Positions 1-32,000 of a stretch of 32,000 nucleotides of DNA are shown here, one piece after another. The stretch lies in assembly GCA_016700135.1 (NCBI GenBank), contig CP065004.1, positions 1,410,001 to 1,442,000 of the forward strand, read 5' to 3'. Under the pieces are notes generated by a model. The model was not told where the DNA came from, searched no databases, and worked only from the letters and a program-made list of their open reading frames with translations. How positions within the stretch are numbered: the stretch's first letter is position 1; the number at the start of each line of letters is the position of its first letter. The position numbers and the translations under genes were made by a program. This DNA comes from Candidatus Saccharimonadota bacterium. GTDB taxonomy: Bacteria; Patescibacteriota; Microgenomatia; UBA1406; GWC2-37-13.

Positions 1-540
1 GTCCGGTCGATACTTAAATTCTTCAAACTGTTTAAATTCTATATCGTCAATGTCCATTATCTTTTTACCCGTTTGTATCCAACCGAGATTGTCCGAAGCA
101 AAGCGCGGCTTCTGACCGATAAAAACAATGCAGTTTTTCTTTTCAGCCACAAACTTCCCTGATTTCAGAACAATATCTTTGAATAAATTGATTTTGTTTA
201 CTAAATGATCGCTCCAGAGTATTACTACCGGTTCATCGGGAAATTTTTTTGCAAGGTAACCCATAACAAGAGCAACAGCCGGCCCTACATCCCGTTTAGC
301 CGGTTCGGCAATAATGTTTTCAACAGGCACAAAAGGAAGTTGCTCCTGAACCATTTTGATATAGTCTTTTCCGGTCGAAATAAAAATATCCTCGGCTGCA
401 AACTCAGGAAGAAGACGTTCCGCAGCTAGCTGGAGAGTTGATTTGTCGCCAACAACTTTTTCGAACTGTTTCGGTGACTTCTTACGGGAGAGGGGCCAAA
501 GGCGTGTTCCTACACCGCCTGCGAAGATAACTGCTTTCAT
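1..540 (-). CDS. Sugar-phosphate nucleotidyltransferase (mannose-1-phosphate guanylyltransferase-like), N-terminal part only; the C-terminus lies outside the window
   Basis: Own reverse-strand translation from ATG (complement of 538-540): MKAVIFAGGVGTRLWPLSRKKSPKQFEKVVGDKSTLQLAAERLL...IIAEPAKRDVGPAVALVMGYL...VVILWSDHLV. It has the GxGTRLWPLS loop of NTP_transferase enzymes. The frame stays open to base 1 (180 codons), so it is absent from the closed-ORF track. Confidence 0.8.
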   Translation of the reverse strand, partial: MKAVIFAGGVGTRLWPLSRKKSPKQFEKVVGDKSTLQLAAERLLPEFAAEDIFISTGKDYIKMVQEQLPFVPVENIIAEPAKRDVGPAVALVMGYLAKKFPDEPVVILWSDHLVNKINLFKDIVLKSGKFVAEKKNCIVFIGQKPRFASDNLGWIQTGKKIMDIDDIEFKQFEEFKYRPD

Positions 541-563
541 AGGGTACTTTAATAATGTATAAC

Positions 564-1643
564 TTACTTTTTGGAAATGATCTCATGAAGTTTGTAAATA
601 AAGGTTTCTTTCGCAAACTTCCTGGCGATACCTTTCGTGTCAACTAAATTGTACGTGTCGCGCTTGAAATCTGCAACCGCTTCTCTTACGGATGAGACAT
701 TCTGGGAATCGAAAAGACACCCTGTTTTACCGTCTTCTATCAGTTCCGCTACTCCTCCCGTCCGATAAGAGATGACGGGACAGCCGAAATACTGTGCTTC
801 CACCGAGACATATCCGAAATCCTCTTCCTGAGGCATGATAAGAGCTTCGGCATTACGATATAACGACCTGAGTTTTATATCGGAAACATTCTCAAGGAAC
901 GTCGTATTTTTTGAAGCTATATGCTGCAATGACTTTTTTTGTGATCCTCTCCCGACTACCACCAGATCGTAGTTCTGTAACTGCGTAAATGCCTTTACGA
1001 CAAGATCTACCTTCTTATACGATTCAAGGCGCGATACCGTCAAAAAATAAGGCCTCTCGGGCCTTTCAACCGTTTCTTCAATAGCGTCCCAGTGCTCAGT
1101 ATCAAAGGGCGGATACACCACATCGCTGTCTCTTTTGTAATACGTACGACATCGTTCGGCAACATGCTGAGAAATGGATATGATCCGGTCAGGTCTTTGG
1201 GCTGCTACGAAATCCCATTTGCGCAGTTTTGAGAGGAATGGTACTGCCCAGCTTGAAGATACATACTGTTCGGTCATCCCCCACAGCCACCTGGTCGGTG
1301 TAAGAAGAATACAGATATGCTTTGTCTCGGGTCGTGTAATGACTCCTTTGGCAAAAGAAGATGTAACGGAAATTACCAGATCATACTTAGATAAGTCGAA
1401 GCTTTCGAATGCATACGGAAGTAAAAAAAGAGAAAATATGCGGCTTCTCCGTAAAAAATCCGGAAACTTCTGCAGGAAAGAAGGATAGACTTCCCCGCTT
1501 AGGTATTTTGTCCAGGAAGCATTCTCACGATCAATATATGAGGTATACCAATCAGCATCGGGAAACTCTTCATTCAGGGTCAAAAGAAGGCGTTCCACCC
1601 CGCCCCATTTATCCATCCAGTCATATATGATTGCTGTTTTCAT
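564..1643 (-). CDS. Glycosyltransferase, GT-B fold (GT4 / Glycos_transf_1-like)
   Basis: 359-aa ORF. The C-terminal half has the GT4-type region ...PQEEDFGYVSVEAQYFGCPVISYRTGGVAELIEDGKTG. There is a 4-nt overlap with the upstream GT gene. Confidence 0.85.
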   Translation of the reverse strand: MKTAIIYDWMDKWGGVERLLLTLNEEFPDADWYTSYIDRENASWTKYLSGEVYPSFLQKFPDFLRRSRIFSLFLLPYAFESFDLSKYDLVISVTSSFAKGVITRPETKHICILLTPTRWLWGMTEQYVSSSWAVPFLSKLRKWDFVAAQRPDRIISISQHVAERCRTYYKRDSDVVYPPFDTEHWDAIEETVERPERPYFLTVSRLESYKKVDLVVKAFTQLQNYDLVVVGRGSQKKSLQHIASKNTTFLENVSDIKLRSLYRNAEALIMPQEEDFGYVSVEAQYFGCPVISYRTGGVAELIEDGKTGCLFDSQNVSSVREAVADFKRDTYNLVDTKGIARKFAKETFIYKLHEIISKK

Positions 1644-2728
1644 TTTGTCAATAATTCTGAGTATACCTCTACTGTCCTTTTTGCCATCTGCTTAAAAGAA
1701 AAGTCATTAGGTAATGCTGCACTCTTGTACGTTTTGAGTTTCAGTTTAGAAGCAATATCATTCACATCATAGGGATTGAAGGCTGTGTAGTTCTCACCTA
1801 GTAATTCTTTGAACACCGGAATATCTGACGCAATCACCGGACAACCGAAATACGTTGCCTCAACAAGCGGCAGACCGAACCCTTCAGACAGTGACGGGTT
1901 TATAAGAGCTTTCGCATGCTTGTACAAATAGACAAGATCACCGTTTGATGTATCATGGATAAATCGAATGGAATTCATTCCCTCCAGCTCAATAATACCC
2001 TTTAATCGCTTTGCAAAGTCATTATCCGGCCCTGTCAGGATCAGCGGAGTTTGCACGCCGGAAAGTTTATATGCCTGAATCAATGAGTCTACGTTTTTAT
2101 GAGGATAAAAGTTGCCGACATACAGGAAATATTGATCGCCGGCATCTTTAGCCAGCCGGCTACTTTCTTTCGCTTCCTGAAGCTCAAAATTCACCCCTTC
2201 CGGTATTGCTTGCGTTTTTGTTGCACTATCCTTGCCATAAACATCAAAAAGCTGTTTTTTGACCGTTTCTGACGGTGTAATGATTGCCTGCGCGTGCCTT
2301 ATCTGACTGGCTAGAACATTTTTGAAAATCCGAAACTTGAATTCGTACCAAAAGGGATTCAATGTGGATGCCCTCCCTGTTTTAAACAATAACGGTGTCA
2401 AATCGTGGACAGTGGCGATAAAGGGACGTTTATAAAAAACAGGGTAGCTGAAATAGGTAAAGTGCATCAGATCAATATCATCCTGCATAATCAGCCGATA
2501 AAAGGTCGTCTGCTCAGAAAGACTATGCCAACGGGCATCGGCTTCCCGCAAAACAAAACGCTTATCTGACAAAGAAATAGAAGCTTTATCCTGCGGAAGA
2601 ACATAAACATACAATTCAACGTCCTCAGGCGCCGTTTCAGGAAGGAAATGAAGCAAATTCCTCAGATAAGTGCCTACACCCGTTTGGAAATATAGCCTTG
2701 CATCGATACCGATTCGTTTGGGTTTCAT
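1640..2728 (-). CDS. Glycosyltransferase, GT-B fold (GT4-like)
   Basis: The ORF track gives 1640..2776. I prefer the ATG at 2726-2728 (MKPKRIGIDARLYFQTGVGTY...), the usual N-terminus of this family. The C-terminal region reads ...PSLSEGFGLPLVEATYFGCPVIASDIPVFKELLGE. Confidence 0.85.
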   Translation of the reverse strand: MKPKRIGIDARLYFQTGVGTYLRNLLHFLPETAPEDVELYVYVLPQDKASISLSDKRFVLREADARWHSLSEQTTFYRLIMQDDIDLMHFTYFSYPVFYKRPFIATVHDLTPLLFKTGRASTLNPFWYEFKFRIFKNVLASQIRHAQAIITPSETVKKQLFDVYGKDSATKTQAIPEGVNFELQEAKESSRLAKDAGDQYFLYVGNFYPHKNVDSLIQAYKLSGVQTPLILTGPDNDFAKRLKGIIELEGMNSIRFIHDTSNGDLVYLYKHAKALINPSLSEGFGLPLVEATYFGCPVIASDIPVFKELLGENYTAFNPYDVNDIASKLKLKTYKSAALPNDFSFKQMAKRTVEVYSELLTK

Positions 2729-2865
2729 TATTTTTGATGACAAGCAATGTTCATGATTGTAACTGCGAAGATACAATTTTTATGCGACTTGGGAGGTGCG
2801 CAGCTGACAGATTCTGGTGAGCACGCCCACGGAGCAATATAAATTGTTATCGAGCAGTTACATTA

Positions 2866-2893
2866 CTGGATCCCGGATCAAGTCCGGGATGAC
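2866..2893 (-). repeat. Hairpin repeat X, copy X1
   Basis: Plus strand CTGGATCCCGGATCAAGTCCGGGATGAC is the reverse complement of GTCATCCCGGACTTGATCCGGGATCCAG. It has an 8-bp stem ATCCCGGA/TCCGGGAT and loop CTTGA. It is 28/28 identical to copy X2 at 26749-26776. Intergenic. Confidence 0.85.
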
Positions 2894-2900
2894 ATGATAA

Positions 2901-3794
2901 TTACAATCTCGACTTTACATTAATAAAAAAGTACACCAACTGCGATACAATCCACGGATTTTTACCCTCATAATGCTTCCGGTAAAAAATCTTCATCGCA
3001 TCGTAGAAATATTTTTTCGTTTTATTCTCCGTGTTTTTCTTCCCTTTCTTCAATCCGCTTTGATACTTAAGATGAGTCACATGATATTTCGGATAATAGA
3101 GAACCCTATACCCCTTTTCTTTCATGCGGAAAGCAAGATCGATATCCTCACCGTACATGAAAAATGTTTCATCAAAACCACCAAGTTCGTCAACAACCTG
3201 TTTTCTCGCAAGAAAGAATGCTCCGCTTATTGCATCAACCTCATGTATTTCAGAAAGATTTTTTTCCGTCATATGATATCCTCCGAACCATGCGTTCAGA
3301 ATCGGGACATTGCGTGTCAGTGCTTCCAGTTTCGAGTAATAACAGAATGAATTCCAAACAGTCGGAAAGCCGCGGTGAGAAGCCGGATCAATCCCGCCTT
3401 TCGGAAGATCTACCCGTACGGTAAGCGCGGCAACTGCAGGATCAGCGTCAAGATAAGAAAACAGTTCCGGCCAATCTACTTCTTTTATCAGGACATCGGA
3501 GTTGAGGAAAAGGGTATATTCACCTTTTGCATTGACGATTGCTGCATTATTGCCTTTCGGGAACCCTTCGTTGTGCTGATTCAAAATATATGAATAGCCG
3601 ATATTTTTATCGGATAATGAAGATTTAAGTTCTTTGATCATCTCAGCCGAACCGTCCACAGACGCATTATCGACCAGGATTATTTCAGCGTCAAGCGAGG
3701 GATACGAAGATAAACTCTTGTAGAGCGTTTCTATACATTCTCTTGTTATATCTTTAGTGTTGTACGAGAGAATAATAACAGAGAGTTTTATCAT
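2901..3794 (-). CDS. Glycosyltransferase family 2
   Basis: 297-aa ORF. N-terminus MIKLSVIILSYNTKDITRECIETL...VDNASVDGS is the GT-A/GT2 nucleotide-binding region. It also has ...FLNSDV... and ...YGEDIDLAFR motifs. Confidence 0.85.
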   Translation of the reverse strand: MIKLSVIILSYNTKDITRECIETLYKSLSSYPSLDAEIILVDNASVDGSAEMIKELKSSLSDKNIGYSYILNQHNEGFPKGNNAAIVNAKGEYTLFLNSDVLIKEVDWPELFSYLDADPAVAALTVRVDLPKGGIDPASHRGFPTVWNSFCYYSKLEALTRNVPILNAWFGGYHMTEKNLSEIHEVDAISGAFFLARKQVVDELGGFDETFFMYGEDIDLAFRMKEKGYRVLYYPKYHVTHLKYQSGLKKGKKNTENKTKKYFYDAMKIFYRKHYEGKNPWIVSQLVYFFINVKSRL

Positions 3795-3860
3795 ACGCTT
3801 ATTATCTAATATAACAGAAGCATGTGCCTTGTTGTCATGTGTTCGCGAACCGGCAAATCA

Positions 3861-3918
3861 GTATCTTGAGAAGATCCCGAACGATCCGCCAGCCGGCGGA
3901 CGGGAAGACAGGAGATAC
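3861..3918 (-). repeat. Nested three-tier hairpin (repeat variant Y, copy Y1) just 3' of rpsI
   Basis: Minus strand: GTATCT-cctgtct-TCCCG-TCCGCC-ggct-GGCGGA-tcgtt-CGGGA-tcttctca-AGATAC. Bases 3884-3903 are the exact reverse complement of 24210-24229. Confidence 0.7.
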
Positions 3919-3920
3919 CG

Positions 3921-4376
3921 TTAACGCTTCGGTGACTGTTTCTGTCTGCGTGCTTTTCCGCCTGTACCGACTTTTCGTCGTTCACGTATACGGGCATCGC
4001 GGGTAAGAAGTCCTTCTGCTTTGAGTACCTCACGGAAAGTTTCATCTGCCAAACAGAGAGCCCGAGAGATTCCGTGGGAAATGGCTTCAACCTGTCCGTT
4101 TTTACCGCCGCCTTTGACCACAATTGTTGCGACAAATCTGTCAGCACTATCCGTCAGTTTAAAAGGACGCATGATCAGATTTTGCTCTGCAGCGGAGGGA
4201 AAGTAATCAGCTAAAAGTTTTTCGTTTATGACAACTTCTCCCTGTTTCATTTTTGAACCTTTGACAGTAGCACTGTTATCTTTACCCGTGACAATATGCA
4301 GTCTGATACGTGCAACTGACTCACGGCGCCTGCCGACTGATTCATAATATTGAATATCTTTCTTTTTCTTTGCCAT
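3921..4376 (-). CDS. rpsI: 30S ribosomal protein S9
   Basis: 151 aa. Contains ...GGGKNGQVEAISHGISRAL... and the basic C-terminus ...RERRKVGTGGKARRQKQSPKR. Follows rplM as in the conserved rplM-rpsI pair. Confidence 0.95.
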   Translation of the reverse strand: MAKKKKDIQYYESVGRRRESVARIRLHIVTGKDNSATVKGSKMKQGEVVINEKLLADYFPSAAEQNLIMRPFKLTDSADRFVATIVVKGGGKNGQVEAISHGISRALCLADETFREVLKAEGLLTRDARIRERRKVGTGGKARRQKQSPKR

Positions 4377-4410
4377 ATATATAAACCTAATAACTAATTA
4401 CAATAATTGT

Positions 4411-4851
4411 TTATGATTTTTTTGTTTGTAACTTTTGTGCAAACGGATGTGTTTCTCCTTCATAAATATGAAGTCTTGCCAGACGGGCATCACGATGCTT
4501 GTTTTTCGGAAGCATTCCTGAGACAGCTTCACGGATGACCTCAGTCGGTTTCTTATCCATCATCTCATTGAGAGTCAATGTCTTTCGTCCTCCCTGATAA
4601 CCCGAGTAGCGGTCGTATATCTTCTGATCACCTTTTTTCCCGGTAGCCTTGACATCCTTTGCATTGATGACTACAACATGATCACCCATATCAAGATAGG
4701 GTACATATGTTCTTTTTGATTTTCCCTGCAAAAGAGTTGAAATTTCTCCGACTGCACGGCCCAGGATCTGGTCCTTGACATCGATCAGATGCCATTCTCG
4801 GTCAATTTCACTTGCTTTGATTGATCTGGTTGAGAGTGTTGTACGTGTCAT
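4411..4851 (-). CDS. rplM: 50S ribosomal protein L13
   Basis: 146 aa. Contains ...REWHLIDVKDQILGRAVGEISTLLQGK... and ...GMLPKNKHRDARLARLHIYEGETHP. Confidence 0.95.
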   Translation of the reverse strand: MTRTTLSTRSIKASEIDREWHLIDVKDQILGRAVGEISTLLQGKSKRTYVPYLDMGDHVVVINAKDVKATGKKGDQKIYDRYSGYQGGRKTLTLNEMMDKKPTEVIREAVSGMLPKNKHRDARLARLHIYEGETHPFAQKLQTKKS

Positions 4852-4870
4852 GTTTTTTGATTAAATAGTA

Positions 4871-5374
4871 TTATTTAGTTTCTTCTTCAGAACTTACTTT
4901 TTCACTTTTTTCAGCCTTTTCTTTTTTAACAGCCTTTTTAGGAGCCTTTTTCTTTTCTGATTTTTCCGCTTTTTCTGTTTTGGCTGTTTTTTCTTTCTTT
5001 TCCCCCCAGTCAATGACCACAGGATGTGCCCATTCGACTCGCACCATCATTGATCCGTCATTGTCTCTTTGGTTCATCCGAACGATACGGACATATCCGC
5101 CCGCAATATCCTTTACGGCAGGACCGACCTGTGCAAACAGGGTTGAGACAAAGGCTTTACTCGGAAAGTACTTGAGCAAATAGTTTTTACTTGCTTCCGT
5201 TTCTTCACGGGTTTTTGCGACTGCAATATCAATGAAACGCTTCAGTATTTTTCCGCGTTTTTCTGTTGTAACGATGTGCGAATATTTGAAAAAGTTCGTC
5301 ATCATCTTTCTCAGAATCATTTTGTTTGAATCTTTTCCTGAGTGAAATTTGATTAGTTTAGTTCTGTGTTTCAT
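4871..5374 (-). CDS. rplQ: 50S ribosomal protein L17 with a Lys/Glu-rich C-terminal tail
   Basis: 167 aa. MKHRTKLIKFHSGKDSNKMILRKMMTNFFKYSHIVTTEKRGKILKRFID... is L17-like. It follows rpoA. The last ~44 aa are low complexity: EKKEKTAKTEKAEKSEKKKAPKKAVKKEKAEKSEK... Confidence 0.9.
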   Translation of the reverse strand: MKHRTKLIKFHSGKDSNKMILRKMMTNFFKYSHIVTTEKRGKILKRFIDIAVAKTREETEASKNYLLKYFPSKAFVSTLFAQVGPAVKDIAGGYVRIVRMNQRDNDGSMMVRVEWAHPVVIDWGEKKEKTAKTEKAEKSEKKKAPKKAVKKEKAEKSEKVSSEEETK

Positions 5375-5392
5375 TCTGTCAATAATTCCAAC

Positions 5393-6313
5393 TTATTTAA
5401 GTTCAACACCCATCTTATTCAACTCTTCCTCAATAAGATCGATTGATTTTTTTCCTACACCTTTCAGATTGGTCAAATCCTCACGTCCTCTTTCAACGAG
5501 GTCTGCAACTGTTTCAATGTTTTCTCTTAACAGAGCATTGATGACACGTGACGGAAGATTGAGTTCATCAATAATGGTTTCATATGCTTTCGGATTTTGT
5601 TCTTCTTTTCCTGTCGGTTCAGCCGCGGTTGACTCTTCCTGCGTTTCTTCTTTTCCTTCAACAATTGCCGCAAAGTGCTTTGAAAGAATTGTTGATGCTT
5701 CTTTTACAGCTTCTTCAGGTGTAACGCTTCCGTCAGTCCAGACATCAAGAATAAGTCTCTCAAAATCGGTTGTTCTTCCTACACGGGCTTCCTGAACCTT
5801 AAAATTTACTTTGGTAATCGGTGAATAAGAAGAATCAACGGCAATATAACCTGTCTGCGTCTCTTTGTCATCTGCTGATTCATATCCGTATCCGACCTGT
5901 ACCGTTACTTCAATATCAAGAGCTCCTTTTGCATCGGTTACCTCTGCAATATAGAAATCACCATTGACGACTTCAACATCTCCTTCAAAGTCTTTTGCAT
6001 ACACTTTTTTTGCCCCTTTTACTGAAACTCTCGCTGTGAACGGTCCGTTTCCTTCTGCTTTAAAGCGGATCTGTTTAAGATTCAATACAATGTCAAGGAC
6101 CGACTCTTTTACGCCTTTGATTGTGGCAAAAAGATGTGATGCCTGTCCGAATTTGACATGTGAGATAGCAGCACCCGGCAAAGAAGAGAGAAGCGTTCTT
6201 CTCAATGCATTACCGATACTGTTTCCGAAACTGGTATTGAAGGGTTCGTAAATAAATTTTCCGTAGTTCTCAGATTGCTCTTCAATTTTTACGGAAAACA
6301 TTGGCTCTAACAT
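5393..6313 (-). CDS. rpoA: DNA-directed RNA polymerase subunit alpha
   Basis: 306 aa. NTD ...YGKFIYEPFNTSFGNSIGNALRRTLLSSLPGAAI...; CTD ...LNLPSRVINALLRENIETVADLV...LKGVGKKSI. Synteny rpsD-rpoA-rplQ. Confidence 0.95.
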   Translation of the reverse strand: MLEPMFSVKIEEQSENYGKFIYEPFNTSFGNSIGNALRRTLLSSLPGAAISHVKFGQASHLFATIKGVKESVLDIVLNLKQIRFKAEGNGPFTARVSVKGAKKVYAKDFEGDVEVVNGDFYIAEVTDAKGALDIEVTVQVGYGYESADDKETQTGYIAVDSSYSPITKVNFKVQEARVGRTTDFERLILDVWTDGSVTPEEAVKEASTILSKHFAAIVEGKEETQEESTAAEPTGKEEQNPKAYETIIDELNLPSRVINALLRENIETVADLVERGREDLTNLKGVGKKSIDLIEEELNKMGVELK

Positions 6314-6343
6314 ATAAAGATGTATACAATTAGTAAAAAATTA

Positions 6344-6964
6344 TTAACGTGAGTAGAACTCAATAACTAATCTTAAGTTCACTTGCTGTTCAATAATTGA
6401 GTTGTCAGGTGTCTTAGTAAGAACGCCCATATCCTTCTTGAGTTCAACCCATTCAGGAAAAGTTATATCATTCTGTCCGCGGAATTCTTCAATATATGGT
6501 ATCTTCTTTGAATCATCCGATGCAAATGTAATCTTCTCATCTACCTGTACCAGATATGACGGGATGTCAAGAACTTTTTCATTGACTTTGATATGTCCGT
6601 GAGATACCAGCTGTCTGGCTGCTGCACGTGTCGGTGCAAATCCCAACCTGTATACAACGTTATCAAGTCTTCGTTCCAGGAGCTCACCGAGGAAAATGGC
6701 GGTGTTTCCGCGACGTCGGGACGCTGTATCAAAATATCCCTTCAACTGTTTCTCGGTCACTCCGAACAAAAAGCGAAGCTTTTGCTTTTCCCGAAGCTGG
6801 CGGGCATGTTCAGAAGATTTTCTTCGGAATCGTGTGCCGTGCTGCCCAGGTAAAATATTTATTTTTTTAAGCAAAGACGCCTGTGCTTTTGATCCGGTTG
6901 TTTTTAGACCGAGGTCGGCGCTTTCTCTTCGTGAAACTTTATTCTTGGGACCTGTATAACGCAT
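6344..6964 (-). CDS. rpsD: 30S ribosomal protein S4
   Basis: 206 aa. MRYTGPKNKVSRRE... plus the S4 RNA-binding domain RLDNVVYRLGFAPTRAAARQLVSHGHIKVN. Confidence 0.95.
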   Translation of the reverse strand: MRYTGPKNKVSRRESADLGLKTTGSKAQASLLKKINILPGQHGTRFRRKSSEHARQLREKQKLRFLFGVTEKQLKGYFDTASRRRGNTAIFLGELLERRLDNVVYRLGFAPTRAAARQLVSHGHIKVNEKVLDIPSYLVQVDEKITFASDDSKKIPYIEEFRGQNDITFPEWVELKKDMGVLTKTPDNSIIEQQVNLRLVIEFYSR

Positions 6965-6995
6965 TTTATTATTTCGTAATTATTAATTCTTATTA

Positions 6996-7385
6996 TTAAA
7001 CTCTTCGCACTTTTGGCGGTCTAACACCGTTGTGCGGGATAGGTGTAATATCGACGATTTTACCGATATCGACACTGGAAGCACGCACTGAGCGTAAAGA
7101 AGCTTCACGGCCGGGGCCAATACCTTTTACATAAACATCAACCTTCTTAAGTCCGTAATCTTCAGTTGCTCTTTTTAACGCTGCATCTGTCGTAACTGTT
7201 CCTGCATACGGTGTGGATTTTCGGGTACCGGTAAATCCGTGCATACCGCATGAACTTACAACGAGTGCGCCGCCGTTTTCATCGGTGACTGTGACGAGTG
7301 TATTGTTAAAGGTAGCCGTAATGTATATACGACCATTTTCGACAACACGTGTCTTTTTTTGTTTCGCTTGTGTCTTTGGTGCCAT
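6996..7385 (-). CDS. rpsK: 30S ribosomal protein S11
   Basis: 129 aa. Contains ...GRIYITATFNNTLVTVTDENG... and ...ITPIPHNGVRPPKVRRV. Confidence 0.95.
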   Translation of the reverse strand: MAPKTQAKQKKTRVVENGRIYITATFNNTLVTVTDENGGALVVSSCGMHGFTGTRKSTPYAGTVTTDAALKRATEDYGLKKVDVYVKGIGPGREASLRSVRASSVDIGKIVDITPIPHNGVRPPKVRRV

Positions 7386-7399
7386 AGATTGAAATATAA

Positions 7400-7810
7400 T
7401 TATTTGGTAGTTGTCTGTGTTTGATCAACTTTTGCCCATGCTTCTTTGGTAAGTGCTCCGACTGTTCTTCTTTTACCCCGTTTTGTGCGGGCATTTGAAC
7501 GGGTTCTCTGACCTCTTGACGGCAATCCCATTCCGTGTCTCATACCGCGATATGAACCGATTTCGCGAAGTCTCTTTATATTTTCGCTTCGTTCTTCACG
7601 AAGATCTCCTTCTACTTTGATATTTTTATCAATATAGGTAGTAAGGGCTTTCAACTGGTCTTCTGAGAGATCTTTTACTCTTACTGCTTCATCGACTCCT
7701 GTTTCAGACAGTATCACTTTTGATTTTGACCAACCGATACCGTGAATAAGTGTCAGTGCATAATCTATTCTTTTTTCATCTGGTAAGATGACTCCCATTA
7801 ACCGTTGCAT
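7400..7810 (-). CDS. rpsM: 30S ribosomal protein S13
   Basis: 136 aa. [30 protein letters not shown]... and ...[26 protein letters not shown]. Confidence 0.95.
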
Positions 7811-7841
7811 ATGATAGTAAACTTCAAAATACTAATAATAA

Positions 7842-7958
7842 TTATCCTTGTCTCTGTTTGTGTTTCGGATTACGGCTGCAAATGACATACATAAGCCCTT
7901 TGCGGACGACAATCTTACAACTTTCACATCTTTTTTTTACTGTTGATCTTACTTGCAT
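7842..7958 (-). CDS. rpmJ: 50S ribosomal protein L36 (Cys-rich, zinc-type)
   Basis: Too short for the ORF track. Own translation: [38 protein letters not shown] (38 aa). Canonical position between infA and rpsM. Confidence 0.9.
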
Positions 7959-7964
7959 AGGATA

Positions 7965-8180
7965 TTATTTTCGATAAACTATACGGCCTCTGTTGAGGTC
8001 ATATGGGGTGAGTTCGATTTTGACCCGATCACCCGGCAAAATTTTTATATAATTTTTTCTCATCTTTCCTGATAAGTAACAGAGAATGACTTTCTCTCCC
8101 TCATCAAGCTGCACCTTAAACAAAGTGTTCGGAAGGTTTTCAACAACCTCTCCTTCCACTATAATCACGTTATCTTTCAT
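7965..8180 (-). CDS. infA: Translation initiation factor IF-1
   Basis: 71 aa S1-like fold. ...[65 protein letters not shown]. Confidence 0.95.
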
Positions 8181-8204
8181 AGAAAGATATATTGTAACAC
8201 ATAA

Positions 8205-8960
8205 CTACGCTAAAATGAAGGTTTCTTTATCAGTTACGGCAATGCTGTGTTCAAAGCATGCCGACATACTTCTATCTTGCGTAATAATTGACCACGGGAC
8301 ATTGGGCTCGTAGGCAATTTTTTCCGTTCCCATTGAATAGATAATTTCTACGGCAATCGTCAGTCCTGACGGTATCTTGTAGGTCTTCTCAATAGGCCGA
8401 TCCAAATAATTCAGGACATAGGGATCCTCATGCAGTTCATATCCGACTCCGTGACCGGTCAACTCTTTGAGGATATAGTATCCAGCTCCCGTCATTTCTT
8501 CCTCAATAAAGGCTGCAATCGTTCCTAATCGTTCACCCACTTTCACTTTTTTAATTGCATTCTCAAGAGTGTCATGCCCTTTTTTTAAAAATGCTTCTGT
8601 TTCAGGGTCGGTTTTGCCGCCTATTACAAACGTTGTCGCATAGTCGGTGTGCAGTCCGTCAAGGTACACTCCGATATCAACTGTCAGCACGTCTCCCTGC
8701 TTCAGTTTCTTCTTTTTGGAAGGCGGCGTATGCACCGTTTGTTCATTTACCGGCAGACATGTTGTCCATTTGTAACCGTCTACTCTTTTGAATGACGGTT
8801 CGGCTCCCCGCTCAATAATCAGTCTTTCCGCTTCTCGATCAATTTCATCAGTTGTCATACCGGCATGAATCTTCGGAAGTAATATATCTACGACTTCCCG
8901 GAGGATTGCTCCGCCTTTTTTCATGCTTTCAATCTCTTCCTTTGACTTGAGGTGTATCAT
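8205..8960 (-). CDS. map: Type I methionine aminopeptidase
   Basis: 251 aa. Metal-ligand regions are ...GDVLTVDIGVYLDGLHTDYATTF..., ...GHGVGYELHEDP..., ...TIAVEII... and ...CFEHSIAV. Synteny adk-map-infA. Confidence 0.92.
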   Translation of the reverse strand: MIHLKSKEEIESMKKGGAILREVVDILLPKIHAGMTTDEIDREAERLIIERGAEPSFKRVDGYKWTTCLPVNEQTVHTPPSKKKKLKQGDVLTVDIGVYLDGLHTDYATTFVIGGKTDPETEAFLKKGHDTLENAIKKVKVGERLGTIAAFIEEEMTGAGYYILKELTGHGVGYELHEDPYVLNYLDRPIEKTYKIPSGLTIAVEIIYSMGTEKIAYEPNVPWSIITQDRSMSACFEHSIAVTDKETFILA

Positions 8961-8962
8961 CC

Positions 8963-10087
8963 TTATGAAAAATAAATTGCCCGATACACTTCTTCAAGTT
9001 TGTGTTTCAGCTCATCAAGCGTGTAATTATTCTTAATCAGATAATCTGCATAAGCAATTGTCGGTCCCATGTGTGTATTCAAGAGTTCATCTAGATCGCG
9101 TTCTTCACCGAAAAGCCCTGATCGGGATTTTCGATGTTTGATCCGCTCAAATCGGATAGGTTTGTCTGCATAGACCGCAACGATAAAAATACGAGCTTTC
9201 GGAAATTCCTGTTTCAAATACTGATACTCTTCCCATGACCTCATTCCCTCAATGACCAGCAAGTTGTGTTTCCGGAGATTCTTTTCAATATCCGCTTTAC
9301 TGAGCTTTGCCATCGCTTCAAATCCGTATTTATCTCTCAATCCCTGTCTTATTTCGTGGTGCACTGCAAGAGTATGCGGCTTTTTTTGCTTTTCAATCTC
9401 TTTGTTGACAATATCAGAAAAACTGACAATGGGAAGCCCTTTTGCTGCAAAATACTGAGCAGCTTCCGTCTTGCCGGATCCCGGCATGCCGACAATGGCA
9501 ACAATAGTATTATTCTTCTGCTGCCATTTGAGAATCCGGTTTTTGATTTTCTGTTTTCCGAGAGATTTCAGAATGGACTGATTGACTTCTTCTATTGACC
9601 GGGTGCCGTCAATAGTTGAAAGCTTATCATTCTTTTCATAATATTCAAGCACCGGTGTAGTATGTGTCTTAAAAAGTTCAATTCGTTTCTTGATAGCTTC
9701 AATAGTGTCATCATCGCGCTGTTCGTTGCGATATGCCAGCCTCCACAATGCTTCCTTATCAGGAATATGGATATGGACAACCCGATCCACATTATTTTTG
9801 AATTTTTTTGCCTGTTTTAAAGTGCGGGGAAATCCGTCAAGGATATATCCCTTTTTGTATTCCGGACGGGACAGATAACTGTTTACTATCTCTATCGTCA
9901 GATCATCTGGAATCAGCAATCCGGAAGACATCAGAAGTTTTACTTTCTTGCCAAGAGGTGTCGTCTCTTTCGCAATATTGCGGAAGATATGACCGGTTGA
10001 CAGATACGGAATCTTCAATTGCTTCGAGAGCATGTTCCCCTGAGTTGACTTTCCTGATCCTTGTATTCCGATAAGAACAATCTTCAT
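8963..10087 (-). CDS. adk: Adenylate kinase (residues ~1-190) fused to a second P-loop nucleotide-kinase-like domain (residues ~193-374)
   Basis: 374-aa uninterrupted ORF. The N-domain has MKIVLIGIQGSGKSTQGNMLSKQLKIPYLSTGHIFR...YILDGFPRT... (Adk, short LID). The C-domain has a second Walker A, IVAIVGMPGSGKTEAAQYFAAKGLPIVSFSD...LLVIEGMRSWEEYQYLKQEF...RFERIKHRK. It resembles small archaeal-type dNMP/CoaE-like kinases; the family assignment is tentative. Confidence 0.85.
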   Translation of the reverse strand: MKIVLIGIQGSGKSTQGNMLSKQLKIPYLSTGHIFRNIAKETTPLGKKVKLLMSSGLLIPDDLTIEIVNSYLSRPEYKKGYILDGFPRTLKQAKKFKNNVDRVVHIHIPDKEALWRLAYRNEQRDDDTIEAIKKRIELFKTHTTPVLEYYEKNDKLSTIDGTRSIEEVNQSILKSLGKQKIKNRILKWQQKNNTIVAIVGMPGSGKTEAAQYFAAKGLPIVSFSDIVNKEIEKQKKPHTLAVHHEIRQGLRDKYGFEAMAKLSKADIEKNLRKHNLLVIEGMRSWEEYQYLKQEFPKARIFIVAVYADKPIRFERIKHRKSRSGLFGEERDLDELLNTHMGPTIAYADYLIKNNYTLDELKHKLEEVYRAIYFS

Positions 10088-10109
10088 ATTGAGATATCAA
10101 TTTGGAGTG

Positions 10110-10283
10110 TTAGTCCAGTTTCTTTTTTTCTTTATGTTCTGTGTGTTTTTTACATACAGGACAATACTTCGTTAATGTTATGGGTTCCTGTGTATTGATT
10201 TTGCTTTTTTCAGAAACGTAATTCATTGTGCTACATTCCGTGCAAACAAGACCAAAAAGAACGCGTGTACTTTTTTTTGCCAT
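10110..10283 (-). CDS. rpmG: 50S ribosomal protein L33 (4-Cys zinc-ribbon form)
   Basis: Not in the ORF track (57 aa). Own translation: MAKKSTRVLFGLVCTECSTMNYVSEKSKINTQEPITLTKYCPVCKKHTEHKEKKKLD. It has the CxxC...CxxC plus NY / HTxHKE pattern of L33. Confidence 0.85.
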   Translation of the reverse strand: MAKKSTRVLFGLVCTECSTMNYVSEKSKINTQEPITLTKYCPVCKKHTEHKEKKKLD

Positions 10284-10357
10284 AATTTTTAGCTACTTAT
10301 AACAATATAAATCCGTAAGGAAATGAGAAAAATCTATTATACACCATTGCTGCGTAT

Positions 10358-11644
10358 CTACAACGTGAATCTGTCATAGTTTTTCATCACCAGCTGAGAT
10401 TCGATCTTCTTGAACGTTTCAAGAACAACAGACACTACGATAAGGATTCCCGTTCCTCCGATAATCAAATTCTGAAGTCCTGTCACGGAAGACATAATAG
10501 CCGGAAGGATTGCGATAAGTCCTAAGAATACCGCACCGAATGTCGTAATTTTATATACAACACTCTGCAGATAGTGTTTGGTCGCCGATCCTGGGCGAAT
10601 ACCGGGGATAAATCCTCCGTGCTTCTGGATTTCTTCAGCTATTTTTTCCGGATTGAAGACGATGATAGTGTAGAAGAATGTAAAGGCAACGACAAGTATG
10701 AAATACACTGAGTTATACAAAACGCCGTCTGGAGTGAATGAAGTTGCTAATGCCGTCCCGATATTTGCCAGTGTCTGGTTCGGGACATAGCGCACGAAAT
10801 TACCGATAATCTGCGGGAAGAGAACAAAGGATACCGCAAAGATGATCGGAATAACCCCTGCCTGATTCAGCTTCAGGGGCAAAAAGTTTGTCGCTCCCTG
10901 ATACATTTTATTTCCCTTAATACGCCTTGCATAATATACGGGGATCTTGCGGACCGCTTCGTTGATAAATACAACAGCCGCAATAACCACAAGCGTCAGC
11001 GCCAAAAAGATTATGATATTGAGTGCAATTTCTGAATTGAATGTGGTGATTGTCCTTCCGATAAGTACAGGAATACGTCCGACGATACCGGCAAAAATAA
11101 GAATTGAGATTCCGTTTCCGAGTCCGAATTCCGTGAGAAGTTCACCAAGCCAGACCAAAATAAAAGTACCGGCAAGAAGCGTCAGTACGAAAGAGAAAAA
11201 CTCGATCGGCGACAACACATCAATAATCTGCTGATTTCTCAGAAGCACATAAATACCGACTGCCTGAACAAGAGTAAGCGGAACAGTCAGAAATCTCGTG
11301 TATTGATTTATCTTGAATCGCCCGTACTCTCCCTCTTTTGATAAAGCTTCAAGTTGCGGCACGACCATGGTAACAAGCTGCATAATAATGGAGGCATTAA
11401 TGTATGGAGAAAGTCCTAAAGCCATAACTGAGAAATTGACTAAGGTGCCTCCTGAAAAAATATCAAGGAGTGAAAGAAACTGACTTTGCTCAAAGAGTGC
11501 CTGCAGTCTTGAAAGGTCAATCGCAGGTACCGGAAGGTACGCAAATATTCGGAAAATAAGAATGATGAGAAATGTGATTCCTGTCTTTCGTCTCAAAGCA
11601 GGATCTTTTATGAGTGATTGAAATTTTTGAGCTATATCTTTCAT
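10358..11644 (-). CDS. secY: Preprotein translocase subunit SecY
   Basis: 428 aa, multi-TM. ...[15 protein letters not shown]..., ...[16 protein letters not shown]... and ...[13 protein letters not shown]. 4-nt overlap with rplO, canonical position. Confidence 0.95.
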
Positions 11645-12081
11645 TGAACCTTTCCGCCAGCCTTTTCAATTTGTTCACGAGCAGACTGCGAAACTGGTAA
11701 TGAGACAGTTATAGCATTTTCAATTGACCCATTAGCAACCACTTTCACTCCGCGCTGTGTATCAGCTGACTCGATGATGCCCTTTTCAACAAGTGCATTC
11801 ATATCTACTGTAGCTCCTTTTTCAAAGATATTCAAGTGTGTAAGTGTAAGTAATACCGGTTTCATTCCTACCGGCTTGTTTCGGCCTTTTCCTCGAAGAA
11901 GAGGGAAACGTTTCACCATGCGGTTTTGACCTCCTTCAAAGTGAAGAGGCATTTTGGTGCGGGCGGTCTGATGACGTGTGGTACCGCGGCCTGATTTAGC
12001 ACCGGCTTTCGAACCCAATCCGCGTCCGAGTCGTTTTTTCCCTTTTTCTGTAATTTTCGGTAATTCTGTTAGATTTTTCAT
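11641..12081 (-). CDS. rplO: 50S ribosomal protein L15
   Basis: 146 aa. ...[26 protein letters not shown]...FEGGQ... Confidence 0.93.
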
Positions 12082-12098
12082 GAGATACGTGTAATTAA

Positions 12099-12767
12099 TT
12101 ATTTATCACTTTTGACCGGTTTCTTTTTCGGTGCTGTTTTTTTTGCTTTGCCCGCCGTCGCTTTTGCAGACGTGGCTTTTACTTTTGTCTCTTTTTTTTC
12201 GGCTTTTTTCGGTTTTGCTTCAGTCACTGCTTCTTCCAACACTGTTTCTTGTACGACAGCTTTAGGTTCCGATTCGACAGCTGTTTCTTCTTTCTTTTCT
12301 TCCGTGATACGCGGCTTCAACCGTTTGATTGCTTCGATGACTGCATAGGCATTGGTGATCTGATTTCGTGTTCCGATAATTTTTCCTGACGCATTGTTTA
12401 CACCTGCAATATCAAGAACGGCACGGACTACTCCTCCGACTTTCAGTCCGGTACCGGGAGGTGCCGGCTTCAAAAGAAGTCGTGAAGATTTATATTTTAA
12501 CTTAATTTCATGCGGAAGGGTATCATTATAAATCGGCAGTTTCACCATGCGTTTTTTTGCCTGGGTGATAGCCTTCTGAATGGCAGGAGGTACCTCAAGA
12601 CCCCGTCCGATTCCGATACCTACACTTCCTTCACCGTCACCGACTGCGACCAGTGCTGAAAATGAAATGTAGTTTCCGCCTGTGGTTTTTTTGGAAACAC
12701 GGCGGATATTTAGGACCCGTTCATCCATCTTATTTTCGTCGTTTTGTTTTAATTTACCTTTTGCCAT
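12099..12767 (-). CDS. rpsE: 30S ribosomal protein S5 with a ~70-aa Lys/Glu/Ala-rich C-terminal tail
   Basis: 222 aa. ...RVSKKTTGGNYISFSALVAVGDGEGSVGIGIGRG...GTGLKVGGVVRAVLDIAGV... is followed by EEKKEETAVESEPKAV...KPKKAEKKETKVKATSAKATAGKAKKTAPKKKPVKSDK. Confidence 0.93.
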   Translation of the reverse strand: MAKGKLKQNDENKMDERVLNIRRVSKKTTGGNYISFSALVAVGDGEGSVGIGIGRGLEVPPAIQKAITQAKKRMVKLPIYNDTLPHEIKLKYKSSRLLLKPAPPGTGLKVGGVVRAVLDIAGVNNASGKIIGTRNQITNAYAVIEAIKRLKPRITEEKKEETAVESEPKAVVQETVLEEAVTEAKPKKAEKKETKVKATSAKATAGKAKKTAPKKKPVKSDK

Positions 12768-12791
12768 TCTAATATAATAATTTAGTAATTC

Positions 12792-13145
12792 TTAAACGGT
12801 AATTCCGCCTTCTCGTAATCCCTCTGCCAGAGCCTTCACGCGACCTTTATAGGCGAAACTTCCGCGGTCAAATACAACTTGTGTAATTTTCTTAGCTTTC
12901 ATGAGTTTTGCCAATTCAACACCTACTTCTTTTGCTTCCTGTGTTTTGGTTTTCTTGTCACGTCCTTCAAGCTTTGATGCATCATAAGCAACAAGGGTCT
13001 TTGCGGCTTCATCATCAATGACCTGAGCATAAATGTGCACATTGGAACGGTTCACACTGACGCGCGGCCGCTCTTTAGTTCCGACAATATTTGAACTGAC
13101 TCGTCGTTTTCTTCTGAGTTTTCTTTGTAAATTTTTATTTGCCAT
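12792..13145 (-). CDS. rplR: 50S ribosomal protein L18
   Basis: 117 aa. ...[21 protein letters not shown]... and ...[24 protein letters not shown]. Confidence 0.93.
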
Positions 13146-13163
13146 ATATATTTTGTAATTTCT

Positions 13164-13190
13164 GATAGCTATAAGCTAAAAGCTATTAAC
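13164..13190 (-). repeat. TAGCT-heptad intergenic motif, copy A (rplF-rplR spacer)
   Basis: Minus strand GTTAATAGCTTTTAGCTTATAGCTATC. The 11-mer TAGCTTATAGC is shared exactly with copies B and C. Confidence 0.75.
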
Positions 13191-13194
13191 TGAC

Positions 13195-13737
13195 TTATGC
13201 TGCCTTTGCCTTCTTTCCCGGTTTGACACGGACGTGTTCGCCTTCATAACGAATACCTTTTCCTTTGTATGCGTCAGGTTTCTTTACTGATTTGATCTGA
13301 TGGGCTACTTCTCCGACAAGCTGTTTATCGATTCCGGAGATAATAATAATATTGTTTCCCTCCATCGAAAGCTGGATTCCTTCCGGCGCCTTAAAAATTA
13401 CAGGATGCGAAAGTCCGAGTTTCAGATTCAGATCCCGTCCCTGCATTTTACCGTTAAAACCGGTTCCGACTATCTCAAGTCTCTTTGACCATCCCTGATC
13501 TACGCCTTTCACTGCATTTGCAATGATACTGCGATAAAGACCGTGAGAAGCTTTCTGTCTTTTTGCTTCTGATTTTCTTTCAATATACAGTGTGTTTTCT
13601 TCGTTTCGGATACTCAAAAAATGAGGGAGTTCAAAAGATAAATTTCCTTTTGATCCTTTTACCTGAACAACCTGACCTTGAATATCAACTTGTACAGAAC
13701 TCGGTATCTGAATTGGACTTTGGCCTATTTTAGACAT
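13195..13737 (-). CDS. rplF: 50S ribosomal protein L6
   Basis: 180 aa. MSKIGQSPIQIPSSVQVDIQGQVVQVKGSKGNLS... and ...PDAYKGKGIRYEGEHVRVKPGK. Confidence 0.95.
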   Translation of the reverse strand: MSKIGQSPIQIPSSVQVDIQGQVVQVKGSKGNLSFELPHFLSIRNEENTLYIERKSEAKRQKASHGLYRSIIANAVKGVDQGWSKRLEIVGTGFNGKMQGRDLNLKLGLSHPVIFKAPEGIQLSMEGNNIIIISGIDKQLVGEVAHQIKSVKKPDAYKGKGIRYEGEHVRVKPGKKAKAA

Positions 13738-13738
13738 C

Positions 13739-14119
13739 TTACCAAATGTAAAATAATAACTCTCCGCCTACTTGTGCTTTCTTTGCTTCACGGTCAGTGA
13801 CTATTCCCTTTGAAGAGGAAATGATCGCATGGCCCATGCCGCCTTTTACTGATTTCACATCACGGTATGGCTTATACATTCTTCTTCCCGGAGTTGAGAA
13901 TACACGCACATCAGTGAGTGCCGGGACGCCTTCATCATAACGTAAGTCAATGATGATCGTCTTGATTATCTCTCCCTCAATACGATAGTCAGCGACATAG
14001 CCCAGCTCTTTCAGCTTGCGTACCACTGATTCACGATACTTGGAATAAGGAGAAACAATCTGTTCCCTCTTTGCCATGTATCCATTTTTTATTCGTATGA
14101 TGAGATCGATAACTGACAT
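13739..14119 (-). CDS. rpsH: 30S ribosomal protein S8
   Basis: 126 aa. ...DLIIRIKNGYMAKRE... and ...GGMGHAIISSSKGIVTDREAKKAQVGGELLFYIW. Confidence 0.95.
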   Translation of the reverse strand: MSVIDLIIRIKNGYMAKREQIVSPYSKYRESVVRKLKELGYVADYRIEGEIIKTIIIDLRYDEGVPALTDVRVFSTPGRRMYKPYRDVKSVKGGMGHAIISSSKGIVTDREAKKAQVGGELLFYIW

Positions 14120-14158
14120 ATTGTTTATTTAATTTCCAATTTTATGTAATTTAATTTA

Positions 14159-14183
14159 ATTGCTATAAGCTAACAGCTAACTG
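14159..14183 (-). repeat. TAGCT-heptad intergenic motif, copy B (rpsS-rpsH spacer)
   Basis: Minus strand GCAGTTAGCTGTTAGCTTATAGCAAT, containing the shared 11-mer TAGCTTATAGC. Confidence 0.75.
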
Positions 14184-14191
14184 CTGATACA

Positions 14192-14476
14192 TTAGGTCTT
14201 ATCTGCCGTTCTCTTGGTAACCTTTCCGTGACCTCTAAAGGTGCGGGTCGGTGAAAATTCTCCCAGTCTGTGTCCGACCATTCCTTCTGAAACAAAGACT
14301 TCAATAAATTTTTTCCCGTTATGAACAGCTATTCTGTGTCCGACAAAGTCAGGATGGATCTGACAGGAACGTGCCCATGTCTGGATCGGTCTTCTCTCAC
14401 CGGATTCTTTTTGTTTTAGAACTTTTTGATGCAATTTTTCATCAATATATGGTCCTTTTTTTGCTGAACGAGTCAT
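14192..14476 (-). CDS. rpsS: 30S ribosomal protein S19, in a non-canonical position
   Basis: 94 aa. [21 protein letters not shown]...[53 protein letters not shown] closely parallels the S19 consensus (PRSLKKGPF...VHNG...MVGHKLGEF.PTR...GH). Confidence 0.93.
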
Positions 14477-14480
14477 AGTG

Positions 14481-14666
14481 TTACCAAGAAACTTTTTTAA
14501 CTCCGGGAATTTCTCCTTTTAATGCTTTTTCTCTAAAGCAAAGACGACACAGTCCGAATCTTCGGATATAACTTCGTGATCTTCCGCATACCGGACAACG
14601 ATTCACATGTCTTACTGCGTATTTCTGCTTTCGCTGAAATTTTACTTCATCTGATGTTTTTGCCAT
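14481..14666 (-). CDS. rpsN: 30S ribosomal protein S14, type Z (zinc-binding short form)
   Basis: 61 aa with [20 protein letters not shown]. Follows rplE. Confidence 0.93.
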
Positions 14667-14680
14667 AGAGAAAAATAAAT

Positions 14681-15220
14681 TTATTTACTAAAGGGTATCC
14701 CCATTAACTCAAATAATTTTTTGCCTTGTTCACGATTTTTGGTACTGGTGACGACTGTCACTTCAAGACCGCGCAATTTGTCAACTTTATCGTACTCAAT
14801 TTCAGGGAAAATCGTCTGCTCTGTAAATCCGAGATTCAAATTTCCGTGCTGATCAACAGCTGATTCAGGAATACCTCGGAAATCACGAAGACGCGGAAGT
14901 ACGATTGCCGTCAGCTTCTCAAGGAAAGAATACATCTTCTTACCTCTCAAAGTCACTTTGACTCCGATAGCCAATCCCTTTCGGATTTTGTAAGCAGAAA
15001 TGGACTTTCTTGCTTTAGTAACAACTGTTTTCTGTCCGGTGATTTGTTCAATCTGTTCCTGAATTTTTTCAATAACTTTCTTATTCACCACAGCTTCTCC
15101 TGCACCGACATTGACGACGGTTTTGAGCACTGTAGGGACTGCAAAATCGTTTTCGATTTTGTACTCTTTTTTGAGTGCCGGTTTTATTTCTTTATTATAT
15201 CTTTCTTTCAGTCCTGCCAT
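14681..15220 (-). CDS. rplE: 50S ribosomal protein L5
   Basis: 179 aa. ...[10 protein letters not shown]... and ...[31 protein letters not shown]...[10 protein letters not shown]. Confidence 0.95.
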
Positions 15221-15234
15221 GGGTAAATATCAAT

Positions 15235-15543
15235 TTATATTTTTTTTCGGGATGTACTCTTAAATACCCGCTCTTTTTTCCCGTCTTTAATTTCATATTT
15301 CACACGTGACGGTTTCTTGGTTTTCGGATCGACAACCATAAGGTTTGATGCCTGGATCGGTCTCGGGACATCCATCACACCTCCTTGAGGTGTCTGTTCC
15401 GTCTTCGGCACCGCTTTTTTGTACATATTGATGCTTTCGACGACGACTTTGTTTTGCTTCGGATAAACGCGGTCGACTTTTCCCGTACGACCTTTGTCTT
15501 TTCCTGCGATCACCAAAACTGTATCACCTTTTCTTATTTTCAT
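15235..15543 (-). CDS. rplX: 50S ribosomal protein L24
   Basis: 102 aa. MKIRKGDTVLVIAGKDKGRTGKV (KOW motif). Confidence 0.93.
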   Translation of the reverse strand: MKIRKGDTVLVIAGKDKGRTGKVDRVYPKQNKVVVESINMYKKAVPKTEQTPQGGVMDVPRPIQASNLMVVDPKTKKPSRVKYEIKDGKKERVFKSTSRKKI

Positions 15544-15549
15544 AGTTGT

Positions 15550-15924
15550 TTAATAAATTTCCTCTGCCAAACTGGCAATCTTGTTGTATCCTGCATCTTT
15601 GATCTCTTTTGCGACCGGTCCGAATATACGGGTACCTTTAGGATCCTGTGTATCATTTCCTGCCAGGATTACACATGCATTTTCATCAAACCGTATATAA
15701 CTTCCGTCTGCTCTTTTGACTTCTTTTCTGGTGCGTACAATTACAGCGCGGACCACCTCTCCGCTTTTGACCTGTCCGTACGGAGCTGCTTTTTTCACAA
15801 CACCGGTAAAGACTTCTCCCAGGTAAGCAATTTTCCGATTTCCTTTTTTTGGGATACCGATAAGCTGAACTACTTTTGCTCCTGAGTTGTCTGCGACATT
15901 GAGCATTGATCTGAGTTGTAACAT
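15550..15924 (-). CDS. rplN: 50S ribosomal protein L14
   Basis: The ORF track extends to 15960, overlapping rpsQ. The L14 consensus N-terminus starts at the internal Met: MLQLRSMLNVADNSGAKVVQLIGI...; ...RFDENACVIL... is also present. Confidence 0.93.
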   Translation of the reverse strand: MLQLRSMLNVADNSGAKVVQLIGIPKKGNRKIAYLGEVFTGVVKKAAPYGQVKSGEVVRAVIVRTRKEVKRADGSYIRFDENACVILAGNDTQDPKGTRIFGPVAKEIKDAGYNKIASLAEEIY

Positions 15925-15931
15925 GGTCTTC

Positions 15932-16177
15932 TTATTTAGTAACTGTATTAACTTTTTCAATCACTCTAAAGCGTTTATCTTTAGAAATCGGGCGGGTTTC
16001 TTCAATCACAACCATATCTCCGACTAACACTCCTTCAAGATCATTATGAGCTTTCAGGTTTTTGTGACGTGTAATAACCTTCTGGTACAGATGGTGTCTG
16101 AACTTTCGTTCAATTTTCACGACAATCGTTTTCTGCATCTTGTTTGAAACGACTGTACCGGTAAACGTTTTATTCAT
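15932..16177 (-). CDS. rpsQ: 30S ribosomal protein S17
   Basis: 81 aa. ...FTGTVVSNKMQKTIVVKIERKFRHHLYQKVI...HD....GD.V.I.E.RP.SK. Confidence 0.93.
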   Translation of the reverse strand: MNKTFTGTVVSNKMQKTIVVKIERKFRHHLYQKVITRHKNLKAHNDLEGVLVGDMVVIEETRPISKDKRFRVIEKVNTVTK

Positions 16178-16181
16178 GTTG

Positions 16182-16388
16182 TTATGATTGAATTCCTAAT
16201 TCCTTTTGACGAATGAGTGTCAAAACGACTGCTAATCTTTTTTTCATTTTGAAAATCATATTTGAATCTTTTTGCGGCTTAGCTTTTCTTTCAATCTCAA
16301 GCCGGGCAATCTCTTTATGTAAAGATTCGACTTCTTTTTTCAGCTCTTCAGCGGTTTTGTTTATGTATTCTTTAGTTACTTTTTTCAT
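16182..16388 (-). CDS. rpmC: 50S ribosomal protein L29
   Basis: 68 aa helical protein between rplP and rpsQ. ...EELKKEVESLHKEIARLEIE... 1-nt TAATG overlap with rplP. Confidence 0.88.
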   Translation of the reverse strand: MKKVTKEYINKTAEELKKEVESLHKEIARLEIERKAKPQKDSNMIFKMKKRLAVVLTLIRQKELGIQS

Positions 16389-16792
16389 TATTTTGTCACA
16401 ACTTTTGTGTTAACTGTCAGTTTTGCTGCTGCATTTCTGAGAACTTTTTTTGTTTCCGCTTCACTCAGACCGTCAATTTCAAAAAGAATTCTCCCGGGCG
16501 AAACAGATGCTACAAAATATGCGACATCTCCTTTTCCGGCTCCCATCGTGACCTCCGGCGGTTTCTTCGTATATGGTTTATCAGGAAAAATACGAATCCA
16601 GAACTTTCCTTCTTTTCTAGTGGCTCGTGCTAAAACGACACGTACAGCTTCGATCTGACGATCCTTGATCCATCCGGCATCAAGAGTCTTCAAACCGTAA
16701 CTACCAAAATTAAGAGTATCTCCTTTGGTTGCGATTCTTCTCCAAGTTCCTCTGAATTGTTTTCTGTATTTTTGTCTTTTTGGTGATAACAC
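16388..16792 (-). CDS. rplP: 50S ribosomal protein L16 (GTG start)
   Basis: 134 aa. MLSPKRQKYRKQFRG...; ...RIFPDKPYTKKPPEVTMGAGKG... Confidence 0.95.
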   Translation of the reverse strand: MLSPKRQKYRKQFRGTWRRIATKGDTLNFGSYGLKTLDAGWIKDRQIEAVRVVLARATRKEGKFWIRIFPDKPYTKKPPEVTMGAGKGDVAYFVASVSPGRILFEIDGLSEAETKKVLRNAAAKLTVNTKVVTK

Positions 16793-16818
16793 GATAGTAA
16801 ATATGAACTTCTAGAATC

Positions 16819-17475
16819 TTAACTTTGGTGACAAATCCAAACTTTTACACCCACATATCCTGATTTTGTCAAAGCCGGGTACTTGGCAAATTCAACACGT
16901 TCTCTGATTGTTGAAGTCGGAATGGTACCCTGGAAATATTTTTCAGATCGTGAAATCTCGGCCCCATTGATACGTCCTCCCAACTGAATCTTTACTCCTT
17001 TTGCTCCCGTTTCCATCACTCGGGTCATAGTGCTGTGTACGACAGCACGATGCGGCAGATTGCGGACAAGCTTTTCTGCTATCGTCTGTGCAACATAGTA
17101 CGCATTTGTATACGGTTTTTTGACAGGTTCAATCTTCAATTCGATTTTTGTCTCTTTTCTCTTTTTCTTGTCTTCATTGTATGATTTCAGATAAGAAACA
17201 ATGATCTTTTTTACGTCTTCCAGTCCTTTTCCTCCCCGTCCGATGATCATACCCGGTTTCACAGAGAAGATGATAACGGTGATTTTCTTGATCGCCCGCT
17301 CGATTACCACATCGGTGACACCGGCATAACTGTACTTTTTCATCAGTTCTTCACGGATTCTTGAATCTTCAAGAATAGCATCCCGATATTGTTTCTTATC
17401 GGAAAAGAACCATCGGGAAGACCAGTTGTATACTGTCCCTAATCGTAAACCGTGTGGATGTACTTTTTGACCCAT
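16819..17475 (-). CDS. rpsC: 30S ribosomal protein S3
   Basis: 218 aa. MGQKVHPHGLRLG...W.S.W; KH domain ...IIGRGGKGLEDVKK...; ...QLGGRINGAEISRSE...G.IP. Confidence 0.95.
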   Translation of the reverse strand: MGQKVHPHGLRLGTVYNWSSRWFFSDKKQYRDAILEDSRIREELMKKYSYAGVTDVVIERAIKKITVIIFSVKPGMIIGRGGKGLEDVKKIIVSYLKSYNEDKKKRKETKIELKIEPVKKPYTNAYYVAQTIAEKLVRNLPHRAVVHSTMTRVMETGAKGVKIQLGGRINGAEISRSEKYFQGTIPTSTIRERVEFAKYPALTKSGYVGVKVWICHQS

Positions 17476-17495
17476 TAAATTAATTCAATTTCTAA

Positions 17496-17984
17496 TTATT
17501 TTGTAACTTCTTTAGTTGACTCCCCAGAGTTTTTAACTTCGGCGGCTTTCTTTTCCTTTTTAACAGTTTCCTTTTTTGCTAACGGCTTTTTTTCAGCTTT
17601 TTCCTTTTTGACTTCTTTCTGTTCTGCCTTTTTCTCGGCTTTCTTCGGCTGTGCTTTCTCTACTAATACAACCTTAATATGAGAATATCTTCTGACGATA
17701 GGCTTAGCCATTCCTTTTGAACCTGCTTTGAAGCGGCTCAGTTTTCTTCCTTCTTCAATTGTCAAAAGCTTAAATTGTAGCATATCAGCCTGTACTTTTA
17801 AAGAGTTTACAGCGTTCTGAATAGCTGAATTTAAAACTTTATAATATGTTTTTGCCGGCTTTGTCGGGGCATATAAGAGATAATCAAGTGCCTCTTTGGG
17901 AGACATTTTGAAAATATTATTCCGTATCATCCGCAACTTCTTTGGCGATACCTTCAGATTTTTTTGATATGTTACCGATTCCAT
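17496..17984 (-). CDS. rplV: 50S ribosomal protein L22 with a Lys/Glu-rich C-terminal tail
   Basis: The ORF track starts at 18008, overlapping rplB. The Met at 17982-17984 (MESVTYQKNLKVSPKKLRMIRNNI...) fits the L22 N-terminus. The tail is ...KAQPKKAEKKAEQKEVKKEKAEKKPLAKKETVKKEKKAAEVK... Confidence 0.9.
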   Translation of the reverse strand: MESVTYQKNLKVSPKKLRMIRNNIFKMSPKEALDYLLYAPTKPAKTYYKVLNSAIQNAVNSLKVQADMLQFKLLTIEEGRKLSRFKAGSKGMAKPIVRRYSHIKVVLVEKAQPKKAEKKAEQKEVKKEKAEKKPLAKKETVKKEKKAAEVKNSGESTKEVTK

Positions 17985-17988
17985 GAAA

Positions 17989-18762
17989 TTACTTTCTGCG
18001 TTGAACAATTAATTTATTACTCCATTTTTTCTTTGCTCGTGTGCGGACACCGCGTGCTTTTTTACCCCACGGAGTCTTTGCATGCATACCTTCACCGCTT
18101 CGTCCTTCTCCGCCTCCGTGAGGATGGGATCTCGGATTCTGAGCGGTACCCCGAACTGTCGGTCGGATTCCCATCAGTCTTTTTCGTCCTGCTTTTCCGA
18201 TTTCTTCATCTTTATGTTCGATATTTCCGACCCGTCCGACTGTTGCCCAACAACCTTTGCTGAACTTTCGAACTTCTCCTGATGTCAGTTTGACATGGAC
18301 ATAATGGCCGTCTTTAGCAATCACTGAACCGAATGTTCCGGCTCCGCGAATCATAATTCCTCCCTGTCCGGGATAGAGTTCAACATTGTGAACTTCGATA
18401 CCGACGGGGATAGCTGATAAAGGAAGAGCATTTCCTACAGTGATCTCTGCTTTTTCTGATGCGATCACTTTGTTTCCGATATTTAGATTGGCCGGATGAA
18501 GAATATATTTTCTTTCTCCGTCTTTGTATTCAACCAAAGCGATATCTGCATTTCTGTTCGGATCATATTCAATCCTGATCACCGTACCTTCGACATCTTT
18601 TTTATCTCTTTTAAAATCGATTACCCGATAATATCTTTTTTGTCGTTTACCTTGATGGCGAACCGAAATTTTTCCACTTGAGTCCCGCCCTGAATGTTTT
18701 TTCAGGATCTCAGTCAGTTTTTTTTCTGGTTTCTGTGTTGCTGGAATTTCGTGTTTAGCCAT
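17989..18762 (-). CDS. rplB: 50S ribosomal protein L2
   Basis: 257 aa. ...RIEYDPNRNADIALVEYKDGERKYILHP... and ...MGIRPTVRGTAQNPRSHPHGGGEGRS. Confidence 0.96.
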   Translation of the reverse strand: MAKHEIPATQKPEKKLTEILKKHSGRDSSGKISVRHQGKRQKRYYRVIDFKRDKKDVEGTVIRIEYDPNRNADIALVEYKDGERKYILHPANLNIGNKVIASEKAEITVGNALPLSAIPVGIEVHNVELYPGQGGIMIRGAGTFGSVIAKDGHYVHVKLTSGEVRKFSKGCWATVGRVGNIEHKDEEIGKAGRKRLMGIRPTVRGTAQNPRSHPHGGGEGRSGEGMHAKTPWGKKARGVRTRAKKKWSNKLIVQRRK

Positions 18763-18780
18763 GTTTGTAATAATAATTTC

Positions 18781-18805
18781 TAATAGCTATAAGCTATTAG
18801 CTAAT
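18781..18805 (-). repeat. TAGCT-heptad intergenic motif, copy C (rplW-rplB spacer)
   Basis: Minus strand ATTAGCTAATAGCTTATAGCTATTA. Contains the shared 11-mer TAGCTTATAGC and can form an 8-bp hairpin, TAATAGCT-tat-AGCTATTA. Confidence 0.75.
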
Positions 18806-19096
18806 TTATGCTGCCTGTGGAAATAAATCAATTGATCCTTCCGACAGCTTGACGTACGCAATTTTGATATCGGCACGTTTCTTTGTCATCATTTTCTTTC
18901 CGACTCTTTTTTCTTTTCCTTTTCGGATTGCAATACGGACACTTTCGACTGTTACTTTAAACAACTCTTCTACAGTCTGCGCAACCTGATGCTTATTAGC
19001 CTGTGTGTTCACCTCAAACTGATACACTTTATTTTGTGCCAGCTGCGTGGATTTCTCCGTTACCAGAGGTCGGCTTAAAATATTAGTTATTTTCAT
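18806..19096 (-). CDS. rplW: 50S ribosomal protein L23
   Basis: 96 aa. ...ILSRPLVTEKST......YQFEV...ANKHQVAQTVEELFKV.V. 14-nt overlap with rplD. Confidence 0.92.
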   Translation of the reverse strand: MKITNILSRPLVTEKSTQLAQNKVYQFEVNTQANKHQVAQTVEELFKVTVESVRIAIRKGKEKRVGKKMMTKKRADIKIAYVKLSEGSIDLFPQAA

Positions 19097-19769
19097 TTTT
19101 CAAAAAATGATTTGTTAACACCGTTATTGCATTATCAACAAAAATGACTTCGTTGTGGTTGATGACTTCATATGCATTGACTGTTGTTGCCTGTGAGATA
19201 TCGGCATTTTTTATATTTCTTGTAGAAAGGACTAATGCATTCTTTTCTACCTTCGGCATAACAAGAAGTACTTTACCTGTCACTTTCATCGCCTTCAATG
19301 CACTTGCAACCGTTTTTGTTTTCGGTTCTTTTGTCATTGACTCTGCATCAAGAACTTTAATTGTTCCTTCTTTTGCTTTTTGACTCAGAGAAACGAATAA
19401 GGCTTGTTTTTTCTGTTTTTTATTCATGGAAAGAGAAAAGTCTCGTACCAAAGGTCCGAACGTTGCTCCTCCTCCGCGGAACAAATTTGCTTTTGCTGTA
19501 CTGTGACGTGCTCTACCTGTTCCTTTTTGTCTGTATATTTTCTGCATTGATCCCGTCACATCTGCTCTTGTTTTTGCTGAAGCATTTCCCTGTCTTTGAT
19601 TTGCCTGGTACACCCGGACATACTGCGCAAGCAGTTTGCTGTTCATATCCTGTCCGAAAATTTCTTTCGGCAATGCTTCGGTTTTTGCTGACTTTCCGTC
19701 AAGTGCGAAAACGGGAGCTTCCAGTTTTGCTGTTTTTGTCGTTTCTTTTTTTGCTTTAGTTTGTACCAT
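19083..19769 (-). CDS. rplD: 50S ribosomal protein L4
   Basis: 228 aa. ...QRQGNASAKTRADVTGSMQKIYRQKGTGRARHSTAKANLFRGGGATFGP... Confidence 0.95.
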   Translation of the reverse strand: MVQTKAKKETTKTAKLEAPVFALDGKSAKTEALPKEIFGQDMNSKLLAQYVRVYQANQRQGNASAKTRADVTGSMQKIYRQKGTGRARHSTAKANLFRGGGATFGPLVRDFSLSMNKKQKKQALFVSLSQKAKEGTIKVLDAESMTKEPKTKTVASALKAMKVTGKVLLVMPKVEKNALVLSTRNIKNADISQATTVNAYEVINHNEVIFVDNAITVLTNHFLKNENN

Positions 19770-19777
19770 GACTGTAA

Positions 19778-20461
19778 TTAAGAAATATCTTTTGTTTTTA
19801 CTTCTACAACACTTCCTGTGTTGCCGGGAATAAGTCCCTTGACTGTTATTGAATTTTCACTGACTGCAAGAACCTGCAGGTTTTGGACTGTGATGCGGTC
19901 TCCGCCCATCTGTCCTGCCATTCTCTGTCCTTTGAATACTCTTCCGGGGGTTGTCGTGGAACCGACTGAACCCGGAGCACGAAGTCTGTCTGACTGTCCG
20001 TGAGTTTTCGGTCCTCCTCGGAAATTATGTCTTCGGACAACACCCTGGAATCCTTTTCCTTTAGAGGTTCCCGAAATGTCTACGATATCTCCTACTGTAA
20101 AAATGACTTCAGGCTTCACTTCATCTCCGATAAACAATTTCTGTTCACTGATCTGGACTCCTTTTTTCCCTTCTTCTTCTACGAATGTTACTGCTTTCTT
20201 ATCAAGATCCACTCGGATCTCTTTTAAAAAGCGAAGCGGGGTTTTGATCCCCGCTTTTTTCAGTTGTCCTTCTACTGGTTTGGCGATATTTTTTCGTGTT
20301 CCGAAACCGAGTTTGATAGCTGCATAGCCATCTTGTTCCGGTGTAAAAATACCGACGACAAAACAGGGAGAAGTGTTGATGACGGTCACAGGGACCATAA
20401 CACCTTCAGGTGTAAACATTTGTGATTGCGAATTTTTCTCTCCGAGTATAAAACCTGCCAT
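19778..20461 (-). CDS. rplC: 50S ribosomal protein L3
   Basis: 227 aa. ...GDIVDISGTSKGKGFQGVVRRHNFRGGPKTHGQSDRLRAPGSVG...GRVFKGQRMAGQMG. Confidence 0.95.
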   Translation of the reverse strand: MAGFILGEKNSQSQMFTPEGVMVPVTVINTSPCFVVGIFTPEQDGYAAIKLGFGTRKNIAKPVEGQLKKAGIKTPLRFLKEIRVDLDKKAVTFVEEEGKKGVQISEQKLFIGDEVKPEVIFTVGDIVDISGTSKGKGFQGVVRRHNFRGGPKTHGQSDRLRAPGSVGSTTTPGRVFKGQRMAGQMGGDRITVQNLQVLAVSENSITVKGLIPGNTGSVVEVKTKDIS

Positions 20462-20499
20462 GTTTTTATTTAACTTATGTGTATTTTCTAACTCTATAC

Positions 20500-20523
20500 A
20501 AAAAAAGACCCCAGATTGGGGCC
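20500..20523 (-). terminator. Intrinsic terminator-like hairpin plus U7 tract, 38 nt upstream of the rplC start
   Basis: Minus-strand RNA GGCCCCA-AUC-UGGGGUC followed by UUUUUUU (20500-20506). One stem pair is G.U on the minus strand but an A/C mismatch on the plus strand, supporting minus-strand function. Confidence 0.6.
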
Positions 20524-20545
20524 GTTATATCAGGCTTCAATCTGG
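20511..20545 (-). promoter_or_regulatory. Candidate antiterminator stem competing with the terminator
   Basis: On the minus strand, CCAGATTG (complement of 20538-20545) pairs perfectly with CAATCTGG (complement of 20511-20518). The latter covers the end of the 5' arm, the loop and the start of the 3' arm of the terminator, so the two folds are mutually exclusive. Confidence 0.45.
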
Positions 20546-20550
20546 TTAAA

Positions 20551-20592
20551 TTAGAAATGTAACTGTTTCTTACTAACCATTAACAATTGCAT
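20551..20592 (-). other. Candidate 13-codon leader ORF (MQLLMVSKKQLHF) in the rplC leader
   Basis: ATG CAA TTG TTA ATG GTT AGT AAG AAA CAG TTA CAT TTC TAA. The ATG is 9 nt after the -10 hexamer, so essentially leaderless. The stop codon is 5 nt before the antiterminator 5' arm. No SD. Purely positional evidence. Confidence 0.25.
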
Positions 20593-20601
20593 GTGTTTAG
20601 A

Positions 20602-20630
20602 ATTATATACTATAGTTACGCTTAGTTCAA
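20602..20630 (-). promoter_or_regulatory. Sigma-70-like promoter inside the rpsJ-rplC gap
   Basis: Minus strand TTGAAC (20625-20630), 17-nt spacer, TATAAT (20602-20607). A chance match is possible in an AT-rich context. Confidence 0.45.
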
Positions 20631-20730
20631 GCTATATTTGCTATGTATATCCGCAATTTTGCTTGATCTCATATCAAAACGCAATCTCTTCCTCAATTTC
20701 TTTCTTTATCTCAATTGTCAAAATGGAAAT

Positions 20731-20752
20731 CTCCAAAAGAGAACTCTTGGAG
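20731..20752 (-). terminator. Hairpin plus U-rich tail downstream of rpsJ (weak terminator candidate)
   Basis: Minus strand CTCCAA-gagttctctt-TTGGAG followed by ATTTCCATTTTG. Confidence 0.3.
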
Positions 20753-20759
20753 CTTTACA

Positions 20760-20777
20760 TCTGTACAATTGTACAGA
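20760..20777. repeat. Perfect 18-nt palindrome TCTGTACAATTGTACAGA
   Basis: Read directly, 13 nt 3' of the rpsJ stop. Contains CTGT-N8-ACAG. Confidence 0.8.
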
Positions 20778-20789
20778 ATCCGGCGCGCC

Positions 20790-21098
20790 TTACATCTTGA
20801 CGGCAACCTCAACTCCGGCCGGGAGTTCAAGATGCATCAAAGAATCAATAGTCTGATTCGTAGGATTGACGATGTCAAGAAGACGTTTGTGGATTTTAAG
20901 CCCAAAGTGTTCTCTTGCATCCTTGTCGGTAAATGGCGATTTGTTCACCACATACACTTCCTTTTTTGTAGGCAAAGGAATAGGTCCTATGATGGAAGCA
21001 CCTGTCTTTATGGCTGTATCAACCAGCTTCTGACAAGTCTCATCGATCAGACGATGATCGTATGACTTAAGCCGTATTCTTATTCTTCCTTTAGGCAT
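20790..21098 (-). CDS. rpsJ: 30S ribosomal protein S10
   Basis: 102 aa. ...IRIRLKSYDHRLIDETCQKLVDTAIKTGASIIGPIPLPTKKEVYVVNKSPFTDKDAREHF....H.RLLDI. Confidence 0.95.
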   Translation of the reverse strand: MPKGRIRIRLKSYDHRLIDETCQKLVDTAIKTGASIIGPIPLPTKKEVYVVNKSPFTDKDAREHFGLKIHKRLLDIVNPTNQTIDSLMHLELPAGVEVAVKM

Positions 21099-21126
21099 AT
21101 TTAAAAGTGCAAAGATTAACTGAAAT

Positions 21127-21157
21127 CAGTTGGGCGGCCTTTTGGCCGCCCTAACTG
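21127..21157 (-). terminator. GC-rich hairpin between tuf and rpsJ (partial terminator or RNA-stability element)
   Basis: Minus strand CAGTT-a-GGGCGGCC-aaaa-GGCCGCCC-AACTG followed by ATTTCAGTT. Stands out as very GC-rich in an AT-rich spacer. The U-tract is weak. Confidence 0.45.
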
Positions 21158-21166
21158 AGATATTGG

Positions 21167-22351
21167 TTATTTAATGATTTTGGTAACAACACCAGCTCCT
21201 ACCGTGTGTCCACCTTCGCGGATTGCGAATTTAAGACCTTCTTCAAGAGCAATAGGTGCAATAAGTTTTGCTTCGATCTTGATGTTGTCGCCAGGCATGA
21301 CCATTTCTACGCCTTCTGGGAGTTTGACTTCTCCGGTCACATCCGTTGTTCGGATGTAGAACTGAGGTCGGTATCCTTTGAAGAACGGTGTGTGTCGTCC
21401 GCCTTCTTCTTTCTTAAGAACGTAAATTTCAGCTTCAAACTCTGTGTGAGGTTTGACTGAACCAGGTTTTGTGATGACCTGTCCGCGTTCCACATCTTCT
21501 TTTTCGATTCCTCGAAGAAGAAGTCCTGTGTTGTCTCCTGCCCGTGCTTCATCAAGAGTTTTTCGGAACATTTCGATTCCTGTTACGACTGTTTTTGTAC
21601 TATCCTTGAGTCCGACGATTTCGATTTCTTCGTTGACTTTGAGGATTCCGCGTTCGACTCTTCCTGTGACGACTGTTCCTCGACCTTGAATGGTGAAAAC
21701 GTCTTCAACCGGCATAAGGAACGGCTTGTCTGTGTCTCTTTTCGGTTCCGGGAAGTAATCATCGACTGCTTTCATCAAGTCTTCGATTGCTTTTGTTGCT
21801 TCCGGATCATCTTCAAGAGCTTTAAGTGAAGAACCGCGAATGACGGGTACTTCATCTCCCGGATAATCATATTTCTTCAAAAGATCACGGACTTCCATTT
21901 CGACGAGGTCGACGATTTCCTGATCTTGGACCATATCAATTTTGTTTAAGTAAACGACGATTGCCGGTACATTGACCTGATTGGCAAGAAGGATGTGTTC
22001 TCGAGTCTGAGGCATAGGACCGTCAGGAGCTGAGACTACAAGAATAGCACCGTCCATCTGAGCTGCTCCGGTGATCATGTTTTTGATGTAATCAGCATGT
22101 CCCGGGGCATCAATATGTGCATAGTGTCTTTTTTCTGTTTCGTATTCTGAGTGATGAATATTGATGGTGACCCCGCGTGCTTTTTCTTCGGGAGCCTTGT
22201 CAATTTCTTCATATTTCATGTCCTTTGCGAGACCTTTCTTTGAAAGGACGTGATGAATTGCTGAAGTGGTGGTAGTTTTTCCATGGTCGACGTGACCGAT
22301 GGTACCGATGTTAAGATGGGGTTTATTTCTCTGAAATGTGCCCTGTGCCAT
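21167..22351 (-). CDS. tuf: Elongation factor Tu
   Basis: 394 aa. ...[19 protein letters not shown]..., [12 protein letters not shown]. Full-length EF-Tu domains I-III. Confidence 0.97.
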
Positions 22352-22397
22352 AGGTATGTATAATTACAATTGATAAATAAATAGATGCCAAAACGTT

Positions 22398-22425
22398 ATT
22401 ATAAATGATACCACAGAAAATACAA
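22398..22425 (-). promoter_or_regulatory. Candidate tuf promoter P2
   Basis: Minus strand TTGTAT (22420-22425), 16 nt, TATAAT (22398-22403), about 45 nt upstream of the tuf ATG. Confidence 0.3.
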
Positions 22426-22447
22426 GAGGTATACTTATGTAAGGCCA

Positions 22448-22476
22448 ATAATATAAAGTATTCCAATAAAAGTCAA
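22448..22476 (-). promoter_or_regulatory. Candidate tuf promoter P1, abutting the IS end
   Basis: Minus strand TTGACT (22471-22476), 17 nt, TATTAT (22448-22453). The -35 overlaps the transposase stop codon and lies next to the target-site duplication. Confidence 0.3.
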
Positions 22477-23555
22477 GAGAATGTATGAGTTCCATACATA
22501 TGGCACTCTTTAGGTAAAATAGATAATAGGTAATCCATAGGTGAAATATTGTTCAGGCTTTTGTGAACTCGCTTTGTATTGTACCAGACGAGGTATTCAA
22601 TAAGGTGACGATTGAATGATCCGATACCGGTCCACTTGGTATAGATGTAGGGGTTCATAAATTCTTCCTGGAGTGTTCTGTTTGCTCGCTCAATAAAGGC
22701 ATTGATCTTGGGACATCTGGGGTAGATAAAGAGGTGTGGGATATTGTTTTCTTCCAGATAGTCATGGAAGTTTCCCAGATACTCGAGGCCGTTATCTGTT
22801 TGTATGGTTTTTATACCATCTTGTATTGGGTATACTAGTTCCAGTCTTCTCATAAAATCAGCACCGTTTCGGCTGTTGAGTTTTGAGTATCCGTAGGAGA
22901 ACTGGAATTTGAGTTTGATGTCCACTGCATTGAAGACATACAGCTTGATTCCGTGTACAAACTTCGTGATGGTATCAATCTCAATGTATCCGGTATCTTC
23001 CACCTTGGGAGACCGCTTGACCTTCTGTCGGTACTTTACTTTCCGTTTTGCAAAGCCACTTGCTGGATTGTGATAGATCCGGTAGGTCTTGCGCTGCAGG
23101 TTGTGTCTTTTGATCACTTTTCCAATGGTTGACTCAGATATAGTTGAAATTCCTTCCTGTAGGCAATACTCATCAAGTAAGGGCTTGATCTTCTCCTTTC
23201 CCAAACAAAAGTATTGTTCTCGAATCTCTTTGATAAAGGATATGACCTTCGGGTGAGTCTCCATACGTCGGGGTGTCTTTGGCTTGGTTGTCTCTGGTAT
23301 CAGGCTATCCAACTGCCCTTCTGAATCTCGCCGTCTCTTCCTCCATCGAAACAATGTCCTTCGTGATATCCCATATGCATCAACTGCAGCTTGTATCCCG
23401 TACTTCTCTGCAAATGTCAGAACATCGTTTCTGATTTGTGCTACATCTGACTGATTGTAGTCTGATAGAGATCGTATCTTTTTCATAAGATCTCTATTGT
23501 ACTGCCAGTCATAACTCCTAATTACTCGAAGCTGATCTCCTCCCCATTTACTCAT
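22473..23555 (-). CDS. DDE transposase / integrase-core (rve) protein, IS481-like
   Basis: 360 aa. The N-terminal HTH region is ...ISRRTLFRWRKRRR... The catalytic region is ...IEIDTITKF..., ...IQTDNGLEY... and ...NAFIERANRTLQEE... (D, D, E), followed by ...YNTKRVHKSLN. The stop codon lies 7-9 nt beyond the inferred IS end. Confidence 0.9.
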   Translation of the reverse strand: MSKWGGDQLRVIRSYDWQYNRDLMKKIRSLSDYNQSDVAQIRNDVLTFAEKYGIQAAVDAYGISRRTLFRWRKRRRDSEGQLDSLIPETTKPKTPRRMETHPKVISFIKEIREQYFCLGKEKIKPLLDEYCLQEGISTISESTIGKVIKRHNLQRKTYRIYHNPASGFAKRKVKYRQKVKRSPKVEDTGYIEIDTITKFVHGIKLYVFNAVDIKLKFQFSYGYSKLNSRNGADFMRRLELVYPIQDGIKTIQTDNGLEYLGNFHDYLEENNIPHLFIYPRCPKINAFIERANRTLQEEFMNPYIYTKWTGIGSFNRHLIEYLVWYNTKRVHKSLNNISPMDYLLSILPKECHMYGTHTFS

Positions 23556-23600
23556 AGATGTTAGTTCCCTATGAGTGCCATATCTTTCGTAACTTATTCA
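22482..23600 (-). mobile_element. IS481-family insertion sequence (1119 bp) with imperfect ~28-nt terminal inverted repeats and a 5-bp target-site duplication
   Basis: Left end TGTATGAGTTCCATAC-ATATGGCACTC (22482-22508). The reverse complement of the right end is TGAATAAGTTACGAAAGATATGGCACTC (23573-23600). That gives 21/28 matches, including a perfect 11-mer. GAGAA flanks both ends (22477-22481 and 23601-23605). Confidence 0.7.
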
Positions 23601-23674
23601 GAGAAAAATGAATCCTTTTTAATATATGTATATATAAAGAGGGTCTGTATTTATCCGAACTCTAGTGCTACAAT

Positions 23675-26600
23675 GTGACCACTATGGCAACCGACTCGGT
23701 AAAACTGAATACATCGCAACAGCAGGCTGTCGAATACCACAAAGGACCGCTTCTTATTGTGGCCGGAGCCGGTACCGGCAAAACGACTACACTCGTCGAA
23801 AAAATCAAGTATCTCATCAAGAATGACCATGCAAAGCCTGAGGAAATTCTTTGCCTGACTTTCACCGACAAAGCGGCCTATGAAATGGAAGAACGTGTAG
23901 ACCGTGCCATGCCGTACGGATATTTTCAGATGTGGATCTCGACATTTCACAAGTTTGCAGACGAAATCCTGCGCGACGATATTTATCATCTCGGACTTAA
24001 TCCAGGTTATGATCTGATGACTCAGGCACAGTCAATCCTCTTTCTCAAAAAAAATCTCTTTCACCTCAATCTCAAATACTACCGTCCTGTCAGCAATCCC
24101 ACAAAATTTGTCGAAGGGCTGCTGCAGCATTTCTCCAGGCTTCATGATGAAGATATTTCTCCTGAGGAGTATAGTAAGTGGGTAAAAAAACTTTCGAAAT
24201 ATTCTCATTCCGTCCGCCGGCTGGCGGATGATCCGGAATCCAGGAACAAAAAAACTGGATCCCTGGTCATGCCTGGGATGACAACGGAACAAAATATAAG
24301 CACTGAAGAAATCCAGCAATACCAGGAACTTTCCGATGCATACGCTACCTATCAAAAGCTCAAAATCGAACATGACGTCATGGATTTTGACGATCTTATT
24401 TATTATCTGATCAAACTTTTCCGGGAAAGACCGAATGTTTTAAAGCAGTATCAAAACAAATTTAAGTATGTATTGGTTGACGAATTCCAGGATACGAATA
24501 TCGCACAGTACGAACTCATAAAGCTCCTCTGTCCCATAAAAACCAATCCGAATTTGACCGTCGTCGGAGATGATTCTCAGGCAATCTATAAATTCCGCGG
24601 AGCATCTGTCTCCAACATTATGACCTTCATGGAGGACTATCCGCAGGCAAAGCAGATAAGTCTTGTAGATAATTACCGATCCAATCAAACCATACTTGAT
24701 CATGCCTATAATCTCATCCAAAACAATAATCCCGATACCCTTGAAAGTAAATTGGGTATCTCAAAAGAGCTGGTCGGACATAAAAAAAATATAAAAGAAG
24801 CCGTACAGTTTGAGTTGTTTGCACACGGTGATCAGGAAGCGGATTGGATTGCAGAGTGTATCGCCGGTTACTTGCAGGATAAAACCTATACCTTCCAGGA
24901 TTTTGCAATTTTGGTAAGAGCGAACAATCACAGCGATCCGATCATCAATGCCTTGAAGCGTGAAGGTATTCCCTTTCAGTTTTTAGGGCCGGGAACGTTA
25001 TTTAAGCAACCTGAGGTCAAAGATCTGATCGCTTATCTGCAAGTTCTCGCTGATCTGAATGATACAGTTTCACTATACCGCGTTCTTTCCATGGATCATT
25101 TCGGAATTGATGAACAGGACCTGGTTCTCTATCTCTCCTTTGCGAAAAAAATTTCCCTTTCTCTTTTCCAGTCACTTGAAGTGGCACTTTCCTTTTTCCA
25201 TGAAGATTGGTGGAGAGAGGAGTTTGAAGTTTATCGCGAACATTTACCGCTCGTAAAAGAAGAAACAAAAGAGAAACTAATCCAGATAATCTCCATGATA
25301 AAAAAGCATCTCACCCGACTCCGCAAGGATTCAGCCGGTGAGATCGTGTTCCAGTTCCTGGAAGATACCGAATACCTCAAGAAACTCAGCAATCCTGAAA
25401 ATGAGTATGATCAGCGAAGAACATTGAACATAACGAAGTTTTTCCAGAAACTAAAAAGTATGGAGAATGAAATTGAAGACAGTTCGGTTTTTGCCGCAGT
25501 CGAGTATATCAATATGAGTCTGGAGATGGGTGAATCTCCTTTGGCATCCGAGTCTGATGCGGTTCAGACGAATGCTGTAAATATTCTCACGGTGCACGGT
25601 GCAAAAGGTTTGGAGTTTCCTGTCGTTTTTCTCCCGAATCTTATAAACGGCCGTTTTCCTACCCGCCGCAGACGGGAACAGATTCCGATACCTGATGCTC
25701 TGATAAAGGAGACAATGCCGAGCGGAGATTATCATATTCAGGAAGAAAGGCGGCTGTTTTATGTGGGGATCACCCGTGCAAAAGACAGGCTCTTTTTGTC
25801 CGCTTCTGAAATATACGGTGAAGGAGTACGGAAACAACGCATATCGCCGTTTGTAGCCGAAACAATCGGTGCCGAAAAAGTCACCGGCAAATCCGCAAAG
25901 CAATCCGAACAAAAAGAACAGCTATCCATTTTTGATTTTAAGAAAAAGGAAGAAGATCCTCCGATACCAATCCCGACCGAGGTTAAAAATCTTTCATACA
26001 GCCAGATCAGTACCTATGAACTCTGTCCCCTGAAATACAAATATCAGTACGTACTGAAAATCCCGACAGGACCCCACGGTGCGGCTTCATTCGGAAGCTC
26101 TGTGCACAACGCTCTGCAGAAGTTCTATCAGTTGTTTACGAAAGACAATGAAGTCGGGCTCACACATCTTCTGAATCTGCTTGAATCTTCCTGGATCCCG
26201 GTCGGCTATACCTCCCGGGAGGAACAGACGAAACAAAAAGAAGAAGCACGTCAGATGCTCGAAAACTATTTTCATTCTTTTCATACTCCTGAGATTGCAG
26301 TCAAAGATCTGGAGAAACTCTTCAAAATCAAAGTAGGAAGTGATGTATGTCTTACCGGAAAAATTGATCGGGTGGATGAAAAGGCTGACGGAGCGATCGA
26401 GATCATCGACTACAAAACCGGCAACATGCCTGATGAAAAGAAACTCAGGAAAGATATGCAGCTTGCCATATATGCAATGGCTGCAAATGACTACGGATTG
26501 TATCGCAAACCGATTGAAAAAATTAACCTTTCCTTCTACTATCTCGCCCATCGTGAAAAGGTAACGGTTACAAGAAACGAAGAAGATATTCACGATGTGA

Positions 26601-26713
26601 AGCTGAAAGTCAGAGAGATTGCTGATAAAATCCGCATGGGAGAGTTCCCGGCACGTACCGGTCCGTGGTGTGCACGGTGTGATTTCAGAATGATCTGCGA
26701 AGCCTGGCAGTGA
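23675..26713 (+). CDS. UvrD/PcrA-type superfamily-1 helicase fused to a C-terminal PD-(D/E)XK nuclease with a 4-Cys (Cas4/AddB-like) cluster
   Basis: 1012 aa. Helicase motifs: AGAGTGKTTT (I), VDEFQDTN (II), VVGDDSQAIYKFRGA (III), NYRSN (IV), LTVHGAKGLEFPVVFL (V), RRLFYVGITRAKDRLFL (VI). Nuclease: ...YELCPLKYKY..., GKIDRVD...IEIIDYKTG, QLAIYAMAA, CARCDFRMIC. The ORF-track start at 23675 is GTG; the ATG at 23684 (MATDS...) is an alternative. Confidence 0.9.
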   Translation: MTTMATDSVKLNTSQQQAVEYHKGPLLIVAGAGTGKTTTLVEKIKYLIKNDHAKPEEILCLTFTDKAAYEMEERVDRAMPYGYFQMWISTFHKFADEILRDDIYHLGLNPGYDLMTQAQSILFLKKNLFHLNLKYYRPVSNPTKFVEGLLQHFSRLHDEDISPEEYSKWVKKLSKYSHSVRRLADDPESRNKKTGSLVMPGMTTEQNISTEEIQQYQELSDAYATYQKLKIEHDVMDFDDLIYYLIKLFRERPNVLKQYQNKFKYVLVDEFQDTNIAQYELIKLLCPIKTNPNLTVVGDDSQAIYKFRGASVSNIMTFMEDYPQAKQISLVDNYRSNQTILDHAYNLIQNNNPDTLESKLGISKELVGHKKNIKEAVQFELFAHGDQEADWIAECIAGYLQDKTYTFQDFAILVRANNHSDPIINALKREGIPFQFLGPGTLFKQPEVKDLIAYLQVLADLNDTVSLYRVLSMDHFGIDEQDLVLYLSFAKKISLSLFQSLEVALSFFHEDWWREEFEVYREHLPLVKEETKEKLIQIISMIKKHLTRLRKDSAGEIVFQFLEDTEYLKKLSNPENEYDQRRTLNITKFFQKLKSMENEIEDSSVFAAVEYINMSLEMGESPLASESDAVQTNAVNILTVHGAKGLEFPVVFLPNLINGRFPTRRRREQIPIPDALIKETMPSGDYHIQEERRLFYVGITRAKDRLFLSASEIYGEGVRKQRISPFVAETIGAEKVTGKSAKQSEQKEQLSIFDFKKKEEDPPIPIPTEVKNLSYSQISTYELCPLKYKYQYVLKIPTGPHGAASFGSSVHNALQKFYQLFTKDNEVGLTHLLNLLESSWIPVGYTSREEQTKQKEEARQMLENYFHSFHTPEIAVKDLEKLFKIKVGSDVCLTGKIDRVDEKADGAIEIIDYKTGNMPDEKKLRKDMQLAIYAMAANDYGLYRKPIEKINLSFYYLAHREKVTVTRNEEDIHDVKLKVREIADKIRMGEFPARTGPWCARCDFRMICEAWQ
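24207..24243 (+). repeat. Nested hairpin repeat variant Y, copy Y2, inside the helicase ORF
   Basis: ATTCCG-TCCGCC-ggct-GGCGGA-tgat-CCGGAAT-CCAG. Bases 24210-24229 are identical to the reverse complement of 3884-3903. The 3' part ATGATCCGGAATCCAG resembles the 3' half of repeat X. Confidence 0.75.
24255..24282 (-). repeat. Hairpin repeat X, copy X6, inside the helicase ORF
   Basis: Plus strand CTGGATCCCTGGTCATGCCTGGGATGAC is the reverse complement of GTCATCCCAGGCATGACCAGGGATCCAG. One stem mismatch; loop CATGA instead of CTTGA. Confidence 0.8.
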
Positions 26714-26748
26714 AAGTAATAATGAGTGTTACGCAAACGTACTTCGTT

Positions 26749-26776
26749 GTCATCCCGGACTTGATCCGGGATCCAG
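26749..26776 (+). repeat. Hairpin repeat X, copy X2
   Basis: GTCATCCCGGACTTGATCCGGGATCCAG, 36 nt after the helicase stop. Identical to X1. Followed by a half copy, ATCCTGAACTTTGA (26781-26794). Confidence 0.85.
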
Positions 26777-26791
26777 TGTAATCCTGAACTT

Positions 26792-26815
26792 TGAGCCAAA
26801 GGCTCATCGTTTTTT
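26792..26815 (+). terminator. Weak intrinsic terminator candidate after the helicase gene
   Basis: TGAGCC-aaa-GGCTCA followed by TCGTTTTTT. The stem is only 6 bp. Confidence 0.4.
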
Positions 26816-26824
26816 GGACGGGTT

Positions 26825-27544
26825 TCAGGATCTTCTATACCTCAACACTACTTCATCATCCAGTTTCTCGACATTCAGAAGTTCAAACTGAGGCACTGCA
26901 TCGGAAGGGAACAAAATTCCTTCAGTCATCGTGAGAGTTTTTCCCGGTAGCGATCCGAAGATCTTCGGTGCAATTGTGAGATGGACTTCGTCGAGTACAT
27001 TCTCTTGAAGTAACTGCGCGATCAGTGTCGGGCCGCCGTCAATGAATACGTTTTGATGACCTTTTGAGTTGAGATAACGGATAAGATCTGCAATCTGTAC
27101 ATGCCCTGCGCCTTCTGTGACCTTTTCAACATTAAATGCCTGACTTACTTCACCGGTAATTTCTGTAGATGAATTCGTCAAAATCGTCGGTTTATATCCG
27201 TGATCGTTTGCAAGTTTCGATGCCAACTCTTCATCAGGGGAGGTTGTCAGAATGATAAACTCAGGAACACCTTCTTTGCCGATCTCTTTCCTGAATCCCT
27301 GATACATCTCATCATTGATCGTACGGATCGTGTATTTTCCGAATTGCATCGCGGTATTTTTTGCATCCACGATCGCATCGGCATGAGCTCTCAGATAGGT
27401 AAAATATTCGTAATCCTTTTTTGATCCGATCGGCCAGTATCCTTTCTCTTTTACGATAATCTTCCCGTCGATACTCGATACAAAACTGGTGAACATATAC
27501 GGCCGGTTTGCGGGTTTTTGAAAATCAAATGGTTGACGTGTCAT
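26825..27544 (-). CDS. RibD C-terminal-domain / dihydrofolate-reductase-like reductase
   Basis: The ORF track extends to 27616 through hairpin copy X4. I use the Met at 27542-27544 (MTRQPFDFQK...). Contains ...FVSSIDGKIIVKE... and ...VFIDGGPTLIAQLLQENVLDEVHLTIAPKIFG..., typical of RibD_C-family reductases. Confidence 0.8.
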   Translation of the reverse strand: MTRQPFDFQKPANRPYMFTSFVSSIDGKIIVKEKGYWPIGSKKDYEYFTYLRAHADAIVDAKNTAMQFGKYTIRTINDEMYQGFRKEIGKEGVPEFIILTTSPDEELASKLANDHGYKPTILTNSSTEITGEVSQAFNVEKVTEGAGHVQIADLIRYLNSKGHQNVFIDGGPTLIAQLLQENVLDEVHLTIAPKIFGSLPGKTLTMTEGILFPSDAVPQFELLNVEKLDDEVVLRYRRS

Positions 27545-27555
27545 GTTGTTTTTTA

Positions 27556-27583
27556 CTGGTTCCCAGGTCAAGCCTGGGATAAC
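27556..27583 (-). repeat. Hairpin repeat X, copy X4 (slightly degenerate)
   Basis: Plus strand CTGGTTCCCAGGTCAAGCCTGGGATAAC is the reverse complement of GTTATCCCAGGCTTGACCTGGGAACCAG. Confidence 0.8.
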
Positions 27584-27611
27584 AGACAAGTAAATTAAAT
27601 ATATTATAACT

Positions 27612-27639
27612 GTCATCCTGAACTTGATTCAGGATCCAG
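27612..27639 (+). repeat. Hairpin repeat X, copy X3
   Basis: GTCATCCTGAACTTGATTCAGGATCCAG (stem ATCCTGAA/TTCAGGAT), 2 nt from the stop codon of the GIY-YIG gene. Confidence 0.85.
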
Positions 27640-27641
27640 TT

Positions 27642-27932
27642 TTATTTTATCATTTCTTTATAAAGATCATTCCATTGCGGATTTTTCGACTCGATTAGCT
27701 CTAATTTCCAGGCTCTTTTCCAAGCTTTTAACTGTTTTTCACGCCTTAAAGCTCGATTTACATCATTAAATACTTCATAATAAACGAGAATATGTACGTT
27801 ATACTGAGCAGTAAATCCTTTCACTATTTTATTTCTATGTTCCCAAGTACGTTTAATCAGATCAGAAGTAACTCCAATATAAAGTGTTCCGTTGCGTTGA
27901 CTTGCCAATATGTATACAAAATATGTTCCCAT
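27642..27932 (-). CDS. Small stand-alone GIY-YIG nuclease-domain protein (COG2827/UPF0213-like)
   Basis: The ORF track extends to 27974 through hairpin copy X5. I use the Met at 27930-27932: MGTYFVYILASQRNGTLYIGVTSDLIKRTWEHRN...REKQLKAWKRAWKLELIE. It has GIY (YFVYIL), YIG (LYIGVT), R..EH and E..LK motifs. Confidence 0.85.
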   Translation of the reverse strand: MGTYFVYILASQRNGTLYIGVTSDLIKRTWEHRNKIVKGFTAQYNVHILVYYEVFNDVNRALRREKQLKAWKRAWKLELIESKNPQWNDLYKEMIK

Positions 27933-27939
27933 TATTGTG

Positions 27940-27967
27940 CTGGATCCCAGGTCAAGCCTGGGATGAC
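27940..27967 (-). repeat. Hairpin repeat X, copy X5
   Basis: Plus strand CTGGATCCCAGGTCAAGCCTGGGATGAC is the reverse complement of GTCATCCCAGGCTTGACCTGGGATCCAG (stem ATCCCAGG/CCTGGGAT), 7 nt upstream of the GIY-YIG ATG. Confidence 0.85.
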
Positions 27968-28016
27968 AATGCACCTGTAAAGAATTTCAAGCGGATTATA
28001 AACATTAACTTCTCCC

Positions 28017-28691
28017 TTAGTTCACAATCACCTTCGATTTTTTTGCATCCTTTTTCAGCCAGTTCACACCGATATAGACAAGAGGTGTCTCAATGACGGA
28101 CATCGAACATTTAAGAAGCCAGTACGGCAGAATCAAACTGAACAAGAAGGAAACATTCTCATCAAATCCGCGATCCAGAGAATAAAATGCCAAGGTCATA
28201 AAGAGCGCAGTATCAATAAACTGTGCAATAAAGTTCGAAGCATTGTTCCTCAGCCATAACTTACTTTTTCCCATTCTCTTTCTGATTTTGCTGAAAATCG
28301 CAATATCCAGAAAGTCGGCAACTGCAAACGCAGTCAGACTTGCGATGGTAATACGTAATGATTTTCCGAAAACAGAATCATAGGCCGCTTCACTCTCCGC
28401 AAATCTGCCGGAAGGGGGAAGAGAGATCGAAAGAACGATAAAGAGCATCAACAGAACGATCATCGTGAGACCCGTTCGGACAATACTCCGTGCGCGCTCC
28501 GCTCCGTATACTTCAATAACAACGTCATTGATGGTAAACAACAACGGAAGAAGGAATATTGCAACACTGGCATTCAAAGTATACGTCCCGAAAGTCACAA
28601 GAGGAAATGTTTTGGCACCCATCAGTTCCGAAACGATAATCCCGAAAATGTATACTCCAACCAGAAGATCCATTTTTTGAATGTTGAACAT
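28017..28691 (-). CDS. yhhQ: VUT-family membrane transporter (YhhQ/COG1738-like, queuosine-precursor transporter family)
   Basis: 224 aa, multi-TM. ...LPLLFTINDVVIEVYGAERARSIV... and ...RITIASLTAFAVADFLDIAIFSKIRKRMGKSKLWLRNNASNFIAQFIDTALFMTLAF... parallel the conserved YhhQ blocks. Confidence 0.75.
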   Translation of the reverse strand: MFNIQKMDLLVGVYIFGIIVSELMGAKTFPLVTFGTYTLNASVAIFLLPLLFTINDVVIEVYGAERARSIVRTGLTMIVLLMLFIVLSISLPPSGRFAESEAAYDSVFGKSLRITIASLTAFAVADFLDIAIFSKIRKRMGKSKLWLRNNASNFIAQFIDTALFMTLAFYSLDRGFDENVSFLFSLILPYWLLKCSMSVIETPLVYIGVNWLKKDAKKSKVIVN

Positions 28692-28712
28692 AAAAGCGAT
28701 TATATCACGAAG

Positions 28713-30095
28713 TCATACAGTCTTCTGTATGTTTTCTTCATTTTGTTCAATAAGCGTGTGAATTTGCCGATACAGTTCCGCTATCAAATAGAGTGAACCC
28801 GTAATGACCAACATGGTATTTGGTTTTTTTCGTGCCTGATGAAATGCATCAATCACAGGAACTATTTTCTGAATGTTTCCGACATGATATTTTCTTGAAA
28901 GCATAAGTTCGATATTTTCCGCAGGCTCCCCTTCCATCGGCAGGACTTGCTCACTGAAATCAAATCTCGTCACATACACAGTGTCTATGATAGGAATAAT
29001 GTATTTCAACATTGAAAGGTAGTCTTTGCCGTGTTTGAACGCAATCAGAAAATCGAATTTAGTGTTGGGGTGTTTCTTTTTCAGACTGCGGATAAATGCG
29101 GACATTTTCTGGGGATTATGCGCTCCGTCAATAATAATTCTTTTCCCCTCAATGACTACCTCATCGAATCGACCCGGTGTACGAACCGAATTGAGGACTT
29201 CACGAACAATCCGCTCATCAAGTGCAAATCCGTCACGTACTGAAGTCTCATGTACGGCAGATAACGCCAGGCTTGCATTCTCTACCTGAAATAATCCGTT
29301 TAGTGAAAGAACAATGTTCTTCCAGTGAACGGTCTTATAGTGATAATCAAACATAAGTTGGCCGTTCTTGGTCTTAATGTTTCTGAATGTCTCCCCGGGT
29401 ATCACCGTACTGAACTGTGCATCCATATTTCGTACCCGCTCTTCCACAACTTTCTGTGCTGTCGGCCGCTGTTTGATACTCACGGCAATATTTCCTTTAT
29501 GAATAATATCTGCTTTCTGACCTGCAATCGCTTTCAGTGTTTTCCCCAGAATATCAATATGATCCAGACCGATTTTACTGATGACTGCGATCTTGTTTTT
29601 ACTGTTTGCAACATTGGTGGCATCAACACGACCGCCAGCCCCGGTTTCCATGACTGCATAATCCGCTCCTTCTTTGAAAAAAATATAGTAAGCAAGCACA
29701 ATCATAATTTCAAAAAATGAAGGATTCCCGTACTCAGTATCTGCCATTTGATGTATGGCCGGAATCATTTCATTTATGTACTGAAGGAATGTCTTTTCGG
29801 GAAGTAACTGCTGGTTGATCGATGCACGCTCACGGATATCATACAGATGAGGAGAAATACTGACGCCTACTTTCATCCCGTGTCCCTGTAGCAAACGGCT
29901 GATGATGGCGACAGTTGAACCCTTTCCTGAAGTGCCAGCAACATGGATGACTCTAATCTTGTTTTGAGGATCACCCATAAGTTTTGCCAGCTGAACGACT
30001 CTCTGAAAACTGAAGTCAGCCGACTTCTGCTCAGAGTTTGACTTTCTGAAAGAAAAAAGATAATCCTGTGCTTTCGTGAGTGAGGTAAACTTCAT
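28713..30095 (-). CDS. folC: Folylpolyglutamate synthase / dihydrofolate synthase (Mur-ligase family)
   Basis: 460 aa. P-loop HVAGTSGKGST, ...ETGAGGRVDATNV..., ...IIDGAHNPQK... The FolC-type N-terminus lacks the Mur-specific domain 1. Confidence 0.8.
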   Translation of the reverse strand: MKFTSLTKAQDYLFSFRKSNSEQKSADFSFQRVVQLAKLMGDPQNKIRVIHVAGTSGKGSTVAIISRLLQGHGMKVGVSISPHLYDIRERASINQQLLPEKTFLQYINEMIPAIHQMADTEYGNPSFFEIMIVLAYYIFFKEGADYAVMETGAGGRVDATNVANSKNKIAVISKIGLDHIDILGKTLKAIAGQKADIIHKGNIAVSIKQRPTAQKVVEERVRNMDAQFSTVIPGETFRNIKTKNGQLMFDYHYKTVHWKNIVLSLNGLFQVENASLALSAVHETSVRDGFALDERIVREVLNSVRTPGRFDEVVIEGKRIIIDGAHNPQKMSAFIRSLKKKHPNTKFDFLIAFKHGKDYLSMLKYIIPIIDTVYVTRFDFSEQVLPMEGEPAENIELMLSRKYHVGNIQKIVPVIDAFHQARKKPNTMLVITGSLYLIAELYRQIHTLIEQNEENIQKTV

Positions 30096-30105
30096 CGTCA
30101 GATAC

Positions 30106-31050
30106 TTAACTTACATTGCCTCTAGCTTCAATAAGATCAACAACATTTGCCCATACTTTCTTTCCGATAATTTTCTCGGACTGCGGTGATACTTCAAAAG
30201 CAATATTTACTTCTTCAAAGTAATAATTGCCTTTCACATCCCTCACAAAGTCAATACCTGCAAGATCTCCTTGCACCGCATCAAGTACGCATTTTGCATA
30301 CTGAACAAGTCGTGTATCAATACTATCATATTTTGTGATTGACCCTCCCCTGCTGAGATTTGTCAGAAAGGAATGCTGCGGTGCATTGCGATAATAGGCT
30401 TTCTCTACTATCGGCTCACCCGTCTTTGCGTCACGGGATACGATAATACGGATATCCCTATATCGGTTTTTCAGTTTCTTTTCTTTTTCTATGGTTTTTT
30501 GGATCATGATCGGTTCTTCATTGGAGAAGGAATGAAGAAGAAGTCTGAGTTCACGCTCATTGGTGACATGAAATACTCCTTCTCCGCGGCCGGAATCCGG
30601 TTTTTTGATTACACAGCTTCCGTCCTTTTGGATCATTTTCATTGCCTTCGATTCTGCAATATTTTTGTCAAAAGCGACACATGTTTCCGGGTTTATGTCC
30701 GTTTTAATATTATTCTCTCTGAAATATTTTTCTACCTGCAGGTGGGTTAGGTATTTGTCCTGTCCCATAATGATGTAGTGTAAACCGTTTAAAATGGGAA
30801 CATTTTTGTTTTGGTATTCGGTCAGGTATGTCAGATATGCCGCAAAAATCGGCTCTGACAGTGACGACAATTCCGGTCTTGCCAAAATGACATCAGGTGT
30901 TTCTCTTTTCGTCATTTTTTTGCCGTACAGCACCCGCCTCGGATCGATAATCCTGACACTGTGCCCGCGTTTTGTGGCAGTTCTGATAATACATTGTTCG
31001 ACACGTCCCACTTTGTCGTGTTTGAGAATATGGATATTCAATTTTTTCAT
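30106..31050 (-). CDS. ATP-grasp ligase, RimK-like (alpha-L-glutamate-ligase family)
   Basis: The ORF track extends to 31146. The likely start is MKKLNIHIL... (31048-31050) or MITMKK (31059). Contains ...VIKKPDSGRGEGVFHV..., ...DIRIIVSRD..., ...FLTNLSRGGS... and ...AGIDFVRDVKGNYYFEEVN..., matching RimK-type ATP-grasp blocks. Confidence 0.75.
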   Translation of the reverse strand: MKKLNIHILKHDKVGRVEQCIIRTATKRGHSVRIIDPRRVLYGKKMTKRETPDVILARPELSSLSEPIFAAYLTYLTEYQNKNVPILNGLHYIIMGQDKYLTHLQVEKYFRENNIKTDINPETCVAFDKNIAESKAMKMIQKDGSCVIKKPDSGRGEGVFHVTNERELRLLLHSFSNEEPIMIQKTIEKEKKLKNRYRDIRIIVSRDAKTGEPIVEKAYYRNAPQHSFLTNLSRGGSITKYDSIDTRLVQYAKCVLDAVQGDLAGIDFVRDVKGNYYFEEVNIAFEVSPQSEKIIGKKVWANVVDLIEARGNVS

Positions 31051-31271
31051 AGTAATCATACAATTTAAAACTGACCGATTGTCATTATATTTATTCTTAT
31101 TTTGAGCGGAGTTACCAATACTATAAGATAAATGCTGAAAAATCAAGTTGTATTATTTGAACAGTTTTGATACCCTTTATTCAGAATATTTTTTCCAAAT
31201 TATTCCAAACCCATGGTGTAACAAATCTTTCTACAACCAACCTTCATTATTGATAATTTATTTTTACTCCT

Positions 31272-32000
31272 ATGGCACACCAAGATAAACAGATTTACGA
31301 GCTTATCGAAAAAGAAAACTACCGTCAAAAAACGGGAATCGAACTCATTCCGTCTGAAAATTATGCCTCAGAGCATGTCCGCAAACCGCTTTCATCATCA
31401 TTTGTAAATAAATACTCCGAAGGCTATCCGAAAAAGCGCTACTACGGCGGCAATGAAAATGTTGACGAGGTTGAGCTTATTGCTCAGGAACGGGCTAAAA
31501 AATTATTCGGTGTCGAATATGCCAACGTTCAGCCATATTCAGGCTCACCTGCCAACTTCGCAGTCTATATGGCAACTTGTCAGCCGGGTGACACAATCAT
31601 GGGACAGGCACTTGTGACGGGCGGACATCTCACCCACGGCGCACACGTATCTTTCAGCGCCACTTATTTTAACAGCGTCCAGTATGGTGTTCTGCAAGAG
31701 AAACGTGAGAAAGACGGGCTCTTTGATTTTGCCGCTATCCGAAAACTGGCACTTGAGCATAAGCCGAAACTTATCTGGGTCGGAGCATCAGCCTATCCGC
31801 TGCAAATTCCTTTTGAGCGGTTTGCCGAAATCGCCGACGAAGTAGGTGCCTATCTTGCGGCCGATATTGCACACATCGCCGGCCTGGTGGCAGGCGGGCA
31901 GCATCCCAGTCCAGTTCCGCATGTCCACATCGTCACAACAACAACACACAAAACACTTCGCGGACCCCGCGGAGGCATCATAATGGTGACAAAAAAAGGG
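31272..32000 (+). CDS. glyA: Serine hydroxymethyltransferase, N-terminal 243 codons (runs off the window)
   Basis: Own translation: [36 protein letters not shown]...[12 protein letters not shown]...[14 protein letters not shown]...GGHLTHG...[14 protein letters not shown] (PLP-lysine motif). The frame is open to the window end. Confidence 0.93.

What the first reader, a model, noticed from the sequence alone, without database searches (positions are those of the whole stretch)
20500..20630. Candidate transcription attenuator (promoter, 13-codon ORF, antiterminator/terminator) splitting rpsJ from rplC
Seen: rpsJ and rplC are normally adjacent, but here they are 328 bp apart. Reading the minus strand, the gap contains four elements in order. 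First is TTGAAC-17 nt-TATAAT (20630-20602). Second is a short ORF, MQLLMVSKKQLHF (20592-20551), whose stop is 5 nt before CCAGATTG. Third is an 8-bp stem, CCAGATTG/CAATCTGG. Fourth is the hairpin GGCCCCA-AUC-UGGGGUC plus U7 (20523-20500), 38 nt before the rplC ATG. CAATCTGG overlaps the terminator hairpin, so the two folds exclude each other. Inference: roughly 30 downstream genes (rplC to rpsI) must read through this terminator. This suggests regulated attenuation, either ribosome-mediated via the leader ORF or protein-mediated, as L4 acts on the E. coli S10 leader. I do not recognise this location as a described r-protein leader. It could instead be a ~95-nt independent sRNA.
Basis: partly seen in the sequence, partly recalled or inferred. 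Interest (0 to 1): 0.7.

Follow-up and report, generated by a model that had tools for sequence, protein, structure and literature searches.

The report
Leader attenuator of the rplC operon
The gap between the S10 and L3 ribosomal-protein genes holds a conserved control element (promoter, tiny reading frame, two competing RNA folds), found throughout one group of uncultured CPR bacteria, that probably decides whether about 28 ribosome-related genes get transcribed.

Summary
The element is not a quirk of this genome, which is Roizmanbacteria-like (CPR, Microgenomates). The same unit lies directly upstream of rplC in 50 of 51 related metagenome loci that carry rplC. The unit is: a TTGAC[CA]-17-TATAAT promoter, an ATG 7-11 nt later, a variable hairpin, CCRGAUUGG, a short linker, then GCCCCAAUCUGGGGC plus a U-tract.

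It travels with rplC even when rpsJ is kilobases away. The U-tract ends 0-15 nt before the rplC ATG in 22 of 48 loci, so rplC must be transcribed through the terminator.

The short ORF is supported. It varies from 4 to 19 codons and has no conserved peptide. Yet its stop lies in frame 1-13 nt before the antiterminator arm in 39 of 42 members, against 3 and 9 of 42 in the other frames.

The terminator hairpin also resembles hairpin HD of the E. coli S10 leader, which L4 control requires.

Best reading: a transcription attenuator driven by translation of a near-leaderless mini-ORF, possibly with added L4 feedback. It matches no Rfam family. I rate it a new variant of a known kind. Regulation itself is inferred, not shown.

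The parts
20790..21098 (-). rpsJ (S10), the last gene of the upstream tuf-rpsJ unit. This is context, not part of the element.
   Evidence: NCBIfam S10 equivalog, E 1e-42. In about 10 related loci rpsJ is followed by opposite-strand genes and rplC is absent.
20731..20752 (-). Hairpin CTCCAAGAG-TTCT-CTTTTGGAG followed by AUUUCCAUUUU. Probably a weak terminator for tuf-rpsJ.
   Evidence: Listed by the terminator scan. The stem is kept in L001 and L002. It is absent from most metagenome relatives, where the promoter follows rpsJ directly.
20602..20630 (-). Sigma-70-type promoter TTGAAC-17-TATAAT. The -35 box is 20630-20625 and the -10 box is 20607-20602.
   Evidence: Scores 10 of 12. A TTGAC[CA]/TTGAA-type -35 box, 16-17 nt spacer and TATAAT are present in all 47 distinct family members listed. 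The sequence is 100% identical in L002, although L3 there is only 84% identical.
20551..20592 (-). Leader mini-ORF MQLLMVSKKQLHF plus its stop. The ATG lies 9 nt after the -10 box, so the transcript is leaderless or has a 5' UTR of about 2 nt.
   Evidence: An ATG lies 7-11 nt after the -10 box in 42 of 47 members. The stop ends 1-13 nt (median 7) before the antiterminator arm in 39 of 42, against 3 and 9 of 42 in the other frames. With one representative per cluster the count is 10 of 12, against a shuffle null of 0.16, P = 5e-7.
20543..20579 (-). 5' hairpin inside the ORF (UGGUUAG..AGAAA-loop-UUUCU..UUAACCA). Its 3' strand overlaps CCA of the antiterminator arm. It may act as a pause or anti-antiterminator hairpin.
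   Evidence: Part of the MFE and centroid folds. The differences from L002 fall in its loop. Every relative has some hairpin here (mean z -0.95 against shuffles), but there is no alignable consensus.
20538..20545 (-). Antiterminator 5' arm CCAGATTG (family consensus CCRGAUUGG).
   Evidence: Nearly invariant across 46 sequences. It pairs with 20511-20518 in 94.7% of cells.
20507..20523 (-). Terminator hairpin GGCCCCA-AUC-UGGGGUC. It contains the antiterminator 3' arm CAATCTGG (20518-20511).
   Evidence: Listed. 99.1% of cells are paired, with compensatory changes at the stem base and 0 of 500 shuffles reaching the observed score. A hairpin-only model built from it scores the E. coli S10-leader hairpins HD (15.3 bits) and HB (14.7 bits). 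The best score in 193 kb of control sequence is 10.7 bits.
20500..20506 (-). U7 tract of the intrinsic terminator.
   Evidence: Seen. A T-run of at least 5 is present in all members.
20462..20499 (-). 38-nt A/U-rich stretch between the terminator and the rplC ATG. It holds no promoter and no Shine-Dalgarno sequence.
   Evidence: No promoter-like site is found here. In relatives this stretch has a median of 16 nt and is 0-15 nt in 22 of 48 loci. No SD is found upstream of any gene in the window.
19778..20461 (-). rplC (L3), the first gene of the controlled operon.
   Evidence: NCBIfam L3 equivalog, E 3.5e-63. The element sits directly upstream of rplC in every locus that has it.

Best explanation
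This is the leader and attenuator of the large rplC-to-rpsI ribosomal-protein operon, and it is conserved across a Roizmanbacteria-like clade of CPR bacteria.

Proposed mechanism:
1. A strong promoter starts a transcript at, or about 2 nt before, an AUG that opens a mini-ORF (13 codons here).
2. The ORF contains a hairpin. Its stop codon lies 5 nt before CCAGAUUG (20545-20538).
3. CCAGAUUG can pair with CAAUCUGG (20518-20511), which spans the loop and both strands of the terminator hairpin. This antiterminator and the terminator therefore exclude each other.
4. If no ribosome has reached the end of the mini-ORF when polymerase makes the terminator region, the antiterminator forms first and polymerase reads on into rplC.
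5. If a ribosome has translated the ORF and sits at its stop codon, its footprint covers the first bases of the antiterminator arm. The GC hairpin plus U7 then forms and transcription ends after about 95 nt.

The peptides carry no conserved 'regulatory' codons. The sensed quantity is therefore most likely general translation capacity: prompt initiation and elongation on a nascent, nearly leaderless RNA. That would give negative feedback of ribosome availability on ribosomal-protein transcription.

A second, non-exclusive input is likely. The terminator hairpin resembles the L4-binding hairpin HD of the E. coli S10 leader, so free L4 may stabilise it.

Shown: the anatomy, its conservation, the ORF geometry, and the bistable energetics. 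Inferred: the transcription start site, translation of the ORF, the direction of regulation, and any L4 binding.
For: Anatomy is at the stated coordinates.

Conservation and linkage:
- The same unit occurs in L001 and L002 and in 50 of 51 metagenome loci that carry rplC. S10 there is 83-95% identical and L3 50-61% identical.
- It stays next to rplC when rpsJ is 0.5-2 kb away (L088, L104, L112, L121, L128).
- It is absent after rpsJ where rplC is elsewhere.
- There is one copy per window.
- There is no room for another promoter: the distance from U-tract to rplC ATG has a median of 16 nt and is 0-6 nt in a dozen loci.

Structures:
- The terminator covaries.
- The antiterminator is 94.7% paired against at most 57% when slid, with A-U / G-U / G-C at one pair and a G-C to A-U switch in L080.
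- The two states differ by only about 3 kcal/mol on average.

ORF:
- The ATG is at least 90% conserved and lies 7-11 nt after the -10 box in 42 of 47 members.
- An in-frame stop triplet lies in the last 18 nt before the arm in 40 of 42 members, against 6 and 15 of 42 in the other frames. Frame 0 is open up to that point in 39 of 42, against 15 and 25.
- Members with an extra inserted hairpin (17-19 codons) keep both the frame and the stop position.
- With clusters as the unit, P = 5e-7.
- The stop-to-arm distance (median 7 nt) matches classical leader-peptide attenuators, where a ribosome at the stop masks about 13 nt on either side (PMC13236596).
- No gene in the window has a Shine-Dalgarno sequence, so a 5'-proximal AUG is a plausible start.

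L4 input:
- HD is required for L4 control, and its loop and loop-proximal pairs are the conserved, L4-implicated part (PMC10578931; PMC3616713 section 14).
- A model built only from the CPR hairpins ranks HD first in E. coli and a second enterobacterium (15.3 bits), and also finds HD in Aeromonas and two other Gammaproteobacteria.
- The best score in 193 kb of control sequence is 10.7 bits.
Against: - There are no expression data: no transcription start site, no 3' end, and no proof that the ORF is translated.
- With 7-9 nt between the -10 box and the ATG, the start site may lie about 2 nt upstream, so the RNA may not be strictly leaderless.
- Antiterminator pairing rests on near-invariant sequence. 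Covariation does not exceed the shuffles.
- That invariance is more than a plain attenuator needs and hints at a sequence-specific binder.
- A GUUCGGGA motif in the ORF region is read in three different frames in different members, so selection acts on the RNA there, not on the peptide.
- Five members lack the 5' ATG: L060 has a downstream ATG, L085 and L089 have only a TTG ORF in another frame, and L117 and L123 are truncated.
- The 5' hairpin has no common structure.
- Read-through when translation is poor runs opposite to stringent-type control.
- In this window the 5' hairpin overlaps the antiterminator arm by 3 nt, so the 'no ribosome' state may terminate here rather than read through.
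Confidence: 0.55

Rival explanations
1. A purely protein-mediated attenuator. Free ribosomal protein L4, or another protein of the operon such as L3, binds the conserved hairpin and/or the CCRGAUUGG arm and tips the balance toward termination, as L4 does with NusA on the E. coli S10 leader. On this reading the mini-ORF is incidental or only auxiliary.
For: - The most conserved part of the family is the hairpin loop plus loop-proximal pairs and the arm complementary to it. This is more conservation than pairing alone requires.
- The hairpin resembles E. coli hairpin HD (GCUCCC-AAUC-GGGGAGC). HD is required for L4 control, and its loop region is implicated in L4 binding (PMC10578931; PMC3616713).
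- HD in other Gammaproteobacteria shares the pattern YCC-RAUY-GGR.
- The hairpin-only model gives 15.3 bits for HD against a control maximum of 10.7.
- rplD is the second gene of the controlled operon.
- L123 keeps a similar hairpin (ACCCCAAUUUGGGGGU) without any antiterminator arm.
- An L4-assigned leader upstream of rplC-rplD-rplW-rplB is proposed in Archaeoglobi (PMC7247131).
- Protein-dependent attenuators control other ribosomal-protein operons in B. subtilis (PMC4538822, PMC1865079).
Against: - It does not explain why the ATG and the in-frame stop position are conserved across 4-19-codon ORFs.
- CCCC/GGGG stems are common in terminators, so the specific similarity reduces to a 4-5-nt loop.
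- HD loops vary among Gammaproteobacteria (AAUC, AAUU, GAUU, GAUCUGU).
- In E. coli, HD is separate from the terminator hairpin HE, and the leader precedes rpsJ.
- No binding data exist.
Confidence: 0.22
2. An independent small RNA gene of about 95 nt, with its own promoter and terminator, that acts in trans. It may also encode a micro-peptide, and happens to sit upstream of rplC.
For: - It is a complete promoter-to-terminator unit that is strongly conserved.
- Attenuator-derived RNAs and leader peptides can act in trans (PMC6614838, PMC7298713).
Against: - It always sits immediately upstream of rplC, on the same strand, with the U-tract 0-15 nt from the rplC ATG in 22 of 48 loci. rplC therefore depends on read-through from this promoter.
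- The conserved alternative pairing that destroys the terminator has no purpose in a plain sRNA.
- The peptides are not conserved.
- There are no extra copies elsewhere.
Confidence: 0.06
3. An unregulated arrangement. The hairpin is simply a leaky terminator that ends tuf-rpsJ transcripts and sets a fixed read-through level. The rplC promoter happens to lie upstream of it, and nothing is sensed.
For: - In most relatives the promoter follows the rpsJ stop within 10-40 nt, with no other terminator in between, so rpsJ transcripts would also end here.
- L117 and L123 show that reduced versions exist.
Against: - The unit follows rplC, not rpsJ, when the two genes are separated.
- The antiterminator arm and the ORF geometry are conserved at a cost that a fixed leaky terminator would not need.
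- In this window rpsJ has its own terminator-like hairpin.
Confidence: 0.07

Closest known systems
Classical ribosome-mediated leader-peptide attenuators (trpL, hisL, leuL, ilv leaders; Mtb ilvB1 leader, PMC13236596)
   Same: A short ORF near the 5' end of the leader, with a hairpin inside or after it. The stop codon lies a few nt before the 5' arm of an antiterminator, and that antiterminator excludes an intrinsic terminator just upstream of the first structural gene.
   Different: There is no run of regulatory codons and no conserved peptide. The genes controlled are ribosomal proteins, not amino-acid biosynthesis. The ORF is leaderless or nearly so and lacks a Shine-Dalgarno sequence. In most members the 5' hairpin does not share a strand with the antiterminator, so 'no translation' should give read-through rather than superattenuation.
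E. coli / Gammaproteobacteria S10 leader (L4-interacting RNA; Zengel and Lindahl; PMC3616713)
   Same: A transcription attenuator at the head of the operon that encodes L3 and L4. It has a small C-rich/G-rich hairpin with an RAUY loop (HD: GCUCCC-AAUC-GGGGAGC; here GCCCC-AAUCU-GGGGC), and the 5' hairpins are variable.
   Different: The E. coli leader lies upstream of rpsJ, whereas this one lies upstream of rplC. Here a single hairpin serves as the terminator, instead of HD followed by a separate NusA-dependent hairpin HE. There is no HG element over a start codon. This element has a mini-ORF and an explicit antiterminator, which the E. coli leader lacks. The S10 leader is reported to be confined to Gammaproteobacteria.
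Translation-stress-sensing uORF attenuators (whiB7/wblC leader, cited in PMC13236596; antibiotic-responsive leaders such as vmlR and bmrCD, from my own knowledge)
   Same: A uORF without amino-acid-specific codons. Slowed or absent translation of it favours the antiterminator and read-through, so general translation status is what is sensed.
   Different: Those leaders control resistance or regulator genes, whereas this one controls the core ribosomal-protein operon. No antibiotic or stress response has been tested here.
Leaderless short-ORF attenuators of mycobacteria (polycysteine sORFs; bioRxiv 10.1101/834739)
   Same: A leaderless 5'-AUG mini-ORF serves as the first cistron and regulatory sensor of an operon.
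   Different: Those are cysteine-codon sensors reported to act at the level of translation. Here there is no codon bias, and an intrinsic terminator is involved.
L4 r-leader candidate of Archaeoglobi, and protein-dependent ribosomal-protein attenuators of B. subtilis (PMC7247131; PMC4538822; PMC1865079)
   Same: The Archaeoglobi candidate has the same position, upstream of rplC-rplD-rplW-rplB. The B. subtilis L20 and L10(L12)4 leaders use the same terminator/antiterminator logic for ribosomal-protein autoregulation.
   Different: There is no sequence or structure match (no Rfam hit), the lineage is different, and those leaders have no ORF.

Membership tests
Leader-peptide (ribosome-mediated) transcription attenuators | Short ORF in the leader with a conserved start | tested here: met
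   An ATG lies 7-11 nt after the -10 box in 42 of 47 members, and the A, T and G columns are at least 90% conserved. Translation itself is not shown.
Leader-peptide (ribosome-mediated) transcription attenuators | Stop codon placed so that a terminating ribosome masks the 5' arm of the antiterminator | tested here: met
   The stop ends 1-13 nt (median 7) before the arm in 39 of 42 members, against 3 and 9 of 42 in the other frames. P = 5e-7 on cluster representatives.
Leader-peptide (ribosome-mediated) transcription attenuators | Mutually exclusive antiterminator and intrinsic terminator | tested here: met
   The two share the segment CAAUCUGG. The terminator is 99.1% paired with covariation. 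The antiterminator is 94.7% paired but without significant covariation. The energies are within about 3 kcal/mol.
Leader-peptide (ribosome-mediated) transcription attenuators | Run of regulatory codons for the amino acid whose pathway is controlled | tested here: not met
   Across 36 distinct peptides there is no conserved residue beyond a hydrophobic N-terminus, and the longest identical run is 2 in most. The downstream genes encode ribosomal proteins.
S10 leader / L4-interacting RNA (Gammaproteobacteria) | Located in the 5' UTR of rpsJ, with HG overlapping the rpsJ start | tested here: not met
   The element lies downstream of rpsJ and upstream of rplC. It follows rplC when the two genes are unlinked.
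S10 leader / L4-interacting RNA (Gammaproteobacteria) | Hairpin HD with a conserved loop and loop-proximal pairs | tested here: inconclusive
   A model built from the CPR hairpin scores E. coli HD at 15.3 bits, above the control maximum of 10.7 bits in 193 kb. The model is tiny, however, and the similarity amounts to a C/G stem plus a 4-5-nt loop.
S10 leader / L4-interacting RNA (Gammaproteobacteria) | Separate NusA-dependent terminator hairpin HE downstream of HD | tested here: not met
   Only one hairpin precedes the U-tract.
S10 leader / L4-interacting RNA (Gammaproteobacteria) | L4 binds the leader and stimulates termination | not testable with these tools
   This needs binding and in vitro transcription assays.
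Any curated Rfam family (including ribosomal-protein leaders and riboswitches) | Match to a covariance model at or near the gathering score | tested here: not met
   There are no hits at gathering score in 32 kb. The best sub-threshold hit is NsiR1 at 24.8 against a threshold of 39 bits, which covers only the terminator. Rfam also lacks the E. coli S10 leader, so this result does not bear on that family.
Translation-stress-sensing uORF attenuators (whiB7/wblC type) | Read-through induced by impaired translation | not testable with these tools
   The architecture is compatible, but no expression data are available.
Mobile or repeated element (MITE/REP) inserted between rpsJ and rplC | Multiple copies, or terminal repeats and target duplications | tested here: not met
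   No other copy is found in the window or in the loci. The element is always at the same position relative to rplC.

The most novel reading that the evidence does not exclude
The mini-ORF attenuator is a direct sensor of ribosome availability. A nascent, nearly leaderless RNA is captured by idle ribosomes. When they translate its roughly 11 codons in time, they shut off transcription of about 28 ribosomal-protein and translation genes. When ribosomes are scarce or slowed, the antiterminator wins. This would be an autoregulatory logic for ribosome synthesis different from the free-ribosomal-protein feedback of model bacteria, possibly layered on an L4-binding hairpin that arose independently of, or shares ancestry with, the E. 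coli S10 leader.
Probability: 0.3. Interest if true: 0.85.

Novelty: new variant of a known kind. Interest (0 to 1): 0.68.

Why it matters
Almost all knowledge of how bacteria match ribosomal-protein output to need comes from E. coli and Bacillus, and the E. coli RNA elements are reported to be narrowly distributed (PMC3616713). Nothing comparable is described for CPR bacteria, which have reduced ribosomes and few regulators.

This element sits at the single entry point of nearly the whole ribosomal-protein gene set and is conserved across a clade. It combines a leader-ORF geometry with a hairpin resembling the L4 target.

If the ORF mechanism is right, ribosome production is throttled by translation itself. 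If the L4 link is right, L4 autoregulation is older, or more often reinvented, than thought.

Either way it gives a compact cis-element of about 130 nt that can be tested in vitro for organisms that cannot be grown, and a new RNA family to add to annotation pipelines.

Tried and rejected
- **Rfam** at gathering score and at E <= 10: nothing relevant.
- **tRNA/tmRNA scan:** none found.
- **Mobile-element or repeat origin:** the spacer has no other copy in the window.
- **rRNA mimicry.** E. coli 16S 1302-1310 is an exact CCGGAUUGG, and 23S 2603-2618 (GUUCGGUCCCUAUCUG) looks like GUUCGGGAGCCCCAAUCUG in L062 and L092. However, the partner strands do not match, several equally weak look-alikes exist, and no rRNA from this clade was available. 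I treat these as unsupported leads.
- **DNA-level operator** (inverted repeat CCAGATTGG...CCAATCTGG bound by a dimer): rejected, because the spacing between the arms varies by about 20 nt.
- **boxA-like antitermination site:** only a weak UUUAAC resemblance in one subtype, so dropped.
- **Common structure for the 5' hairpin:** RNAalifold finds none. Each member has a hairpin, but they do not align.
- **AUG sequestered in a stem:** true in only 18 of 42 minimum-energy folds.
- **Amino-acid-specific sensing:** no codon runs found. The Phe_leader hit has E = 5.7 and is meaningless.
- **HC-HD complementarity in Enterobacteria as a homologue of the antiterminator:** seen in E. coli and L141 but not in other Gammaproteobacteria, so probably coincidence.
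- **Homologous leaders in other CPR lineages or other phyla:** neither covariance model finds any. Those lineages have different long spacers.
- **Original L4 papers** (PMC177949, PMC1370278, PMC4692380, PMC11633770): not held. Statements about them come second-hand from PMC10578931, PMC3616713 and PMC8632103, or from my memory, and are marked as such.
Full report
**1.

- On the minus strand, rpsJ ends at 20790 and rplC starts at 20461, a gap of 328 nt.
- The gap holds, in order:
  - TTGAAC-17-TATAAT (20630-20602);
  - the ORF MQLLMVSKKQLHF (ATG 20592, stop 20553-20551);
  - CCAGATTG (20545-20538), five bases after the stop;
  - the hairpin GGCCCCA-ATC-TGGGGTC (20523-20507), which contains CAATCTGG (20518-20511);
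  - T7 (20506-20500), then 38 nt to the rplC ATG.
- The consensus scans list this promoter among the three best in 12 kb, and list the hairpin among the terminator-like sites.
- Folding the roughly 100-nt leader gives a 5' hairpin inside the ORF plus the terminator. Folding the whole spacer gives the CCAGAUUG/CAAUCUGG helix instead.
- With either helix enforced the energies are -20.9 and -21.0 kcal/mol.
rplC, rplD, rplW, rplB and a continuous run of ribosomal-protein, secY, adk, map, rpoA, rplM and rpsI genes lie downstream.

**2. Organism and background**

- The closest genomes are a MAG with L3 96% identical (L001) and Candidatus Roizmanbacteria UBA1450 with L3 84% identical (L002).
- In other phyla the rpsJ-rplC gap is usually 12-100 nt.
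- In the clade around this window a long gap is the rule. Among 80 metagenome loci with S10 83-95% identical, the gap is 94-330 nt in most and 0.5-2 kb in several.
- In about ten loci rpsJ is followed by opposite-strand genes and rplC is elsewhere.

**3. The element is a conserved family tied to rplC**

- Nearly every spacer contains the same parts in the same order:
  - a -35 box TTGAC[CA] or TTGAA-type, a 16-17-nt spacer, and TATAAT;
  - an ATG 7-11 nt later;
  - 35-70 nt of variable sequence that folds into some hairpin;
  - CCRGAUUGG, then a 5-30-nt linker;
  - RGCCCCAAUCUGGGGCY and a U-tract.
- It is present in 50 of the 51 metagenome loci where rplC is in view. L074 lacks it and L123 keeps only the promoter and hairpin.
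- Where extra DNA separates rpsJ from rplC (L088, L104, L112, L120, L121, L128), the unit sits next to rplC.
- A covariance model of the 3' half finds one copy in the window (53.9 bits; next best 12.4). It finds further members that were not used to build it (L067, L073, L106, L120, L126).
- The model finds nothing in 48 loci from other phyla, including other CPR lineages.
- The U-tract ends a median of 16 nt before the rplC ATG, and 0-15 nt before it in 22 of 48 loci. No promoter can fit in between, so rplC and the roughly 28 genes behind it depend on read-through from the leader promoter.
- This rules out 'just an sRNA' and 'just the rpsJ terminator' as complete explanations.

**4. The two competing helices**

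- On a 46-sequence alignment the terminator stem is paired in 99.1% of cells. It shows compensatory changes at its base (A-U, G-C, G-U, C-G, U-A), and 0 of 500 shuffles reach the observed score.
- The antiterminator is paired in 94.7% of cells, against at most 57% when the partner is slid.
- The antiterminator is nearly invariant in sequence. Only one pair varies among A-U, G-U and G-C, there is one G-C to A-U switch, and the statistics do not beat the shuffles. Pairing potential is therefore conserved but not proven by covariation.
- Across the family the terminator state is about 3 kcal/mol more stable on average. That is the situation expected for a kinetically decided switch.
- The 5' arm is transcribed first, and GAUUGG can pair with CCAAUC before the 3' strand of the terminator exists. 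An unobstructed arm should therefore favour read-through. This last step is inference.

**5. The short ORF is under selection as an ORF**

- An ATG lies 7-11 nt after the -10 box in 42 of 47 distinct members, and its three columns are at least 90% conserved.
- Read from that ATG, the frame stays open, and the stop then ends 1-13 nt (median 7, interquartile range 5-9) before the antiterminator arm in 39 of 42 members. In the +1 and +2 frames this holds for 3 and 9 of 42.
- Split into two components, both are specific to frame 0:
  - a stop triplet in the last 18 nt before the arm: 40 of 42 in frame 0, against 6 and 15;
  - frame open up to that window: 39 of 42 in frame 0, against 15 and 25.
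- ORF length ranges from 4 to 19 codons. Members that acquired an extra hairpin (L099, L111, L112, L125) kept both the frame and the stop position.
- As a conservative test I took one representative from each of 12 single-linkage clusters. Ten of 12 show the feature, against a dinucleotide-shuffle expectation of 0.16 (binomial P = 5e-7).
- The peptides themselves are not conserved. There are 36 distinct sequences, rich in Leu and Phe as expected for U-rich RNA, with no codon runs.
- A recurrent GUUCGGGA motif is read in three different frames. What is selected is the act and extent of translation, not the product.
- The distance from the stop to the arm matches classical leader-peptide attenuators, where a ribosome at the stop occludes about 13 nt on each side (PMC13236596).
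- None of 33 genes in the window has a Shine-Dalgarno sequence. A 5'-terminal or near-terminal AUG is therefore a reasonable initiation site. Whether the start site is the A of the ATG or about 2 nt upstream cannot be decided from sequence.

**6. A link to L4**

- I looked at the paradigm, the E. coli S10 leader. Its hairpin HD reads GCUCCC-AAUC-GGGGAGC, close to GCCCC-AAUCU-GGGGC here. Hairpin HB (GGUUC-AAUCU-GAACC) has the same loop.
- HD is required for L4-mediated regulation (PMC10578931, citing Zengel and Lindahl 1996).
- From memory, and not checked here: Stelzl et al. 2003 reported that a small hairpin contributes most of the L4 binding energy.
- I fetched S10 leaders from other Gammaproteobacteria. 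Their HD hairpins share the pattern YCC-RAUY-GGR:
  - CUCCCAAUUGGGGGG (L139)
  - GUUCCCAAUUGGGGAAC (L143)
  - GUUCCCGAUUGGGGAAC (L140)
  - CCCCCCGAUCUGUGGGGG (L137, Aeromonas)
  - GAUUCCAAUUGGGAAUC (L138, Paraferrimonas)
  - GUUUUCGAUUUGAAAAC (L133, Haemophilus ducreyi)
- A 17-position model built only from the CPR hairpins ranks HD first in E. coli and in a second enterobacterium (15.3 bits) and HB next (14.7 bits). It also picks out HD in Aeromonas and two others at 9-11 bits.
- The best score in 193 kb of control ribosomal-protein loci, counting both strands with filters off, is 10.7 bits.
- The resemblance is therefore unlikely to be chance, roughly 1e-3 for a 172-nt leader. It still rests on a C/G stem plus a 4-5-nt loop.
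- Rfam has no model of the S10 leader, so its silence says nothing on this point.

**7. Mechanism**

- I commit to a transcription attenuator (about 0.85 for 'regulated or at least conditional termination in the rplC leader').
- Within that, the ORF geometry is the strongest specific evidence, so the lead model is ribosome-mediated. A ribosome that has translated the mini-ORF and sits at its stop covers the start of CCRGAUUGG, the terminator forms, and the transcript ends at about 95 nt. Without a timely ribosome the antiterminator forms and the operon is transcribed.
- With no regulatory codons, the signal would be general translation capacity, giving negative feedback of ribosome availability on ribosomal-protein synthesis.
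- The hairpin inside the ORF may act like the trp 1:2 pause hairpin, synchronising polymerase and ribosome. This is inference.
- In this window's subtype the hairpin overlaps the arm by 3 nt. The untranslated state may therefore terminate here, and only a ribosome stalled early in the ORF would give read-through, as in trp.
- L4 binding to the HD-like terminator hairpin is a plausible second input, and it would explain the unusual sequence invariance.
- Because the hairpin lies 0-40 nt from the rplC start, it could also gate rplC translation, as L4 does for rpsJ in E. coli. This is speculation.

**8. Comparison and novelty**

- The element works like a leader-peptide attenuator but fails that family's defining feature of regulatory codons for a biosynthetic pathway.
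- It resembles the L4-responsive S10 leader in one hairpin and in purpose, but fails its location and two-hairpin architecture.
- It is closest in logic to translation-stress uORF attenuators (whiB7/wblC type) and to leaderless sORF regulators of mycobacteria, but it controls the core ribosomal-protein operon.
- It matches no Rfam family, and the 2020 survey of ribosomal leaders lists nothing for CPR (PMC7247131).
- I rate it a new variant of a known kind.

**9. Limits**

- Everything rests on sequence. There are no transcript ends, no translation data and no binding data.
- The family was sampled from one clade, because only one metagenome scan and one genome scan were allowed.
- Antiterminator covariation is weak.
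- The GUUCGGGA motif and the invariance of the arm remain unexplained by the ribosome model alone.

Noticed in passing
window 20761-20776 (-): A perfect 16-bp palindrome, CTGTACAATTGTACAG, lies 13 nt after the rpsJ stop. It is identical in L001, and L002 has TGTACAACTGTACA. It could be a protein-binding site. Most metagenome relatives lack it.
   Followed up: partly
window 20731-20752 (-): Hairpin CTCCAAGAG/CTTTTGGAG followed by AUUUCCAUUUU. This is a likely weak terminator of tuf-rpsJ and is kept in L001 and L002.
   Followed up: partly
window 2865-2894, 24254-24283, 26748-26777, 27551-27584, 27935-27968: A REP-like 30-nt hairpin repeat, ACTGGATCCCGGATCAAGTCCGGGATGACA, occurs in five copies in both orientations, in intergenic positions.
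   Followed up: no
window 18780-18800, 13169-13208, 14163-14202: Related palindromic motifs (CTAATAGCTATAAGCTATTAG) lie in short intergenic gaps between ribosomal-protein genes. Their function is unknown.
   Followed up: no
window, 30 nt upstream of 33 start codons: No gene has a Shine-Dalgarno sequence. The upstream regions are A/U-rich, with a recurrent AGAAATT about 12-20 nt before the start.
   Followed up: no
window 14192-14476 (-) and 17496-18762 (-): rpsS (S19) sits between rplE and rpsH, where rpsN usually lies, and rplB is followed directly by rplV. L22 carries a roughly 55-aa Lys-rich C-terminal extension.
   Followed up: partly
window 22473-23555 (-): An IS481-family transposase gene lies immediately upstream of tuf, where rpsL-rpsG-fusA would normally be.
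   Followed up: no
window 8963-10087 (-): Adenylate kinase is 374 aa long, with a second, dephospho-CoA-kinase-like domain fused at its C-terminus.
   Followed up: no
window 20234-20256 (both strands): A terminator-like hairpin, AAGCGGGGAUCAAAACCCCGCUU followed by CGCUUUUUAA, lies inside the rplC coding sequence about 205 nt after its start.
   Followed up: no
L035 2400-2500; L024 and L040 2230-2500; L031; L032: Other CPR lineages also have long rpsJ-rplC spacers, but with different content. L035 has a promoter-like site and GGCGCCAUAAGGCGCU plus U5 nine nt before rplC. L024 and L040 share another conserved structured stretch. Independent rplC leaders may be common in CPR.
   Followed up: partly
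L061, L068, L071, L121 and others (5' hairpin loop); L062, L092, L102 (linker next to the terminator): The conserved motif GUUCGGGA appears either in the loop of the 5' hairpin or in the linker, and is read in three different frames. It could be a second contact site for a protein. It remains unexplained.
   Followed up: partly
L131 (E. coli rrsH) 16S nt 1302-1310; 23S nt 2603-2618: E. coli 16S contains an exact CCGGAUUGG, and 23S contains GUUCGGUCCCUAUCUG, which resembles the linker-plus-hairpin of some members. This is possibly chance. rRNA from this clade was not available.
   Followed up: partly
L070, L090, L093, L095, L098, L100, L110, L113, L116, L118: In these relatives rpsJ is followed by opposite-strand genes, including a sigma-70-like ORF and membrane proteins. 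rpsJ and rplC are therefore genuinely unlinked in a sublineage.
   Followed up: partly
L073 62-109 and 158-1063: On this short contig the leader and a divergent rplC (42% identity, residues 1-155) lie upstream of rpsJ, the reverse of the usual order. This may be a rearrangement or an assembly artefact.
   Followed up: no

Follow-up and report, generated by a model that had tools for sequence, protein, structure and literature searches.

The repeats closest to those described here are the SRM/NTS elements, GTCAT-hairpin-ATCCAG motifs that are the single-stranded DNA (ssDNA) recognition sites of Ssn, a small GIY-YIG nuclease, and for which the NTS consensus CGTCATTCCCGCGMAVGCGGGAATCYRG has been published (Chenal et al. 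2025, Nat Commun, PMC11893778). In the same study, 42% of ssnA homologues are flanked by SRMs on both sides, NTS are said to be 'rarely inside genes (2%)', and doublets and in-frame copies are not described (PMC11893778). Its authors put mobility forward as a hypothesis, and they left open whether the SRM-ssn-SRM unit was or is mobile and what role it has outside Neisseria (PMC11893778). Two other kinds of hairpin repeat invite comparison, namely the Neisseria dRS3 repeats, of the ATTCCC-N8-GGGAAT type (PMC11893778), and the Rickettsia palindromic elements (RPEs), which are in-frame palindromic insertions in unrelated genes, read through and judged to be compatible with the fold (PMC10969869). 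Rickettsia is rich in SRMs (PMC11893778), which makes a link between RPEs and SRMs a lead.

We analysed a window of 32,000 nt (the whole stretch of DNA under study, from contig CP065004.1), in which two SRM-like hairpins lie in frame inside a helicase-nuclease gene (Table 1). The locus is a further example of the repeat system described in 2025, and by its sequence the helicase segment resembles the SRM family. In the locus as in the published system, the hairpin measures about 29 nt and takes its direction from GTCAT on the 5' side, with ATCCAG (ATCYRG) on the 3' side; the copies are numerous, mainly intergenic and spread over many phyla; and the motif stands on both sides of a GIY-YIG gene whose product is a single domain of about 95 aa. 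Unlike the published elements, however, the two motifs here form a unit of 81 nt that is read through in frame in a conserved gene, one half of it is a two-tier hairpin with a nested loop, both helicase copies fall outside the degenerate search pattern, and the host is a Patescibacteria (CPR) genome. We consider it probable that the segment is a non-autonomous, gene-less SRM doublet residing in a permissive loop of helicase domain 1B, with a biology played out at the DNA level and a link to Ssn.

A sequence-only reading of this DNA had called the segment RPE-like, which is apt for its behaviour, as it is in frame and fold-compatible in the helicase 1B loop, in the RibD_C gene of a relative at 93% identity (L001) and in other SRM-bearing proteins. 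The likeness does not extend to membership of the Rickettsia RPE families, which are genus-specific, about 100-150 bp long and have no identified partner nuclease; that description sets them apart from an SRM-like unit of 81 nt in a Roizmanbacteria host. With the dRS3/NIME units the doublet shares its build, a short unit bounded by inverted hairpin copies that form an outward-facing pair. NIME units are intergenic and arrayed, usually with 50-150 bp between the repeats, unlike the coding unit described here with its spacer of 11 nt.

Table 1. Positions of the helicase doublet, the related repeats and their associated genes in the window.
Feature	Position	Strand	Remarks
Canonical SRM	2866..2894	-	between two glycosyltransferase genes
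Degenerate intergenic doublet, X+Y	3833..3910	.	TGTCATGTGTTCGCGAACCGGCAAATCAG at 3833-3861 (+), 11-nt spacer, Y-type at 3873-3910 (-)
Host gene	23675..26713	+	UvrD/PcrA-type SF1 helicase fused to a C-terminal PD-(D/E)XK (Cas4/AddB-like) nuclease
Y-type SRM, left half	24203..24243	+	two-tier hairpin; 20-nt repeat match
A-rich spacer, 11 nt	24244..24254	+	GAACAAAAAAA; within translated R-N-K-K-T
X-type SRM, right half	24255..24283	-	GTCAT head on minus strand, TGTCATCCCAGGCATGACCAGGGATCCAG; one stem mismatch
Canonical SRM	26748..26776	+	between convergent helicase and RibD_C genes; fits published pattern
Degenerate SRM, TGTTAT head	27555..27584	-	upstream of RibD_C
SRM adjoining 3' end of ssn-like gene	27611..27639	+	TGTCATCCTGAACTTGATTCAGGATCCAG; 2 nt from stop codon
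Putative ssn, single-domain GIY-YIG nuclease, 96 aa, QQS43970.1	27642..27932	-	Pfam GIY-YIG 2.4e-15
SRM, 7 nt 5' of ssn-like ATG	27940..27968	-	TGTCATCCCAGGCTTGACCTGGGATCCAG on gene sense strand

The host gene corresponds by exact protein match to QQS43968.1 of Candidatus Roizmanbacteria in NCBI (1009 aa, start ATG at 23684). Its product matches the Pfam families UvrD-helicase (4.5e-76), UvrD_C (5.2e-59) and PDDEXK_1 (5.3e-44), and a fold search with the protein returned PcrA and UvrD as the best hits, followed by AddA and AdnB. Between TFHKFADEIL and VDEFQDTN the open reading frame runs without a stop through SKYSHSVRRLADDPESRNKKTGSLVMPGMTTEQN, and the observation made in the sequence-only reading is a real one: every feature that it described is present in the sequence, no more than 1-4 nt from where it had been placed. 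The doublet itself occupies 24203-24283, with 41 nt of Y-type hairpin, 11 nt of spacer and 29 nt of X-type hairpin, so that the proposed in-frame insertion stands and its size is 27 codons instead of about 25. It is read through because its length is a multiple of three (81 nt) and its frame is open from the TGT/TCT head, this being the only open frame on the sense strand. The doublet was found in three more independent assemblies (NCBI GCA_002329205.1, Logan SRR5321203 and GCA_964504235.1), and therefore it is no artefact.

The left half (Y2) reads TCTCAT-TCCG-[TCCGCC GGCT GGCGGA]-TGATC-CGGA-ATCCAG, that is, an X-type hairpin (TCTCAT-TCCG...CGGA-ATCCAG) with a GC hairpin of 16 nt nested in its loop; the Y hairpins are thus a variant of the X type and not a family of their own. 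Its head is CTCAT in the window, a mutated GTCAT, and TGTCAT in L001. The two helicase hairpins face outwards with their GTCAT heads outermost, and their flanks and hairpins agree with the NTS consensus, the right half (X6) having TGTCAT...ATCCAG and Y2 having TCTCAT...ATCCAG with one substitution. The directional, non-palindromic flanks expected of an SRM (GTCAT upstream, ATCYRG downstream) are present, and ssDNA folding confirmed that both halves are hairpin-forming imperfect palindromes in the range of 20-50 nt. As had been proposed, Y2 folds into a two-tier hairpin (-11.3 kcal/mol, z = -2.9); the hairpin of X6, in which one pair is mismatched, is weaker (-4.4 kcal/mol, z = -1.1), and the whole unit of 81 nt reaches -18.0 kcal/mol (z = -3.9), a value that none of 200 shuffles equalled.

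Comparison with 120 orthologues places a gap exactly at this segment, as the sequence-only reading had predicted: the linker between two conserved anchors is 45 residues long in the window and most commonly 16 in the orthologues, and the helicase segment is an insertion relative to most of them. None of the orthologues that are free of these hairpin motifs has a homologous peptide here. The insertion site aligns to a PcrA loop of seven residues (164-170), within a stretch that we take to be domain 1B on the domain limits of the PcrA/UvrD structures, in keeping with the variable 1B-domain placement put forward earlier. Structure prediction also bore out a surface loop. In the AlphaFold2 model, residues 191-203 have a pLDDT below 50 and lie between confidently predicted helices, the flanks scoring near 90; the segment of 27 residues is presumably a disordered surface loop, predicted to be translated and to leave the enzyme unbroken.

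The window holds further copies of the same repeats. Positions 24210-24229 are the exact reverse complement of 3884-3903 (0 expected, from 100 shuffles), a stretch that proved to be half of a third, degenerate doublet, and X6 groups with the five copies assigned to it (2861-2894, 26748-26777, 27551-27584, 27611-27640 and 27935-27968). The X copy at 24255-24282 differs from 27940-27967 by two mismatches, where the chance expectation is 0, and in L001 the right half shows no difference from this SRM, which lies 5' of the ssn-like gene. The copy at 2866-2894 is 100% complementary to that at 26748-26777, which folds as ssDNA into a hairpin of -8.4 kcal/mol (z = -3.4); for 27611-27639 the values are -6.4 kcal/mol and z = -2.6. 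The intergenic doublet at 3833-3910 is probably decaying because it folds weakly (z = -1.3). The RibD_C gene is bracketed by the SRMs at 26748-26776 and 27555-27584, again in an SRM-gene-SRM configuration. The published SRM pattern, HGTCWYN(0-2)YYVSBRHN(0-5)WNVSBRGN(0-2)RNCYNB, was derived from 29 genomes and covers less diversity than our cross-phylum matches do; a search of the window with it returned 2866-2894 and 26748-26776 only (2 against 0.07 in shuffles). Both helicase hairpins fail this pattern, X6 because one stem position holds A in place of S, and Y2 at the head and on loop length. No Rfam family reached its gathering score over the window, and with E-value thresholds the region 23600-28100 gave chance-level matches alone, none of them on the hairpins, which are therefore not explained by a known structured-RNA family; we rejected that candidate.

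The putative ssn lies 3.3 kb downstream of the helicase doublet, at the centre of an SRM-gene-SRM span (27611-27968). It is an exact match to P0121/QQS43970.1, and its 96 aa agree with the size of the Ssn nucleases (cd10448, GIY-YIG_unchar_3; about 94 aa, single-domain GIY-YIG). Its mechanically called open reading frame extends to 27974 solely because the frame stays open across the SRM upstream of the gene; the PF01541 match spans residues 18-91 of this frame, and no further domain was found. The protein of 96 aa has no NCBIfam match, and no solved PDB structure was matched by its sequence. A second GIY-YIG paralogue of the same genome (P0231) is likewise flanked by SRMs on both sides, and the same holds for GIY-YIG genes in L210, L022, L051, L082 and L115. 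Literature searches for a connection between GIY-YIG nucleases and either palindromic repeats or Patescibacteria turned up nothing of relevance. We infer that the GIY-YIG neighbour is a true Ssn that would recognise the helicase copies.

A cross-phylum scan with TGTCATCC-N13-GGATCCAG found the motif in at least 120 DNA stretches from many phyla. The earlier suggestion that the segment is derived from a repeat holds well, as the same hairpin type occurs across many bacterial phyla with covarying stems: among the 148 matches listed, base pairing at four free stem positions is seen in 82-97% of copies compared with 44-61% when shuffled, and the loop CTTGA is conserved. The hairpin is absent in about 5 of these 148 matches, and a second class with a shorter contiguous stem forms a minority among them. 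Most listed copies stand alone or in doublets, and the notion that every SRM sits beside a GIY-YIG gene was rejected, since only 9 of the 148 lie within 150 nt of one. Pairs of adjacent SRMs no more than 40 nt apart are arranged outward in 40 cases, inward in 3 and directly in 4 (120 loci listed, many phyla).

The SRM doublet in the helicase gene has the topology of the downstream SRM-GIY-YIG-SRM cassette minus the gene, and it is set between codons in a permissive loop of domain 1B. Either strand, when single-stranded, would fold into hairpins, and on each strand one hairpin would show the directional GTCAT flank, the site that Ssn-family nucleases bind before cutting a few nucleotides upstream; cuts or repair near SRMs may then have brought the unit in and may keep the copies alike. 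Mobilisation of the doublet by Ssn would follow from such a scheme, and against it counts the inverted order of the motifs, which leaves one cleavable site per strand. GIY-YIG nucleases hydrolyse DNA and are not known to have a strand-transfer or joining activity. The helicase copy, with its CTCAT left head and its right-stem mismatch, may no longer be a substrate.

Two relatives bear directly on the gene-less doublet. In L210, at 69% identity, the doublet in the helicase gene is a close match to the pair of SRMs on either side of the GIY-YIG gene of the same genome, joined by 11 nt, and so has the look of a deletion derivative; stems and loop are the same save for a single stem base and the initial base of each head, and the two halves are essentially identical to the cassette ends of the window as well. 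In L001, RibD_C is interrupted in frame by a Y+X doublet that agrees with the helicase doublet in length (81 nt) and reading frame (CHAVRQLADDSESSDSISGSRIESGMT), and the RibD_C gene of the window has EKVTEGAG at that place and no doublet. Presence or absence of the 81-nt unit in RibD_C thus differs between close relatives.

A more far-reaching proposal, which we advance tentatively and rate at somewhat less than an even chance, is that a mobile element with a 96-aa GIY-YIG ssDNA nuclease as its sole gene has the SRM doublets as its non-autonomous, REPIN-like form, and that the helicase and RibD_C insertions are recent and transposition-like. As in REPINs, an inverted doublet of hairpin repeats with a short spacer is the predominant close form (40, 3 and 4 pairs in the 120 loci listed), and, as with RAYT, the repeats far outnumber the single-copy gene that they flank, and the target recognised on single-stranded DNA is a hairpin with a short flanking sequence. 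Unlike in REPIN/RAYT systems, the SRM-flanked gene encodes not an IS200/IS605-like Y1 transposase but a GIY-YIG hydrolase, for which no covalent-intermediate chemistry is known, and the mode of spread, if any, must therefore differ. The doublets recall MITEs in that their terminal inverted repeats match the ends of a gene-carrying parent (both in L210, the right half in L001), but MITEs are internal-deletion derivatives of IS elements, whereas the parent here encodes no recognised transposase, and with unreadable junctions no target-site duplication (TSD) was detected. If true, this proposal would provide the first comparative evidence that the Ssn/SRM system moves, by a mechanism unlike that of known transposases (a hydrolytic ssDNA nick upstream of each outward head, then host repair or copying), and SRM elements would add peptide loops to conserved Patescibacteria proteins, as RPEs do in Rickettsia.

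It is also conceivable, although we think it less likely than not, that the repeat-derived doublet was copied and kept alike by ordinary recombination among neighbouring hairpin repeats, through gene conversion or through template switching while DNA is replicated or repaired, with no transposition driven by Ssn and Ssn being irrelevant to the spread. No TSD or clean empty site can be defined in the helicase or RibD_C comparisons of the window with L001, L003 and L124, where the flanks are too diverged for an insertion junction to be read, and this, like the lack of a known joining activity in GIY-YIG enzymes, favours such a route. So does the crowding of the repeats, as six of the eight copies in the window lie within 4 kb of one another, and so do two changes within loops: one L001 SRM carries a 22-nt loop insertion, and alleles that are 96-97% identical differ by a loop replacement (GACT in P0001, TCCGCCGGCTGGCGGA in the window) and not by a simple deletion. 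However, the ends of the unit are sharp and constant (TGTCAT...ATGACA) over the same 81 nt in two unrelated genes, non-specific recombination does not predict the excess of outward doublets over the 7 other close arrangements at the listed loci, and the close match of the L210 doublet to both ends of the GIY-YIG cassette also argues against it.

An improbable alternative is that the segment has been co-opted, so that the 27-residue peptide, or the hairpins in mRNA or DNA, now serve the helicase, for instance as a regulatory site for Ssn or for a hairpin. A helicase-nuclease would make ssDNA, the form in which Ssn takes its substrate, and one helicase loop is persistently occupied across the listed relatives, with doublets or remnants at the site in P0001-P0005, P0007-P0009, P0014, P0017, P0051, P0053, P0089 and L146. 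Yet most orthologues lack the doublet, the close ones P0006 and P0010-P0013 included, and the hairpin classes at the site vary between lineages. Among 80 metagenome helicase relatives listed, all of them distant (at most 52% identity), an SRM-like hairpin occupies the site in L146 alone, and in all of them the rest of the gene is free of such hairpins. In-frame SRMs are moreover found in unrelated proteins, namely MnmE, an amine oxidase, a TonB linker and a Wzy-type protein. The nucleotide conservation of the doublet does exceed that of the flanking gene, with 92.6% identity to L001 against 83.6% outside it, but the peptide, predicted to be disordered, differs at 5 of its 27 codons. 

The divergence from L001 speaks for the SRM-doublet reading. 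The five non-synonymous differences inside the doublet are accompanied by a single synonymous one, where about 10 per 27 codons would be expected (P(<=1) about 5e-5, a binomial estimate), and the gene outside the doublet, which is under purifying selection, shows 367 synonymous and 65 non-synonymous codon differences from the same relative. The segment therefore evolves as a DNA element and not as protein; its low synonymous divergence could stem from gene conversion instead of selection on the hairpins.

That the segment is a native, lineage-specific helicase loop, from which the intergenic copies derive or which they resemble by chance, has nothing beyond the intact frame in its favour and is refuted by the 20-nt and 28-nt repeat matches (0 expected by chance), its absence from most orthologues, the intergenic motif with covarying stems across phyla, and a codon-substitution pattern opposite to the one that coding regions show; we regard it as extremely improbable.

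The SRM doublet described here bears on the question of Ssn/SRM mobility in three ways, through a gene-less doublet that closely matches cassette ends, through the presence or absence of the same 81 nt in a second gene of close relatives, and through a pattern of codon substitution by which the copy inside the gene is kept up or made uniform at the level of DNA and not of protein. In the reduced genomes of CPR bacteria, SRM repeats can lengthen loops on the surface of conserved enzymes, and where predicted proteins contain peptides of the kind CHP...GMT or VIP...GIQ, these will usually be hairpin read-through and not protein motifs.

The open reading frame at 23675..26713 (+), deposited at NCBI as QQS43968.1 on a 1.45-Mb Candidatus Roizmanbacteria contig, codes for a helicase of the UvrD/PcrA type joined to a PD-(D/E)XK nuclease, and its predicted fold best matches PcrA and UvrD, followed by AddA and AdnB. 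As a sequence-only reading of this DNA had claimed, the frame continues without a stop through a pair of hairpins (24203-24283), translated as SHSVRRLADDPESRNKKTGSLVMPGMT. The repeat matches it listed were reproduced: 24210-24229 is exactly the reverse complement of 3884-3903, with no such match expected by chance, and five other window copies group with the right-hand hairpin (X6). A twin of X6 with 2 mismatches lies at 27940-27967. That description was right to within a few nucleotides, but the unit has 27 codons rather than about 25, and the left hairpin, Y, is not separate from X: it is built like X, except that its loop encloses a further GC hairpin of 16 nt, since both share the CAT...ATCCAG flanks and a TGAT remnant of the loop. 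In single-stranded DNA folding, the entire doublet reaches -18.0 kcal/mol (z = -3.9); its left half gives a two-tier hairpin (-11.3 kcal/mol, z = -2.9), and its right half a weaker one with one mismatch. The sense-strand reading of doublets is open only in the frame beginning at the TGT (TCT/AGT) head, and therefore all in-gene copies read C/S-H-...-G-M-T.

An alignment of 120 orthologues gave an anchor-to-anchor length of 45 residues in the window versus a commonest length of 16, the gap that the earlier reading had anticipated. PcrA 164-170 aligns with query residues 169-216, in agreement with the proposed placement in what we take to be domain 1B; in the PcrA crystal entry 1QHH, a break between separately deposited chains coincides with the insertion point. 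As to whether the segment is a surface loop, the AlphaFold2 model (mean pLDDT 81.5) falls below 50 at residues 191-203, between helices near 90. Given these alignments and the low local pLDDT, the insertion occupies a permissive loop, which is probably disordered.

Chenal et al. 2025 define the Neisseria Transformation Sequence (NTS), CGTCATTCCCGCGMAVGCGGGAATCYRG, and a broader class of "Ssn-related motifs" (SRM), which are hairpins bearing a directional upstream flank (PMC11893778). The nuclease Ssn, which has about 94 aa and consists of a single GIY-YIG domain, binds SRMs as single-stranded DNA in one orientation only and cuts a few nucleotides upstream of the motif; neither dsDNA nor RNA is a substrate of Ssn enzymes, and the ssn gene typically has the motif on both sides (PMC11893778). 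The window X hairpin TGTCATCCCGGACTTGATCCGGGATCCAG matches this anatomy, a GIY-YIG gene lies between two such hairpins in the window (see table), and a second paralogue in the same genome is likewise bracketed. The doublet agrees with the SRM/NTS-Ssn system in anatomy and gene association but disagrees with its published search pattern, a degenerate one that matches only 2 window copies, neither of them in the helicase, so that we regard the two helicase hairpins as SRM members that have diverged or are decaying, not as canonical ones. Many GIY-YIG proteins in the databases (P0126, P0133, P0160, P0170, P0211 and others) begin with extra residues, for example CHPKLDLGSS, CHSRANGNPG or VIPAKAGIQ, which are read-through of the upstream hairpin and likely start-codon miscalls.

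Positions of the doublets, the GIY-YIG gene with its hairpins, and in-frame SRM copies in other genes
Feature	Location	Remarks
Doublet unit	24203-24283	41 + 11 + 29 = 81 nt = 27 codons
GIY-YIG gene, 96 aa, QQS43970.1	27642-27932	between two hairpins
Hairpins bracketing GIY-YIG gene	27611-27639 and 27940-27968	heads outward
RibD_C doublet	L001 13421-13501 (GCA_002329205.1, DCTC01000002.1)	in frame
In-frame SRM, MnmE	L113
In-frame SRM, flavin amine oxidase	L025
In-frame SRM, linker of TonB protein	L095
In-frame SRM, Wzy-type membrane protein	L072

When one genome from each species was scanned for TGTCATCC-N13-GGATCCAG, the pattern turned up in at least 120 stretches, belonging to Patescibacteria, Proteobacteria, Nitrospirota, Verrucomicrobiota, Planctomycetota and others. 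Only about 5 of the 148 matches listed had no hairpin at all, and a minority, whose contiguous stem is shorter, made up a second class; among the listed copies the four free stem positions were paired in 82-97% (versus 44-61% when shuffled) and the loop CTTGA was conserved. Adjacent SRMs no more than 40 nt apart, among the 120 listed loci from other phyla, were outward-facing in 40 cases, inward in 3 and direct in 4. On an Azospirillaceae contig (L041 2588-3041), a unit repeated in tandem four times, every 124 bp, forms a NIME-like array, each repeat holding an outward-facing doublet built from two different hairpin classes.

Codon comparison with the 93% relative (L001) showed 367 synonymous and 65 non-synonymous differences in the helicase outside the doublet (83.6% nucleotide identity), versus 1 and 5 in the doublet's 27 codons (92.6%), where about ten synonymous differences were expected. 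By this pattern it is the DNA of the doublet that is conserved or homogenised, while its protein sequence is almost unconstrained. The DNA-type substitutions and the matching hairpins across phyla bear out the earlier view that the segment is repeat-derived rather than helicase-derived. The same relative carries an 81-nt Y+X doublet in its RibD_C gene, in the same reading frame and adding 27 residues, CHAVRQLADDSESSDSISGSRIESGMT; the window RibD_C (26825-27544) has no doublet and shows eight unrelated residues at that spot. In a 96-97% identical helicase allele (P0001, GCA_964504235.1) the doublet at this site has 69 nt and is simply X+X; its difference from the window is a within-loop replacement rather than a simple deletion. 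The helicase doublet of the 69% relative (L210, GCA_030699195.1) consists of two halves joined by 11 nt, which closely match the two SRMs bracketing that genome's own GIY-YIG gene; a single stem base and the initial base of each head are the only differences, which is what an internal-deletion derivative of the GIY-YIG cassette would look like.

Doublets or remnants occupy the helicase loop in P0001-P0005, P0007-P0009, P0014 and P0017, interleaved with orthologues lacking one (P0006, P0010-P0013, P0015, P0016, P0024), and recur on distant branches (P0051, P0053, P0089 and the metagenomic locus L146). At least four different hairpin classes are found there at the DNA level, and no SRM-like hairpin was seen elsewhere in the helicase gene in about 90 loci examined as DNA. 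In the 68% relative (L211 8510-8600), the doublet belongs to another class (CCTGAG...GAAGG type), and after it comes TCTGGGATGACA, apparently an X-type copy's right end, which suggests successive insertions at one place. We read this distribution as follows: within the Roizmanbacteria clade the site has long been occupied and its copy later replaced, and other lineages gained theirs independently; on a neighbour-joining tree the event count is not firm. The recurrence requires no more than selection for a loop that tolerates insertions; the element may also have a target preference. Downstream of the helicase, the SRM at L001 13067-13117 has a 22-nt loop insertion, CCTTGCCCGCCGATTTAGGAGG, relative to window 26748-26776; this insertion and the nested Y-type hairpin suggest that SRM loops are themselves hot spots of insertion or replacement.

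Among the loci of the genome scan, true SRM hairpins also lie in frame in genes of unrelated phyla, where Pfam matches flank them on both sides or adjoin them (see table), and fit the 2% of NTS found inside genes in N. meningitidis (PMC11893778). In the MnmE case, LDERRETRDESCASCHPE occurs twice beside the SRM as a local duplication. The window RibD_C has an SRM on either side (26748-26776 and 27555-27584), both facing outwards, which is the "NTS-gene-NTS" configuration tied to reduced transformation in Neisseria (PMC11893778). Between RibD_C and Vut_1, the GIY-YIG gene is present in the window, L001 and L210 (6190-6477) and missing in the 79% relative L003 (a 12-nt intergenic gap, 13598-13611) and in L211 (12294-12512); because of this patchy presence, the gene was either inserted long ago and then lost on several occasions, or gained repeatedly. 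An rve-type transposase gene (IS) between tuf and the helicase (22473-23555) is absent from that place in the syntenic L001, L125 and L211, and so looks like a separate, recent insertion. At 25714-25812 Rfam gives a weak match, 39 bits where the gathering score is 65, to RF03531 ("C. difficile sRNA included into helicase gene"); conservation of the helicase coding sequence is its most likely cause.

Tentatively, and at less than even odds, the doublets may be the non-autonomous form of a mobile element driven by the GIY-YIG nuclease. An outward-facing doublet would present one cleavable head per strand, at that strand's 5' boundary of the unit, and nicks would for that reason bracket it, so that the host, by repair or copying, could relocate, remove or overwrite the doublet. 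GIY-YIG enzymes are not known to join DNA, and no target-site duplication was seen, the helicase and RibD_C flanks being too diverged for junctions to be read; for these two reasons a route by recombination only, itself rather doubtful, stays a serious rival to the nuclease-driven element. A co-opted function for the helicase loop seems quite improbable, and a native helicase origin of the segment is excluded.

The doublet shares its pair architecture with Neisseria NIME units and REPINs, behaves like an in-frame MITE and matches the behaviour described for Rickettsia palindromic elements, but it belongs neither to that family nor to the REP/RAYT families. What is new here is modest: a doublet that forms a translated 27-codon unit in a repair helicase of Patescibacteria, the recurrent use of one helicase loop, and comparative signs of turnover.

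Follow-up and report, generated by a model that had tools for sequence, protein, structure and literature searches.

A probable Ssn-type GIY-YIG nuclease gene between inverted hairpin repeats in a candidate-phylum bacterium, and comparative signs that the cassette may be mobile

[quoted passage not shown] Cleavage occurs a few nucleotides 5' of the hairpin, as shown in vitro for four homologs, and SsnA neither cuts the reverse strand nor binds RNA (PMC11893778). SsnA of Neisseria meningitidis is 94 amino acids long, the residues mutated in it are Y6, Y17 and E64, and the NTS sequence is CGTCATTCCCGCGMAVGCGGGAATCYRG (PMC11893778). The same study reported the NTS-ssnA-NTS layout, backed the association of the repeats with the flanks of the gene statistically, noted that SRM elements are abundant in Rickettsia and discussed an analogy with IS200 and REP-RAYT. 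It also found a modulating effect of SsnA on N. meningitidis transformation and proposed that the system has been domesticated (PMC11893778). The question it left is whether NTS-ssnA-NTS is mobile now or was so once, and no later work on the mobility of Ssn turned up in the literature collection searched. We considered a paper on the Coxiella QMITE as an earlier description and rejected it because it contains no GIY-YIG protein and no matching sequence.

Here we analysed a 32,000-nucleotide stretch of a Roizmanbacteria genome (contig CP065004.1, positions 1,410,001 to 1,442,000), referred to as the window. An earlier sequence-only reading had proposed that a 96-residue GIY-YIG gene in this window, together with inverted copies (X3 and X5) of a hairpin repeat on its two sides, forms a mobile unit of 356 bp (27612-27967), with a third copy (X4) further out. 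The positions of the gene, the three hairpins and the unit were all confirmed (Table 1). The suggestion of a nuclease-hairpin partnership, REP/RAYT-like in concept and with a GIY-YIG enzyme, was right and had already been published (PMC11893778), so that the accompanying remark that no role has been assigned to such stand-alone GIY-YIG proteins is out of date: the function of Ssn was published in 2025. The gene and its hairpins are largely explained as a fresh example, in a candidate-phylum bacterium, of the published Ssn system. The ssn gene, the inverted cognate SRM/NTS-type hairpins at its flanks and the further copies scattered in the genome probably constitute an Ssn-SRM module.

Table 1. 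Features of the ssn-like cassette and the related hairpins, in window coordinates.
Feature	Position	Strand	Remarks
ssn-like gene, single-domain GIY-YIG nuclease, 96 aa	27642..27932	-	Pfam PF01541
X5, upstream SRM-type hairpin GTCATCCCAGGCTTGACCTGGGATCCAG	27940..27967	-	7 nt before the ATG, on the gene's own strand
X3, downstream SRM-type hairpin GTCATCCTGAACTTGATTCAGGATCCAG	27612..27639	+	2 nt past the stop codon, in the opposite orientation to X5
X4, third hairpin, slightly degenerate, GTTAT...GGGAACCAG	27556..27583	-	2 mismatches
Spacer, Vut_1 stop codon to X5	27968..28016	-	92% identical to L002; adjoining Vut_1 79%
Y1, loop-extended SRM hairpin in helicase ORF	24204..24243	+	CTCATTCC-GTCCGCCGGCTGGCGGAT-GATCC-GGAATCCAG
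X6, right half of helicase doublet	24255..24282	-	stem mismatch, 11 nt from Y1
X2, solo intergenic hairpin	26749..26776	+	between convergent helicase and RibD_C gene ends
X1, solo intergenic hairpin	2866..2893	-	between two glycosyltransferase genes; sequence identical to X2
Y2, degenerate loop-extended hairpin GTCTTCCC-GTCCGCCGGCTGGCGGAT-CGTTC-GGGATCTTC	3870..3909	-	between rpsI and a glycosyltransferase gene

The 96-residue protein matched the Pfam GIY-YIG family over residues 4-77 (E=1.5e-15) and contained no other domain. Residues Y7, Y18, R28, E65 and N84 are invariant among 32 homologs; Y7, Y18 and E65 plausibly correspond to Y6, Y17 and E64 of SsnA, as judged by a one-residue offset rather than by alignment with SsnA. 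The AlphaFold model (pLDDT 93.6) has the layout beta-beta-alpha-alpha-beta-alpha-alpha-alpha, and a fold search with it placed UPF0213 proteins (1zg2, E=2.5e-4) and the Slx1 nuclease domain (TM ~0.55) as the nearest solved folds. This search returned only UPF0213 and Slx1; no Ssn structure is deposited, and a sequence search of the PDB gave no chain at E<=0.01. No meaningful family emerged from searches of NCBIfam, PADLOC and PHROGs. The sole NCBIfam match, to the group I intron endonuclease TIGR01453, scored 17.8 bits against a cutoff of 56 bits, and the protein is not among the catalogued defence or phage proteins. Homologs with 58-71% protein identity occur across unrelated phyla, and homologs were also present on 41 viral-type contigs. 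One genome carries a second ssn-like gene, the paralog P0081, which has its own hairpins in the same layout as the cassette.

The repeat is a 28-nucleotide hairpin of the form GTC-(8-bp stem)-CTTGA-(stem)-CCAG. The pattern given in the sequence-only reading occurred six times in the window, compared with 0.00 times in 100 dinucleotide-preserving shuffles, and two loop-extended variants were found beside these 28-nucleotide copies. Folding as ssDNA gave a 7-8-bp stem and a 5-nucleotide loop for all of the six 28-mers but one (-6.4 to -8.4 kcal/mol, with z between -3.3 and -4.4), with values of -8.1 kcal/mol (z=-3.6) for X5 and -6.4 kcal/mol for X3; the fold of X6 was weak (-4.4 kcal/mol, z=-1.5). 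Folding energies of the loop-extended Y1 and Y2 were -11.3 and -11.4 kcal/mol (z=-4.2 for Y2), and Y2 pairs as an inverted repeat (I1) with positions 24205-24240. X4 lies tail-to-tail with X3 across an AT-rich spacer of 28 nucleotides, 11 nucleotides ahead of the real start codon of the RibD_C gene. Rfam and tRNA scans of the window detected no RNA family, intron or tRNA, which excludes both a homing endonuclease carried by an intron and any known structured RNA.

The enrichment of the repeat beside GIY-YIG genes held well beyond the window. Across 80 homolog loci from many phyla, a correctly oriented hairpin was found within 80 nucleotides upstream in 52, downstream in 44 and on both sides in 39, whereas 0.006 were expected per site, an association approximately 100-fold over background. 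The exact Neisseria NTS adjoins homologs (58-71% identity) in 17 of the 80 loci. Among hairpins picked by their termini alone, 98.8% of cells were paired, compared with 9-49% in slid controls, and compensatory changes occurred at six of the eight stem pairs. The GTC and CCAG termini were invariant while the stems co-varied, a pattern that mirrors the published mutational map. X1 and X2 fit the published SRM search motif, HGTCWYN(0-2)YYVSBRHN(0-5)WNVSBRGN(0-2)RNCYNB, exactly (0.07 expected). This motif was built by hand from 29 genomes; X3, X5, X4 and X6 miss it at inner-stem positions and share its termini and structure.

Comparison with related genomes bears on whether the cassette moves. It occupies the junction between Vut_1 and the RibD_C gene in five relatives (the window, L002/L003, L090/L091 and L092/L093) and is missing, with gene order unchanged, from L086 and L087 (Vut_1 at 93-94% amino acid identity), L088 and L089. 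Between the window and L002, 3.3% of synonymous codons differ in ssn, compared with 25-57% in nine flanking genes, placing the divergence of the cassette roughly tenfold below that of its flanks. Synonymous differences in Vut_1 drop from 61% to 33% nearing the cassette, and those in RibD_C rise from 19% to 43% going away from it. X3 is 100% identical in L002, L090/L091 and L092, X4 lies within a tract of 95-98% identity common to the window and L002, and the site of X2 is occupied in L002 by another, loop-extended hairpin variant. Judging by its identity to L002 (Table 1), the spacer between Vut_1 and X5 appears to travel with the cassette. The ssn gene differs at 28% of synonymous codons from L092 and from L090, so its synonymous sites are not intrinsically frozen. 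The small divergence of the window cassette from L002 could also reflect an ordinary tract of homologous recombination in which the cassette is included by chance. Neither a precise empty site with readable boundaries nor a target-site duplication was found in the Vut_1-RibD_C spacers of L086 and L087; because these spacers are related neither to one another nor to the window, insertion is indistinguishable from deletion there. Syntenic presence and absence and the lower divergence lend indirect support to the earlier proposal of a mobile unit; exact boundaries of an empty site were not found. Mobility of the cassette is plausible from these comparisons of sequence.

Hairpins also occur as gene-less doublets. 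In the helicase gene, Y1, an 11-nucleotide spacer and X6 (24204-24282) make up an in-frame segment of 29 amino acids that is absent from the helicases of L086, L088 and L089. The left member, described in the sequence-only reading as the 3' half of a repeat, proved to be a complete loop-extended hairpin (24204-24243). The RibD_C gene contains another in-frame doublet of 29 codons, which is polymorphic, as in the helicase; its boundaries are blurred by an accompanying replacement of 6 codons. L003 has the same doublet as L002, with one mismatch. Gaps between head-to-head hairpins were bimodal, with 50 pairs at 2-107 nucleotides, 48 at 282-388 nucleotides and none between. In L038 and L045, the doublet spacer consists of both inner edges of the full unit joined together, with edge identities of 0.81-0.94, whereas the 95th percentile of comparisons across loci was 0.56. 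By this comparison, these doublets appear to be exact internal-deletion derivatives of a full cassette, the relationship that defines a MITE; L075, in which a truncated ssn lies between hairpins, goes part of the way. For the helicase doublet of the window, edge similarity to the window cassette was not significant (0.6 over 10 nucleotides), and its two hairpins belong to different stem subtypes; the left one has an ATTCC stem, unlike the two gene-flanking hairpins, which have an ATCC stem. The earlier view of the helicase site as an empty version of the filled one gains indirect support from the bimodal gaps and the L038/L045 derivatives, but descent from the window cassette itself was not demonstrated.

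These observations can be combined into a proposed mechanism. The SRM repeat would fold into a hairpin once the DNA becomes single-stranded. By analogy with SsnA, the 96-residue protein would grip the stem together with the fixed C directly 3' of it, and the fixed GTC 5' of the stem would guide it to hydrolyse the strand upstream of GTCAT, at a distance of a few nucleotides. Cleavage would be restricted to the strand reading GTCAT...CCAG and would spare double-stranded DNA (dsDNA) and RNA. For the plus strand of the cassette, the predicted cut falls immediately outside 27612; for the minus strand, it falls immediately outside 27967, at the X5-proximal end of the Vut_1-X5 spacer. Comparative genomics suggests that the hairpin-gene-hairpin cassette behaves as an exchangeable, probably selfish unit in the Roizmanbacteria lineage and that it passed between lineages long after the genomes diverged; gene-less head-to-head doublets, which can lie in-frame inside genes, accompany it. 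GIY-YIG enzymes are not known to have strand-transfer activity, and no covalent intermediate is known that would allow these hydrolytic nucleases to rejoin DNA. Because the enzyme is hydrolytic, spread would most likely depend on host recombination or repair at nicked hairpins and not on transposase chemistry, with homing-like gene conversion and template switching as candidate routes.

It is possible, and we advance this tentatively, that the CPR hairpin-ssn-hairpin cassette is an active selfish element, the first in prokaryotes to be driven by a stand-alone hydrolytic GIY-YIG nuclease, which spreads from lineage to lineage through homing-like gene conversion at nicked ssDNA hairpins and sheds MITE-like doublets in-frame into housekeeping genes (helicase, RibD_C), much like Rickettsia palindromes. 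A rival account, which we consider rather unlikely, is that ssn and its hairpins form a domesticated, non-mobile host system in which a chromosomal ssn uses the dispersed hairpins as marks to restrict or modulate ssDNA that enters the cell or arises in replication, with natural transformation as one example, and that presence, absence and low divergence stem from ordinary recombination and deletion. The role of SsnA in N. meningitidis transformation and the domestication proposed by Chenal et al. agree with this account, as does the use of the same Vut_1/RibD_C junction in five relatives, which is expected of vertical inheritance with losses; the high-identity tract also runs into the flanking genes, like a normal recombination import. 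However, cross-phylum identities of 58-71% and the 41 viral-type contigs point to frequent horizontal spread, and a host system sits poorly with the pair of paralogs that share a genome and have separate sets of hairpins, and with the amplified deletion-derivative doublets of L038/L045. It is also difficult to account for newly inserted in-frame doublets unless some mechanism copies them.

Two further accounts fare worse. That the locus is an IS200/IS605-like 'peel-and-paste' transposon, with the GIY-YIG protein as transposase and the hairpins as left and right ends, would fit a nuclease specific for ssDNA hairpins whose hairpins flank its gene, and Chenal et al. drew this analogy. We nevertheless regard it as very improbable: the ends are inverted, leaving one cleavable hairpin per strand with the reverse strand uncut, the hydrolytic GIY-YIG enzyme has no known covalent rejoining intermediate, and the signature of a target site was not found. 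There is next to no chance that the hairpins are terminators or RNA regulatory elements of neighbouring genes that lie near GIY-YIG genes incidentally. On the plus strand a T-rich run follows X3, and X3 was flagged as terminator-like, yet it was the only one of four copies in the scanned stretch to be flagged; positions 26792-26806 hold a separate, conventional terminator. Moreover, the invariant GTC and CCAG flanks are non-palindromic, copies are found in either orientation and also within ORFs, Rfam gave no match, SsnA binds no RNA and the association with the gene far exceeds background. We therefore rejected the terminator reading and attribute the flag on X3 to a chance T-run.

What the present analysis adds to the work of Chenal et al. 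is the syntenic absence of the cassette, the contrast in divergence between cassette and flanks, and the in-frame doublets and deletion derivatives. The Roizmanbacteria series is a natural experiment on the question left by that study, with genomes that have or lack the cassette, a cassette less diverged than its surroundings and polymorphic in-frame doublets, and in Thermodesulfobacteriota loci deletion derivatives of the cassette are amplified. Mobility, if demonstrated, would add a mode of mobilisation, a hydrolytic ssDNA nuclease combined with host repair, and would account for hairpins present at hundreds of copies. The window protein with its ATCC-stem, CTTGA-loop hairpins and P0081 with its ATTCC-stem hairpins are new candidate enzyme-hairpin pairs, which could join the ssDNA-cutting toolbox proposed by Chenal et al.

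Among other known systems, REP/REPIN-RAYT (Nunvar 2010; Bertels & Rainey 2011, PMC3337134) resembles the locus in having a nuclease gene between inverted hairpins recognised as ssDNA; the amplified unit is, as in REPINs, an inverted doublet whose halves lie a short spacer apart, and L038/L045 contain BIME-like clusters. By contrast, the RAYT enzyme (TnpA_REP, Y1 transposase-like) is an HUH protein with a covalent tyrosine, whereas the window enzyme is a hydrolytic GIY-YIG nuclease of unrelated fold, and the terminal motif of REP is GTAG/CGTC, as opposed to GTCAT/CCAG. The literature describes RAYT genes as mostly single-copy and vertically inherited, whereas a genome can carry several ssn copies, and ssn sequences are similar across phyla. 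Membership of REP-RAYT/REPIN was ruled out because the enzyme is GIY-YIG and not HUH (Y1, IS200-like). The end hairpins of IS200/IS605 elements occupy the same strand; membership of that family was ruled out because the window hairpins lie on opposite strands and an HUH domain is absent.

Rickettsia palindromic elements (RPE) are short palindromes of approximately 100-150 bp, without an assigned nuclease, that are translated in-frame within conserved genes at variable surface or linker positions. The hairpin doublets of the window lineage resemble RPE and other MITEs in that they too lie in-frame in genes. GIY-YIG homing endonucleases (I-TevI, I-BmoI and Seg) share the catalytic domain and a selfish-gene logic, by which the host, in repairing the cut, could copy the gene; the divergence gradient about the cassette resembles co-conversion of flanking markers. 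Those enzymes, however, have a separate DNA-binding domain and one long asymmetric dsDNA site without hairpin flanks, whereas the window protein has a single domain. A GIY-YIG homing endonuclease was ruled out on that ground, together with the TIGR01453 score below cutoff and the lack of an Rfam intron in the window. UPF0213 (YhbQ/BH0048-type) and Slx1 are also small GIY-YIG domains, the nearest by fold, but no flanking hairpin repeats are reported for those families.

The closest system remains Ssn itself. Like SsnA, the window protein is a single-domain GIY-YIG nuclease of about 95 residues with a Tyr/Tyr/Glu set (matched by offset). Like NTS, the window repeats are inverted at both flanks of the gene, have GTCAT...ATCCAG termini around a variable, co-varying stem, and are dispersed through the genome in many extra copies. 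The differences are the host, here a CPR/Patescibacteria (Roizmanbacteria) lineage, and the repeat, here a 28-nucleotide subtype with an ATCC(C/T) stem and CTTGA loop, compared with the 27-nucleotide ATTCCCGCG-GAAA type of Neisseria. Copies in the window lineage also lie in-frame within genes, whereas just 2% of N. meningitidis NTS are intragenic.

The 96-aa GIY-YIG gene (ssn) lies between inverted 28-nt hairpins, forming a cassette that reads, in gene orientation, GTCAT..CCAG, 7 nt, ATG...TAA, 2 nt, CTGG..ATGAC. This bracketing by X3 and X5, with the copy X4 outside, had been claimed by the sequence-only reading, and we confirmed all of its coordinates. Pfam shows no second domain beside GIY-YIG, and the predicted fold is a confident GIY-YIG (pLDDT 93.6), with UPF0213 (1zg2, 1ywl) and Slx1 as the nearest solved folds. 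Homologs of the protein number at least 7,994 among the matches listed; residues Y7, Y18 and E65 are invariant in homologs and are offset by one from Y6, Y17 and E64 of SsnA, the Neisseria single-domain nuclease. The protein matched no PADLOC or PHROG family. Two mechanical ORF calls read through hairpins: 27642-27974, a spurious 110-aa nuclease with a GTG start (MHCHPRLDLGSS...), and 26825-27616, a RibD_C of 263 aa whose N-terminal extension (MTVIIYLIYLSVIPGLTWEP...) is false. Orthologs place the true RibD_C start at 27544 (MTRQPFDF). Peptides encoded by such hairpins are likely to contaminate protein databases.

Features of the cassette and its surroundings; the last column gives synonymous codon differences between the window and the related locus L002 (differing codons among positions with an identical amino acid)
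Feature	Position	Strand	Description	Synonymous differences
ssn ORF	27642-27932	minus	96 aa; Pfam GIY-YIG PF01541, E=1.5e-15, residues 4-77	3.3%
X3	27612-27639	plus	hairpin, end 2 nt past ssn stop codon	
X5	27940-27967	minus	hairpin, end 7 nt ahead of ssn ATG	
X4	27556-27583		hairpin beyond X3, 28 nt further out	
Y1	24204-24243		loop-extended hairpin in helicase	
X6	24255-24282		reverse-complement X in helicase	
Y2	3870-3909		second loop-extended copy, degenerate	
FolC				57%
Vut_1				52%
L4				41%
helicase				39%
L3				39%
RibD_C				34%
L2				34%
S10				33%
EF-Tu				25%

The repeat pattern proposed from the sequence occurs six times in the 32-kb window, versus none in 100 dinucleotide-preserving shuffles. 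Folded as ssDNA, five of the six 28-mers pair over 7-8 bp around a 5-nt loop (-6.4 to -8.4 kcal/mol, z -3.3 to -4.4); X6, the helicase copy, has a stem mismatch and a weaker fold (-4.4 kcal/mol, z -1.5). What had been taken for a 3' half of X in the helicase is actually a complete loop-extended hairpin (Y1), with an outer stem ATTCCG/CGGAAT around the inner hairpin GTCCGCC-GGCT-GGCGGAT, followed by an 11-nt spacer and then X6. The window thus holds eight hairpins in total, none within the dense ribosomal-protein operon. X1 (2866-2893) and X2 (26749-26776) fit the published SRM motif, which is degenerate and was hand-built (0.07 expected), and the other copies miss it at inner-stem positions only. 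Terminators or RNA elements were rejected as explanations of the hairpins, on the basis of Rfam and terminator scans and the inactivity of SsnA on RNA (Chenal et al. 2025, PMC11893778).

Individual copies differ between related genomes. Between the stop codons of the helicase and RibD_C, the window has a plain 28-nt hairpin (26749-26776) and L002 has a loop-extended variant of 51 nt (11196-11246) whose flanks differ in sequence, which indicates rapid turnover of individual copies. The paralog P0081, 69% identical to the window protein, has the same layout in locus L005, though its hairpins differ (GTCATTCCCGACTTGATCGGGAATCCAG upstream, GTCATTCCCGTGAAAACGGGAATCCAG downstream). Two stem subtypes occur in one organism: ATCC(C/T) flanks the window ssn, and ATTCC flanks P0081 (L005 2787-3142) and forms Y1; intragenic doublets, which are gene-less head-to-head pairs, combine one hairpin of each type. 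The two subtypes may reflect paralog-specific enzyme/hairpin pairs.

The association between hairpin and nuclease extends far beyond this lineage. In a scan of species-representative genomes, at least 594 stretches encode a relative (594 of the 600 listed), and we analysed the best 80, which share 58-71% protein identity with the window ssn and whose sources include Legionella, Thiobacillus, Desulfobacterales, Planctomycetota, Nitrospirae, Ignavibacteria, Dehalococcoidia, Omnitrophota, Verrucomicrobiota and Saccharibacteria. A strict detector, which allowed no more than one mismatch over both termini (GTCAT and ATCCAG) and required six or more Watson-Crick pairs from the A of GTCAT, found a correctly oriented hairpin within 80 nt upstream in 52 of these best 80 loci, within 80 nt downstream in 44 and on both sides in 39. 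The expected background, taken from hairpin density in these loci beyond 300 nt from the gene, was 0.006 per site. Downstream hairpins usually start 0-5 nt past the stop codon, and the exact Neisseria NTS, the repeat recognized by SsnA, lies beside homologs in 17 of the same 80 loci. For covariation, hairpins were picked on terminal motifs alone, with no stem criterion (0.35 hits by chance), giving 21 distinct 28-mers and 60 distinct 27-mers. Among the 28-mers, 98.8% of cells were paired, compared with 9-49% when the partner column was slid; six of the eight stem pairs had compensatory double changes, and GTC, the loop GA and CCAG were invariant. Selection thus acts on the structure and on the non-palindromic flanks, whereas the sequence of the stem drifts. 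On viral-type IMG/VR contigs (L094-L134) we found 41 ssn relatives (41-63% identity), with hairpins flanking both sides in 12 of the 39 examined; such contigs could be vectors of horizontal spread or misclassified cellular DNA.

The gene order FolC, Vut_1, [ssn], RibD_C, helicase, EF-Tu, S10 is kept across nine relatives. L002/L003 carry the cassette (ssn 94% identical at the amino acid level), as do L090/L091 (80%) and L092/L093 (81%). The cassette is absent from L086 and L087, despite Vut_1 proteins 94% and 93% identical to the window's, and unrelated spacers of about 185 nt lie where it would sit; L088 and L089 lack it too and have a gap of 12-31 nt at this place. Because the spacers of cassette-free relatives are unrelated, the exact cassette junctions cannot be read. 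Cassette-free relatives have 0-1 hairpins per 12.6 kb, compared with 5-6 in the matching stretch of cassette-bearing genomes. The position upstream of the FolC-like gene is taken by an ATP-grasp (YheCD/RimK-like) gene in the window lineage (window 30106-31146; L001 118-1056) and by a second FolC-like Mur-ligase paralog in L002/L003 (L002 6405-7793), a difference in the gene content of the folate/queuosine block that is unrelated to the hairpins.

The cassette appears to be younger in these genomes than its neighbours. Third-position identity between the window and L002 is 95% for ssn and 42-74% for the other genes, and between about 28000 and 27560 the nucleotide identity stands at 97-100%, decaying on both sides: synonymous differences fall from 61% to 33% along Vut_1 toward the cassette and rise from 19% to 43% along RibD_C away from it. 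The gene is not frozen, since its synonymous differences reach 28% against L092 and L090. Together with the contrast between 3.3% in ssn and 25-57% in the flanks, this argues that the window and L002 lineages exchanged the cassette when their genomes had long since diverged. The gradient would fit co-conversion around a homing-like event, and equally well an ordinary recombination import. In every pairwise comparison with L092/L090, ssn protein identity (80-81%) was lower than that of Vut_1 (91-96%), and so was its synonymous divergence (28% against 47-51%). This unusual pattern of evolution suggests that the gene is younger than its flanks and under relaxed or diversifying selection.

In the window, L002 and L003, the helicase doublet (window 24204-24282) is translated in frame as a segment of 29 aa, ...SHSVRRLADDPESRNKKTGSLVMPGMTT...; L086, L088 and L089 lack this segment, and L087 has different sequence there. 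A second doublet lies inside RibD_C of L002/L003 (L002 10803-10891; ...CHAVRQLADDSESSDSISGSRIESGMT...), and the window, L086 and L087 lack it. Both consist of a loop-extended hairpin, an 11-nt spacer and a 28-nt hairpin, span 29 codons, share a reading frame (…H-x-VR-x-LADD…GS…GMT…) and vary in presence between close relatives, a pattern that recalls Rickettsia palindromic elements. Across all loci, the gaps of head-to-head pairs are bimodal, with 50 at 2-107 nt, 48 at 282-388 nt (containing the gene) and none between. On the Thermodesulfobacteriota chromosome OZ245366.1, two near-identical ssn cassettes 124 kb apart (L038/L045) each sit within an array of a 76-nt doublet (L038 4337-5910, L045 4832-6033; 16 copies or more over both arrays), a MITE-like or BIME-like amplification. 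The 21-nt doublet spacer joins TATTGGTTAACC to AGTTGAATA, and the full cassette reads ...CCAG-TATTATTTAACC-CG-ATG...TGA-GTAGGGGTTTCGCC-AGTTGAATA-CTGG...; the spacer is thus both inner cassette edges joined (edge identity 0.81-0.94, against a cross-locus 95th percentile of 0.56). At about 900-1010 in L075, two head-to-head hairpins with 107 nt between them enclose a truncated ssn (its first ~20 codons, MNYCVYLFASKRNGTLYVGV..., followed by unrelated sequence), which looks like an intermediate from full cassette to gene-less doublet. These loci indicate that doublets can be internal-deletion, MITE-like derivatives of cassettes. The earlier idea of an empty version of the filled site thereby gains general support, but by edge comparison the descent of the window's helicase doublet from the window cassette is not demonstrable; its left hairpin has the paralog-typical ATTCC stem and its right hairpin the ATCC stem typical of the window cassette.

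Chenal et al. (2025, PMC11893778) re-defined the Neisseria dRS3 repeat as the oriented ~28-nt NTS, CGTCATTCCCGCGMAVGCGGGAATCYRG, and found that across RefSeq, homologs of ssnA (NMV_0044; 94 aa, one GIY-YIG domain, CDD cd10448) are associated with NTS-like SRM repeats, which lie nearby in 71% of homologs and on both sides in 42%; of the genomes that contain over 200 SRMs, 81% have an ssnA homolog. Purified SsnA binds the NTS solely as ssDNA, is inactive on dsDNA, RNA and the reverse strand, and cuts a few nucleotides upstream of the NTS. Cutting depends most on three nucleotides 5' of the palindrome, binding most on the C just 3' of it, and cleavage is lost in Y6A, Y17A and E64A. Three more homologs, one from Wolbachia, act alike on their own repeats. 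The authors liken the system to IS200/IS605 and REP/BIME and suggest domestication; mobility was not demonstrated there (PMC11893778).

By analogy with SsnA, the window protein would recognize X-type hairpins as ssDNA and hydrolyse them strand-specifically a few nucleotides 5' of GTCAT. The plus strand is predicted to be cut immediately outside 27612 and the minus strand immediately outside 27967, so that each strand would be cut once, at the cassette's outer 5' edge. A hydrolytic GIY-YIG enzyme is not known to rejoin DNA, so any spread of the cassette would have to use host repair; examples are gene conversion and the switching of templates, either at replication forks or on incoming ssDNA. 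IS200-like peel-and-paste transposition is unlikely, since the cassette ends are inverted and GIY-YIG chemistry is hydrolytic. A purely domesticated, immobile system, in line with the published suggestion, seems to us doubtful though possible; mobility of the cassette is plausible and has indirect support from the comparative genomics. It is also plausible, from the Neisseria parallel, that ssn in CPR bacteria controls incoming ssDNA.

The proposal that the nuclease and the hairpins belong together was essentially right and had already been published (PMC11893778); what remains of interest is the comparative evidence for mobility and the in-frame intragenic insertions. The window hairpins differ from the Neisseria NTS in being a 28-nt CTTGA-loop subtype. 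The gene's size, its single-domain architecture and its inverted flanking hairpins with the same conserved termini are those of Ssn, and the invariant GTC and CCAG correspond to the positions found to be critical in PMC11893778. Judged from these sequence features, the window cassette very probably belongs to the Ssn/SRM kind.
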